Shown here piece by piece: positions 1-64,000 of a DNA stretch of 64,000 nucleotides; the stretch's first letter is position 1, and every line of letters begins with the position of its first letter. The DNA lies in NCBI GenBank assembly GCA_004764695.1, contig SMSO01000035.1:186001-250000 (forward strand). The letters are read 5' to 3'. A model generated the notes under the pieces. The model was not told where the DNA came from. It made no database searches and saw only the letters and a list, made by a program, of their open reading frames with translations. The stretch comes from Schizochytrium sp. TIO01. Taxonomy: Eukaryota > Protista > Bigyra: Labyrinthulomycetes. Both the position numbers and the translations under genes were made by a program.

Positions 1-1599
1 ATCAGCCCTTTGCTTAACTCGTCCTTCGTTCCACAGAACCAATCGGTGTTATTAACTTTCGAGATTCGGAACTGTCCCGAGCTTCTAGCCCTACCTCACA
101 AACAAATAGCAATTCGACACATGAAACGTTCTCAGCCCTGGAATCCAATTCAAGTGATAAACCTTGAACATTGTGACCTTGCTTCGAGTGGCTGCCGTTT
201 TGAAAGCATTATCGAAGGTATGCCACCTGGTACCCACGGATTCGAAATCCGCGTTGGAGAAGAAGGGAAACCTTACCCAGTCTTTTTTTTGGATGTAATT
301 AGTGAAAGTGTGAGCAGAATTCTGCCATTGAAGGCTGCCTTAAATTCAGATGTCGTTGACCGATTCTGGCCTTCTTATAGATCAAGTATTATAATATGCG
401 GAACTCTTGGGTGGGATGGTCAAAAACGAATCTGGCTGTCGTTGTTCGATGCAATTTACAAGCACTTTGATCTAACATATATAACTTTCAATCACGACAC
501 TCACCTAGATCTTGAGACGGATACAACTACGTTTCTTCCACTGCTCCGCCCCGAGCGCGTGTGGACTAGTCAACACCCTGGTCTCTCTCTGTTGCCACCG
601 TTCCCTGTGCATGATCGAACACAACTTCTTCTAATGCTCTGCAAGTCCATCAAGAATCTCCGTAACCTCAACTCAAAAAGTAATCAGTGCAGGCGTATGC
701 CTGGAGAACTACCGATGTGCTCTGCTGATCTTGAAATCTTAATTCGTCTCAACATTCCAAGCTTTGGGGCAGATTCAATCTTGCGAATGGCTGGTTCTCT
801 CGACGGACACGATACTTTCCTTTTTGCAAACAGCCAAGATGTGACAGACTGCCTCATCATTGATGTGGCACGTCTTGTTGGCATCAGCACAATTATCTAT
901 GATCTCCCAAACCTTGAAGCACAACATTGCGTCGACCCTGATTACATTGTTGGTCCTTCGTATGCAGCCATCACAGACAAATCTATGGTACCTGTTCAAG
1001 GAAAGAAACTCGTGATAAATCCTGGTGTTGACCTTTCCAAATTTAATCATTCAAGGTGGCATGCAGATAAACCGCCACAGCATCGGCCTGTGATTGGCTT
1101 CTTAGCTCGTTTGGAGCCAGAAAAGGCAAGTGGTCTCTTCATTAAAATGGTGCCGCATCTGGCAGATCTTGATGCGGACTTTGTGATTGTGGGAACAGGC
1201 GCCTTGGCTGATGGCTTACCTCGAATTGCCAAAGCGTATGGAGTGGACTCTCGTATTCAGTTTATGGGGTCTCTTTATGATAAAGATCTCGTCCAAATGA
1301 TGTCACGGATGACTGTAATCGTGAACCCTTCACAGACAGCCTCAGAAACGTTTTGTATTGCTAATATCGAAGCGATGGCAATGGGTGTTCCGGTGGTAAG
1401 CTTTGGTGCCGGTGGTATCCTTGAATATTTAGAAAATGGTTACAATGGAATCCTAGTTGACTCTATCACGCCCGAGGGGCTAGCAGAGGGTGTCAAATTA
1501 GCCCTTCGTTCTCATGTACAATTATCTGCAGGCGCTGTGGCAACGGCTCAGAGATTTTCGACTGAAAAAATGGTCAGTAATTATGTGGCTTTACTGTGA
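1..1599 (+). CDS. GT-B fold glycosyltransferase, family 4 (Glycos_transf_1), 5' end outside the window
   Basis: C-terminal motifs INPGVD, IGFLARLEPEK, FVIVGTG and ETFCIANIEAMAMGVPVV...GGILEYL..GYNGILV (EX7E). The frame is open from base 1 and the track's start at 10 is TTG, so the true start is probably upstream. Confidence 0.88.
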   Translation: MSPLLNSSFVPQNQSVLLTFEIRNCPELLALPHKQIAIRHMKRSQPWNPIQVINLEHCDLASSGCRFESIIEGMPPGTHGFEIRVGEEGKPYPVFFLDVISESVSRILPLKAALNSDVVDRFWPSYRSSIIICGTLGWDGQKRIWLSLFDAIYKHFDLTYITFNHDTHLDLETDTTTFLPLLRPERVWTSQHPGLSLLPPFPVHDRTQLLLMLCKSIKNLRNLNSKSNQCRRMPGELPMCSADLEILIRLNIPSFGADSILRMAGSLDGHDTFLFANSQDVTDCLIIDVARLVGISTIIYDLPNLEAQHCVDPDYIVGPSYAAITDKSMVPVQGKKLVINPGVDLSKFNHSRWHADKPPQHRPVIGFLARLEPEKASGLFIKMVPHLADLDADFVIVGTGALADGLPRIAKAYGVDSRIQFMGSLYDKDLVQMMSRMTVIVNPSQTASETFCIANIEAMAMGVPVVSFGAGGILEYLENGYNGILVDSITPEGLAEGVKLALRSHVQLSAGAVATAQRFSTEKMVSNYVALL

Positions 1600-1894
1600 T
1601 ATGTTAGGAGTACGTAGGGATTTTACTTCTCTTAAATATCAAAGATTAGAGCATGATGAAGAGCTTCTGTGTTTTTTGTTGAGAAGCATAGCGAGTGAGA
1701 ATCTAAATCGTATCTGGTGACACAGGGAGATGACCAATCTGTTTTGACGGTGCCCAAAATTGCTGTCAGTTCCACGCTACTAATAAAATCCATTTATATG
1801 TTTTATTTCACAAGAGAGGAAGAAATATTAAATCAAGAATGAAATTCCTTTACGGTTTTTTTGGAAAGTTAAAATAACGAACACATGTGTAATC

Positions 1895-4800
1895 TCAAAT
1901 CTGAGCCTTGTGAATTGGTGCGAGGTCGCCTTGGTCGTCATCGTCAGAGTCAGGGTCAACCCAGTCAGACGCGATGGGTCGAATCGACAATGTTGAAAGC
2001 CCTTCAACAGGTGTCACAGCAAAACCCAGCATCTTCGGTTGGTGTGGGGACTTGGTTGGGGAGTTGGTTGGGCTTACTTTTGCCTCAAAAGTCTCGTCGA
2101 TTTGCAGAGAGTTTCGCAGAACACTCGTCTTGTTACCTTGGACAAACACAATTTTAGGGAAAAAGATGAAGAACAAAGTTGTAAAACTACAAACAATTGC
2201 GAAGACCGCAATAAGAGAGAACCTTGAGGTGGATGAACTTTCAACAAGGAATACGATTGGCATGACAAAGGCATACGGCACAATGCATGCCACAAGGGCA
2301 ACCCCAACGTATCGCGCCTCACTGAATGCGGTTTTGAAGTTAATAGTACGAAATGCGTAGACAGATCCCATAACACCTGCAATGCCATGAATGGAGAGTA
2401 GCAATAACATATAACTGCTAAAATGTTGCGAGGTGCATTGCCCGTAACTTTTAATTGGGAAACCAAGCTGGTCAGTCACAATATCATGACGGGCATAGTA
2501 TGGAGTGTCATACCAAAACCAAACCGCACAAACAATCAAATCGGCACCAAGATATTTGGCACATATACGTAGCTTCTGATAGCGTTCCAATGTAATTCGG
2601 CGTAGCGCTCGACCATCGTAATCTTCGGCAGTCTTGTGAAGCTTAGCAAGCAGTGGTGCATAGGATAAGACAAAACCAAAGCAATATGTTACGATTGACC
2701 CCATACATCCCAAGTCTGCGTGGATATTTCCGCCATTTTCATCCGCCCGATTGGAAACATCATCCTCCAAACCGTTAAGAAGAACATTCATACCAATGAT
2801 ACTAGTACCAGTAAGTAGCATGAAGAGAAACTGGAACTGGGATGTCTGGAGGACGATGTGAGAGCGACTCTTTACAATCCAGCCCACAAGTCCAAGCTCG
2901 ACTGCCCACAGGAGTACAGTTGCGCAAAGTCCAACAGTGTGAATTTCTTGAGGAATTAGAGACAAGTCATCACTGGCGTATGTGCTGATTTCAAGGGGAA
3001 GTGCAGTTGCAACGTCCCATTGTAAAGTTCCTTGATCACTGAGAAATCGAATATGAGCAAGCATGGTATATTTGCCTTCAGCAAGATTGAGTAACTTGGA
3101 AGAAGTAGTGAAGTGTGGCAAGTCCATATCACCCTCTCTAGTTAACTCATTTGGGAGAGTGTTACTATGGAGATCAACACTAAGGCCACGTAAAAACGGA
3201 GTGCAAAATCGAACCTTGCGGTTGCAAAAATGCAAATTGACATGAGGAATATCAACTTCATTCATAGGCGAGAGCCAATGTTTTCCAGCTTCGATAGCAT
3301 TCGGATCATACTCAGAGCCAACCTCTACTCGTATAGACACCTCAAAATCTTGCAGCTGCTCACGTCGAAGGGGGAGTCTTGGGTGATTAAGAAACCTCAA
3401 ATGAATACCACTTGGGCATCTTGAAAGGGGTTCGTGGACTAGTCTTGGTTCGCCAAGCTCGTTATTGACAGGGGACACCCAACAAATGCTTTCATTGAGA
3501 TGACCCAGGTGATAGCCTTCCTCGACTTCGGTGGATTTTCCAGTGGAAGATAAACTTGGTCCTTCAGATGCCAAAACAGATACTGCGAGACTCTTTGAGG
3601 CCAGAATACGTTTCTCGCCATCTGAACTAGTAACCAAGGAAGAAACTACTATAATATAATCCCCAGTTTCTGGAATGCGTCCAGTAGCTTCAAAGCGACC
3701 AGCAGAAATCTCATATGTTGGAAACATTCCCATAACTGACTCAGGTGAGCATACAGTAGTACCTGCACGGCAATACACAGCCTCGCTGATAGAGCTTGGA
3801 ATCCATGACGATGTTGTGTCATCATCACCATTAGCTTGGAGCTGAAATACGAATGGCCTTGGAACACCAGCAAGAAAACTCACTGAGGAGTGATCATACG
3901 CATCTCCATCTTCTTGAATTGGGGTTCCTGCAAAGTCCACCGTCATTCTCATCTGAGAAGGACAGCTAACCATGCGAGAAGTTTCTTGATTGGATTCACC
4001 AGAGGTGTATTCTCGACAGTTCAATTTATCTATGTCACTAGATTTCTTCGTTGGTGTCCCTGCAGTGGCGGCTGGCATACTTGTTTTGTGAGCAATGCGA
4101 GCAATGTTGTATTGAACTTTGTCTACAGTCAGTACTTTGGCGTGAACAAGAATAGTATCAAAAGATGCTTCCATAACAAATCTAAGGCGCGTTGAATAAA
4201 CGCCAGTAGACTTTAATGAGGTAATAAGAGCCGGATTATGAATGGGACTAGCTGTAAAAGAGTTTGCAACGCCAAGTGGAGGGACACAAAATGGAATCCC
4301 AAATTCACATGCGGAGATTTGAACCTCCGCATACGTTTTGGTAGCATCACTGACCTCAACCAACGTTGAACAATTACCGAGATGATTGGGACACTCTGAA
4401 GATCCAAGAACAAGGTCTACTCGAGGGAGATAAGTGCGTCCAGTGACTAATTCCATGGTAATATTAGACTCCAAGATTACATTGAGTCCCATTGGACAAG
4501 ATGCGAGGAGTTCGGGTTCACCATTGGTATACTGCGTATGTTGAGGATCATGATAGGTCACCCAACATGTGGGTTGCTCAAGGTGTCCCATGTAATATCC
4601 TGAAGGTGCCTCCGATGAAGGCGTAAGGCCTTCTAGTCCATCCAACGGGGGCTTCGAACCACCACCTGCAAAATGAACTGTTTTTGTAAAGGCCCAGATT
4701 TCGCCAAGCCACTCTGCCACATTTTCAAGTTTATACCCTAGGGAGTCTCCGCCTACAAGGTTACGTAAGTAGACTGTCATTGTGGAATGCAGACGCCTAC

Positions 4801-5965
4801 CATAATTGTCAAAAACAATAAGCCCAGAAGTTCCTTGGAATGAGGTTTCGGCCATTCCAGAAGACTCGACTTGGCCTAAACTTGAGCACATTCCAAAGCC
4901 AAGCGCCGCAATTCCATCAAATGCTAAGCTTGCACTGTCATCGAGACGTAGATCAACATCAAACCCAGAACGATTAACAAGCGATGAAATGGTATTGGAT
5001 GAAGCATTATCTAGCCAGCGAGAAAGGAGTTCCCAGGGCTTCTTGTCTTTTAAAATACTGGTCTCTAACCCGCGGCTTGAAAGGTACAAAGACCCCTCCA
5101 ATGGTACAGAGGTTGCAGTCTGAAGAGTTTTCGAGTCCAACATATCTGTGAAAGTCCAAAGCCAACCATCCCCAAGCATGGAGTATTGGCTTGCAAATTT
5201 AGTAACTGATGTGAATGAGTCCTCGCTTACAGCTGCAAGAATAGAGCGAAGCCCACTGCGGCGAGCAGCCTCGACCGCTACTTCTATCGCATTTATATCA
5301 TTTGGAATGATTTCAAAAGGAACAATTTTTAGCGAGGGCGACCGCAACGTAGCTTTCTCTAAGCTAGCTCGCCACGCAAGCCCCGTAGGACTTTGTTCGT
5401 AAAGAAGGATAATCTTAGCGTGGCCGAACCTGCTGTACAAGTCCATGACTGCATCTGCAGACTCATGTGTAGGGGCGGCGATACGAAATGAATTCGGGGT
5501 CAGACGATGTGATGCCACAGCTTCAGAACTGGTTTCAGCATCAGTTGACATGTATGGAATATTCAGAGCGTGCGCGGCCAACGCAAGCCCTGAATGGCCA
5601 TGCTCGTCATGACAGTTTGGTCCAAAAACTACATCAAGTTGTGAGATATCGATTTGATTTTCAAGTTCTCCTTGCTGGCAATCACTGATATTGAGAAAGA
5701 TGGTTTCGATGGTTCGACTGCAATCCTCTATAGTAGCAAGCTCTTCAATAATACTATCGTTGCGCTCATTGAAGTGCTGGCTAGCTAGAGCTGTAGTCAC
5801 CATCGTAGATTTCCACTGTTGATCGTCGTTCCATGTTTCTGTTTCGTGAATAAATACTCCCACTCGAAGTTTTCCAGTTGTAGTTGCTGCCTCAATGTGC
5901 CAATAGTTTGCCACACCATGGAGAGCAACCGTGAAAACCATAGCAAAACGAAGCATGCTTGGCAT
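1895..5965 (-). CDS. Class C (GABA-B-like) GPCR: signal peptide, Venus-flytrap/ANF-receptor domain, three repeated extracellular modules, 7tm_3 domain
   Basis: Hydrophobic N-terminus; VFT-like motifs (VVFGPNC, ALNIPYMS, FRIAAP, AFDGIAALG, SFQGTSGLIVFD); seven hydrophobic segments with class C motifs C..FGFVLSYAPLLAK, FSEARYVG and TLFFIFFPK. Confidence 0.85.
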   Translation of the reverse strand: MPSMLRFAMVFTVALHGVANYWHIEAATTTGKLRVGVFIHETETWNDDQQWKSTMVTTALASQHFNERNDSIIEELATIEDCSRTIETIFLNISDCQQGELENQIDISQLDVVFGPNCHDEHGHSGLALAAHALNIPYMSTDAETSSEAVASHRLTPNSFRIAAPTHESADAVMDLYSRFGHAKIILLYEQSPTGLAWRASLEKATLRSPSLKIVPFEIIPNDINAIEVAVEAARRSGLRSILAAVSEDSFTSVTKFASQYSMLGDGWLWTFTDMLDSKTLQTATSVPLEGSLYLSSRGLETSILKDKKPWELLSRWLDNASSNTISSLVNRSGFDVDLRLDDSASLAFDGIAALGFGMCSSLGQVESSGMAETSFQGTSGLIVFDNYGRRLHSTMTVYLRNLVGGDSLGYKLENVAEWLGEIWAFTKTVHFAGGGSKPPLDGLEGLTPSSEAPSGYYMGHLEQPTCWVTYHDPQHTQYTNGEPELLASCPMGLNVILESNITMELVTGRTYLPRVDLVLGSSECPNHLGNCSTLVEVSDATKTYAEVQISACEFGIPFCVPPLGVANSFTASPIHNPALITSLKSTGVYSTRLRFVMEASFDTILVHAKVLTVDKVQYNIARIAHKTSMPAATAGTPTKKSSDIDKLNCREYTSGESNQETSRMVSCPSQMRMTVDFAGTPIQEDGDAYDHSSVSFLAGVPRPFVFQLQANGDDDTTSSWIPSSISEAVYCRAGTTVCSPESVMGMFPTYEISAGRFEATGRIPETGDYIIVVSSLVTSSDGEKRILASKSLAVSVLASEGPSLSSTGKSTEVEEGYHLGHLNESICWVSPVNNELGEPRLVHEPLSRCPSGIHLRFLNHPRLPLRREQLQDFEVSIRVEVGSEYDPNAIEAGKHWLSPMNEVDIPHVNLHFCNRKVRFCTPFLRGLSVDLHSNTLPNELTREGDMDLPHFTTSSKLLNLAEGKYTMLAHIRFLSDQGTLQWDVATALPLEISTYASDDLSLIPQEIHTVGLCATVLLWAVELGLVGWIVKSRSHIVLQTSQFQFLFMLLTGTSIIGMNVLLNGLEDDVSNRADENGGNIHADLGCMGSIVTYCFGFVLSYAPLLAKLHKTAEDYDGRALRRITLERYQKLRICAKYLGADLIVCAVWFWYDTPYYARHDIVTDQLGFPIKSYGQCTSQHFSSYMLLLLSIHGIAGVMGSVYAFRTINFKTAFSEARYVGVALVACIVPYAFVMPIVFLVESSSTSRFSLIAVFAIVCSFTTLFFIFFPKIVFVQGNKTSVLRNSLQIDETFEAKVSPTNSPTKSPHQPKMLGFAVTPVEGLSTLSIRPIASDWVDPDSDDDDQGDLAPIHKAQI

Positions 5966-8900
5966 CGCAGGTATTGTTTACCTTTGATTCTACAAGTCGG
6001 GCTACGACACTACACCAAAACTATCCTCTTGAAGGGGTTTCCTTGCAATGCCAATTCAAACGTAAACCCAACAATGCAGAGTTTCTTAAGCACTTGGTTT
6101 GCAATTTCATGTACTGGTAGTGACAGCAATACTGCCAGCGCCAGCACTGATGCAGAAGTACGACAACTATGCCTCACGGCCCGTCGTCTCCTGAATCCAA
6201 ATCGGGATTACTAATTCAGACAGCAACAACTGCAACAACAACAACAACCAAAACCTAATAATTAAATAACACGTAGGTCGAGGTACACGGCTAAAGACAG
6301 AATTGTAAAGCGCAGTAGGTCAGTGATGGTTACTTACTTTTCTACTTACCCACTACCAGTATATGTTAAGAAATCAACAAAAACATGCGGAAAACTGTGT
6401 TCCAATTTTACTTAAACAATAAGTAGAGAGGCCTTCCACTTAAGTAAAAAGTCCCCTGTTGACCAAACAACGAGCATAACATTACCTTATGCATGCACTA
6501 TCATGGCGTTCAGTTTTCCTAGATTGTGCAACTATCCATAATTTCTACAACGTTTTCGTATTAAAAACGTTCAATCAAGTAGAAGGTTTCACGTAAATAA
6601 CGATACACAGAACCGCTCTTGTGTGCCTCCATTCTTGTAAAAATAGTACATAGTACTACTTCAGTTCTTCCTTATGACTAGCTGCGCTGCTTCTATGTGG
6701 GCGTGCCCCCCGAAGTTCTTTAATCGAGCCGTTAGTTCATTTAACCCATTTGTCTTCCGAATAATAGCTCATTTACCTTTATTATAATAAAATAATAATA
6801 TTTTAAAATCTTAATTTTAATTAAAATATGTACTTTACGAACTTGAAACTTGAAGTTTAGAAAAATATAAATTTCAAAAGTATACTCTGAAGACACACAA
6901 AGAAAAAGAATATCTTGTGAGAAAAAGCGTCATAATTGTATGTTTCGTTCTTTTATACCCAAGCTATTATAGTCTTCCCATTTTAGCAGCTTTATATACT
7001 TAAGTGCTTTCGATCAGAGACCTTGACTGTAGATAGAGGTGAGATTGAATTGATATTATGCTACATAAAACTCTAAAAGCTTGAGTTTTGTCTACTCTCA
7101 CAATGCGTGTAATCTACACGTGAAGAAGGATTTGAGTACTGTTGAAGAAAGAATCTTAGAGTGTACCAAGTATCATCGTCTTCAATAACTACACCAGCGC
7201 TAGCATCAACAGCAACAGGAAAACGACATAAACAACAACCTAAACAGGAATATAAACAAGGAAGAGTATATATTAATACAGTGACCCTGCACTTTGTTTT
7301 GAAATACAAGGTTTAGGTTGACACGCCTCCGTCTGGCTGGAAAGTTCAAGAAGTTAATTAAATGAAAATTAACCATCTGTGATGATTTACAAGAGCAAAA
7401 ATATTATTTAGAACGTAAGCCCATGGATCCCAAAACCTGCCATTGCTAGAGACTTCGACCGGAGCAGAGAGATTGTACTGAGATAGTGGGGCATAAGAGC
7501 AAGACTAGTGCTTACAGCCATAATAAGTGCAAGTCTCAAAGGTGCTAGAGCAAGCTATTGATCCGCTGCATGTTTTAATACAGCAAATCAAGGTTTCATA
7601 CATTTCCGTATCCTTGAAGGAATAATGTTGATCTTTCTAGACTGTATCTTGCTACTGGTGGCCAACAGGAAATTACTGACCCGTTGTTTGGACAATTTTG
7701 GACAATATCTAGCTTAACCATCAACTCCCTCAACAGTAAAAGAGTTGTTCTGAAAGGCATACAAAGAAGGGTATCAAGCAACTAGCGCATTATCCAAAGA
7801 AGAGGGAAGAAAGAATACGAGAGAGTTCTATGCATAATATACAGTAATTACACTATCAAATTATGTTGACTCAACCATGTTTGAGCTTTAGCAAAGTTCC
7901 AATAAAGCTTTCTCTGCCAGCTCCTAGCTTCTCAATACTACTGTAATAGAGCCGCGGTGATGCAGCTTGAAGTATAGTTCCTTCTACATCTCATAAAGCC
8001 TCATTCGTCTTACTTTCAATCTCATAACTGAATCATTCTCTGCTGCTATGCTATGCTACATTGTACAAGCCAAGCAAGATCCTGTTTGCAAGAAACATTA
8101 ATATATGTTGATTTTGTATCTCTTCTCCTCAAAATGACTGCATCCGCAAGTAGATTAGTTGATCTGACAAACTAGAGTGTTACATAATACTTGATGTCTC
8201 AGGAATATTTGATAGAAACAGGAAAGCGTCGTATTCTAATGCATATAAATTGACAAATATAAAATGTAGGTCTACCAGTATCGAAGAGAATTTGAAGGAT
8301 GGAATATAGCACTTCTCAACGGACCAGGCAAATGCTTCCCTGGTCTGTTCTCGAACTTCCTAAGCAAAAGGGCAAATAGAAGGAAGAGACATCATGCAGA
8401 ATGCAGGAGATGGTGCCTACCTACAGGAAGTTAAATAATGAAGATTGGTTTCAAGACAACAGAAAAGCCTGCAGTCTTGCAATAGCAATTTAGAAGCATG
8501 ATCATTGTTCTAATCAAAGAAAACAATTAAAACACATCATATATATTCTAGGGTTAAGGCTAAAGCCAAAGCACATCATCAGGTTCCATACATCCATTTA
8601 TCTGCAAGTGCTCACGCCTCCTCTCACTATTTCATTGAGGTAAAAATGGCGCACATTCATTAATAATCAAATCATACTACGCTGAGCAATCAACATAGCC
8701 TAGCTAAAATTCAGCAATCTTAGTGTTGACCAAAGTGAATTTTATCTGCCTGAGATGGATGATATCTCAGATTAAGGAATGTGGTACCCGCTAAAAAACA
8801 ATGATGATAGCACGTTAGCTGCTACGAGTTTCTATCAGATTTAGAAATAATCCTGAAAACCTTAACAACGATAAACTATATCGATGGTTCCTTCATACTC

Positions 8901-9141
8901 TACGTCTATAATCGAAGTGAGTTTTCAGCCTCGTGTACTGGGTAATCTCTCCGTCCATTAGATTATTCACGATTGCCTGCAAAGTAGGGATCCCAAATTT
9001 GGAAATATTGTTTATTTTTTCATTTATTTTTCTGTCCATATTTTCTCTTTTCAAGTGAAAATCTCTCAAGCCAGCAACTCTTGGCGCACTATCGTATTAC
9101 TGGACGTTGGTGAATGAGATCAGGTTCTGTCCTATGACGTG

Positions 9142-9267
9142 TATACCAAAACTCACATACTTTTTTCCATGTAAAGATGCAATTATACCAATACTCACAT
9201 ACTCTTTTCCATGTAAAGATGCAATTATACCAATACTCACATACTCTTTTCCATGTAAAGATGCAAT
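9142..9267. repeat. Tandem repeat, 3 x 42 bp
   Basis: Unit TATACCAA(A/T)ACTCACATACT(T/C)TTTTCCATGTAAAGATGCAAT starts at 9142, 9184 and 9226. Confidence 0.95.
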
Positions 9268-11452
9268 CAAAAGGTTCTAAATCAGAGTAAATTGGAATAT
9301 ATTCTCCAGGTATCTAGATTTTCTCAATGTCGAAGCCTATAGTATTTTGTTCTCCATGTGCTAATTTTTTTGCCGTTCAAAAACTAACGATCATCAACAA
9401 GTTTGTGCTACCTGATCCTGCTGCTATTTGCCCCACCGTCAAACTGCCGGAGTGTGATGCTATCGCTCTACCACAAGTCTGTCTGTTCTATACGTCTTAT
9501 CCACGGTCACCATCATTAACCCTGATTCTCGTCTCGAGGAGAACACACTTGAAACCCATTATAATACAAAATGGTAGATGGGTCAAATGGACGAATGATA
9601 CCTCGGTATGAGGGGACGACCTGATGGACCCCCCTTTACTGGTTCGGAATGTAGAAAGCCATTGTGTTGTGCAGATAGACATAAGCCACTACTGTGAATA
9701 TGTAACTCTTATCGTCTTCAGTAATACCAAGGCGAGGACCCCAAAGCTCGCTTTGCAACACACAGATCAGATGGTAGTAGGTGGTACTTTGTAATACCTA
9801 GAATATAAAAAAAAAGGTATAAAGAAAAAAGGAAAAAAGGTACCGTTAGCTGCCTTTTTCACTGACTTGTATTGAATGCCAGTCATTGTGTTAGTCTGAA
9901 TCTTTAACTCAAGTTAAAAGGTGCTTACTCAATACCTCTGACTACTGAGAGTGCTGACTTGTGCTTAACACCATGAGTGCCCCGGCGAGTAGCTGCGAAA
10001 TGCACGCGTCCAAGTCACGCGTTGTCCTTGGCAAGTAGGTGAATAATGCAAATGAAGTTTTTTTTCGTCACATCGCTCCAAGGCCGCAGAAATCACTAAG
10101 AATTAAAGTTCCAAATCAAGAGTTATCATAACCAATCGGCACCCTTGAGATAGCGAGCTGCGGCAGTAGCAGCAATGGTCAATTCGATTAATGATAGCAT
10201 TATTGACGTTAAGGCTTGAAGTATTCTGAGCGGGTCTCTAAATAAAGTTGAAGATGGTAGTTGCAGGAATTTCTCGTCAGTGTTTTGTCACGAGAGAACA
10301 TGTGTCAAAACGATATCACTGCTTCATCCCAGAACTCCAACTAAGCATGCTCACAAGTTCTACTTTTTATATTTTACAGTTTTTATTAAAAACTTATTTT
10401 GTTCAACCCAAAACGAAACTTAATGACAACTGATTGGATAGTAATCCTGATAGCACTCAGACAGACGCAAAGTTTTATCAATGCACGTCTCATGAATGGA
10501 TTCCCTCTAGTTTTAATATATATATACACTCCCTGCTAACGCAGTATATTGATTCGCCCAGTGAATATAATTTGAAGCACTAAACCCTTTTGGCCAGACA
10601 CCAACCTGTTGAAGGCCTAGCTAGTAGGTAGTAGGTACTAGTCCTTTCTCCATTCAATTATTTATGTTTGTTTCATTTTACTGATCTTTTGGAAGTATCT
10701 CCCCTAACACTGGGTTCATGTCGATAAGGTGTACTATTAAAACTGCTAATCACCATATAAAAACATATTAGTAGGCGCTTTTTTTTACAATTTTTATTGA
10801 TATGAACGAGGGGTGGGGTGTATAAGGAGGGTGAAAAGAGTCTACTACCTAGTAGTACTACGTTCCGGTTGAAGAAGTTACAAAGGAAAACTCGGCAGCG
10901 ACTCACTCAACAAAGGTCACAGCAAACTCTAATCTCTGCTTGCTACTTCGTTCAACCTTCCGCAGAGTTTTGATTACGGCTTCAACTTGCGTATTCACGT
11001 AGTTGCCATAGGTTTTCGCCACGAGCCCTTGACAAGGAGAATATAAGCCACCAGGGGTTGTGCCATTTCCGTGGCCCAAGCAGGTTGCGTAAGATCACGT
11101 TAAAAAAGTTCCTCGAATAGAAACGTCAAGCTTGACGTCAGCCCGCGTTCTGCTTTCAAAACTCTAGGTAACTTGAGTGCAACGGCAATCACTTCGAGTG
11201 AAATATTCTGTTTCCATTGTCCTATCGAGTTCGTTCTCTAGGTTTGATAAACGTTTTTCTGGTCTTGAGCTTCGACGGTCCTACTTTGTTAGGACTTACT
11301 TCATACTTGGTATAAGTCTTGGTGAAACCAGATTTAAACCTATATATACCACACGACTGTTCTACACGTGTATTCAAACCAAGAGAATTAAAGGGACAAC
11401 AGAATTGAACAGCGAGCCACTCGTGCTTAGCAAACTTTAGTTCCTGAAAACC

Positions 11453-12502
11453 ATGAAGTCCATCTTCGCGCTCGCTCTGGTGACCTGCTTGGCCTTGGTG
11501 CCCTCGACCCTGGCAACACCTGTGCCTTTAGAGGACTTTCTCCAAGAACTATTGGAGGAGAACGTTACCCCGCGCCGTGTACAGGTTGTGGCCCATCTTC
11601 CTGAAGGTGCCACTGTCATCGAGATTGCTGAGACTTTGCAAGAGATGGAGTCTCTCGCGAGGCTTTTTTTCGCAGAAGAGGAGAATAGCTATGAAGGCCT
11701 ATTGAGACAGAATGGTGTGTCTTTACCAATTTCTAGCCGCCAGAGCTCGCACATACGTGGTAGTAGTATTGAAGAGCTTGATTTTGTTGCCGAGATGCCA
11801 ACGAATGAGGAAGTTGAGTTGGGTTCTGGAGCTGATCGGGAAGACATGGTCCCACGTTTATACTCTTGCCAGCGCGAAGTTGAGGATTTTTGTCAGCACT
11901 CTATTCCTTTCGATGTTAGCCGGCCCCTTAATGCTGGCGAGTTTTCTAATGTTATTTCCTGTCTTCAGGACCATGTCATGCATGCCAGTTCTAAATGTGC
12001 CGCAGCGATTCGGCATCTTGAGGTTACAAAGTATTGCCAGTCCGATGTGAAGTCGTTCTGTGCTTCTGTGATTCCGGGCGATGGACGTGTTCATGGATGC
12101 CTTGTTACAAATTCTGTGGACATCTCAGAAACCTGCAAGAAATATCTTGTGGAGAAAAAAGATGAAATCAAGCACCAGCGAGACCAGCAGGCTTACGAGG
12201 TCGAAAATAACGAGGTGTATGGATTCACAAGAGTATACACTATTCGTAAGGTCATTCCATTCTTTGGTCATCTGAACGATGGCTCTATTGACTACTTTAG
12301 GTTCTTTTATCTCTGGTTGACATTGTTCAGCACTTTTATCACAGCCCTTTTCCTCTCTATCTACACAGCTCGTCTTATTCGTTCCTGCTGGGAGTATTTC
12401 AGTAGCGCAGAAGATGGCAATTTGGATACCGAAGGTGCTATTTCTGATTCAAAAGAGAACGCTGAAATTAAGGAGATGGGCTATCAACCTATGACGGTGT
12501 AA
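11453..12502 (+). CDS. Type I membrane protein with two GLG1/Cys-rich-FGFR-type cysteine-rich repeats
   Basis: Signal peptide MKSIFALALVTCLALVPSTLA; repeats CQREVEDFC...VISCLQDH...SSKCAAAI and CQSDVKSFC..V.PGDGRVHGCL....ISETCKKYL; one TM helix (FFYLWLTLFSTFITALFLSIY); cytosolic tail ending YQPMTV (YxxPhi). Confidence 0.78.
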   Translation: MKSIFALALVTCLALVPSTLATPVPLEDFLQELLEENVTPRRVQVVAHLPEGATVIEIAETLQEMESLARLFFAEEENSYEGLLRQNGVSLPISSRQSSHIRGSSIEELDFVAEMPTNEEVELGSGADREDMVPRLYSCQREVEDFCQHSIPFDVSRPLNAGEFSNVISCLQDHVMHASSKCAAAIRHLEVTKYCQSDVKSFCASVIPGDGRVHGCLVTNSVDISETCKKYLVEKKDEIKHQRDQQAYEVENNEVYGFTRVYTIRKVIPFFGHLNDGSIDYFRFFYLWLTLFSTFITALFLSIYTARLIRSCWEYFSSAEDGNLDTEGAISDSKENAEIKEMGYQPMTV

Positions 12503-13190
12503 ATCTGCCCACTCATACGCTAACTCCCCCCTCCATAACAACCTCTTTTATACAGGTTTCTGGATTCTATGTAGAGTACCCTTTATCCATTTTACAGCTT
12601 TTACCTGACATGTTCTATTTGTGTTTGTAACATTTCCGAAAAGCATCATGTGTATAATTTTCAAGCCTAACGATAGCTGTAGCCTTCCGAATAATTCTTG
12701 AAGGTTGTACTTTATTCAAAACCTGAACTATTCTCGTTTTCTTTCGACTGTAAATCATGAATCCAAAACCAACGAGATCTGTACTGCAATTGAAAAAAGT
12801 AAAAAAAAAGGGACCACAAGACTCTAGAGAAACCATCTCATCATTTCTTTCTTCTTCTTCTTCTTCTTCTTCTAATTCTTCTTGAAAAAATCTAAAAAAG
12901 GGCTTCACCTTTGAGTTGCTATATGATACATAAATACTACGTCACTCTTAAAAAGTTCATCCATCAAAACATTTAACTTCTTTTGAGTACTTCGATTGGG
13001 AGAGCTTGTTGCAAGCTCCTTTAACCAAACCCTACTTCAACGCCAGACAGATACCTGCCTTAAACCATTCAACTTGTGTAAATCCGAGGGGCTCTCGAAC
13101 CTTAGGAGCTAGTTGATTTGCAAGGACGCTTGCACTGCATTCTCAATCGTTGGGCAAGTTTAGTCGTTACCACAAAGCACTGCTGAGATC

Positions 13191-13738
13191 ATGACCGCCT
13201 CCGATAATTTTGCAGCACTTCGCGATAAGGCCACAGACCTTGCACGCGCAACACTAGAGACGAGGTTCCAGGGTCATGATAAGTACCACGCCACTCAGGT
13301 AAGTTGGAAACCAGAATAGCTACTGATGGTGGTTTGTTTGCCTTGTCTGGGAGCTGGTATCGCCATGTTCAGACAAAACTGACATGTGTGACAATTGAGC
13401 TTTGTATAAACAGATGCAAGAAATTGCAGAACAAGTTCCTGCAGAGATTACGGAAAAGCTGGCAGGCCTATCAGAAAACTTTAAATTTGTTGGTAAGTTC
13501 GATTGAGGACGCTGGCCAGGGCTAGACGATCATATCACTAATAAATCGTACTTGGTCAAACTACACGTATAACACAGTAACCTGCCAAGTAATTCCAAAG
13601 GCAGGAGCAAGTCGCTTTGGTATCCATGCAAGCAACTCGTGCATCCTTGACGCGTCTAAGGATGGATCATGCACGATCCAATGGGAAAATGGAGCAATAT
13701 TCTGTTTGGTGAATATTTTCGGGTTGCATGTGCAATAG
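13191..13738 (+). CDS. Tctex-1 family dynein light chain, 3 exons, 115 aa (absent from the ORF track)
   Basis: Exons 13191-13298, 13414-13492 and 13578-13738; both introns are GTAAGT...CAG with CTGAC/CTAAT branch-like motifs. Spliced product MTASDNF...KYHATQ-MQEIAEQVPAEITEKLAGLSENFKFV-VTCQVIPKAGASRFGIHASNSCILDASKDGSCTIQWENGAIFCLVNIFGLHVQ matches the Tctex-1 pattern (FKYIVTCVI...G.H.ASSC.WD...DGSCTVRWEN..MYC.V..FGL). Confidence 0.92.
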
Positions 13739-13833
13739 GAACAACAAAACGACAGTTAAACGAAACATAAAAATATATACTAATACATTCTCCAAATTGA
13801 GCTCAAAGCCTACAGATATTGCGATTATTGCAA

Positions 13834-16766
13834 TCATGGTCTGTCTAAATCTAAATCTCTTGTGTCACCGTTGACTGCTTGCAATAAAAGCATTTCTAGT
13901 ATCTTATCTTCGTCGTCATCATCATCATCACTAGTATGAGTAGCTACTGCGTCAGCATCGTTCAAGAGATCCAAGAGGCTTGCGTTCGTCGCAAACGACT
14001 CGAGGGGTCTTTGAGCACCCTGTGCTCTTGCTCCCCGTTCTGGATGAAGCCGAGTCTGGTTCGCACGAGGCGCTGATTTGGGTTTGGAAGATACTTCCAA
14101 CATCGGGCCCTTCGCAGAAATCAAACCTCTATCATCATCACTATCTGACTCGACTTGCGATGCAGCATCCGATTCATTAGCAAATGATGCCTCTTCGACG
14201 CTGTGAGTAACGTCATCCCTGGTGTGAGGCACGGAATGCTCCTGGGGAGCGGTTCCTGGTCGGGAAGGGGTGAAGCTACTGGCAAGGCCAAGGCCGGGCA
14301 AAAGACCTCGCCGTTCTGCATTCCGTAATGTCCCAAGAAGAGCATTACGTTCCCGGCGCAAATTGTACACTTCTGTTTCCCTCCGCCTCAGACGATCTTC
14401 AAGGTATAAGACTTTACTAGATTCCTCGCGCTCTTCCGCGTTAGCCAGTCTTGCAAGCTCACGCTCCTGCTGTTTTACACAAACTCTAGCAGCAGAGATT
14501 TCTGCCAGTAATGCTGCATTACCTTCCTCTAGTGATATCCTTCGTTTTGCTTCCTCCTGTGAAACCTCTTCAAGCGCACGTTTCATTGATGTTTGAGAAT
14601 TTGTGCGGACCTGCTGAATTTCTTGTTCAAGTTCTAATGCACGTTTCTCAAAACGATCAGCCCGAGTTCCTTGTTCCTCTGCTTTCTGTTGTGCGCTGCG
14701 TAGCCGCTGTTCGATTTCCAACGCGCTTTTAATTGCTTGCTGAGTCTCTCTTTGTGCTACTTGTCGATTCGTTCGTTCGCGTTTCAGTGTCTCTTTGTAG
14801 TTTGCCATACGCAAAGAAAGCTCACGCATCTTGAAAGGAAGACTTTGTAAACGGTCTTCATAATTCTTTACACGGCTAAACAATGCCCCTAGAGCGACCG
14901 TGTCATTGTCAACCTTGTTTGCCATTGCCAATACCATTTCCTTTGAGCGAAATGTTTGATTGGATATCTGTTGCAGTGACATTGAAAGCTCATGGCAGCG
15001 CTTCTCAAACCGGTGTGATTGCTCGATTGCTAATTGACGTTCACATCTCAGGCGTTCACATTTTTCTTGGGCCATATCTAGCTCATGCCGCAATTGGTCA
15101 CTCTCTTGGGACGCACGCAAGTTAGCTCGTTTCGTTTCTAAGCGAGCTGCACGATCTTGAACTAAAAGTTGGAACACCTTTTCTCGCCATAGCGTGACGA
15201 GAGTTTGAGCGCTTGGGATCTCGCCCTTATCCTTGGCGGATACAATTGCACGTTCCTGTGCCACAAGGAGGCTTTCAAGAGCTTCTAGACGTGCATGCTC
15301 GTTAAATCCTTTTCGTTGCACTTGTAGAGTGAGCGATGCATTTTCTTTGCGAAGCTGTTGGAGACTATTCGAACTTTCTCGGAGTCGAGTTTTACACTCT
15401 TTAAGATCTAGTTGCGTCTGATTTAACTGTTCCTGCAATTCAACGGCGAAAGATTTCGCTGCTTCGGCATTTGCAGCGCTTTCTTTAGCCATGCTTTCAA
15501 ATTGTAGTAACTCGAGGCGTAGGGAGTCGTTTGTTTGCACCGCTACTGTGTGAGAATCGACCTTCGCACTGCTAGCAGTGTAGCCTTCAACGGTTTTGCA
15601 ATTTGCCACAGGAAGTGTAGAAACAAGTACTGAGGTATCAGGATCTCCTTCTTCGACAGAATTTCTATAAAGATCCACCTCAGGCATTCGAGTACCACCC
15701 ATGGCACCCAAGGAAGCCTGAGTTTCCTGTTCAGAAAAAGTTGGCACAATTGTACTTTCATGACGGGTTGGCGGCGAGGAAGGTGCCACATGCTGCAGTG
15801 AGCTGGCACGCACAGCCTCAAGCTGCTGTAAGAGCTGAGTTACAAGAGTACGCTCCTCTTGCATAGCTGTTCGCTCTTCATTTAAAGCGTTTCGTGCTTC
15901 CACAAGCGCATGTAATTCATTATGTTCCGAAGCTCTAATTGAGAAGACTTCATTTTGGCTGTTCTTATCCCTGATTTCTTCTTTGGAACTACCTACAATA
16001 GCAGCAGAAGAATCGTGACTAGGTCGAGGTGGCCTTGCAGGAGGCTCTGTTTGAGCTGCGAAGTCTCTGGCACGTACAACTTGCTCTGATTTCACGAAAG
16101 GCACGCCGTCAAGCATCCTGAGCCAGGGAAAACGTTGCGAAATCACCTTACGATAGTCGTTTCGGCGAGCCACTGGGTTTCCACTAAGTAAAATTGATGT
16201 CAAGGATTCCTTCCATGCGTGAAGACCTTGAAGCTGATCAATATTAGAGATAGCATTGTACCGGAGATCTAGTATCTTTATGCAAGGGTTGCATGAGGTA
16301 GACGGGCCTCGGACTGTTTCAATCTGGTTGCTAGAAAGATTGAGCTCCTCTAGCAATGGTAGGCAGCTCACGTCATGGATATCAAAGTCTTTAACCGCAT
16401 TTGAGGACAAATCTACCTTCACGAGCGAAGGCAAGAGGTCTAGGTTCTCTATAACTGATATTTCTGTGATGGTATATTGCATGCAAGCCAGGTCAAACAA
16501 AGTCAGTGCTAATTCCATAACCTCATAGAACTCCCTGGAATACGGATTTGCATGAAACTCGGTGACTGGCGCCACTACCTTCATCTCGGTGAAAATATTC
16601 CTCCTTGTTGTTGTCTAGTTACTCGTCAGGTTCATGAGCTCACTGGAGCTCAAGTTCGTTGCTTTCCATTGTTCAACTTACGTTCATAGGAGAGGTCAAG
16701 CTCTGTAACGCGGGGGTGATATTTATTTCGGACCTTCTCCGCAAGCTCGCGTGAGAACCTCCGCAT
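13834..16766 (-). CDS. SDS22-type LRR protein with a CCHCR1/HCR-like coiled-coil rod, 2 exons, ~904 aa
   Basis: Exon 1 16766-16682 (MRRFSRELAEKVRNKYHPRVTELDLSYE), intron 16681-16464 (GTAAGT...CACAG), exon 2 16463-13834. Splicing completes an LRR (LDLSYEQISVIENL). Further LRRs LNLSSNQI and LDLRYNAI, plus an LRR cap (LSGNPV...YRKVI...FPWLRMLDG); rod motifs LVTLWREKVFQLLVQ and LRRERNALLGTLR. Confidence 0.85.
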
Positions 16767-17267
16767 CTTCGTTGCATCCCGATCGGAGCGAGCTCTGTGG
16801 GAGCGCTACTACAGACCAAGACGAGAATCACAGTTAGCAGATTACCTGAAACAAAGCATTATACGGAATTCCGTATAAGTCAAAAGGAAAATACTTCGGC
16901 GCAATGTAGCTCCGAAGTGGCCCGACTAAGATCAAGGCTTCTCAAATGACGCTGATAATTATGAGATGGAAGCCATTTTATTTTTTTTAAAAGAAGAGGA
17001 AAACGAATGAAGGCCATTGTAAACTAGTCATTATCTTGCCCACGCCTAAAGAAAGATAACATTAAAATTATCCTGCGGAATGAGGATGAGTCAAATTAGG
17101 GGTCTATTTGTGCGCGTTGTTGTTGGACAATTGAGACTAAAGGTCTGATGAGATTCACGACCATATTTAGTAGTGTTTGATAATATGGCGATAACTTCTT
17201 TGGTCTGTACTTGGCCAGCGCTATGTTTCTTTTTCTTGGCCCGAATCTGGTCGAGACAAGTATATGG

Positions 17268-19463
17268 TTATTCGTGTGTCTCACACCACTGCATAAATAA
17301 TTGTGTAGTTTGCAATTTGGCCAAATATTGCCAAGGCGGAGAAATGGACAAGTTGCGGCCTTGCAAGAGAGGTACAAAATTTGCAAGGTCGCGCTCAGCT
17401 TCATCGCAAACGTCTGTATTTGAATCTGGTGGTATGGAGCTTGCAACAGCCAAGTTGCCTGCTGAGCGACCGAAAAAACGGCAAGCCTCCAGCAATCCGG
17501 TAAGATGTTTATGCACAGCGGTTAACAATGGTTGTACATCTGCGCCCTCGCCAATGTGATAAACGAGCTCGCTTAATCCAGGAAGCTTGAGTGCATGGTA
17601 AGAAGTAGAAAGTGCTTGACTCAGTTCTAGGCGGCCCTCTTCTAAGTGCACTACAACTGCTTCTTGACGGCCATTATCATGGTACGCTAAAGAATTAGTC
17701 GTAGATTCTGATGCATGCTCAGCATCATCTACGTCCTGTACTTCCGCCGGTACTTCCCTTGCTCCTACAAATACTGGCACTGGTGCATCACAAACCATAC
17801 TTAGATTTGGAGGTAGTAGAGGAATGAAGGGTTGTACCCATACTGCAGGTCGAATCAACGGAAGTAGTGCGAAAGCTGCAGCAGTCAATCGACGCAAGTT
17901 CGCGCCTACAACTACAACTTTGAGTTCTAGCAGAAGACATCCAGCCAAGAAGAGTATTTGATCTAACGGAAGAGATTCCAACAAAGTCGACAAACCCCAG
18001 TCAAGGAATAAGTCCGAACGACGCGTCCAATGCATAGGCCACTCCCAGAACAGACCCGCCCCTGAGTCAATTCGAAAACCCGGCCCAGCAAGAGAGCAAT
18101 CGATTTCGGCAACGCTATCCATGACGCCTTGGAGAACTGCATCTCGACCTTCGTCAGAACCTCTTGCAACCTCGTCGAGCAATCGTAGTATCTGTTCACC
18201 AAGGTGAAAAAACGGGTGTTTCGTGAGCAAACACATACAAATTAATCCATCAGACAAGCAAATACCGTAAGTCGCATTGTCGAGACAAGAAAAGCCGCGT
18301 GTGAGTGGGGTTGCAGATTCTCCACTCAACATAAACACAAAGCATGCAAGGTTATCTGGACTACCTTGGCGGAAACAAAATTGCTCAACATTGCTGGGCA
18401 CCTGATCTTTGGCGTTGCTTGGCCAACAATAGGAAAGATTATCGTTGCTATCAATGATTATCACATGTGAAAAAAGTTTAGTCCGAGATGATTGGACATC
18501 CCCCATTCGCGGTGAACACTCACTCAAGTCCACGCTTAGTGGTGTCATGCCGAAACCTTCACTACAAAGTTCTGGCACCGCAGGTGGTAAGTCAAGTTTT
18601 GGAGATAATCTTCCACCTCCATTCGACCCGGCCCACCATGGCTTTGGGGAATTCAAGGTCGAGACTGGAGAAATATGAGCAAGCGCTTCTTGAGCTTGGA
18701 GCCTTTCTTCAAGGTCCTTAACTTGCCGTTCTAATTTGGTACACTCTGAGCGCCACTTCTTGACGCGTTTACCAAGTTCCTTATTCACTGCGATTTCTTG
18801 CTCGTGCTTATTTTTCCAGCGCCTTGCATTCTCTCTAAGCATTTCGTTCTCTTGTTCTAGTCTTCGTAGGCGTTCCGTGTATCGCATTTCACTTCGTTGG
18901 GTTTGGATTCGAAATGCTTGCTTTTCGTTACTTTTAAGTCTTCTATCGGGAGACGTTCCCTTTCCTTTGCTTTGTCTCGTGTCAGGGTAAGCACAATTTC
19001 CGGGTGCTCTTGTTTCATGTTCCTCGTTCTCGCCAATTTCGCTATGGAAGCTGTTCATCCAGTTCTCATTAGACTGACTGTTGGTGAACTGATGGATCTG
19101 ATCTACGCGACGTCTTCTTTCTTTAGAAGAGGCTGGTGTTTTTGCATCATGATTCCAGCTTTTGCTACGTGTCTTTTTAACAGGGGTGTCTGTAGTATGT
19201 TTTGATTTCGAGCTAGTTTTGCTGCTTCCAAGAAGTTTGTTGATTTCGTCTGCATTTTCGTTGTCATCATCTTCTTCAAGATCATCACCAGCTTTCAACA
19301 TGTTCGGATGGTAGAATGTATTGTTATTATCCAATTTGAAATCTTCATCATAATCGTCCTCTTTGTATTCAGCATGCTGTTTTATATTCATAGATACTTG
19401 CGCTACCTCTTGGTTATGTGTGGCTGCGCTGATGCGACGTCGGCCATTCAGGAGCTCGTCCAT
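17268..19463 (-). CDS. DENN-domain protein (putative Rab GEF) with N-terminal low-complexity and coiled-coil region
   Basis: uDENN/cDENN motifs VEQFCF, FVFMLS, YGICL, CLLTKHPFF, LLLELKVVVVGANLRRLT and LIRP..W..PFIPLLP......DAPVPVFVG. Confidence 0.87.
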   Translation of the reverse strand: MDELLNGRRRISAATHNQEVAQVSMNIKQHAEYKEDDYDEDFKLDNNNTFYHPNMLKAGDDLEEDDDNENADEINKLLGSSKTSSKSKHTTDTPVKKTRSKSWNHDAKTPASSKERRRRVDQIHQFTNSQSNENWMNSFHSEIGENEEHETRAPGNCAYPDTRQSKGKGTSPDRRLKSNEKQAFRIQTQRSEMRYTERLRRLEQENEMLRENARRWKNKHEQEIAVNKELGKRVKKWRSECTKLERQVKDLEERLQAQEALAHISPVSTLNSPKPWWAGSNGGGRLSPKLDLPPAVPELCSEGFGMTPLSVDLSECSPRMGDVQSSRTKLFSHVIIIDSNDNLSYCWPSNAKDQVPSNVEQFCFRQGSPDNLACFVFMLSGESATPLTRGFSCLDNATYGICLSDGLICMCLLTKHPFFHLGEQILRLLDEVARGSDEGRDAVLQGVMDSVAEIDCSLAGPGFRIDSGAGLFWEWPMHWTRRSDLFLDWGLSTLLESLPLDQILFLAGCLLLELKVVVVGANLRRLTAAAFALLPLIRPAVWVQPFIPLLPPNLSMVCDAPVPVFVGAREVPAEVQDVDDAEHASESTTNSLAYHDNGRQEAVVVHLEEGRLELSQALSTSYHALKLPGLSELVYHIGEGADVQPLLTAVHKHLTGLLEACRFFGRSAGNLAVASSIPPDSNTDVCDEAERDLANFVPLLQGRNLSISPPWQYLAKLQTTQLFMQWCETHE

Positions 19464-20272
19464 GGTACTTTTACAACACTGGTCTACCTAGCAAAGGCAG
19501 TGCTGTAAAGAGAGGGTTTTTAACTCGCCAAATCTCCTTGGGTTAGTTTTGCCTTACGCTCCTTCCCTTTTGGGCTGGCAACGGGGCGGGCTTGCTGACG
19601 ACTTGAGTTTTCCTTTCAAAGTGAACATATTCAACGGAAACTTTTTCTCCTCCATTTCTATTTGAATGTTAGGAGCAGTAATAGTTGTCACTAGCCATTT
19701 TCTTAAGAGGTCGGAAAAAATTGATCTTCTTATAGTTTTGACTATGTATCTATTTATTCTGTGGGCTTGTGGTAAATCTAGAAGATATTGTAAGTAGTTC
19801 TCTCTGCCATATAATTTAGACACTCTAAATGTTATCAAACAGAACAAAGCGCCACGTGTGGGCTCGATGATTTATCTAGAACGTTAAACATTAATGTTTA
19901 AGGAAAACTTGCTTAAGCGGTTTATTAATTTAAGTTCTGTCTGCAAGTATTAAAAGTAAGTTAAAAAACCATCAGAGGGGCCTAGCCTGATAACACAATG
20001 TAGAGGCATAATCGTCAAGCATGGAATCAAGTATGACACTACTGGTCTTGCCGCCGATTTGGTGCCATGTTTCTCTTAAGAGAACAATAGCGTTTGACAA
20101 CACAGCCATTTAATTTAACAAACTGTGAGTGGCGAATTTTGCTGGATCATACCTGCTTTTATAACTAAGCAGGAAATTAGAACATAAAAGTCACCCGAGT
20201 ATAATCTGACTTAGGTGGAGAGAATCTGAATGATGATGGTCAACATGCGAGTTTTGCGTTTTCTAATTATGT

Positions 20273-21505
20273 TTACTTGGGAAGGCCAGTGGTGGCATCG
20301 ACAAGGCATTTCGCCTCGTCGGTGACCTCGTCAGATCCGGGGCCGACACGGGTGTGGATGATGTACTTGAGGTTACCACGCAGGTTCTTGGTCTCCTCCT
20401 TGACGGGGTGGGCCTCCATGATCTCCTTGGCAGAGAGAGAGGTCTGGCCGCGGACGCAAAAGTCCTCCTGTTCAGCAGAGCTCGGGCCAAAGTCCTCAAG
20501 GAGTGCCTTGAGAACCTTCTCTACATGCTGTTCCTCGAGAAAGATAACTGCGTTAGGGCCGGCGTCGAAAGTGTAGCAGCAGATGGGGCCATCGGTTTCC
20601 TGGTTGTTGATGGCATGCACAAGGCGCGAAACATTGTGAGAGGTGTCAGTCATGTACGCAATAGGCGGGTAGGTATCGAGGCAGGTCGCATGGAACTGGT
20701 TGCTGTCCTTCATGCTCAGCTCAGCGAACGCCTTGAAGTCCTTGGCCTTAACGGCTTCCTCCATAGCCTTCATGCGCTTGGGTACTACGTGTTCCGCGCG
20801 GAACTTAAGCAGCTCACTCGTACGCACAGAGTCAATCATGCCTCCTGTGCTGCTGGTGGTCTTCTTGTGATCAGACACGACACAAATAAGCGCGTGCATG
20901 TTAGGCCAGTGCTCTTCAGGTGCCACTTGGTACGCACGCGAGTCTACTCCATCATCCTGAACTCCCATTTCCCACTTGACATAGCCTCCATACAAACTAC
21001 GGGATGCGCTGCCAGAGCCTGCACGGGCAATCTCCGTGAGCTCACCCTCGTGGGCCTCCTTGACGCGGAAGACGAGAGAGAGAGCCTTGACAAGGCATGC
21101 GTAGCCAGAGGCCGAAGAGGCCAAACCAGCAGCAGTCGGGAAAGAGTTTCGCGAGACCACGTGAATCTTGTAATTTTTCAGGTCAGAGCTTGCCACAAGC
21201 ACATTCCCGCTCTCATCAACAATATCTCCAGCACGTGCACGGATGGCCTCGAAGACGCCTTGCATGCGCTTGTTGGACGCGAGGTCGGCCTCTTCCTTGT
21301 CGTTAAGCCAGACGCGGTCCTGGTCGAAGTCGGGACTGATGGCAACAGAGGTAATAGTCTGCAGATCGTCCTGGTGCAGAGTCACAGAAAGCGAGGAGTT
21401 GATTGGCAAGTTGAGCTTGCTGTCACGCTTGCCCCAGTACTTGATCACAGCGATGTTAGTCGGTGCGCTCGCCGTCGCCACAAAGACGCCATCGTGGCCC
21501 GCCAT
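20273..21505 (-). CDS. MVD: Diphosphomevalonate decarboxylase (mevalonate pathway)
   Basis: APTNIAVIKYWGKRD, NSSLSVTL, FPTAAGLASSASG (GHMP motif), GSGSASRS, DSNQFHATCLDT and YTFDAGPNA. Confidence 0.98.
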   Translation of the reverse strand: MAGHDGVFVATASAPTNIAVIKYWGKRDSKLNLPINSSLSVTLHQDDLQTITSVAISPDFDQDRVWLNDKEEADLASNKRMQGVFEAIRARAGDIVDESGNVLVASSDLKNYKIHVVSRNSFPTAAGLASSASGYACLVKALSLVFRVKEAHEGELTEIARAGSGSASRSLYGGYVKWEMGVQDDGVDSRAYQVAPEEHWPNMHALICVVSDHKKTTSSTGGMIDSVRTSELLKFRAEHVVPKRMKAMEEAVKAKDFKAFAELSMKDSNQFHATCLDTYPPIAYMTDTSHNVSRLVHAINNQETDGPICCYTFDAGPNAVIFLEEQHVEKVLKALLEDFGPSSAEQEDFCVRGQTSLSAKEIMEAHPVKEETKNLRGNLKYIIHTRVGPGSDEVTDEAKCLVDATTGLPK

Positions 21506-23657
21506 CTTGGCTCGTTAAGAGTTGAAGGGAAACGACAAAGAGAAAACTGAAACACACGACTGAGAAGGACGGGCACTTGGAGTGGTGCAGAGAGGGAAAG
21601 AGAGCTACGAAAATCGCCGGGCGAGGTCCAGCGAGGTATCAGGCCTTTTCTGCTCTGCGCTCCAAGTCATCGATCGATTCTCACTTTCTGCTTAGTTGTT
21701 GCTAATAGCTAAGTAGTTAGATATACAGACAGATTAAATGAAAGTTTTCGATTTAATATATTTTTATTTTAAAAGAAAAGAAAAGAGAAAGCCATTGGGA
21801 TCTTTGTTTACTTTCTCCAGGTTTCCTTCGTCTGTTTCCTCTGCTCTGCAGGTACTACCTACTTAGGCACCCGTGTGGGAGGATGCACAGAGGCAGCGTC
21901 AGAGAATTGTCCAGGCTATGGTAGCAGCTGCAGTACGTATAAGCGTGCGTACGAGAGAGATCTCGCGGCACACACTCGCCTTATGCTAATCGCTCACGGT
22001 CACGGTGTATCTCGAAAAGTAGAAAATAAAAATAAAAGTGCTTCTGCTCCAAGTTGTGCAAAACTAGTACTTACTAGCTAGATAGGTATCTACTACTTTG
22101 ACTACGAACCGATCGAACCTACCTCCTAATCTCTCGCCTTCAACGAGCCGAGCTTTCAAGATTGCTTTATCAGCAGTAATTAGGCCAATGTTTATAATGA
22201 TTATGTTTGCTTTACTTTTTGTACTACATTTTTTTAAAATTAAAATTTAGAAAATAAAATTTTAAGTTCATCACTTGCAGTGCATTTCTCACAAAATGAC
22301 CCCCAACCTGGTGCTTTGATCAATGTATAAAGGGGTATTGAGGGAGTAGTCGAGGAGGACCCCAGTGACGCCATCATTGTTCGCGCCATCACTACGTCGC
22401 GCAAGGCAAGAAAACCTTTTCAAGATAGATAGATGGCTTGTGAAATGCAGCTGTTTTGGTACAGCGAAGCAATACGAGGCACTTGAAGAAGGCGACGAAA
22501 CGACAAGGAGTAAGAGACAGCAAGGCTGTCCCTTTCAGCTGCGAGGTAGTGAAAAAAGCAGCGTAAGTCTTGACTAAGATTTCAATCATAGGGTACTATA
22601 GGAGTAATGGTGCACAACAATGGAAAATGAAGTAATTGTACTCTTACAAAAGGCCTTGCCAAATGGAGTCACATTCTCTTTTTTCTATTTTCAAGAAAAA
22701 GCTGGGTTATGCTTTAACTTTCAGGTTGGCTGCGTTAGTTGTCTGCGAAAATATCAATTGTTATTGAAAGTGGCATACTAGAACTGCATCTTGTATCTAG
22801 ATTTACATGTCGCTTTTGCAGCCAGGCTCACGAGGAAAGGATTGGGTTCAGTGGGACAATGACGAGTGCTGCAAGTTATTTGGAGTTTTCATTCCTACTA
22901 GTCAGAAGACTTAAGTTAAACTCTTATAGCTTGGCTTGGGTAAATACTAAAGCCCGAACAATCACTCACTGTTTTTTCCACATAATTACTACGAGGTACA
23001 GTACGTAATTGTACCCATTTTTTTCTCTTCTGCTTATAGGTAGGTTACCTATGGTAGAATAAAAGGGTAGAAACCCACGATGACTTCCTCCATAGCTAGG
23101 ACCTCCTTTTCAAATTTAAAATAAAATTCTGTAAAAATATCAATCAGCAGAAGCTGACCCCTTCAATTGTTCTAAGAAAAAAGTTAGAAACTTATTTTCT
23201 TATTCTACCACACATGTTTCTATGGTCGCCAATCACACATACGTACAGATGATAAGCAGCAATTGAGAACTATGTATACGACAAGATGAACATCTTCAAA
23301 ACGGTCCCTCAGCTTAGTCACAAAGTCAGCAAAGAAAGAACTCACAATTTCGTGAAAGCACCATATGGCACGAATTCCCATGTACCACCAGAGCATCCCA
23401 GTATTAAACACAACTATGCTTCTATCTGGTACCTTTTCTGCTCTCGCAAATTGAAACACACGAGACCTTCTAGGATATTGGGAAAGGAGATAGAGAGAGA
23501 GAATGGAATAAGCAAAAGGGACAACTTGGAGGTATGCCTGATTTGAAATAGTAAAGATTTATAAGCCCGAGCTCAGCTAACTTGTGCAAAATAACAGATA
23601 TAGACAGCTAGCTAGCTAGGTTGAATGTGAAGGTACTGATAAGGAGGAGAAGGTAGT

Positions 23658-24806
23658 TTAACGGATGAGTTTAGCCCATTGTTGAGAGGGGTCCTCCTTC
23701 TTGAGAATAAGACTCAGGCGAGTGCCTGAGCTACTGAGCTTAGAGCGAGCCCCCTTAATATCATGTGCAAGTTTTGGCAAGTTGAGCGAGAAACGCTCGC
23801 AAATGACGAGACGAACAGAGGAGCTTGTGAATTCAACCTCATGACGAACTTCCTCACTAGGAAGGTCGAGCTTGGATAAGTCCACATAGACAGTAACACT
23901 GGAGGATCCATCAGAAAATGCATAGTCGCGAATGCTGCGATAAGCATTTCCTTGTCCAAGATTTTCCTGGGCCAGGGATTCGTCCTGGAGACGAACGGGG
24001 TCTCCTCCACGGTTAAAGTTCTCCTGTGTTGGGGTCTTGGCGTGTGCGTAATAGTATGAGTTCTCTCCTTTGCGCTGAATGTTTTCCCGAAGGGCACTAT
24101 CGCTGCTGTCTGCAGAATCGATGCTATTGTTAATAACCTGAGCTGCATCATTGGCGGCACTCTTGGAGACCCCACCGGCATCTACAAAGCGTTTAGGAGG
24201 AGCAGTAGGAGTTGGAGTGCTGGGGCTGCCACCGAGGCTTCGAGCTTGCGGAACACTGAAGCCAGCAAGCAGTACAAATCCGAGAGTTGTGCCTACAGCT
24301 GCTGCTGCAGACATAAGATCAGCACACAGTTTCCAACCTTGAGAAAATAGCAAAGCAACCTGCACAGCATGCACGCATGCCAGCGTACCCATGAGGGCGT
24401 TAAGCTTGATGAGGGCTGCGTTCTTAGATCCAGAGTTGTCGTCCTGAGAGAACCAAAGCTCCCAGCTGAGGGCTACGTGCAGAACAGTGGCTGCCAAAGA
24501 CCCCTTGAGCAGAGCACTGCTGGATGCCGAGGCATCTTCCGAAGACTTGTATAAGAGCACGTAGCTGCTGAGAGCTCCAGAGGCGACCTCCATCATAAGA
24601 AGCTGAGAGCTGACTCTCTTTTGCTGCAGAGCATTGACGTCACGTACGACCTCTTTATCGGAGGACTCACCCTTAAGTCCACGAGACCCCAAGGCCAGGC
24701 GCATGCCCGCTGCCACGAACCGCGCTGCTGGCACGAGCACTGCGCAGGCCACCAGCGCTGCGCCCGGCAGGTATGGCCTGTAGCCGCCGCAGACTACTTG
24801 ATCCAT
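23658..24806 (-). CDS. Multi-pass membrane protein with C-terminal CS (p23/HSP20-like) domain
   Basis: First ATG at 24806 in ACCATGG context (the track's start at 24920 is TTG). Several hydrophobic segments, then ENIQRKGENSYYYAH and a CS-like tail YAFSD....VTVYVDL...V.FT..SV.L....L.LPKLAH.I...L.LKKE...W.KL. Confidence 0.75.
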   Translation of the reverse strand: MDQVVCGGYRPYLPGAALVACAVLVPAARFVAAGMRLALGSRGLKGESSDKEVVRDVNALQQKRVSSQLLMMEVASGALSSYVLLYKSSEDASASSSALLKGSLAATVLHVALSWELWFSQDDNSGSKNAALIKLNALMGTLACVHAVQVALLFSQGWKLCADLMSAAAAVGTTLGFVLLAGFSVPQARSLGGSPSTPTPTAPPKRFVDAGGVSKSAANDAAQVINNSIDSADSSDSALRENIQRKGENSYYYAHAKTPTQENFNRGGDPVRLQDESLAQENLGQGNAYRSIRDYAFSDGSSSVTVYVDLSKLDLPSEEVRHEVEFTSSSVRLVICERFSLNLPKLAHDIKGARSKLSSSGTRLSLILKKEDPSQQWAKLIR

Positions 24807-26232
24807 GGTCGGCCACCAAAATTGACTTCTCTTGCGAGATCCCTTAGATCGTTTCGGATTTGCTGATGGGAATTGATGATAGACGACCAACTTCACATAG
24901 CTTTTTGGAGCAAATTGCAATTCACGAATGGAAAATGTAATGCAATGTGATTTGATAGAGTTTAGCTTAGTAGACCCCTAGTGGTCTCAGCGCAACACTT
25001 ACTCTTCCTCCCACGAGATACCCTAGGTAGGTCTCTAGCTATGTACCTTGGTGTAAAGGCACGGGAACGCATCGCGCGGCGAAAAGAGCAACGAGATTGG
25101 TCAAACTATGAGTTGAAATGTTTTGAAGATGAGATGCTGGGATACGTTTTGGCATTTCGCTTGCTTGGAAACAGGCATTTGATATATATAGATAGGGGAG
25201 ATACAAATTTTCCGCCAGTCCGGAAAGATTAAGCTTTCCCAGCAACTCCTTTTGAATGTGCACATGTATCTCTGTTCGGATGGGTCGAAAGTTTATGCGT
25301 ACGCTGTTTCTAGAACTAGATACCTGTCAATCTAAGCTGGTACCAATGACCAGAGATAATTAATGCTCAAAGCTATGTAAATATCAAATATAGTCCGAGT
25401 TTTGTGGGTCAACAGCGCAAAATCAGGATCAAAAAGAAAGGGTATCAATGATCGACACGTTGACAAAGTTTCTTCTGCATTCATGCTGCAAGCTGGATAA
25501 AATGCCTGCATTCCCTGAACAACGCTGATTGCAGGTTCCGAAATAAGAAAAACTCACACTGCCAAGTCTTGTGTAGGACGCATGACATATTCTATACCAC
25601 CTGTGAACACTCTACAATCGCGCTCAGGATGGTCTCTTCATTGTGTTCTTTGAAGCTACAGTCTGCCTGCGATGCTTTCGGACTTCATCGTCTCATCAGC
25701 TCCCTTCGGCTGCCAAATTTTCTGCCCATTCACCACGCTCCCAATCCCTGTTGGCACTGATACTACTAAGCATACAATAGATTAAAATATGCATACTAGT
25801 ATGCGTTTTCGTTTTCAGACACGAATAAAGTACACCACCCAATCCCAGCCACCCCCAAAAATAGAGGCTTAAAAAGAGGTCTATCCTTGACTGGTTTAGA
25901 GCAGGGCACTACAAGCGTCGACCTGAGCGAGGCAGTTCCGCTCGCCAGACCCAGCCTGCCAGCGAGCGAGCAGAAGCGCGCATCGCAGAGGAGAAGCCGG
26001 CGTTGAGGTCGGCCCTCCTGATCCTCCCTTTGCCGCTGCGTCCTTTCCAGGCGTTTTTTCGCCCGCTGAGCAGCTCTACGTCTTCAAGTTTGGCCTTCAC
26101 GCGGCCAACCTTTTATCTGCATCCAGGCCAGACATCGGCAGCGACGCGACCCTGTACAACTGTAGGGTCAACTCGCCCCCGATATCATCCTTTTAGGCTC
26201 TTGAGGATCTTAACAAGACCTTTTTCAAGACT

Positions 26233-28842
26233 ATGAAGCTCGTGCACCGTGGCGGTTCGTCAAGCGAAGATGGCGCCATTTTGGGCGCCGCTTGGGCTTG
26301 GCGCCCTTCACAGGCAGGTGCCTCGCTCGCTCAGAGCCTTGTTGATGCTGCTGTGGAGGCATGCCGCGTAGGGCGCGTCTCTCGTTCTCACAAGACTTCT
26401 CTCGCTGCATCCAAATCCGAGGCTGCTCTTCGGAAACGCCTTGTAGCAGATCATCTGCAAAGTGGTTCCGACGTGCTCGTGGTTTCCGGCTCACGGGCTG
26501 TCTCAGTATATTCTGCAGATGACTGGGCTTGCCTCAAGTCCTGGTCCAGCCCTGCCGAAGGTCGATCCCTTTCACAGGCTGCTGTCGTAGTGCCTGGAAC
26601 TTCAACGATTGTAGCTGTCGATGAGCGCGATAATGTTGTGATGTGGGACTATTTTCAGGAGGGACTTCAACTGCCCTGTGAAGATACCGAGAACGCCAGC
26701 AGCGGGCAAAACAAGCGTGGATCACGCAAAGGTGCTGGCCAGAAGAGGCGTGTGGTTCGCTTAGCTACATCACCCTCACTTGTTGGTCTCTTTGTAACGG
26801 TGTACAGTGACGGAGAGCTTATTCTGAGGTGCAAGGATGCCGAGCTTGCCGTCTCTCCGGCACCTAAGGACCGTCCTGAGCTTTTGCAAGCAACCGTGGT
26901 TCCGACTGGCGGAAGCTTTTGGGCCGTAGTCTGCACGGAAATCGTACAAGAGGCTGTAGAAGAGGATGGAGAAGAAGATACCAAGTCGAACGGGAAGACC
27001 AAGGGACGAGCAGGCAAGGTAGCTACCAAGAGCGTGCTCAGAGTTCGTGTAGTGGACCTTCACCCACATGGTTTTGGACAAACTCACGTCCAGGTTCTAG
27101 AGACTGGAGAAAGGGTACCAGAGGACGTGCTGGCGGTTTTGCCAAGCACATCATCACGGGTGACTGTCGTGTGGAAAGATGGAGCTTGCGCGTCAGCAAA
27201 TATCACGCGCTCTGCGTATGCTGAGGTTGCCCTCTCGGTGCCGACAAAGGTACCTGGAGGTGACGTGACGTGCTGCGATGCTGTTACCTCTGCGGAAAGC
27301 TCTATCGCTCTTGTGGCTTCAGGCAAGCGCCTCGTGGCTTGGGACGCGTGCCTTGGCGTGGAGCTTGGCGGTACATCGTACAAAAGCAACGTCAACTATG
27401 TGTCCTTCCTTAGCCTCGAGGGGCAAGCTGCTGTAAACGCTTCAAACGCCAATGCTGGATCTTCGACTGATGATGACCAAGCTGCGATGGTTGCTGTGGT
27501 GCTTGAAAACAGCGACGTATACGTAGATTTGATGGGCTCTGCTGCCACCGCCTCAGATGCACCTTTTGCAGCAGCGCTTCGTCCCTCACGCCTCATCGAC
27601 GCTGTTGAGCGCCGCAAGCTTCGTAAGAGACCCCGTGCTGAGTCAATTAACAACAGCAAGAACAGTAACGTCACGATGCTTCACGGCGACTTGACACAGC
27701 TCCTGGAGAGTGCAGAGCCAGTAGACAGTGCCAGTTGGACCAAGGCTCTCACCGCCATTGGTGCTGAAGATGCTAACGAAAGCAGCAGCCGTAAAACCCC
27801 GGCTAGCAAGAAGTCTCGCCGCAAGACACAAGGTGAGAATGGCGATATTAGCAACGACTTGAGTAAACTCGAGGCCCAGCCAGAGGTTGCTGACCTTTCT
27901 GTGGAGTTTGTTCGCGTCAAGGTGGCCTCCTTGGTGGCAGCTAAAGACTGGAGCAAACTCGAGGAGGTTATTCGTAATGGAACTGTATCAGTTTCCACGA
28001 ACCCTGAGGTGATCCCGGCGCTCATCAAAGCAAACAACGTCATGCTCCTGTATCTGTGCATCATGTACGTCAGCGATCTGGGAGAAGGGGATATGGTTAG
28101 CATTCTTCGCTTTGTACTCACAGAGTGCGAAGCAAGCGCACTCGCAGACTTCACGGAGCGCATTAAGCAGGTCATTGAATCCGAGGCAGCCGAGGATAGT
28201 GCCGCGAAAAAGAAGGGTTCAAAGGGAGCGGTATTGAACTTGAAGGGTCTTTCTAAGTACAAGAAGCAGGCCGAACTCCGTCGCCTTGCCAACAAGGAGG
28301 TTCAGATCGCCGAGCGCAGGGCAAGATACCAGCGTATCACAGAATTTTTCAAATTTCTCTCACCAGAACAGCTTGGCGTGCAATTTGTAACCATGGCAGC
28401 CATGTGCAACATCCGCAACGAGGTTTTCTTTGTGCGAGCTGCTCGCAGCCTGCCGCAGTCTTGCCTCTTGTCACTCTTTGAGGGTGCTGCGTCTCTGCTC
28501 GTATACTTCGAAAACATGCCTCTCAATGCTAAGGACTACCTTTTCAACCCCCATGGATACAAGGGCCGCCACGCTATTCTCATTCCCAACGTGAGCTTCC
28601 TCCTCGTGTGGCTCTGCGCTTTGTTGGATGCAGGCCTCCCCGTTATGATCAAGAACACCGCTGCTTCTGAGAAGGTTCGTAAATCTGTCGAGCGCATTGC
28701 AACCATCTCCAAGCACAACGCTACGTTATGTGAACGTCTTAACGCGGTGCGTCAACCGCTGCGTTTCTGCCTCAAGATGAACAAGGATGTCAACCCTTCA
28801 TCTACCATCGGTGACTACGTTGTAGAGACCGTAGAGTTCTAA
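26233..28842 (+). CDS. NOL11/Utp8-like nucleolar protein (SSU processome t-UTP-like)
   Basis: 869-aa ORF with strong codon bias; beta-rich N-half; helical C-half with LLYLCIMYVSDLGEGDMVSILRFVL and WLCALLDA; C-terminal GDYVVETVEF resembles the NOL11/Utp8 Y-x-I-E-x-L ending. Family assignment from motif recall only. Confidence 0.6.
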   Translation: MKLVHRGGSSSEDGAILGAAWAWRPSQAGASLAQSLVDAAVEACRVGRVSRSHKTSLAASKSEAALRKRLVADHLQSGSDVLVVSGSRAVSVYSADDWACLKSWSSPAEGRSLSQAAVVVPGTSTIVAVDERDNVVMWDYFQEGLQLPCEDTENASSGQNKRGSRKGAGQKRRVVRLATSPSLVGLFVTVYSDGELILRCKDAELAVSPAPKDRPELLQATVVPTGGSFWAVVCTEIVQEAVEEDGEEDTKSNGKTKGRAGKVATKSVLRVRVVDLHPHGFGQTHVQVLETGERVPEDVLAVLPSTSSRVTVVWKDGACASANITRSAYAEVALSVPTKVPGGDVTCCDAVTSAESSIALVASGKRLVAWDACLGVELGGTSYKSNVNYVSFLSLEGQAAVNASNANAGSSTDDDQAAMVAVVLENSDVYVDLMGSAATASDAPFAAALRPSRLIDAVERRKLRKRPRAESINNSKNSNVTMLHGDLTQLLESAEPVDSASWTKALTAIGAEDANESSSRKTPASKKSRRKTQGENGDISNDLSKLEAQPEVADLSVEFVRVKVASLVAAKDWSKLEEVIRNGTVSVSTNPEVIPALIKANNVMLLYLCIMYVSDLGEGDMVSILRFVLTECEASALADFTERIKQVIESEAAEDSAAKKKGSKGAVLNLKGLSKYKKQAELRRLANKEVQIAERRARYQRITEFFKFLSPEQLGVQFVTMAAMCNIRNEVFFVRAARSLPQSCLLSLFEGAASLLVYFENMPLNAKDYLFNPHGYKGRHAILIPNVSFLLVWLCALLDAGLPVMIKNTAASEKVRKSVERIATISKHNATLCERLNAVRQPLRFCLKMNKDVNPSSTIGDYVVETVEF

Positions 28843-29579
28843 ATGTTTTTTGTCGTCGCATCCTTCGTATATGGCACTACTACTAGTAATAGTAGCAGTA
28901 GTTTCATCCAATATTACAAAACACACCCAAAACATATCAACTTCCCTGACTCAATGTTATCCATGCAATAATTAGGGTCAGCCATATGGGCTGTGTAACG
29001 AGTGAGTGATCTCACTCTAAACACATCCAATCTACCTAACGCAAACTTTTTTTCTTCCCCTGCTCAACTTCACCACCTCAACTTTTCGTAACTCAACCAT
29101 TTAGGAAAACCAGAAATAAAAATTACATTCTTTACTACTTCAAACTGCTTATAGAATTTCTGCAATTTCTGCACGCACATCTTGGAGTTTACGTCGTTGT
29201 AGTCTGTTTGTGCAAGATTCAAGGTGTTCTACTATTTTTTAGAATTGATCTTGTAATAGATTATTTTTGAAGAGAGGTATGCTGTAATAATTGCAGACAA
29301 GAATAGATGCCTGCCTCCAGACTTTAAAGGATAATTTTGCGATTACGCGTAAGGCTTAAGAGAAGAGCTACGAGAAGATAATATACGATCGCAAAGTTTC
29401 ATGTGTTGCAATGGTTCATAATCTCTTCCGTGAACACCACCTACAAACAAATTTGCTTATCTACCTTTTAATACTAGCTAATACAGTTCAGGTATATGTA
29501 ACGTGAAGCTTATCTTTCTTGTGAGCTATTTCATACTCTCCAACTCAAATATAGAGACTTTCAACTCTGGAGGACCGGC

Positions 29580-31553
29580 CTACCTCTCGGAGATGATTTC
29601 TACTAAACGACCCTCGTCTGCAAGAACCTCAGCAGCCTCTTCAGTCTTTAGCCACTCTTCCAGACTCATGGGTTCCTCAATATCCCCGTCGGGCCATTGC
29701 ACAGTTTTAAAGGACTCTAGTGGAACCCCGGATACTTTTTGAATACCAGCTGCCCAATACATGGCTTGGCGGACCTTTTCAAATTTAAGAACCCAGGGCT
29801 TGTCCCCGGTCTTGCGCAAAAAGAGAATGGGAGATGAATTGCATGCGAGCTCCATTTCCACGGAATCATCAATCACAAAAACTCTTGACAAATTGCTCAT
29901 GGAATGGTCCAGCTCAGTTTCACTGTACGACAGTTCTACCTGCAGAACAGTACTACCATCAACTCCTCGACCAATCACAAGATCGAGTGAGAAGAATCTC
30001 TTAACCCATGCACTGCCGAGAGAGAGGTGTTGCTTTAGACGCATTGCCTTCCCACGAAGAAAATTTTTAGTAAAAAGGACGTCAGTAGCGTCGTCAAGCG
30101 CGCCTCGTTCGATAAACTGATTTGAATCCTGAGATTGAGATGACGAAGCATCACTCGTTCGGATGCGTCTCAAAGAGGTTAACTTAGGGTCTTCGTCCAT
30201 CCACGTTTCCACATTCGGAGGAACTCGAACATTAGAATAAGGCCAGTCTAAGCGTGTACTTGATTCAGCTGTAAGGCGGGCCGCCGCTTGTAGACCAATG
30301 GCCCAATACATCGCGAAATCCACATTTGCAGACTGCAAAGTCCAGCAGGTATTTCCTGTTGTAATCCACAGGCAACATTTGGCTCCAAACCCAAGGCGGA
30401 GAGTTGATTTGTTCGTAATTGTCAAAGTTTTACAAACCAAGCCAAGAGAGTAGTCATCTTCATCATGAGCATATGCAAGCTGAAGCTCCGCTACGAGTTC
30501 ATCGTTGTCCTTCCTCTGACTTACCAAAAGCTGGAGAACAAAGTAGCGCTTGACCCACTGGTTGCTGTGCGAAATTTGTGAATATGTGGATGTCAGCCGG
30601 CGCATCATTCCGCGCATAAAAACATGTTTTCGTACGATATTTTTGGAACTTGCTTTACCCCATTTGATAGGAGCAAGTGCAGATACTGTTTGAATAGTAT
30701 CGATCTCTGCCTCCTTTGCCTCAGTGATCGTATCTGTGTCGTTAAAATCACCGTCACTACCCTCCGCAGACACCACCGTCGCTACTGCTGCTGTCTCGCT
30801 ATGAGAATCTGAATGAGGGCTAGACTCCTCATCTTCATCATTCTCAGTTTTGCCACTGCGATGCTTATTATGGCGATGACGCTCCTTCGAGGATTCCTTC
30901 TTCCTACTCTTAGTCAACTTGGTTTTGCTCGCAACATCTGAATCGACTGAAGAAGCGTCGTCCTCGTCGTCGTCCTCCTCATCATCATTGTTATCTGCAG
31001 AATTTTTATCATCGATATCGCTGCAATGATCAGAAGATAATGTTTTGCTTGATTTACTACGATGCTTCCTGCCTCGTGAGCTTTTCTTGGCACTTTTATC
31101 ATGCTTGCTTGATTTTTTTCGATGCGAAGAAGGCTCGGCCTCCTCAATCGAATCATCACCAGTTACTTGATCTCTGTCGCGTCGCTTGTGTTTCTTATGT
31201 TTCTTTTCTTTCTTGTCCTTCTTGTCTTTCTTCGACGATGAGTGAGAAACAGAAGCAGACTTTTCTCGATGGCGCAAACTATTATCTCCTTTGGCAGAGC
31301 TCCGTGGAGTTAGTATAGATGTTTGATCTCTTGATTCGGATCCCCTCTTCTTTTTGTGAGATTTTCGATCTAAATTTCGCTCTTGAGCGTCTCTATCATT
31401 GGCGAAGTTGTCATCATCTGATATATTCGGAGAGCCTGACGTCTTGTGTGATGATTGCCTCTCATGATGGTGCCGGCGATCTTTCACATGATTGTTCTTG
31501 GATTCCGCTTCAAGCTGGACTTCGTACTCGTCGTCGTCAAAGTCTGCGAGCAT
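29580..31553 (-). CDS. Protein with K/S/D-rich disordered N-half and two tandem PH-like domains
   Basis: Two aligned repeats with WVKRYFVL / WVKRFFSL and AMYWAIGLQ / AMYWAAGIQ. A possible terminal intron (29583-29441) would extend the C-terminus to 29416. Confidence 0.75.
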   Translation of the reverse strand: MLADFDDDEYEVQLEAESKNNHVKDRRHHHERQSSHKTSGSPNISDDDNFANDRDAQERNLDRKSHKKKRGSESRDQTSILTPRSSAKGDNSLRHREKSASVSHSSSKKDKKDKKEKKHKKHKRRDRDQVTGDDSIEEAEPSSHRKKSSKHDKSAKKSSRGRKHRSKSSKTLSSDHCSDIDDKNSADNNDDEEDDDEDDASSVDSDVASKTKLTKSRKKESSKERHRHNKHRSGKTENDEDEESSPHSDSHSETAAVATVVSAEGSDGDFNDTDTITEAKEAEIDTIQTVSALAPIKWGKASSKNIVRKHVFMRGMMRRLTSTYSQISHSNQWVKRYFVLQLLVSQRKDNDELVAELQLAYAHDEDDYSLGLVCKTLTITNKSTLRLGFGAKCCLWITTGNTCWTLQSANVDFAMYWAIGLQAAARLTAESSTRLDWPYSNVRVPPNVETWMDEDPKLTSLRRIRTSDASSSQSQDSNQFIERGALDDATDVLFTKNFLRGKAMRLKQHLSLGSAWVKRFFSLDLVIGRGVDGSTVLQVELSYSETELDHSMSNLSRVFVIDDSVEMELACNSSPILFLRKTGDKPWVLKFEKVRQAMYWAAGIQKVSGVPLESFKTVQWPDGDIEEPMSLEEWLKTEEAAEVLADEGRLVEIISER

Positions 31554-32960
31554 TTTGCCTTGATACCTTTTATCACCTCACGGAGCAGAGCGTGTGCGAC
31601 TGCTTCACAACAGTTTCCAATTGAGACCAAGAAGCGTCACTTCAACAAGTGAATGTGTTTGTCTCTGTCTGCGCACTACCATGGCATGTACTGTGTTATT
31701 GCATATACGAGTTTGGAGTGAGTAACGAGACTCCAGCGTTCTAAGTTCTTATGTTCGATTTTCGACTTTCAAATGCACACCTTTTGTTTTATAAGTTATT
31801 TTCGTAGGAGCCTGGAAAACACTGCACATTTACTTCTTAAGATACATCTACCTACTTAGCGAGGTGTAGTTGTGCAGTAGTACAAATAATCGTCCTTCGA
31901 GACTTAGTCAAGCTGAATGTAGAAAGGGGGGGACGATCAATCGTTCGTAGTAGAGTATTTTGATCAAAGGGTTACTTATAAAAGTCTTGTAATAGGAAAG
32001 AAAATATGAAAGATGAAAACAGCTATCGCGTGCGTCGATGAGGAACCTTTCAACTTTATTGAACAGAACTAGAGCGCTAGTCGCTCGCGAAAATGTAGGC
32101 AAAGATGAAACCAAGTTAGAGAGCACCAACTAGGGACTTGGGTAATTCTATAATTTTATGAACTATGGTGAATTGAAGAGAGGCAACCCAAAGTAAATAA
32201 TGCTAGCAGCGGTGCTCTATATTGTCAAGAGAAGCAACGCTTTATGAGCTTCGCTAGCCTTTCGGATTTTCTTCTTAGTCTTCGTGCCTGTCACGTGTGA
32301 TTGACTTTGAAGTATTTAGCGTGTATATGACTTCATGAGGCGTCTCTGTTGCAAAATCGCACACTGAAACACGGTTCGTTTCTTATTGCAACCAAACTAT
32401 CAAGATACCTAGACAAGTCTTTACTTTAGTCCTTCATATTTATTCTTTGCCAACTCTCTGCACAACCAGGCCTCCCATGCACCTCTATCTTACATCATGC
32501 AATGACAACATGAAAACCATTGCAGCCTACACTTGTCACCGCGAAGCAAGCACTTTTTTAAAAATAAGAAAAGGCCTGTGATGAACTGCTCTTGTGGAAA
32601 TAATTATGTCTTAAACTTCCAAGTTTATTAACCAGGTAAAGAAAGCTAGAGCAATAACACTGCGCTCTACTCTTAAGGTATTTGGTAAGAGAATAGGGAA
32701 ACGCAACGGACCGTAACGGAATTTTTAATGGGGCCAAAGAGTCTGAGTGTTGCATATTGTGGTGCACCCAGTGTTGGTAATTTTAGGAGATTCTTAAAGG
32801 GGATTAAAAGGAAAGAACATCTTGAGTCCCCATAGACTTTATTAACCTTATGGGAGGGTAGGACGACTGTGCAAGCCTGGAGAGAACCCACGAAGATGAG
32901 CAAAGGTTGATTTTGTGAAAATGGGAGGTGCTTTTTTATTACTAAAAGGTAGTCAGTACT

Positions 32961-33118
32961 ATGGAGCAACACAACTCTGGCTTCTAATTGAGCATTCTTC
33001 GCGCATGGAGAAAGGGAACTATTTTCTAAGGAGGTCTCGATGGAGCAACACAACTCTGGCTTCTAATTGAGCATTCTTCGCGCATGGAGAAAGGGAACTA
33101 TTTTCTAAGGAGGTCTTG
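32961..33118. repeat. Tandem duplication, 2 x 79 bp (1 mismatch)
   Basis: ATGGAGCAACACAACTCTGG...AAGGAGGTCT(C/T)G at 32961 and 33040. Confidence 0.95.
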
Positions 33119-33773
33119 ATAGCCCTTTAAGAAAAGAGTGCCCCCGCGAAAACACACTCATGTATAGGCCAGGGCAAGAGAAGAGGAAATAGGTTAAGCC
33201 ATATCTGTAGCGTGATACAACAATCATTTTGTTTTGAGCTTTGGTGAATAAAGTTCCGGGTTAGCAGTCAATGTGCATGCCCTTCTTTGCATTTTTGCCA
33301 AGCCTTGAAGAAAGAGGTGTTTCTTTTTTTAACTTTCCATAAAGTGTGCTTGCATGCAAGCTTTGGTCTTGGAGGAAGACGGGAACTTTTTCTGAGGCCT
33401 CCTCTCACAGACACAGTCGTTCTAACGTTTTGTAGTTGAGTACAGTTGCATTCTCCATTTAAAGCAACAAAGAGGTAGCCCTGGATGCGATGACCCGAGG
33501 CCGATTCATTTGAACCTTGATCATGCTACAGCAACTGGGCAGGGAAGAGCGTACGGGATAAAAGAAGAGACAGCGTCAGGGGCAGCGTGGCGTGGCGTAA
33601 CGTGACGCTGCGCTCGCTGCCCAAAGTTGCTTACCTTATTTAAAAAGAGTTTGTAGTTACAGAGAGCCTTAAGTAGTTGAATTCTATTCTAGCAGAGCCA
33701 ACGCAATAGAAGCTATCAAGACGAAGTAATCAACGTGAGCGAGGCCAATACTATTTGCTTATCTGCTGGTAAT

Positions 33774-36700
33774 ATGTCATCTGCACGCAGGATAACGAGG
33801 TTGCCAAGTAGTTTTCATTTTAGCTTTGGTTCAGAAAGGCAAGCTAGACCTAGGCTTGAAAGCTTGTTTTTTAGTAGCTCTCCTGCTGAAGATGACAATT
33901 GGCGCACGTCTGCCCTTGCAAACCCAATAGAATACATTCGCACAGTTCAACATCACAAAAAAGCGATAAGAAAACAGTCGCAAACTGAGGAGCGTTTATC
34001 TCAGATTAGCAGAGCTTACAACTCGCCTGAAACAGACTTGTACCAAGATAAGAGGAGTAAAAATGGAGATCCTCGTAGAAGAACTCAGCAAGTAACCCCA
34101 TTTGCTGCAGACCCATCAGAGCATGTACTTACGAGCTCCACTTTCGAAAATGTGTCCCACACGTCAACTTGGGCTCATTCAATTATGGAGGCTTTGCCGC
34201 ATCCTTTTCTAGCAATTTGTTGCATACTTTCGATTGCAGTTTCCATTCTTATATTATGCTTTCCATTGTCATTCACAAGCACCTTGCATCACCACCGTTT
34301 ACTAAAGTTCAGTATATGTCTTGATACAGTCTTTTGTATCCGACTTTATCTGCAAGTTTTTCATCGCAAACGAGGAACGGAAGAAGGTACCCTCGGCAAG
34401 TTTACTCGTTATCCACAATGTCCAGTAAGGAGATTCCATAGTAAGGAGCTATTGTTCGACATCTTCATAGCGTTGCCACTCACTAGCTCCGGTCTAGGTG
34501 TTTATCATTACGGCTTAGCTAAGGCTGGTTCGTTTACGCGGCTCATTGCGGTTGTTCCTTTTCTTCGAAATGAAGATGCTATTTATAAATTTATTGATCG
34601 TGTTTTCTCAACCCATAGAGGAAACTTGCGTCGTATCGTGCGTTTGATGCTACGTTTATTACTGTTGTGCTTTATGCTTGGCGGACTATTTTATTGGGTT
34701 TCCTTTACTTCAATGACAGACGGAAACAATTCTGTACCAACCCCAATAAGAAAGAATGAAACTACTAGTACGCAGCCCTTTCAATTTTCAGACGATGGAC
34801 TTGCTGCTGATATTCTCACATCTTTCTATTTCATCTTGCAAACCCTCCTTACTGTCGGCTTTGGTGATATTCTTCCGGGTAACATGGGACAGTTAAAATT
34901 TGTGATTGTATGCTTCATTTTTGCTGTGGGAGTACATTCATTACTGATTGCTCATATGTCTGCGTTGCTAAAAAATCTGGATGTCACGTCTGCACATTAC
35001 AAGCATAAGGTGGATTCGATCCTGAAATATCTTCGTGTGCGACAAATACAGCCTGAAGTCCGTAACAAAGTAACAGACTACTTTAATTTTTTGTGGGAAA
35101 GGCAAAAAGGTCGCCTTGAGAACAAAATCCTAGGCCCATTACCTCCAAGCTTGAGAGAGAAGATTAATCGCGGACGGCGAAGCGCTTTACTACAAATTCC
35201 CTTTTTTCAACGTCGTGATATGACATTTGTTGACGCAGTCGTGACTTCATTGGAGCCTCAGATCCTTAACTTTGGTGAGTTTCTTTGTATTCGCAACCAG
35301 CCTGTTGACGCATTATTCATTCTTGGTGATGGTAAATTGGAAGTATTGTCAGCAGGCCGTGGTGATGGATGTACAATACGGGGAATAGGGCGTCAAAACT
35401 CGGGTTTCTTTGCGTGGAATAAATCAAGTCAGGCTTATTTGTCTCAAAACAGCAAGTCCGAGTCGCAACTGCACTGTAAAGTAATTGAGAGTATTTCTCC
35501 TGGTCCTATGGGGTTTGTTGGGGATGAAATTCTGTTCTCTAGCACATTCAAGCATAAATACTCAGTGCGGGCCACTCGTATGTGTGAAATTCAGCGACTG
35601 GATATCGAGGTGTACCATTTCGTGTTAAGTCTCTACAATGCATATACTCCTCCCGAGAGCCAAGTCTCCGCTATTTCGATGCAAGCTTCGATTTCGGATA
35701 GAAATGACGATGAAGAGGATCCACCTGACATTCTATTTACTAAACCTGTCGTTTTGCCAGAGGATAACCCAAACATTGGAGGGTTTCAGCTGCAACGAAA
35801 GCGATTGGGCAAACAAAGACGCTACAGCTCATTGGCCTCGGCGGAAGTCATTCAGGATGTTATCGCAACACAAACATCTGCCAAAGGTATTTTGAATAAT
35901 GTCAACGCTCAGCACGCGCCTCTTCTCGATCGTACTCCTGACATTCCAAGTGCATCTGGAGGTGTTAGAAGAAAATTAAGCTCGAGTTCACGATATGCGA
36001 CATCGAAAATTTCAAGTAAAATTTCATCATTGGCCCGCAGTACAACTGTTACAATGAGTAAATTTACTTCGCGCTGGGATCCTGCTGGACGGCGTCGCAG
36101 AAGCTCAGCTAGTAGCTCTGGCTCTTCAAAAGGTGATGAAGAATCGAGTAATATATATTGGCCAAACATTCCTGAATATTTTGAAGTGACGAGTCATAAG
36201 CAACTATCTTCCATAGATACACTCGTTCGTGATGAGGGAGTTCTACGAACTGTTCAAAGCTGGCAGGGTCGTGGTGAAGCGCGCGATAAAAAATCGAAAG
36301 CGAGCAAAGTTGGTCGAAAGTTTACCTTTAGATCACTTTCGATAAATACCCAAAGATTCGGCATTTGCGCTCCTATTTTAGTTTGGGGGGAAGTCCTTAT
36401 CACTAATTTGTGGGAATTGATTGTTGATATCTCAAGGCGTTGTTGGACTCGCATTGCATGGAGTGCAAGCGTGGTTTTTGCCCATTTGGTTCTTTGCATG
36501 CTTCCAAGCTTTGATTTGGCAGCAGTTTCTATCAAAGCTTCAAAAGAAGCTCTTTTGCCGTGGCAAGGCTACCTTTTTGCTGATATCCTAGTATTCGCAA
36601 ATGTCACGCTTCTACCTAAATTTGAGCCAGCCTCAAATGTTAAAGTGCACAAGAGGAATAGTAGGTCGACTGGTGCAAAGGTTTCTCCGAAAGGGATGAT

Positions 36701-39700
36701 GCGAGCACAAAGTACAGTGACCGAAAATGGATACTTGGCATCTCCATTTTACACTGTTCGTAAGGTTGCAGAGGTAATCCGCAATCGTGGTCATCAAGAG
36801 GGCACTATCTATGGAGTCCTTTTTCTGGTTGATTGTGTTGCATATGCTTGTTTTGCAAGTGGTCTAATCAAAACTTGGGTGTATCTGCGTATTTTTTCTT
36901 GTGGTGTGCTCTTTTGGCCTTTACTCAATCATGAAATTCAGCGTTTGGGCTATCATTTTGAGAAATTTCAACGCATGACCACCCTTCAGCACGTAGCGAT
37001 AAAAGTGGCCACCATTGTTTTAGTCAGCGGGCATTGGTATGCTTGTTTGTGGATCTGGAGTCTCGCAAAAGAGTCGGTGGACTCCTCTGAAGAGGTTCTT
37101 AGTATGGTAATGAGCAATTATTGGAAATCTATGTATTGGGCTTGTGTAACAATGACAACCGTTGGTTATGGCGATGTGGTGCCTACCAATGACGCTGGTA
37201 GGATTTTGGCAGTGGTTGTTATGCTTTTAGGCGTTACAACTTATGCAGGGTTTATTTCTCTTGTTGCCGCCATTACTCAAAGCGGGGGTGCAGCAACCAA
37301 CCAGTTTGAGCAATTTGAAGAATGTTGTCGCCATTACTTAACACAGCGAGACATTCCTCGCGAACTGATTAGTTTATGCCATCAATTCATCGAACACGCT
37401 AGCCAACATCAACAAAGACTTGATGAAACGGAAATGCTAGCTAAAGACTTCCCCACATCACTTGAAGACTGTGTTCGTGATGAAATTCTTGGGAATAGGT
37501 TCCTCCATACGTCTTCAATCTTTGTGGATACTCCTCGTCCTTTCATTCGGGACCTACAACGCTACATGCGAAAGGAGATATTCCTTCCTGGTCAGGTGAT
37601 TACATGTGGTTATGACCCTGTAACAGGGAAAAAACGTGGGAGGCCGGATGAACGTGGTATTACTGATGGCATGATTTTTCTCGAAGAAGGGGAAGCGGCT
37701 ATTACTAGCTATGCTGAAGATGGTACCAAGAAAAAAATGGGTAATATAAATACTGGTCGAACATTTGCTGCAAACGCCCTTTTCAAACCTGAAGATCAGC
37801 ATCTGGAGCTTTGCGCCACTAAAATTTGCGAAATCTGGGTTTTGACGTCTAAAGACTTACACAATTGCGTAAGAAATTATGACGGAGGTCACGCAGAAGA
37901 CAGTGTTCTTGCCGCAGAGGAGCAATTGAAGCTAGAAACGCTAATAATGTCAACAGTTCGTGAAAGAGCACAGGCTACAACTTCAAGCGCTGAAGCGGTT
38001 GCTAAAAACCTTGCAAATGCGAAATTGAATAAGTTCATGGTTTCTTCGAGGAAATTCACAAGTCACGTCCATGATTGGGGCATCGTTTTGCCTGACTCCA
38101 AAATTTACAAGGGGTGGAATCTTTTGATGGCTGCGTGCGTCGTTGGTAACATAGTATCAGCGTCCTATCGTGTGGGCTTAGGACGGGGAAGTGTTGGAGA
38201 GAGCCAATCCAAAGGTATGACGGCGATTGATGTCCTGATCGATTTTGTGTTCCTTCTGAACGTAGTCCTTCGTGATCGTTGCTTTGCATGTGAAGTAGAT
38301 GGGGTGATGTTATCCCGGCGGCCACAGGTATCAGCAAATTACCGAGCTCGGAACGCTCGTTTTGATTTATTTTCTAGTATTCCGTTAAGCTTCATTATAC
38401 GTGCCGTGCTTGGGTGGCAAAGTTTAGGGTTACAAGAATATGCAGCGCTTAGGTTCCTATGTATTATTCAAGTATATAGGATGCCAGAGTGGGCTTCAAT
38501 CTGTATGAACATTACGCCAACAAAATATCAAGATGTAATGACCTTGAGCCTTCTCCTGGGTCTAATCCTGCTATGTGCTCATATCAGTGGGTGCTTCTTT
38601 TTTGGCATTGGGCGGTGGAATATGACGTCAGGAACCGGAAGCTCATGGGCCGTGAATAGCTCTGATCACGCTTTATTGATTTTCAATAATGCAACCGGAA
38701 TTTATGATGCAACTAAAGATGCATATATTCGTAGTGTTTACTGGGCCATGACAACTTTAACGACAGTTGGTTATGGTGACTATGCTGCTGCGGCAGATTC
38801 TGAAATATCATACAGTTTAATTATGCTGATGAGTGGAGGATGCCTGTATGCACTAATTTTGAACAATTTAGAAGAGATTATTGCTCATTCTGATATTTGC
38901 TCGATTCTATTCCAGCGTAAAGTTGATTCGATGGGAGTTTATATGAAGAAACGAAGCCTCCCTAGTGCAACAATACATCGAGTGACAAGTTACTATCATG
39001 CCCTATGGGTGCGTCAAAAAGGTGTCGAAGAGGCTTGGATTCAGGACCGTCTTCCTTTGCCCGTGCGAAGAGCTCTTCGCGCACACGCGTTGGGACTCAA
39101 TCGCCTCGCTAAATTTCCTCTATTCAATGACTGGGATAAAGTTGAAGACTTGGTTGATATGCTTCGTCCGTGCATGGCTCTAGAGGACACCCTTTTGTTT
39201 ATGGAAGGTCAGCTGATCTACAAATGTTACTTTGTAAGCGACGGTAAAGTTGAATACGTGTCTGGCGATGGAAGACAAGTATTTACGTCTTTCACAAGCG
39301 GCGATTCTTTTGGGGAGATCCAATTTTTCTATAACGAACAAACAGAGTGCATCGCTCGAGTTTGTGAACGTTCAGATTTTTTGGTTCTTCATCGAATGGA
39401 TATGGACCATTACCTACGTGAAAGACCTGATCTTGCAGGTCGCTATGAGAATGACCTAACACAGCTGGAGGGCGATTTACGTAAGCGTTGCTCTTTGGCA
39501 GCATTTTCTAAAAATCTAGAACGGAGCAAAGTCAATAAGCTGTTTGCTATGGAAGTAGTGAAGAAGGAAGGTGAGTTTTGGAAAGGATCCAAATTACTTG
39601 CGCCAAACAACGTATATAGGCGTTTGTGGGATATTTTGATACTCGGTGTTGTGTATTACAACTTGGTATTTATAATTTATCGAGCGTGTCTTTTACGAGA

Positions 39701-42365
39701 TGCGATTGCCGGAAGTGCGGGAGTTGAAAATGCATTCAAAGAATACATGCCGCTCGATATTTTTGGGGACCTTTTGATATTAATAGATGGGGTATTGCAT
39801 GCAACCGCTTTTGCAGTTGTAACTCAGACTTCATTTCTCTGGCGAAGATCTCAGGTGCAGGCTCACTTCCTTCGATATGAGCTTTGGTTCTATGCATTGG
39901 CTCTTCTTCCTTTGGACTATTTATTGCAAGCAGATTCTATCGGTAGTGCTTTTGTTCATAAATTAGGAGTGAACTCAGTGTTGCCATATTTTATAGGAAT
40001 TGCTCGTCTTCCACGACTCCTGCTCATATTAAGATTGCTTCCACTCGAGGTTTCTGCTCAGTCGTTTTTGGATGAATGTGGGGTTGTGCTAACTTCGGGA
40101 TATAAGCAGATCTTGCGCTTAGGTGTTCGCGCCTTGCTTATGGCGCACTGGATGGCGTGTATCAATACTGTTCTAAGTACGCGCTATCTCGAGCTTCTGG
40201 ATTCAGGGTATTCAATATTTGAAGCCTACATGGTGAGCTTATATTGGTCAATGTATACAATCACCACAATTGGTTATGGCAATGTAATGGTAGATGCTCC
40301 TACATTTGCGATTGGGTGTTTAATTATGGGAACTTTCATGTGCGATGCTGGAGTGACCGCAACGGTGTCCAATATTTTGTCGAATCAGGAATCTAAGCTT
40401 GGTGATGCAAAACGACGTCGAGTTGCGCTCACTCAATACATGAAGAGTCATCGAATCGATTCGGATACGAAATTCGATGTACTAGATTATATTGATTATT
40501 ACTCTTCGACGCTAGATGGACTTGATGAATCGATCCTTCTCAATGAGGCAAACTTACCATCACACCTTCGTTTGGAGATAGTTTCGCATATAACTCTACG
40601 ATGTGTTCCACACTTGGCAACCCATCCAATGTTCACTGGTTTCCAACTTGGACTGCTCCAAACTCTTGCTCTGATGCTCTCGCCTGTAGTTCTTGCGCGA
40701 GGACATGATTTGATTAAAAAGTCGAACAAGTCAACTCCTGGCTCTATGTATGTTAGCGGCAAATTTAGTTCCGGAACACAAACCAATCCTAGCTTAAGAA
40801 AAAGCACTTCAACGCATCATCACCACTTCCAGATGTTTGGCAATGCAGGGAACGAGGATGGTTCGTCGATGCAGTACTACCCAAGAAGAATGAACGAGAT
40901 TGCAGCGCAAGTGTCATTAGAGTATCTGCGAGAGGCAAACATAACTGATCCTAGCCACTCATTGTATCAAGCCAGTTCTGCGAATGTGGGTTGGCAACGA
41001 TATCCTGCCAACGCAGACGATGACAATCTGAACTTTCTGGTAAAAGGAACAGTTCAAGTCTTCTCAGGCTCGGCAAGCAAGCTTGTACGCCGTGGGTTGA
41101 TATGCCGTGGTAGCGGAATTGAGTCAGCAATATGTGCTACCCACTGTGAAATGTTTGTATTAGAAGTAGATCAATTTCATGTATTAACACAGTATTCCTC
41201 CCAGATTGGAGATGGAGCATACAAGACATTCTTGGAGCTTTTGCGGGATCCAACTGGTTTTCAAGCGGTTCAAGAGTACCTTAAAAGGCATAAAAATGGG
41301 GCCTACATGACTGATTTGGAGTTCTGGCGTGCGTGTGAACGATTTGAAAAGGCTCCGAATCATCATGAAGCCGAAGAAATCGTTGAAAAGTTTATGAAAA
41401 AGAAGCAGCAGCCTGAGGTTCTTGACGAGTCCTCGTCAATGAAGGCCCTGAAAAAGAATCGTAAAACCCTAGTCGCTGACGTCGCGATACAATTTGAGCT
41501 TGATTTTGGAATGATGGGAGATGAGATCCAGTTTCGTGTCGGAAGGGAGACAAACTTGCCAGGAGATATATTCATGCAGGCCAAAAACGATATCTTTCGG
41601 CGCTTGGAGCTTGTTGTCAAACCTCGATTCTTTGCTAGTGCTGAATTTACTATTCTCATGCTGGAGAAAATGAGCAACTCTGCTGGGAGCTCACAAGTTC
41701 CACAAAGGGCACGCAGTAAGTTGTCCACGGTCGAGTCATTAGCATCTTCTGGTCTCTCAAGCCCAAGATCAGCAAAATCTGTTCCTGATGATCTTTTCGA
41801 TCGAGAGAGCAGTGATTGGGGAGATCTTAAAAGTGCACGTCTAGATGATTCTTTTGGTCCTCACAATCGTGGGTCATTCATGAACACAGATGATGTGATT
41901 AATTCAGTCGAAAGTGAGACTTTGAGATCAATAAATCATTCTCAAGGTTTGGAACAAACTGTAGAGAGCCAAGTCAAGGCACCGAACATGCTTTCATCTC
42001 TTGCAACACGGCAGCCGTCGCGGCGAGCTGTGTCTATTATTGAAACTATGTCTCTAAGACCTGCTGAAAAGCACGAGGAGCTAAGAGGCGTCATCCGAAT
42101 GCCGTCACTCAGCAAATCTTTCTTTCTTCTTGAAGACGATGATAAAAGCATTGAGGACCATTCTCCAATTGAAGATACCGTGGCTTCATCGGGCCTGGCT
42201 AACTTAGAGCAACGCAATTGCCCAGCAAAAATAGAAAACGAAGGAGAGGAAGATGACGAATTTGAAGAAATTGAGACAATAAAGTTAACTCCACCTGAAG
42301 TTGGGGAGGTAGAGGAGGATACTGGTAAGCAGCATAATAGACAGACAAGCTTTCTACCGAAATAA
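33774..42365 (+). CDS. Single-chain four-repeat CNBD-family K+ channel (CNGK/tetraKCNG-like architecture) with C-terminal RGS domain
   Basis: First ATG at 33774 (the track's start is GTG). Four pore signatures: TVGFGD (34851), TVGYGD (37158), TVGYGD (38763) and TIGYGN (40266), each followed by S6, a C-linker and a CNBD-like region. RGS motifs FLELLRDPTG...YL, LEFWRACERF and IFMQAKNDIFRRLE....PRFFASAEF at 41226-41648. Confidence 0.92.
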   Translation: MSSARRITRLPSSFHFSFGSERQARPRLESLFFSSSPAEDDNWRTSALANPIEYIRTVQHHKKAIRKQSQTEERLSQISRAYNSPETDLYQDKRSKNGDPRRRTQQVTPFAADPSEHVLTSSTFENVSHTSTWAHSIMEALPHPFLAICCILSIAVSILILCFPLSFTSTLHHHRLLKFSICLDTVFCIRLYLQVFHRKRGTEEGTLGKFTRYPQCPVRRFHSKELLFDIFIALPLTSSGLGVYHYGLAKAGSFTRLIAVVPFLRNEDAIYKFIDRVFSTHRGNLRRIVRLMLRLLLLCFMLGGLFYWVSFTSMTDGNNSVPTPIRKNETTSTQPFQFSDDGLAADILTSFYFILQTLLTVGFGDILPGNMGQLKFVIVCFIFAVGVHSLLIAHMSALLKNLDVTSAHYKHKVDSILKYLRVRQIQPEVRNKVTDYFNFLWERQKGRLENKILGPLPPSLREKINRGRRSALLQIPFFQRRDMTFVDAVVTSLEPQILNFGEFLCIRNQPVDALFILGDGKLEVLSAGRGDGCTIRGIGRQNSGFFAWNKSSQAYLSQNSKSESQLHCKVIESISPGPMGFVGDEILFSSTFKHKYSVRATRMCEIQRLDIEVYHFVLSLYNAYTPPESQVSAISMQASISDRNDDEEDPPDILFTKPVVLPEDNPNIGGFQLQRKRLGKQRRYSSLASAEVIQDVIATQTSAKGILNNVNAQHAPLLDRTPDIPSASGGVRRKLSSSSRYATSKISSKISSLARSTTVTMSKFTSRWDPAGRRRRSSASSSGSSKGDEESSNIYWPNIPEYFEVTSHKQLSSIDTLVRDEGVLRTVQSWQGRGEARDKKSKASKVGRKFTFRSLSINTQRFGICAPILVWGEVLITNLWELIVDISRRCWTRIAWSASVVFAHLVLCMLPSFDLAAVSIKASKEALLPWQGYLFADILVFANVTLLPKFEPASNVKVHKRNSRSTGAKVSPKGMMRAQSTVTENGYLASPFYTVRKVAEVIRNRGHQEGTIYGVLFLVDCVAYACFASGLIKTWVYLRIFSCGVLFWPLLNHEIQRLGYHFEKFQRMTTLQHVAIKVATIVLVSGHWYACLWIWSLAKESVDSSEEVLSMVMSNYWKSMYWACVTMTTVGYGDVVPTNDAGRILAVVVMLLGVTTYAGFISLVAAITQSGGAATNQFEQFEECCRHYLTQRDIPRELISLCHQFIEHASQHQQRLDETEMLAKDFPTSLEDCVRDEILGNRFLHTSSIFVDTPRPFIRDLQRYMRKEIFLPGQVITCGYDPVTGKKRGRPDERGITDGMIFLEEGEAAITSYAEDGTKKKMGNINTGRTFAANALFKPEDQHLELCATKICEIWVLTSKDLHNCVRNYDGGHAEDSVLAAEEQLKLETLIMSTVRERAQATTSSAEAVAKNLANAKLNKFMVSSRKFTSHVHDWGIVLPDSKIYKGWNLLMAACVVGNIVSASYRVGLGRGSVGESQSKGMTAIDVLIDFVFLLNVVLRDRCFACEVDGVMLSRRPQVSANYRARNARFDLFSSIPLSFIIRAVLGWQSLGLQEYAALRFLCIIQVYRMPEWASICMNITPTKYQDVMTLSLLLGLILLCAHISGCFFFGIGRWNMTSGTGSSWAVNSSDHALLIFNNATGIYDATKDAYIRSVYWAMTTLTTVGYGDYAAAADSEISYSLIMLMSGGCLYALILNNLEEIIAHSDICSILFQRKVDSMGVYMKKRSLPSATIHRVTSYYHALWVRQKGVEEAWIQDRLPLPVRRALRAHALGLNRLAKFPLFNDWDKVEDLVDMLRPCMALEDTLLFMEGQLIYKCYFVSDGKVEYVSGDGRQVFTSFTSGDSFGEIQFFYNEQTECIARVCERSDFLVLHRMDMDHYLRERPDLAGRYENDLTQLEGDLRKRCSLAAFSKNLERSKVNKLFAMEVVKKEGEFWKGSKLLAPNNVYRRLWDILILGVVYYNLVFIIYRACLLRDAIAGSAGVENAFKEYMPLDIFGDLLILIDGVLHATAFAVVTQTSFLWRRSQVQAHFLRYELWFYALALLPLDYLLQADSIGSAFVHKLGVNSVLPYFIGIARLPRLLLILRLLPLEVSAQSFLDECGVVLTSGYKQILRLGVRALLMAHWMACINTVLSTRYLELLDSGYSIFEAYMVSLYWSMYTITTIGYGNVMVDAPTFAIGCLIMGTFMCDAGVTATVSNILSNQESKLGDAKRRRVALTQYMKSHRIDSDTKFDVLDYIDYYSSTLDGLDESILLNEANLPSHLRLEIVSHITLRCVPHLATHPMFTGFQLGLLQTLALMLSPVVLARGHDLIKKSNKSTPGSMYVSGKFSSGTQTNPSLRKSTSTHHHHFQMFGNAGNEDGSSMQYYPRRMNEIAAQVSLEYLREANITDPSHSLYQASSANVGWQRYPANADDDNLNFLVKGTVQVFSGSASKLVRRGLICRGSGIESAICATHCEMFVLEVDQFHVLTQYSSQIGDGAYKTFLELLRDPTGFQAVQEYLKRHKNGAYMTDLEFWRACERFEKAPNHHEAEEIVEKFMKKKQQPEVLDESSSMKALKKNRKTLVADVAIQFELDFGMMGDEIQFRVGRETNLPGDIFMQAKNDIFRRLELVVKPRFFASAEFTILMLEKMSNSAGSSQVPQRARSKLSTVESLASSGLSSPRSAKSVPDDLFDRESSDWGDLKSARLDDSFGPHNRGSFMNTDDVINSVESETLRSINHSQGLEQTVESQVKAPNMLSSLATRQPSRRAVSIIETMSLRPAEKHEELRGVIRMPSLSKSFFLLEDDDKSIEDHSPIEDTVASSGLANLEQRNCPAKIENEGEEDDEFEEIETIKLTPPEVGEVEEDTGKQHNRQTSFLPK

Positions 42366-44976
42366 ACATCCTGGTACATAAATTTAGTATTCCATTGAAT
42401 TAAAGGGCTTTAACAAGCTCAATCAGCTTTTGGAGAACTTTCATAGACCAAGAAATGGCACGAGGTACTATATGTCAAACCAAAGGAACTCGAGCTTTAC
42501 GAAAAACGATGTATAGGAACAATTTGTGACAAATGAGAGTAAAGTAGTGGGGAGCCACCAACTGCGGCGCTCGTTCAAGTACCTTAGTACGCTAGGCTCG
42601 TAGACAAACGTCACGCCTTTTAGATGACTCTTAGATAGAATCAGGAAAAAATCGTTTAGCCTATTGCTGTTGTATATGTAAGTGATTGTCTTGAGTTGAA
42701 ATTTTCAAATCCAGGCTAGAATAGAAGGTTAAAATAGAAAAGAAAGATATGGCGAAGAAGTTATTTACCTCCTAAAAGAATGTTACTAGTCCGGTGTTCT
42801 TGCACATCATGCTTCAATGCGAAAAACTATTACCTACCTTCCACAGAGAGTTGCTCTTTGAACGTCAACCAAGCTTCAGTCTTTTCACAAGCCTGGTTTC
42901 ACTGCGACATAATATTTGAGTACTTTTTCGGTTCTACTTACGTTTGTAAAGAGCTGATCAATCTGTTCAAAACTTCATAAAAACAGAAGAGCGAAAAAAG
43001 CGTGAGAAGAATGCTTTCGAAGTAAAATATATCTGCCATTGTCGCACGTGGATCTAACAATATATTTTTACTGGTGCTACTGTGACTGGTTAGGTTAGGT
43101 ACTACATACTACTTATTACTAATTTATCTTAGCTGTGAACTTTGTTCCGCGCGTGCAAGCTTCACTACGCCTGCATTGCACCCCTTTCCTACAACGATTA
43201 CTCCAACTGTCAAAAGAATCCTCTATGACTGTTGTTTATTCCTGCACGTGCCTTTTAGGAGGGTGCACAACGCACCTTTCCACATTTTTGTGTGTGTCAG
43301 GTCAGCCTCGTTCTCTGATTGTTTTTCGTTTGATACGAATCATGCACCGTTTATGATATAAATAGCCTCCGATGGCGGATATTCGCGAGTGGGGCAATAC
43401 TCGTACTCGAGCTGGGGCTTGTGTTTGTTGGTTTGATTTAAATTTGAATTAATTTAATTTTTTTTATTGTTAAAAAGCAAATTAAAAAAAATAAAATTAA
43501 CTCATGCTGGAAAAAATGTTGAATTTCTGTACAATGAACGAAGCATCAATGTCTAGGATAATGTACTACTGTCATATGGAAAACCTATCTTGGTAGAGAG
43601 TATTTTTAGGTTGAGACTATCCCTTTAAATGGAGATGGGGACTTTCTACTCAGCATTAAATGGTTGGAGATAACGAGTAAACCATGCATCTCTTTCAGGC
43701 GGGATTTTACAGTTCTCAGCTGCTATGCGCTATAATTCTCATTTCGATCCGGGTGCATACTAACTACTAAATGTTATGAGGTCTTAATATTTGCACACCG
43801 TGAAAATCCGGGCCTTTCATATTCCGATGTATCGGAGTATAGAGAGCTCAACACTTTCTAATCAATGCAAAAATCGTGTTGACAGGCATATAAATTTGCT
43901 TGGGCCTATTAAACTTCACAATGCCTTATATCTCGAGTTTTCATATGGTGAATCTTACCTCGAAGAGTTGGAATGGTGACTGTTTTCTAGTCAGTCACCT
44001 TCCCTTTGGAAAGCCTCATTTCAAATGTTTCTTGAACTTGAGAGAGAGAAGGATTCATCATGCTTTATCCAAAGGATTGATTTTTCTGTTTACGCAATGG
44101 TCTTTCCAAAATAGGAAAGGCGGTTGCTTGGAATCACTCGCTCGCTCGTTCGCTCACCTGTTTCCCATCACAAGGCAGTTTCGTCGCGTTCTCACGGCCT
44201 GTTGGAAGCAAACTTTCAATTTCCGGAAAGCCAACGAGTGATTCTTTCTTCTTACTAAGTATAGCATCTATCCTTGCAATATTAGGCTTCCTTGAACAGA
44301 TTCCTCAATAATAATGATTTCGAAGTGGTTTTTTACTTTTCATTTCATTTTACATTTTCTTGTTAATGAGCGCACACTCTCACCTTTCAATGTTGCAAGA
44401 TGGCCTGCGTTGTGTATTCTCCTTCATTTGTCATTTCGATGAAGTCAGCCTCAGCCTCGTACAAGGTTCAAGTCCTTCGCTTCTGATTTTTGGTCCAACT
44501 TAAACTCACTCGGTAACCTCCAATTGCCATTACTCGTTGCACCTAGGTAGGTGCTCTTATAAATGGTAATAATGTGAAAGTACCATGGTAGGTTAGTATC
44601 ATGCATGCTGAGAATTTTTTTTTCACCTCCGAAGCTTGATCTAGAGCTCAGCTTGAAGAGAACCTACTACGTGAAGATCAATCTTTTTTTTCAAGATAAG
44701 CTGGACGTGCTTATGGTCACGGATACAAAGTACTCCAGTGTTTCGTAGAAGAGCTCTGGAGAGCCCAAATATGCAATCATCCCCATCCTTTAAAATAAAA
44801 TAAAGGCCTGCATCTGAAAGAAATAAATGCCAGGCCCAGCTTTCCCTTCTACTCTCATTCTTCTTCTACTACTACTTCTTCTTCTTCTTCCTGTTAAAAA
44901 AAGATAATAATAATCATCATAAAAAGTACATATGATATAGTATTTGTCGAGTTCAATGGTCCCAGAAAAAGAACAC

Positions 44977-45040
44977 AAACAAACAAACAAACAAACAAAC
45001 AAACAAACAAACAAACAAACAAATAAATAAATAAATAAAT
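44977..45040. repeat. Compound microsatellite (AAAC)11(AAAT)5
   Basis: Read directly from the sequence. Confidence 0.95.
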
Positions 45041-45692
45041 AAAAACAAGAGCTTTGCAGGAGAATCAGAGCAGTAGGAGCAAAGGACGTCTCCTTCAAAA
45101 GTCCTTTTCTCCAGCTACCTAGGTTCCTCATCGCCACGAGCTATACCCTCAGGAGTTCCAACACGTGAATAAGATGCAGCACCTCAATTCGGAGATGGCC
45201 ATCGCCACGAGGTCTTTCGACAGCTCTGGCTTTCTCACCTGAGTCATCCTAGGAGTCACTAACAGTCAGCTACCACCTTCTGCTTTCTTCCCTCTATACT
45301 TTTGGCAGCTTGAGCAGCTGGAAACTGTAAGTAGCACCGCCTATGTGATTACTAGGCTACCTGACCAGTAGGATAGTGCTATGCAGGCGCCTAGGTAAAT
45401 AGCTCTTATTCGATTGGCGAGCCAACCGGAAGGGGCTAGTACTAGTTAGGCAGTGCTAGCTCCCAGTGTGTAAGTGAGCGCTATGGTTTAGGGTAGGAAA
45501 AGAGGCTAGCTCAGGGCTCCTTGAAAAACTCCCCAAAGTCGCTCATGATCAGGGTCTTCCTCGCCGCTGTTCTCCTGCTGAAGCTTTGTACTGCCCACTG
45601 GGTGCCTGGTCTTTTGGCTACACCGCTGCGATGCTGTTGCCGATAATCACAACATCCTGGCCTGTTCCTGATCTGGTTTCGAGTGAAAGAGC

Positions 45693-45693
<1 letters not shown>

Positions 45694-45759
<66 letters not shown>
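45694..45759. repeat. (CAG)22 microsatellite
   Basis: Read directly from the sequence. Confidence 0.97.
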
Positions 45760-45760
<1 letters not shown>

Positions 45761-45772
45761 TGTAGCAGCCTA

Positions 45773-45898
45773 TTAGCCAAACTTGGCTTCAAGCTTTGCA
45801 ATTCTTTTGATGAGGCCATCATCGTAGATAGATTCAACGTTAGCTGCGTGAAAATAGTTGAAGGGAGCAGCGCGTGGGGTGACTCGGGATTCATGCAT
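45773..45898 (-). CDS. Candidate 41-aa microprotein MHESRVTPRAAPFNYFHAANVESIYDDGLIKRIAKLEAKFG
   Basis: ACAATG start context, in-frame upstream stop, gene-like codons (CTC, ATC, AAG, GCC, GGC) and an amphipathic-looking C-terminus; no recognised homology. Confidence 0.3.
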   Translation of the reverse strand: MHESRVTPRAAPFNYFHAANVESIYDDGLIKRIAKLEAKFG

Positions 45899-45959
45899 TG
45901 TGGAAGACGCAGAAGGGGTGAAGAAAGCCCGCAGAGTTATTTGCGAGCATCAATCTGGG

Positions 45960-46004
45960 TTAGGTTAGGTTAGGTTAGGTTAGGTTAGGTTAGGTTAGGT
46001 TAGG
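45960..46004. repeat. (TTAGG)9 telomere-like interstitial repeat
   Basis: Nine perfect TTAGG units. Confidence 0.93.
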
Positions 46005-47511
46005 TTAATCGACTGACTCTGACTAATAAGGAAAGCTTTGCGCGCCAAACTCCATCAGAGGTACTGTGTGATTCCTTTGGCTTGAGTTAGTTATGAACTA
46101 GCGAGACTGATCGTATGCTACAAATGATGGCTAGTTACGCTTTGGCGCTTTCGGGCACAGCTTTAGCACCGCCTCAGTGAAATCGCTAACTGTACTTTGG
46201 TACGACGCAATACGTAAGAAAGCATACACGGTCTAGCACTATTTCTAGCGTCTGGTTTTGATGTGAGAGGCGTACCGCAAACGCATGAATCCCATACGCG
46301 AAAGCCTCTACTGGCACTGACGTCCAGAGAAGATTAGAAGATTTTCTCTCCGCCATTTCTATGCAGAGGCAAGCGCAAATCTGGCGTGCTGGCGTCCTCT
46401 TCGGCATTCCAGACCACGGTCCATGCAACTGCAAGTTCAAGTTCATGTTCACCAGGCAGGTGAACAAATAAATAAACAAGTAGATAGGTACCTGAGTCCG
46501 TTGGATAACTTGTGAAAATGCAGTTTTGGAAGCCCATCGCCGTGGGTAAATGAGGTTTTCCTTGAGCCTGATTATTCATTCTTGCCAGCTCATTAGCTAG
46601 CTTGCTTTTGCCTGGCACAGTTCAAGCCAAACAAGCAAGCAAGCCTTCATTATCGCTTATTACAAAGTAGTAGACACCAGAGTGAAGCATTTCCTGTCAA
46701 AGAAGAATGGAGTTCTTCTTCTGCTTCGTGTTCTTCTTCGTAGTATGGCTGCCTACGGGATTCCGTCGCAAGACAAAGAAGTAAGTTGCTGCAACTCGTG
46801 TCAGTGTCAGTTCTGGTTCCTTCAGAGGTGTCAGCCACAAAGTTCCAGGTACCTGCTTTGTGGGTTCTATCTACAACGCAGCGAGTTAGTTATCTTTCTT
46901 TTGCTCCTCTCTAGAGCTAGAGCTGTCAGGTTTGCCAACTAGCGCGTATTCATTCATTCATTCCTTCATTCATTCTGCATTCGACTTCTTGAGTTTCGCA
47001 AAAGCTGAGCTTTGCCAAACTAGAAGCTCTTCAAGGGATTCATCCGCCCGCTGGTTCAAGAGTTCAACAGCTCGAGCGACTATTACAAACGGATGTCCGG
47101 GACCGTGTGGTCTTCTTCGCGCATTGAACACAGTGCGATTTCTGCACCAAACTTTGGTTGCATCTTTCTCCTCAGTTTCGCCACCACCTCAATACGCCCA
47201 TTCAACTAACTACGCACCACCACACACTGCACAATAAGTAACAGGCAGAAGACACCCGCTCTTCATCCAAGTCTTACCCTGTGCATCGATGACGTATGTA
47301 TGTATGTATTCATTTGCAATCGATGCGTTCCCCGATTACAACCACACAACTTCAGCCTTGGGTGCGCATTGAATTGATTGCATTACATTACATTTAAGTA
47401 ATAAGTAAGTAAGTAAGTAAGTAAGTAGGTAAGTGAGTAATTAGGTAAGTACCCAGCTCTCTGCACTTGCTCTTTTCGTTGTTTTCTCTGTCACTGTTCC
47501 TATTGTTTCCA

Positions 47512-47565
47512 ATTATTGCCCCCGTTATTATTGCTCCCGTTATTATTGCTCCCGTTATTATTGCT

Positions 47566-47628
<63 letters not shown>

Positions 47629-47629
47629 G
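47512..47629. repeat. 15-bp unit x3 (TTATTGCYCCCGTTA) followed by (TTG)21
   Basis: Read directly from the sequence; (TTG)21 spans 47567-47629. Confidence 0.92.
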
Positions 47630-48748
47630 CCATTCGCTCTTAGGCCTTTCGCTACGACACGGCTACCGTGACGACAGCTCTCCGCTCCTTACAGAAGCCC
47701 TTTCAAAGTCATGCGTTGAGTTTAGTTGGTTACAAAAGCGAGTTTGCTCACTTCGTCTACCATCAAATATTTGATAGCGGCGCTAAAAGAACACCTTTTA
47801 GGATTGCTTTTTGTTTTCTTTCTTTCTTTGTTTTCTTTCTTTCTGTGAGATTATCGAAGAGTAGCGGCGAAAGCGGAAAGACTGAAGAAGAAGAAGAAGA
47901 AGAACTTGAACAAGTTGGAGCTTTCTGCTGTGGCTGAGGCCGTGGCATGTGGCCTTTGCACTTGCGGACGGTGGCAATTAGGCACCAAATGAAGGTGCAC
48001 CAAAGGTGTCAATGCGGTGTTCTTCGACGCAGCTGCTGCAACTAACTTCGAGTGAGTGACGGACACGCACAGAAAAATTATAAAGACCGTCTCTTGAATA
48101 AGCCTTCTGTTGTAGGTTCCTTTGCTTTGTTTTGATTTACTTTGCTTTACTTTGCATTCCCTACAAAACAGGCCTTCAAAACAGGGCCAACCATTTATTT
48201 AATTAAATGCCGAGGTCCCTTTTCTCTCTCGATTCCCATCACTTTCTTCGAGTTTTGGGTAAAGTGAAAAGTGCGAAGGACCTTTAAAAAAACACCAGAG
48301 AGCTATTTTAATTTTATGACTATAGTTATCGCGTATCACATATAGCAACGAGTTACGATTAATTTTCGAATTAAAATAATAAACGAAACAAGGACTTCTT
48401 ATTAAAAAAATTAAAATAAAAAATTAATTATTAATTTTAGTGTTTCATTAATAATACAATTTAAAAATCTTCTAATTAATTAAACAAACAAACAAGGAAA
48501 ACTGAGGCAGCGCTCCCTGAATAATTCCGAAAACTCACACTAATTTGTGGCACGCGACATTCTAGTTTCATCAACTTCGACGACTCCGACAGCCTAGTCC
48601 GGATTCGAGCCCTTACAAGTTCGCACTTGGTCGATCAGAGCCTGGAAATCCTTGCTCTTGGCCGACATGTTCTTCGATTCACCACGGCTCCTGGATAACC
48701 CGATCGACGCAACAGCAAATTATGAAGAAGAAGAAGAAGATTTAGCAA

Positions 48749-48872
48749 GTATGTATGTATGTATGTATGTATGTATGTATGTATGTATGTATGTATGTAT
48801 GTATGTATGTATGTATGTATGTATGTATGTATGTATGTATGTATGTATGTATGTATGTATGTATGTATGTAT
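48749..48872. repeat. (GTAT)31 microsatellite
   Basis: Read directly from the sequence. Confidence 0.97.
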
Positions 48873-51810
48873 GCGCTTCTCTGTAATATACATTCTGTGG
48901 AGAAAAGGGTGTGCGAAAAGACAGCCGATCAGTGGCATCGAAAGAGGTGGAAGGATGGAGATATCAGATTGCACAGTCTCGGAATGAACGAATGACTTAT
49001 TGAACGAATGATTGCATGAACAAATGTATGTCTGTATGGATGGATGAATGAATGAATGAATGAACGAATGCGTGAGTGAATACTTTTTTCCGTCGCTTCC
49101 TTGACGCGACCCCTTCGTCGCAATCTGCGCTTAGTATTGACCTATTGCTCCTGCGACACGTAGGGACAAGTACGAGACGCACGATGATCTAGCGAGCCTC
49201 GGGCTCCAAGCTTCGCAGGTCCCGACCTCTGTGGACGAGCGAACTTTGGTCAGGCTCGGCCTGCTATTTTCATGTCAATATAATTAATGCCGAGCTGGGC
49301 ACCATCATGTGAAGTGGCCGTTAATAAATAAGGTTAGTTCGCCGCCGCCATTGTGGCTGGAGTTAATTACACATTCAGGCCAAGCTAAGCCGTAGAGGTT
49401 CGAGCTTCATCGGAGCAAAACAGCTGTGATGAGGAGCCAACTAGCTGCTTCTTGACTGGCGGACAGACTACAAACTAATTTGCCCATAAATGAATAGCCA
49501 GCCATTGTTAATGACGTGAATGTCGCTGGAGAGATGGGTTCATGCCATGTCTTGCGAGCATCTGCAAAAATTAGGCTTGGTCACGTCGATACAGAAGAAT
49601 TTGGGCAGCTTCGAGCACAAGGTTTGGAGGACACAGTCGTTTATTAAAAACAATAAATAAGAATCGAAATCGAAATTGAAATCTAAATCTAAATCTAAAT
49701 CGATTAACCAAACTAATGTAAAACTGCTGTTGATTAAAGAAGAATCAAGCTCAGAATCAACCCTAACTTTTTTGAAGCTTGAACTTGTGACAAAGAAAAG
49801 GAGACCCGGAAGTTCGTGATCTTGAGCAGGTCTGTTTTGTGGAAAGAGGAAGGGCTACACTTTTTTGTTTTTTGGTTTTATTGTTTTTTGTTTCCTTTTG
49901 ATTTTCACTTTCTTCCTTCCTTTCCTCTTTCTCAGCGGAAACTTTTGTGCTTCACTCGAGTTGGTTGCGCGAGGTTGTCGACAAAGGGGCACTATTGAGT
50001 TTCACTCTTCAGACGTCATTCGTTCCACGTTTGCAGTGACTACTCCACTGCTATTAGTGCTTAGGAGAACAGTCTTTCTTTCTCTCTTCAAAACTAAACA
50101 AGGCATTCGCCTTACAAAATGGAGGAGAAGCTTTTATTTTTATTCGTGAAAAAATAACAATAACAGAAAAGGAAAAGAACTTTATGTATTGCAATAAATA
50201 TGATGACACTTGTTAAGAATAGCTAGTCTGTTTTACATACTATTTTTAAAATTAATAAAATATAAAACTTTAATTCAAGTAGAAAAAGCATTAAAATATT
50301 AATAATAGGAGTAATAATAATTATGATAAAATTCGAAGTTTTAGTTTGTTCCTGGCTAGTTTCCCTGTTGAGCCAGGCTTAGCTTCTTTGCCTTTGTTTG
50401 CATTGTTTTGACTTTTGTTTCGCCTTGTTTTGCCTTTTGTTTCGCCTTGTTTTGCATTATTCTGCTCCATCACCTCAAAACCAGGACTTTTGCATTGTAT
50501 GTATCGTCATTCGTTCGAACGGCAATCGAATTGCAATGCGATCCGTCGCTAATAATCCTCAGATGGGCCCAAGGATTCCAGCTGCGCTGGAGTCAGCACT
50601 GTCAACGACCAACTGGAGCACTCAACTCATGGGGATATGTAGATCCGTACGTGAATGTGTGTCAGATGGCTGTCTTTTGAGAAGAAGTGAAGTGGTCGTC
50701 GACCTTGTCAACGATGATGGTCCTGCTTTTGGCATCGTGAGAGACCTCGTGAGTTCTACTGGTCTCTCCAGCAGCTAATTGGCAGAATCAGCAGCGCCAC
50801 TAATTCTTCGCTCGAAGTCCTGAATCACAGCAAATCTAGCTACTAGTAGGCACCAGGTCTGATTCTGCCAGCGCGATTCATTCGCTGCCTTCGGTGTTTA
50901 GGGCGAGCACGCTGCCCACGAGGTCTAAGCAAGCAAGCTACAGTTGCTCTGATGCACGAAGAGGAATCCACCTTCAAGGTGGCTGGACAAGCTTTCCAAC
51001 GGTTTCGGAGCTGCCACGGCACTCGCTGATCATCGGTCGTTCTCAGGTGGCGCATAGGTCTGAGTTTGTACATTCCTAGGTACCCAATCGTGATGATGAT
51101 GTACAAGGACCAGTTCACACCAATTCCTGCCCCTCGTTCAAGACGTGAGCACCGCCATCCATCCAGTGCGAGCTCGTTCCTTCATCTTCTGCTCAACTGC
51201 TCGCTGGCACTCTCGCGCTGCTGGCTGCCTGCCTGGGAAGTCCACGCGAGGTCCATCTCGGCGAGCGAGCTACCGACGCAAAGGTCGAACCTGTTCACCT
51301 CCTCCTGCCAACTCATCGCTTGCTAGCTCGTTTGGGCTCTTTGTCGCTGCCGCTTCCTTCCACAGGCATATTCCTCAAGCAAGACCCAGGCGCCTCAGCT
51401 CTTCTTCCTCCACCCAGGCCAAGTCGCCGCCTCGCGATGTTTCCAGCTCTCGCGAGCCGTCACAAGTTCTCAGCGCAGTGCTTGCGTGGTCTGTCTCCAA
51501 CTCCGGCAAAACGATGCTGCCGACCAACGAAGAGATAGATGGATCGATGGATCGATGGATCGAGAGCTGTCTACTATCTATCTGTACGTTGAAGAGTATG
51601 CGACCCTATATAATCGATCAATCAATCGATCCACGGTCAACAGTCAAAGCGCTCTGAGGGTGAGTGAGCGAGTGAGCGAGCGAGCGACAGAGCCAGTTAC
51701 GGGCGAGGTCCAGCTGGAGCTGATGCATTTTGCAGGCAGCGTGCTTGTGTCTTCCACCACCACCACCGCCGCGCGCGCGGGAACTGACTGAGTGAGTGAG
51801 TGAGTGAGTT

Positions 51811-51842
51811 AGCAAATGAGCAAATGAGCAAATGAGCAAATG
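51811..51842. repeat. (AGCAAATG)4 octamer repeat following (GAGT)n
   Basis: Read directly from the sequence. Confidence 0.9.
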
Positions 51843-52680
51843 AGCGAGCAGCTGAGCTGCTCAGCCGGGTCAAGCTGGCAAGGCAGCCAGCCCCGAGACG
51901 GTGGTGACGTTCATGCAGAAGAGGACTTCGGGCCGAACTCGGGACTAGCAGGGCCCTCGCGGCTGGCCGGCCAGCCTGAGTTTAGGGCAGGTTTGAGTGC
52001 TTTCGTGACACGAGTTGCGCATCATCTCGCGCAGAGGAGTCACACCGCTGATCCCAGAATTTATAATAATAATAATAATTATTATTATTGTTAAAGTAAA
52101 TAATTAAAATGTTATTTTTAATTGTTTATTAAAAACAAACAACATGAAAGCAACAGCAAAGCAGAAGAACAGAGTTATCAAACGGAAGTTACAGGAAGCT
52201 CTTTCGAAAGTGTTTACATATCATATTTATCTCGTTCTATTTTGTAAGATGGATAGATAAATGAAATGTATATCTCTATTCATTTACAAATAATGAATGA
52301 TAAACAATAAACAATAAAAACCTTCACCTTCACCTTCACAGACTTTGTCACTCCATTTCTTTGCCATGAACTGAGTGATTCTCTGTGCTACACCAATTCG
52401 CGCGTTCGAAGTTGTGAAAGATCCTCCTGCACGAAGCTTGTCACGGTCAGGCTTTGTCTGAGACTGACAAAAAGCTTGTTTTCCTCGACGAGCTGTGCCC
52501 CGAGTTCAGATCAAAGCTTTGGGCGGCCTCAGTTCGATGTATGTTTCCCGCGACTTTAATAATTCTTCTCTTCTTCTTCTTTTTGTGCGTGTGTTTTCAA
52601 GTTACGTTTATGTATTGGTAGAAAGCTTGAATAAAAAGAAAAGAAAAGAAAAGAAAAAAAACCACTAAAATAAAAGAATG

Positions 52681-52682
52681 GA

Positions 52683-52728
<46 letters not shown>
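52681..52728. repeat. (GAAA)12 microsatellite
   Basis: Read directly from the sequence. Confidence 0.95.
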
Positions 52729-52730
<2 letters not shown>

Positions 52731-53566
52731 CATGTCCGTCGTAAGCTGACGCAAATTTATATAAATTACAATGAGCGAAAGAGAGAGAGAAAGAGAAATG
52801 AAAAGAAAAAAATAGAACTACTGCTGCCTCATTAATGGAAATGAGAATCAAAATCGAAGCGAATTTTCAGGTTTCTTCTCGCGAGTCGAGCAACCGCAGA
52901 ACGTACGAGCTGCGCGTTGTACTGCTCAGATGGATGAGCCCGGCGACGTTGCGAATGATCAAAGACTCGCACAGACATCGTCGTTTGACGTGGATTGCTT
53001 TATTTGCCTCATGTCTGCTGCGTCTCGTGGTGCGTCGCTAGCCACACCTCGAAATGCCTTCGACAGATTCACCATAAATGATATGAAAAGGGTGTGTTCC
53101 AAACAATAAATAACTCGTGCAAGTCGTTCGGAACGTGTGCTTCGAGACCTCTTATATGAATTCGCTTGATTCATATTTCAATTACTCAATTAATCCATCC
53201 ATATGTACATACAAACCAAGCGCTTGATTCCCAAACCTTTTGACTTGATGCTTTTGCGTGATTTTAGATTATAGAAACAACCTATCGCAGCCGCTGATGA
53301 TGGAGCCAAGAATCTGATTTCTAACACGCTGCTGTGGCCTCTTATTATTCGTAATCAATCACTTGAAAGAAGGAAAGTTAAACTTTCTGTGGAGACTTCT
53401 TTCGTAAACGTGAGAATTACGTGAGCCCGAGAATTCATGCCTCGCGACCCGAATTACGGATGGTAACATGCAAACTGCAATGCGCTCTTTTCAGGAGGCA
53501 AGAATCAAGCGACGCACACATGAACAAAAAACAAAGAATCAACCAACCAACCAAACAAATAACAAC

Positions 53567-53687
53567 AAACAAACAAACAAACAAACAAACAAACAAACAA
53601 ACAAACAAACAAACAAACAAACAAACAAACAAACAAACAAACAAACAAACAAACAAACAAACAAATGAATGAATGAATGAATGAATG
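53567..53687. repeat. (AAAC)24 followed by (GAAT)n
   Basis: Read directly from the sequence. Confidence 0.95.
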
Positions 53688-55656
53688 AAGGAATGAATGC
53701 ATCTTCAAGTTTATCAGCCAGCCACACAACATCAGCAGCAGAACATCCCTCAGATTCTCATGCATGCCAAGATTTACAAAGTAGATGTGTGCGATTGTGT
53801 GTGCTGCTGCGTCTCAATCGATCTCCACATCGCATCCACCGCCAAGCCAGAACGAAGAAGAACTTGCTTGACCTCGAGCTTGAAGGATCGGCAAAAGTAG
53901 TAAAAGTAGTCTTTGCATTTTACAAGTTCAACCCGTGTCGATTCCAGACCTCCCTATCTCGCTTGCCAATTCCTTCGAGACGATGTTCACAAACCAAGAA
54001 ACCTACGCACGATGAAGGCAAGAGCTGAGCTGTTCCACCTCGAGCGGGATTAGCTCCACCGCGACCCGGCTCCAGTCGGAAGGGCACAGGGTGTGCACTG
54101 ACGGGTCTTTACATTCGCTTAGCCATCTCGAAAGCCTCAGTTCAGGTCGTCGCTGCCGATCCCTCCATCCCTCGCTCGAGGTCTCCCAGAGAGACTCCAC
54201 GCCCGCCAACCAGAGCAGTCCTCGCCAGCCAAGCGCCTTCGACCCTCTCAGAGATGGGCGGCACTGCATTCATTCGGACTGATTGGTTCATGTGCAGAAG
54301 AACTCCTCCATCGTTGTCATCATCAACAGCAGCAGCGACAGCGACAGCGGCATCGACAACGGCAACAAACAGCAAGACGGCAGCATGGGTGTATGTATGG
54401 AAGGAAACCTCTCTGATGAGTTGTTGCAGAATACAATCCAGCCCGGTGCCACAGAGCCGTCGCGCGCGGCACATGCAAACGAGCTCAAGGTGGGTGTCGG
54501 CTGCGAGATTGCATCGATTCTGTCACCCAGATCGCGGAGCATCGAATTTGCAAACCTCAGGTCGAAAGATCGCTCAGAGAGTGCGTCAATGAATGAGTGA
54601 GTCAATGAATGGATGAATGAATCTATCAATAAATCAATGAATCAATGAATCAATGAATGAATGAGTGAATGAGTGAAAGGGTGTGCGACAGAATAGATCG
54701 TGGAACAGTCTTTTCTCTTTTCAGGGAGCCGAGGCCAGCCAGGTAGGGCTGTCTACCGCAAACGATACACACAGTTGTCATCGCGTGCGTGCGGGGGGTG
54801 TGCGACGATGATGATGCTGATCGTTTTTATGATCGGCAAAGCCTTCGTTCGCGACTCAGATAAAGGCGCCGCGGTGGCGCGAGAAAGGCGAAACAAGCTA
54901 GCTGGCGAGAAGCGATTCATAAAGCGGCTCACTGGAAGCGAAGATGTAAACTTCCTCGATCACGTGAAACTCGTGAAACTCGTGGAAAACCACGAAGAGC
55001 GCAATCAAATCAAATGCATGTATAGATGCCGCTTTATGTCTGCTTCGGAGGCTCCTTAGCGATCCAGAGCTTAGTTAAGTATCAACTGACCCGGAAGTAG
55101 CATTAGGTACTTCGGTAGGATACCAGTAGGATAGTTATGGATTTGTTTATCTATTTATTTATCTATTTGTCATTTGTAATATAAATAAATAAATAATTAA
55201 ATAAATAAATAATTAAATACATAAATAATTAAATACATAAATACATAAATAGATTAGCCAAAAGTAAGAATGTTTCGAAATGCTGGGTAGCAAGATCTTT
55301 GGCATCGAAACTCAGTCAAATCAAGCGTTCCAGACAATGCATAGATATATGCAGCTCCTTCAACTTGAGGCCTTCTTCTCCATCATGTTCTTCTTCTGAA
55401 CTCGCCCTTCCTCGTCTCATCTCTGTTCGCTTCTACAAAGTTTATTTATTTATATTTCGATTCATTCCTGTGCCAGAAGGAAAGAAAGAGAGAAAGAGAG
55501 AGAAAGAAAGAAGGAAAGAAAGAAAGAGCGTGAGATGGCGCCTTTTGTTTCGCAGCAAGCGAAAGTGTTCCTTCTTCTTCTTTGCTGATTTCTGAGAGGC
55601 CCTCTGTTCAACCAGCAAAGGCCCAGAAAGACAGACAACCAGCTACGTGTGCGACG

Positions 55657-55659
<3 letters not shown>

Positions 55660-55689
<30 letters not shown>
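55660..55689. repeat. (AG)15 microsatellite
   Basis: Read directly from the sequence. Confidence 0.95.
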
Positions 55690-55690
<1 letters not shown>

Positions 55691-57044
55691 CAGAGAGAGA
55701 TTGAGGTTCCCAGCTCGATCTGTAGCGGGCAGGTCGTTTCCGGGCGGGTCCTTTCTTCTCCCTGCTTTTGTAAACATGCAGCTTTTGGCGAGTTGAGCAA
55801 GTTTTTTGTTACAATTATTATTTGGAATCATGGGTTTGCAGAGAAGAAATGAAAGTTGGAATCGTCGATTTTTTTATTTTTTTAAAATTAAAAACTAAAC
55901 ATGATCGATTTTGATTGCCGTCGTTGAAGAAAACAATAGTAATGACCTACCTACCCGAAAGGGTGATCGATGAGTTCCAACTGTTTTCCATAAGGAAAGA
56001 AGCTAAGATAAGCTACGCTAAGCTAGTCAAACAAAAATAAAAATGATAGAGTCATGTTTCTCAAAAGATCCTTCTTTGTGCTAACATATCTAAGCTTTTC
56101 GTTTTCTTTTTCTTTTAAAACTACGTTTCACTCGACTACTACCAGCCACGGTAGAAAGGGCGCTAGAAAGAGAAACTAAAAACTATTACAGAACGATCTT
56201 TCGATTGTATTTAGTTTTTGGGATGACGACGGATTTACACGCTGCTAGAGGCAGATAGGCAGGTGCTAGTATGCGAAGCGGACTCTTTGTTACTCATCTT
56301 ATCTTACTACCGAGACAGCCGTGTCTCGGGAGCTCGATCTGCTCTGCTGGATCGACTCTGATGAATGTCTTTGTGTAGAAAGCTACACAAAGCTCCAAGT
56401 ATCTTCTTCCCGCCCAGGAAAATCTACGACTCGGACTGAAGAATACTCCAGGCACGAGGTCCTCCCCGCCTGCGAAAGCGAAATGTACGAACAAACGCAG
56501 CTTCTACGCACGTGCACATTGCGGATGGTGCCGTTCTAATCCGGCAAAGCCTTGCGGCGCTGTCTATCTACGTGTGCAGCAAACAAGACTTTAAGGCCAG
56601 TCAGTTCGTCTTTGAAAACGCCACCATACGATCGTCTTCGATTAGGAGTGAATTCACCAGCCGACTATTTCGCACATATTTCATGCGTACGTAGTTTGGC
56701 GAAGCTATCTCCAAAAATCAGATACACAGTAGTGCTGCGAACGAGGCGAAGCTTCGATCTTGGGCAGAAGCCACCCGAAAGGGGCGCGGATATGGGAGAA
56801 TCGCGTTGTGCCGTACGGATTCTTCGCTTAAGATGCCGACTGACGAAGGAGGGATGGAACTTGGTGCCGTTAGTTTGGTCTGTCTGGCGAGTTTTGTTAT
56901 TTTAGACAAATTTTTATAAATTCGACTCCATGGCGTAGATCCTTTTATTCATGAAAGGCGTTTTTGTACGCCCAGACTATTGAAAGACCCGGGCGCTTGC
57001 ACGGGCTCTTCAGCTGCAACACGCGTTACGAAGAGTAACAATCG

Positions 57045-57096
57045 CATTCATTCATTCATTCATTCATTCATTCATTCATTCATTCATTCATTCATT
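57045..57096. repeat. (CATT)13 microsatellite
   Basis: Read directly from the sequence. Confidence 0.95.
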
Positions 57097-58185
57097 CATG
57101 TTTAATCAACAATCAATCAATCAATAGCAACGATGCGAACAACTTCGTGTTAGAGTCCGCAATCTGCTAATAAGAGAACGAAGGAGTACACACACAATCC
57201 AATTAGCTATGCAGTAGTGGTTCAAGACACATGAAACCAGGCCAAGCTTTCGAGATTGTCTCTGCTCTACATCGCGTCTTACGCAGATCTTATTCCGAGT
57301 CTCTTTGGCAGTCAGTTTTCAGCCTTCTTGGTCGGTTCGCGCCTTTCGTCGTGAATCGATTAGCGGAGTGCGTATCCTGCCAGCTTGCGGCCCAAAGAGT
57401 CGCGGTGCTGGATGGCGCCGTGCTGCATTTCAAGCTAGCTAGCTCAAGGCGATAGGATAGATATTCCAAGCTCCGCATTCACGATATTTCACGATATTTC
57501 TTCGAGCGGGAAAGTGAGTTAATGAGTAGTAACAGTAGCAGTCAGTGCCTAAGTCGCACCACATTTCTTTTTCCACCCCGTAATATGATACGATACGCTT
57601 ATTAGGTACCTACGATGTTTCACGTTCAAGTCTCAAGTCATTCTTTTCCTTTTCGTGCGTAGTACTCACTCAATCACTCAATCACTCTTCTTCTTCGCCG
57701 AAAACACATTCTTTCTTCGTGTTGTTCTCGATCGCTGCAGTCCTAGCTGTGACTTATGCTCTGCTAGGCGGAGCTTTTTCTTTCTTTTGTTGACTATTTA
57801 TTTATTCACTTCAATCAATGAATCTGCTCATTTTATTTTAGTATGTTTCTTTTGTTTTTCCGCTAGTTCGAGTTTCGGCCTTATGAACAGAAAAAGTCCG
57901 GGCCTTTTTGTGAAAACGATGCGAACTGTGACACTCAGGTCCTAAACCCGCCTCTCTCTCTCAGGTCGTCCCGCGAGTGCTTGCTTTCTTCTCTCGGACA
58001 GCCCGATTGCGGAGAATTTCGCCACGCGTGAGTGAAAGATCCCTTCGTCTGAAAAACTCTAGATACTGCGCTGCGTCGCTGATGGGTCGCCACGCATCCT
58101 TTGTAGTATTGAGGCGGCTGGAAAAGAGAATACCTACCTACGTACAACTGCTCATCTTATAATAAATTTCTAATTTTAAAAATAG

Positions 58186-58209
58186 AAAAAAAAAAAAAAA
58201 AAAAAAAAA
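58186..58209. repeat. A24 homopolymer
   Basis: Read directly from the sequence. Confidence 0.9.
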
Positions 58210-61200
58210 GAGGGAAGAAGTACCCAGTGCCTAATCGGGCAGTAGTTACTGCTAGCTAGTTACAACAGATGGAGACGTTTAGCCTGTTCTATCTTTCTTT
58301 CTGTTAAAAACAAATTAGGAAAACAAAAAACTTATAAGTAATAACATGAGAGTGGAGCAGAAAGAGTTTCTTTTGTAGATATAAGGTTTGAATTGAACTA
58401 TATCTGTAATCTCTCGGCTAGCGCAAAAGAAGCCGCCTATGGAAGTTGGAAATATGCATTTTTCTATTCATTCCTTGAAAGAGCAATAGCGCCTCTAATT
58501 TGATTGTTATAAAAAAGCAAGAATAGAAATCGTAACGAGCCGGGAGTAGACATCCTTTTGTAACTTGGATGTCAGCCGACCAATGTGCTGTAGAGAGCTT
58601 TCACAGTTCGCTTCTTCGCTAAAAATCTGTGCTTTTCGTAAGACTTTGCGGGCTGGTCTTCTTCTTCGATCTTGATATTTACACGCATCCGTTCTGCTCA
58701 TAGAATGGTGCTGCCGAAGGCACGAGTTTGGAAGCCACAATAATAAGTTGAACGCAGATGACGCATTTATTCGTTCATTCACGTAATCATCTGCTGTTTC
58801 GAATAGTTAAACAACTTTGGTTTTTGTCTGTGATAAGCAGTAACAAGAGATTCTGCTTTCGTTAGCAAATCACTCCATGCAAATGATTGACGATGCCTAA
58901 GAAGTATGTAGCCAAAGCTAGGCAGAACTTCCTCAATAACTAAAAAATGCAGTGCTGGATAATCAGCTATCATCGCACAATGTTGATATCGTGATCGAAC
59001 GAGAATGTGACTCAAAGAGCTTACGACGACACATTATTTCCACTTTGATTTCGCCAGGTTTCTAGATTGTCAAACACCCCAAAGCAAAACAACAGCATGG
59101 AGAAGATACCCCCAAAGGATCGGTGGATCGCTTCTGCTCCAATCGTAAGCAGCACCTTTATCTAAACATTATACTATCCTGATTCGTACTGCGCTTTGAA
59201 CTTGAAATCCTCCTCAAACCTAACAGATTCTTTATTTTCAGTTTTTACTATTTGTAAATAATTTTTAGAAATCAGAGTATATCATTTCAGCGTTTTGCAA
59301 ACTAACTCAAAAGCATTTTTCTTTATCTACTCTGTTTTTGTTTTTGTTTTTTGTTTTTTCAATTCTAGGAACCTCTCCCAAACAAACTAAGTGTGATTCC
59401 GTCACGCGCTATTTGGTCTTTTCAATTTGCTTCCACCTCACATTCCCTCTGTCGTTCCCTCTCTCTAACGCGGTCCCCAGTGGAGCTCCTCTCTCTCACT
59501 CCCCAGTGCAGATGAGAGGAGAAACTGTTTCTTCCAATTACTCCTCCACCGAACCATTCCGGGTTGCGCGCACTTTCCCTCACATCAGTTTCCAGACAGC
59601 TGGACTGCACGCGCCCCGTGTGTTCCCTCAGAGCCGTCCAAACCCTCTCTCTAAAGTGTGAGTAGATCCCCAGAACCGTCTCTATCTTTTCTTATCTTTC
59701 GTCCACGCGTTAATACAAGACTCCATATTATCCATGTGTTGCAATCTGGCTGATCCGTGGGGTCGCGTAATTCGAGGTCTGCCAGCTACGAAAAAAAGAC
59801 GTTTCCAGGAGAGCCGTCGCAAGCTGGTGCAGCGATCGCATGGTCTCTTAGCGAAAAGTATAGAACGAGCTTAAGAACGGGAGAGCACGGAGAGTACTGC
59901 TAGTAGCCTCCCAGCTACCTGGAAAGCTAGGATCCGGCACCCGCTGGTTTCCCCTCGAGGCAGGCCTCTCTCTCTCCTCTATAACCCATGCCGCGAGAGG
60001 AGGGACCAGAACCGCGTTGTTCTTGCGAACTTACCAGCGAAGCCAGATCGAGCTCGATCTCAAATCGGGCCCGTTCTCGAAGCGTTTCGCTTCGCCAGCG
60101 CAGCGCCCAAGCCACAGAAAGACACACCCTGCAGCGCGATCAACAGCTGTTTCTGTGCCTTTGACTGACTCACTGACAGACCATATACGCCTCCTACTAC
60201 GTAGATAGGTAGGCAGGCTCTTAGGTCGCCTAAGGTACTGCTACTGCGTACAGACAGAGCAGAGAGCGAGGCGCAGCGCTCGGTGCGCCGCTAGGGTGCT
60301 GATTAGCGGTAACAGTAGCCGGGCCGGGATCAGCGGGAGCTGTACTTGTTCTAAGTAAGTGCTTACTTGAAGAAGAACGGTGTTGTAACTAAGTCGGTAA
60401 GAAACATAGGTAGGGAATATACTAAGGGTTTGATTAGGATCAATAATGACTGAGTGATTGATTGATGTATTGATTGATGTACTGTTGTTGAGAGATCGTT
60501 CGCTGCTTGGGAGGGAGGCGGGCTCAGAAGAGACTTGGGAGGGAGGCCTGCCTACGTATCGTTCGAGGAGGGGGAGGAGGTGGTTTTGGATTGGATTCCC
60601 GTGTGGCTTTATAGAGCTCGAAGAAGCGGAGGCCTTTCCTGCCGCTGTTCCCGTCTTTAGCTATTGTGCCTCGCAAAAGGACCGTAATACCGCTTTCGTT
60701 AGAAAGAAGGCCCTCTCGTGTTCTGTAAGCCGCGGTTTTTGTAAGAAGCGGTTGGAAGATTGGGGTTTTGTACCTTTTCCACCTTTTCGTTACCTTCCCA
60801 TTATGACTATTTTTAATTTTATTTTAATGCTAAGTAAAAGAAATACAATTAAAAGAGAGTACGACTAAATAATTATTATCGCCTTCACTTTCGCTTTCAT
60901 TTTCGTTTGCTTCGGTAGGGCGCTGGTAGCTGGTGCTAAGGAGAGACAGGAGTAAGAAGCTTTTCAAAGATTACCTTTGGGCCGAAAAGGAGACAGAGAA
61001 GCAGGGAGCCTCTAAGGGCAACTTAGACAGACGCTAAGAGTAAGCCACTCATCGCTCCTGCTCCTGAGGAGAGGCGGAAACAGGAACACTGAGGAATTGG
61101 TTGTTCTTTTGTTGATCTCCTTTGAAAGAAGGAAACTTGAAGAAAGCAAGAAAGAAAGAAGAAAGAAGAAAGAAATTATTAAGAAAGAAAGAAAAATAAA

Positions 61201-63105
61201 AGAATGGAAGAAAGAGGGAGGTGGCAAAAGAGTAGAGAAGAGTGTGATGGATTGGGAGAGAGAGTGTGAGGCCTGAAATCCTCGCGACGGCTCTCCCGCT
61301 TCGCCTCCTTATTTTATTCATTATTGATAACACAGGCCATCGCCATTTCTCTTTAATCATTTGTAAAGTATTGTTCTTCATCTACTTATGAGTAGAAGGA
61401 GCAATAAACATAGTTCTAAAAGATAATGAAAGAAGAAGGAGTTTAGTCTCTCCTCATTTCACTCGAGGTGCGTTGGAGTGAAGAGAGCAGAGGATGGATC
61501 GCAGTAAGAGTGGGTACGCTGCAGCTAGCGCTCGCGGCGCCGTGGAGTTTGAGAGAGAACCTCGTCATTGATGATATAATAATGTGACATGATGTGGTTT
61601 GATATGAGAGTATCTCAGAGATCAGAGGCGCTCGATCTGAGGCGATTGCTGCATCGTGCGATTAGCTCAAGAAGGGCCAACGAGAGGGCGTATCTTGAGC
61701 CAAATTCGAGGGCTTTGGGCATATTGAGTGATACTTATCAAGCTCATGCCTCGCTCGGAAAGGGCATCTCCTTTAGTTTACTTTATCTTTTATTTTGTCT
61801 TTTATTTTAAAATCAAATTTATTTTTAAGTTTGTTAGTCTGTTATTTTAAAGTTTAAGTTTGCTAATTTGTTAATTTGCAATTTCTGCTTCAGGCTTTCA
61901 TTCTGTATATATAAGAAACGCTTAGAGAGAGTTATTATGTTAGCTCCAGACAACAAACAAGAGACATGACTCCTGTCTCTTGCTTTGTGCTCATTCGTTT
62001 ATGATCGCTATCATCATTGGCTTTTATCGATGATTGTTCATTACCTTAAAAAAGAAACTCGAGGAAAGATGAATGATTTAAAACAACAGTAAGAACAGTG
62101 TGATTTATTCATGAGTCAGAGTAAGAAAGTAAATGGCTCGGGGAAGTGAGCTCGTGAAAGGAAGGCGCGAAAAAGAGAAATTGGGAATTTGGAACCAGAC
62201 TCCTAGGCAAATGGTTAGTGCCACGGCTACTGGGAGAAGAGTGATTCATTCATTTCTTCTTTCGCCAAGAAGTAATGAATGTTAGTTAGTTAGTTGATCT
62301 GTTGTTTTTATCTTGGAAATGGAGACTTTTGATCGATTGAAACTAAAACTACTGAGCGCCGCCCGTGGAAGACTTCCATCTCGCGCAACTTCCTGCAAGC
62401 GAGACAGCGTTCTGTATCGACGTTCTTCTTTGAGGCAATCAATCGACCTAACAAATAAAAATAAACAAATAAATTAACAAGGATAAGGACTTAAGAAAGA
62501 AAGAAAGAAAAAGAGAAAGAAAGAGAAAGAGAAAGAAAGAAACAAACACATAATTGATTGACGAAGCGATCGATAAATTCATCGATCAACAGCATCTGAC
62601 GAGAAATAGTCGCTTGACAGCAAACAGCAAACCCGCAACGCAGGACCCGACCTGAACTCAAGTCAAACCTCAAAGCCCAAGCCTTCTGCATTTAGTTGCA
62701 TTCGCTCACGCAATAACATAGCACACACGTGTACTCAATCACTCACTCACTCAGCGAGAGCAGCAGACGTAGTAGAAGCAGAAGGAGACTTTACTTCTAG
62801 CGTTTATTCACGCACTATTAGGCATTGACGCCAAGACGAGCCCAGAAATCCTTGACCTTTGTTGAGCCAAAGCATCATTGAATTGAAGCAAATTCAATCC
62901 TGCATTACCACTAGACGAGCTCGACGCTTTGGTCTCATTCAGGAAACCACCACCACCACCACAACAACAACAACAACGGAAGGTATCGACAGCAGGCATA
63001 CCAACCTCAACAACCATTGCGTACAAATTTCTCAAGCTCAAGCATAAGCATAAGCACAAGTACAAGCCCGACTTCGAACAAGCACCTCTGGTCAAATAAA
63101 CAATC

Positions 63106-64000
63106 ATGGCAACGCCTGCGGCAACGATGCCGCACGCTCGGCGAGTAAAGCCCACGACCCCGCGGACAAGCAGCAGCGGCAGCGCCGTCTCCACCTCGGA
63201 GAGGTTAAAAACCCTTCTTACGGGAGAGCATGATGATGTCAACCATGTCATCATTGTTCACGTTCAGCACAAGCTAGATGATGGTTCGCTCGTGGATGAA
63301 ATCGTTCTTGGTGGCGGGTCTCCTGCCGCCAACAATGGTGGCGGCAGCACACAAACTCGCTCGGGCCCTGTGCGCCGTTTGAGCAGCCCTTACCGTGGTG
63401 TTTCGTTCCATTCCTGCACTCAACGCTGGCGTGGACGCATCAAGCACGGCACCAAAAGTGAGCATCTCGGATACTTCACATCTGACCTCGAGGCAGCAGC
63501 AGCGTACAACGTGGCTGCCCGTAAAATCCACGGTCAAGACGCCCAGGTCAACCGAAATGTTGAAGAGATCATGGCCCAGACTTTGGCATGCTCCAGCCGC
63601 GTCATTGAACGCAATGCAGTACCTTATGCCAACCGGGTGGCTTCAGGAGCCGCGCCTCAACCGCCTGCTCACAAGGCTGTTGTTCAACCAGCGCAGCCTC
63701 AACAACGCGAAACTGCACCAAGCTATGTAAAAATAGAACCTCACACTTCTCACGCTCCAATGGCGCCTCCACCTGTATATCCAATGAGCTCCATTAGTAG
63801 TGAGTCCCGTGAGTCCATGTATTCATACGAGGATTACAGCGACTGCTATCCCAGCCCGCACAGCGCTCAGCCGCAGCACGAGCAGGGCGAGTACTCCAGT
63901 AATTCTTCACATCACATCAACTCCTCCTTTCATGTGTCACCTAGCGTAGAAAAGGTCCACGAGAACAGCAGTGTCATGATCACCAATAACGATGACTTGC
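63106..64000 (+). CDS. AP2-domain transcription factor, 3' end outside the window (absent from the ORF track)
   Basis: ATCATGG start at 63106, frame open to the window end. AP2 domain at ~63385-63552: SPYRGVSFHSCTQRWRGRIKHGTKSEHLGYFTSDLEAAAAYNVAARKIHGQDAQVN, followed by a P/Q/S-rich region. Confidence 0.93.
   Translation, partial: MATPAATMPHARRVKPTTPRTSSSGSAVSTSERLKTLLTGEHDDVNHVIIVHVQHKLDDGSLVDEIVLGGGSPAANNGGGSTQTRSGPVRRLSSPYRGVSFHSCTQRWRGRIKHGTKSEHLGYFTSDLEAAAAYNVAARKIHGQDAQVNRNVEEIMAQTLACSSRVIERNAVPYANRVASGAAPQPPAHKAVVQPAQPQQRETAPSYVKIEPHTSHAPMAPPPVYPMSSISSESRESMYSYEDYSDCYPSPHSAQPQHEQGEYSSNSSHHINSSFHVSPSVEKVHENSSVMITNNDDL

Follow-up and report, generated by a model that had tools for sequence, protein, structure and literature searches.

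The coupling of ion channels to heterotrimeric G proteins is known to run through G-beta-gamma, second messengers or separate RGS-containing complexes. GIRK is a K+ channel that is functionally coupled to heterotrimeric G proteins; as a member of the Kir channels it opens in response to G-beta-gamma, and a separate RGS protein in the same complex shapes its kinetics. Among channels built like the one described here, the CNGK channels of sea urchin (ApCNGK), zebrafish (DrCNGK) and choanoflagellate (SrCNGK) carry four repeats in one chain, each consisting of six transmembrane segments, a GYG or GFG filter, a C-linker and a CNBD (PMC4749565). The CNBDs of zebrafish CNGK are non-canonical, and cyclic nucleotides do not open this channel (PMC4749565); the fungal channel BeCNG1 takes part in zoospore signalling (PMC4046227, PMC9616733). 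RGS domains, for their part, can be tethered to polytopic membrane proteins, as in the 7TM-RGS proteins of the AtRGS1 type (PMC3971589, PMC3386157). Here, we analyzed a window of 64,000 nucleotides of Schizochytrium sp. TIO01 DNA, in which the gene at 33774–42365 on the plus strand encodes a four-repeat CNBD-family K+ channel that ends in an RGS domain. Unlike in GIRK, the RGS lies within the channel chain itself, and the channel belongs to another superfamily; unlike in the 7TM-RGS proteins and in the proteins that pair cNMP-binding with RGS, which have a receptor-like 7TM bundle or no membrane part, the RGS is attached to an entire ion channel. This architecture is uncharacterized, with no precedent in the limited literature set, where we found no description of CNGK+RGS, of Ion_trans+RGS, or of a Phytophthora fusion of RGS with a cyclic nucleotide-binding domain; according to an earlier note on this DNA, too, no characterized CNGK-type channel is known to carry an RGS domain.

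The sole open reading frame of at least 150 aa within 32–44 kb of the window runs from 33735 to 42365 on the plus strand, and its first ATG at 33774 yields a protein of 2863 aa. The contigs covering 37000–42900 contain zero joints, which fits an intronless gene, the source runs being only guessed to be RNA. An 8.6-kb open frame with ordered domains, in DNA of 43–44% GC, is far beyond what chance would produce. In the Pfam search of the whole protein, Ion_trans (139 bits) and Ion_trans_2 (121 bits) each match in four stretches, cNMP_binding (85.7 bits) matches in two, and RGS (PF00615), placed at aa 2486–2625, reaches 34.5 bits with the cut-off at 23.9. When the pieces were searched separately, Ion_trans and Ion_trans_2 exceeded the cut-off in all four repeats, while cNMP_binding passed in repeats 2 and 3 (31.3 and 39.2 bits) and stayed below threshold in repeats 1 and 4. 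The single intronless frame of about 2860 aa, the four channel repeats in one chain and the full domain set proposed by the earlier note are all borne out by these results. Additionally, an ortholog from the thraustochytrid Hondaea (P0002) shows the same Pfam set, with 48% identity over 1239 aa including the RGS, and a paralog of 2554 aa on contig C32 (L012:855-8519) has the same architecture, with four repeats and an RGS of 63 bits. At this locus lies a single genuine gene, made of one exon, whose product is a pseudotetrameric K+-type channel within the CNBD-channel superfamily.

The four transmembrane cores, like all features given below, lie on the plus strand. The S1–S6 core of repeat 1 spans 34200–34976 (Ion_trans at aa 143–401, 55 bits), with the filter TVGFGD at about aa 360–365. 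The core of repeat 2 (36366–37283; Ion_trans at aa 1054–1169, Ion_trans_2 63 bits) has divergent S1–S3 segments and the filter TVGYGD at about aa 1129–1134, and that of repeat 3 (38223–38870; Ion_trans at aa 1484–1699) has TVGYGD at about aa 1664–1669. The core of repeat 4 (39753–40343; Ion_trans at aa 1994–2190) contains TIGYGN at about aa 2165–2170, a GYGN variant that is common to repeat 4 of the paralog. The K+ selectivity signature T-[VI]-G-[YF]-G is therefore found in every one of the four pore loops, and the S4 segments are charge-poor throughout. The best match of repeat 3 is repeat 3 of the paralog. Its C-linker and CNBD follow immediately behind S6, and its best matches among channels of solved structure, from pore to CNBD, are LliK (5V4S), SthK, CNGA1, TAX-4, HCN, KCNH and SKOR/GORK/KAT, with E values from 8e-32 to 1e-12; LliK, SthK and CNGA1 fall between 8e-32 and 4e-27, and the alignment of pore, C-linker and CNBD reaches 8e-32 with LliK and 1e-28 with SthK. 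Those tetrameric CNBD channels are homotetramers of single subunits and have no RGS, whereas the present channel is one chain with an RGS.

The cyclic-nucleotide sites are preserved to different degrees. The CNBD-like domain of repeat 1 (35211–35693) is degenerate, scoring 16 bits for cNMP_binding against a cut-off of 27.5, and in the alignment it carries a long insertion and a Lys at the position of the phosphate-binding Arg. The CNBD of repeat 2 (37662–37877) has lost the FGE motif and has Gln at the Arg position; its C-linker/CNBD gave no match in the PDB at E 0.01. That of repeat 3 (39186–39419) is the best preserved of the four: residue alignment to LliK and SthK demonstrates that FGE is present, while the phosphate-binding Arg is replaced by Thr and the following Ser/Thr by Glu, likewise in Hondaea. 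The C-linker and CNBD-like domain of repeat 4 (40365–41183) begin with a match to CNGA1, CNGA3 and HCN (E ~5e-5) but form the most degenerate of the four, interrupted by a low-complexity insertion of ~100 aa and lacking the phosphate-binding cassette helix. Thus, none of the four CNBDs keeps the phosphate-binding Arg in the alignment, as is the case in KCNH and plant Shaker-type channels, and a regular expression for the canonical cassette found no match. The label 'CNGK-type' given earlier to this protein consequently holds for the four-repeat architecture and the K+ filters but not for an intact cNMP cassette. The likeness to CNGK and BeCNG1 is one of architecture, and zebrafish CNGK resembles the present channel in its non-canonical CNBDs as well; none of those channels has been described with an RGS, whereas this one has an RGS and lacks the phosphate-binding Arg in every repeat.

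The fourth CNBD ends near aa 2465 and the RGS domain starts at aa 2486, a spacing of ~20 aa. The RGS domain (aa 2486–2625) occupies 41229–41648, within 3 nt of the RGS-like region first noticed at 41226–41648, and the piece alone scores 39.6 bits in Pfam against the same cut-off of 23.9. Its AF2 model (pLDDT 83, pTM 0.76) is an all-helical nine-helix fold, and the top 30 Foldseek matches of the model are all RGS domains, including RGS1/8/16/4, with target-normalized TM scores of 0.70–0.80. The profile of the orthogroup matches RGS2 in the PDB at E 1.4e-16, and RGS2/1/5/4 at 1e-16 to 1e-11 over the full domain; canonical RGS proteins score 30–50 bits above axin, SNX25 and GRK. The RGS-fold domain is genuine and shares the nine-helix fold of the R4-type proteins RGS2/1/4/8/16, its best profile and structure matches. 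An AF2 model of the fourth C-linker and CNBD together with the RGS, built on a 4-row alignment, reached pLDDT 46 and was confident in the RGS part only. In a complex prediction of the RGS (aa 2481–2643) with the most canonical G-alpha of the host (L001), GTP and Mg, both runs scored 0.00, a value uninformative either way.

In contrast to the R4-type proteins, the RGS is covalently joined to a channel, and most of the residues that contact G-alpha are replaced. Specifically, the positions equivalent to RGS4 E87, N88, N128, L159, D163 and R167 are T2513, D2514, D2577, R2610, V2614 and R2618, leaving R167 as the only one of six canonical R4-like A-site residues retained. The replacements N88D, N128D, L159R and D163V are identical in the three orthologs (this copy, Hondaea and the metagenome fragment P0003) and E87 varies among T, A and S, in an orthogroup defined by three to four sequences only. 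Two further differences from the R4-type proteins are an insertion of 3 aa before the conserved F-W motif (alpha3–alpha4) and a loop of ~30 aa (41397–41498), placed by alignment just before the N128-equivalent loop. The inserted loop is largest in this copy and is modelled with low confidence (pLDDT 56–66 over model residues 81–110). Differences between strains are all synonymous in the RGS helices; non-synonymous changes are confined to the inserted loop and the tail, and the two within the RGS domain both fall in the loop.

Every ortholog has lost the catalytic and contact residues at these positions, and for this reason the RGS of this copy is probably not a canonical GTPase accelerator. 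With ~20 residues between it and the final strand of the CNBD-like domain of repeat 4, it must be cytoplasmic and next to the gating ring. The best explanation as a whole, which we hold tentatively and at slightly less than an even chance, is that the gating ring may receive a docking or regulatory input from the RGS, which would then not be a canonical GAP. According to this explanation, the RGS would take over from the lost cyclic-nucleotide input to the ring: the RGS, with its remodelled surface, would bind activated G-alpha or some other partner, and the bound partner would bias the ring of C-linkers and CNBDs and hence the gate. Its RGS would also bring the channel into a complex for G-protein signalling. 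That nature has joined a complete K+ channel covalently to an RGS provides a Rosetta-stone argument that both act together, and as a gene arrangement the fusion suggests that the channel is linked directly to G proteins.

The remodelled A-site (E87T, N88D, N128D, L159R, D163V), together with the inserted loop, could even abolish G-alpha binding altogether. There are well-known RGS-homology domains that have no GAP function, including those of axin, GRK and sorting nexins such as SNX25. It is accordingly conceivable, if somewhat unlikely, that the RGS has no role towards G-alpha and acts instead as a lid or brace on the gating ring, as a site for another protein, or as a membrane or lipid attachment. 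The replacement of nearly the entire canonical G-alpha pocket is consistent with such a role, as are the long stem branch leading to the orthogroup in the RGS tree and the presence of the axin, SNX25 and GRK RGS-homology domains among the weaker profile matches, and some RGS domains that lack GAP activity now serve as scaffolds (De Mendoza et al., PMC3971589). However, the replaced residues have not decayed but are conserved across the three orthologs, strains differ in the helix core by synonymous changes alone, the canonical RGS proteins keep their lead of 30–50 bits over axin, SNX and GRK, and the sister paralog has residues of the G-alpha type, all of which count against such a role.

According to the earlier note, the channel may act both as an effector of activated G-alpha and as the off-switch of the G protein, for example in zoospore chemotaxis, with the RGS a working GAP. 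The domain does have a true RGS fold that scores closest to the R4-type GAP proteins and retains R167, the genome offers many G-alpha genes, and the C32 paralog keeps E87, N128 and D163. Against this stand the replacements in the orthogroup (E87 by T, A or S; N88D, N128D, L159R, D163V) at positions where, among 19 further RGS domains in this genome, 12–17 have the canonical residue, and the ~30-residue loop beside the N128 loop that binds G-alpha. In a plant RGS, alanine at the equivalents of E87 and N128 abolishes both binding and GAP activity (PMC11061236), and the conserved Asn is described as needed for GAP activity (PMC2900303). For this copy, the off-switch part of the proposal is not supported, and a working GAP appears distinctly improbable. 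A compensating G-alpha with Arg at the Thr182 position (L008, L035) was considered and found unsupported, as the RGS pocket likewise gains an Arg (L159R).

Judged by its contact residues, the C32 paralog would be a better candidate for true GAP activity than this copy, and since it retains E87, N128 and D163, GAP activity may well date back to the ancestral fusion. A bolder extension, which we regard as quite unlikely, is that the thraustochytrid RGS would be the ligand-binding domain of a G-alpha-gated K+ channel: the RGS stands at the end of the fourth CNBD, in the place that the gating C-helix takes up in CNG and HCN channels, and activated G-alpha bound to it would open or close the pore, the C32 protein being a GAP-competent, self-terminating form and the copy in the window a GAP-dead, long-lived effector.

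The host heterotrimeric G-protein system is large, with at least 13 full-length G-alpha genes and ~40 RGS domains, which are partnered with cNMP-binding, EF-hand, kinase, BAR/ArfGAP and voltage-sensor-like parts. Three non-channel host proteins (L039, L041 and L045) have two to three cNMP_binding domains followed by an RGS ~20 aa after the last (CNBD to 579 and RGS from 600 in L041; CNBD to 448 and RGS from 469 in L045), so that in these stramenopile proteins the RGS directly follows the CNBD at the same spacing of ~20 residues as in the channel. They raise the alternative that the fourth CNBD and the RGS are a copy of a stramenopile cNMP-binding and RGS module, in which a ligand of this CNBD controls the RGS and the channel is mainly a membrane anchor. 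cNMP-binding is indeed among the recurrent partner domains of RGS (PMC3971589), and the same pair occurs, although as a lead only, in an Atlas cluster whose 336 members are mostly from oomycetes. But the fourth CNBD is the one that is most degenerate, with its cassette helix missing and a 100-aa insertion, and the RGS tree, itself poorly resolved, does not unite the channel RGS with the cNMP-RGS proteins, which makes this alternative very improbable. In that tree 14 of 20 inner branches are open. In the accessible parts of the text and supplements of an Aurantiochytrium zoospore proteome paper, RGS, Ion_trans and cNMP are not mentioned.

The alignment with Hondaea P0002 is collinear across the fourth CNBD and the RGS, the metagenome fragment P0003 begins in the fourth CNBD and continues into the RGS, and a 2165-nt contig from an independent run covers 40619–42753 with the junction of CNBD and RGS unbroken. 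That adjoining channel and RGS genes have been read as one frame, or that the assembly is chimeric, is hardly credible, since there is no stop over 8.6 kb, the junction recurs in Hondaea, the metagenome fragment and the diverged paralog, and the independent contig traverses it, even though an RNA run confirming a single transcript is not on record. RGS-bearing channels are separated from RGS-less four-repeat channels (C30, C31 and a Chrysophaeum protein) by a split of 98/98 in the tree, which points to a single gain of the RGS by the channel, and the fusion is older than a gene duplication within thraustochytrids. Searched with phmmer against 1.84 billion representatives, the RGS piece matched only Hondaea P0002 and the fragment P0003; word-indexed protein searches returned only the query itself, Hondaea, one ENA protein and the Chrysophaeum protein, the last two without an RGS, and the metagenome scans gave no match.

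The fusion offers a compact system for asking whether G-alpha acts directly on a channel, and the paralog pair, one with canonical and one with remodelled G-alpha contacts, provides a ready comparison for docking versus GTPase acceleration. It further contributes to the view that the thraustochytrid G-protein system is unusually large and modular. Beyond the RGS, the protein ends in an acidic low-complexity tail (41721–42362) that has no Pfam match or recognized domain and that is extended in other strains by an in-frame insertion of 30 nt after 42184.

The region between 32 and 44 kb of the window contains a single open reading frame of at least 150 aa (33735–42365, + strand), whose first ATG lies at 33774 and which encodes a 2863-aa product. 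Pfam analysis of the whole protein identified Ion_trans in four stretches (139 bits), Ion_trans_2 in four stretches (121 bits), cNMP_binding in two stretches (85.7 bits), and an RGS domain at residues 2486–2625 (nt 41229–41648, +), the last scoring 34.5 bits where the curated threshold is 23.9 bits. We also searched the protein as five separate pieces: Ion_trans and Ion_trans_2 exceed the cut-off in all four repeats, the cNMP_binding score clears it for repeat 2 (31.3 bits) and repeat 3 (39.2 bits) but falls short for repeat 1 (16.2 bits) and repeat 4, and RGS reaches 39.6 bits when the C-terminal piece is searched by itself. The ORF scan and Pfam thus bear out the long frame with four channel repeats and a following RGS-like domain proposed in an earlier note, which had placed the RGS at 41226–41648, at most 3 nt from the Pfam interval. 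We regard this channel-plus-RGS anatomy as very nearly certain.

From pore to CNBD, C-linker included, repeat 3 can be aligned with LliK (E 8e-32) and SthK (E 1e-28), two bacterial K+ channels gated by cyclic nucleotides, and also with CNGA1, CNGA3, TAX-4, KCNH, SKOR/GORK, and HCN; for repeat 4, the C-linker could be aligned with those of CNGA1 and HCN. The selectivity filters of repeats 1–4 (TVGFGD, TVGYGD, TVGYGD, and TIGYGN) read as a K+ signature, and the S4 segments, inspected by eye in the translation, carry just one to three spaced arginines each. Residue-by-residue comparison with LliK and SthK reveals Thr in place of the phosphate-binding Arg in repeat 3 and Glu in place of the next Ser/Thr, as is also the case in P0002, the Hondaea ortholog. 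An alignment that includes the genome's own canonical CNBDs puts Lys in place of this Arg in repeat 1 and Gln in repeat 2, where the FGE motif is also gone; repeat 4 has no cassette helix and contains a ~100-aa low-complexity insertion. A pattern search of the window protein, P0002, and the paralog detected no canonical cassette in any of them. With its cyclic-nucleotide sites degenerate in this way, the channel is not likely to open in response to cAMP or cGMP. The likeness to CNGK is one of architecture (PMC4749565), and zebrafish CNGK, which responds to alkaline pH, is a precedent for a four-repeat channel with non-canonical CNBDs (PMC4749565).

The RGS domain is real, as three independent lines of evidence agree. 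Specifically, a profile of the window domain, its two orthologs, and the paralog matched the solved structures of RGS2, RGS1, RGS5, RGS18, RGS8, RGS16, and RGS4 over the full domain (E 1.4e-16 to ~1e-11), with far weaker scores for axin, SNX25, and GRKs than for the RGS2/RGS1-type matches. The AF2 model, based on a 23-sequence alignment, contains the expected helices (mean pLDDT 83, pTM 0.76). The top Foldseek matches in the PDB are all RGS domains (RGS1, RGS8, RGS16, RGS9, and RGS4; target-normalised TM 0.70–0.80); both a domain match (Pfam) and the fold (AF2, Foldseek) were found at the C-terminal region.

Among 5.8 billion proteins, the only full-length relative found is P0002 from Hondaea fermentalgiana (Thraustochytrida), which has the same Pfam set, RGS included, and is collinear with the window protein through repeat 3, repeat 4, CNBD4, and RGS (48% identity over 1239 aa). 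A 272-aa JGI metagenome fragment (P0003) begins at the end of CNBD4 and continues into the RGS. In the window's own genome (64 Mb, 37 contigs), we found a 2554-aa paralog (G000:C32:2173354–2181018 = L012:855–8519, +) with four Ion_trans, four Ion_trans_2, cNMP_binding, and a C-terminal RGS of 63 bits. Window repeat 3 finds its best match in paralog repeat 3 (144 bits versus at most 62 for the paralog's other repeats), and both proteins have the unusual GYGN filter in repeat 4, which argues that the entire four-repeat-plus-RGS gene was duplicated. In a full-length tree, a 98/98 split separates the three RGS-bearing channels from RGS-less four-repeat channels (those on contigs C30 and C31 of this genome and a protein of the pelagophyte Chrysophaeum); subject to the caveat of long branches, the split fits a single RGS gain preceding the duplication. 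The fusion is conserved across both the gene duplication and a genus-level split. Because four-repeat CNBD channels without RGS (L059:1259–9043, +, 2594 aa; L060:1417–8136, +, 2239 aa) and a two-repeat CNBD channel (L061:1731–6446, −, 1571 aa) are also present, concatenated CNBD channels constitute a small family here.

We mapped the contact positions of RGS4 onto the window RGS through HMMER alignments to RGS2/RGS1 and a 23-row alignment. RGS4 E87, N88, N128, L159, D163, S164, and R167 correspond to window T2513, D2514, D2577, R2610, V2614, V2615, and R2618, respectively. The three orthologs are identical at N88 (DDD), N128 (DDD), L159 (RRR), D163 (VVV), S164 (VVV), and R167 (RRR), and differ at E87 (T/A/S). 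Of 19 further RGS domains in the genome, 17 retain the canonical residue at E87, 14 at each of N128, L159, and R167, 13 at N88, and 12 at D163; the C32 paralog keeps the E87, N128, and D163 equivalents. Asn128 of RGS4 directly contacts Gα-i1 (PMC7572916), the conserved RGS Asn is described as needed for GAP activity, which Asn-to-Ala abolishes (PMC2900303), and a plant RGS lost both binding and GAP activity when its E87 and N128 equivalents were changed to alanine (PMC11061236). The window RGS additionally has a 3-aa insertion ahead of the conserved F-W motif in the α3–α4 region and, directly before the N128 loop, a ~30-aa loop of low model confidence (23-row alignment, AF2). The replacements at E87, N88, N128, L159, D163, and S164, together with the inserted loop, show that the canonical GAP site is not preserved; a conserved alternative, not decay, stands in its place, on a Gα face that is remodelled yet conserved in the orthogroup.

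The RGS domain is necessarily cytoplasmic, joined ~20 residues past the last CNBD4 strand. Helices at the CNBD end pass the ligand-binding signal on to the C-linker ring and gate in CNG and HCN channels, which puts a domain joined at this point in a position to affect gating. Most economically, the RGS would serve as a docking or regulatory input coupling the gating ring to G-protein signalling, acting in the window copy without canonical GTPase acceleration. This functional reading is tentative; the explanation as a whole, anatomy and function together, we hold slightly more firmly, still short of probable.

The genome encodes at least 13 full-length, mostly intronless Gα genes: four share a 26-kb stretch (G000:C30:1577709–1603772) and others lie on C8, C35, C24, C3, C7, and C13; the C8 copy has a score identical to one C30 copy and may be its haplotig. 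Switch I of most reads R-V-R-T-S-G-I-V, and the L008 and L035 genes carry Arg in place of Thr182. None of these Gα genes showed a change that convincingly complements the remodelled RGS pocket. An RGS-homology module in a non-G-protein role, for a domain closest to RGS2/RGS1-type structures, is rather unlikely. The earlier note had proposed a channel that is both effector and off-switch (GAP) of a heterotrimeric G protein; its off-switch part is not supported for the window copy on sequence comparison, the RGS4-type contact residues being replaced except R167, and we consider a working GAP plus effector improbable. The paralog may still be a GAP and is the better candidate for a GAP-active channel–RGS fusion.

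Three non-channel proteins combine cNMP_binding with RGS (L039:1962–3665, −, 568 aa; L041:529–2778, +, 750 aa; L045:1918–3909, −, 664 aa). Each has 2–3 good cNMP_binding domains, and the RGS starts ~20 residues after the last, the same short distance as after CNBD4 in the channel; these are candidate cyclic-nucleotide-regulated GAPs. The same domain pair is seen in a cluster of the ESM Atlas with 336 members, most of them from oomycetes (a lead only), and cNMP-binding is among the recurrent RGS partners (De Mendoza et al., PMC3971589). A ligand-regulated CNBD4–RGS module in the window protein would share this layout and would have to work with a sub-threshold CNBD4, and is very improbable.

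That the fusion is an artefact is scarcely credible: contigs from four other public sequencing runs (X1–X4; their RNA origin is a guess), ~99.5% identical, align on the gene with no joints seen over it, and one of 2165 nt crosses 40619–42753 unbroken, covering CNBD4, RGS, stop, and 3' flank. Among the strain differences listed, all three in RGS helices are silent, both amino-acid-changing ones within the domain fall in the inserted loop, and most of the remainder lie in the disordered tail. A 30-nt in-frame insertion at window 42184, in the acidic C-terminal tail, occurs in X1 and X3 contigs and is a length polymorphism between strains.

No description of an ion channel with an RGS domain was found in the literature searched, and no channel-plus-RGS cluster occurs among large ESM Atlas clusters. 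The Hondaea protein is already public, but its name, "Potassium channel AKT2", does not reflect the RGS. Every part is of a known kind and the combination is new; as far as could be seen, it is restricted to thraustochytrids.

Other architectures occur among the ~46 RGS matches of the genome. A 750-aa protein (G000:C24:396270–398519 = L052:1771–4020, −) joins a voltage-sensor-like Ion_trans, with a very arginine-rich S4, more hydrophobic helices after S4, and no K+ filter motif, to a canonical C-terminal RGS (43.7 bits), and may be a voltage-sensor–RGS fusion. RGS is further combined with a protein kinase (GRK-like; L054:1845–4115, +), with BAR, PH, ArfGAP, and ankyrin (L056:2890–7278, +), and with EF-hands (L058:703–3459, +).

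Downstream of the channel gene, the 21.6 kb at window 42400–64000 contain no ORF of at least 200 aa on either strand, and may hold intron-containing genes or be gene-poor, unlike the upstream side, where long ORFs are densely packed. A class C GPCR of 1356 aa (ANF_receptor flytrap plus 7tm_3) lies at window 1898–5965 (−), ~28 kb upstream of the channel gene.
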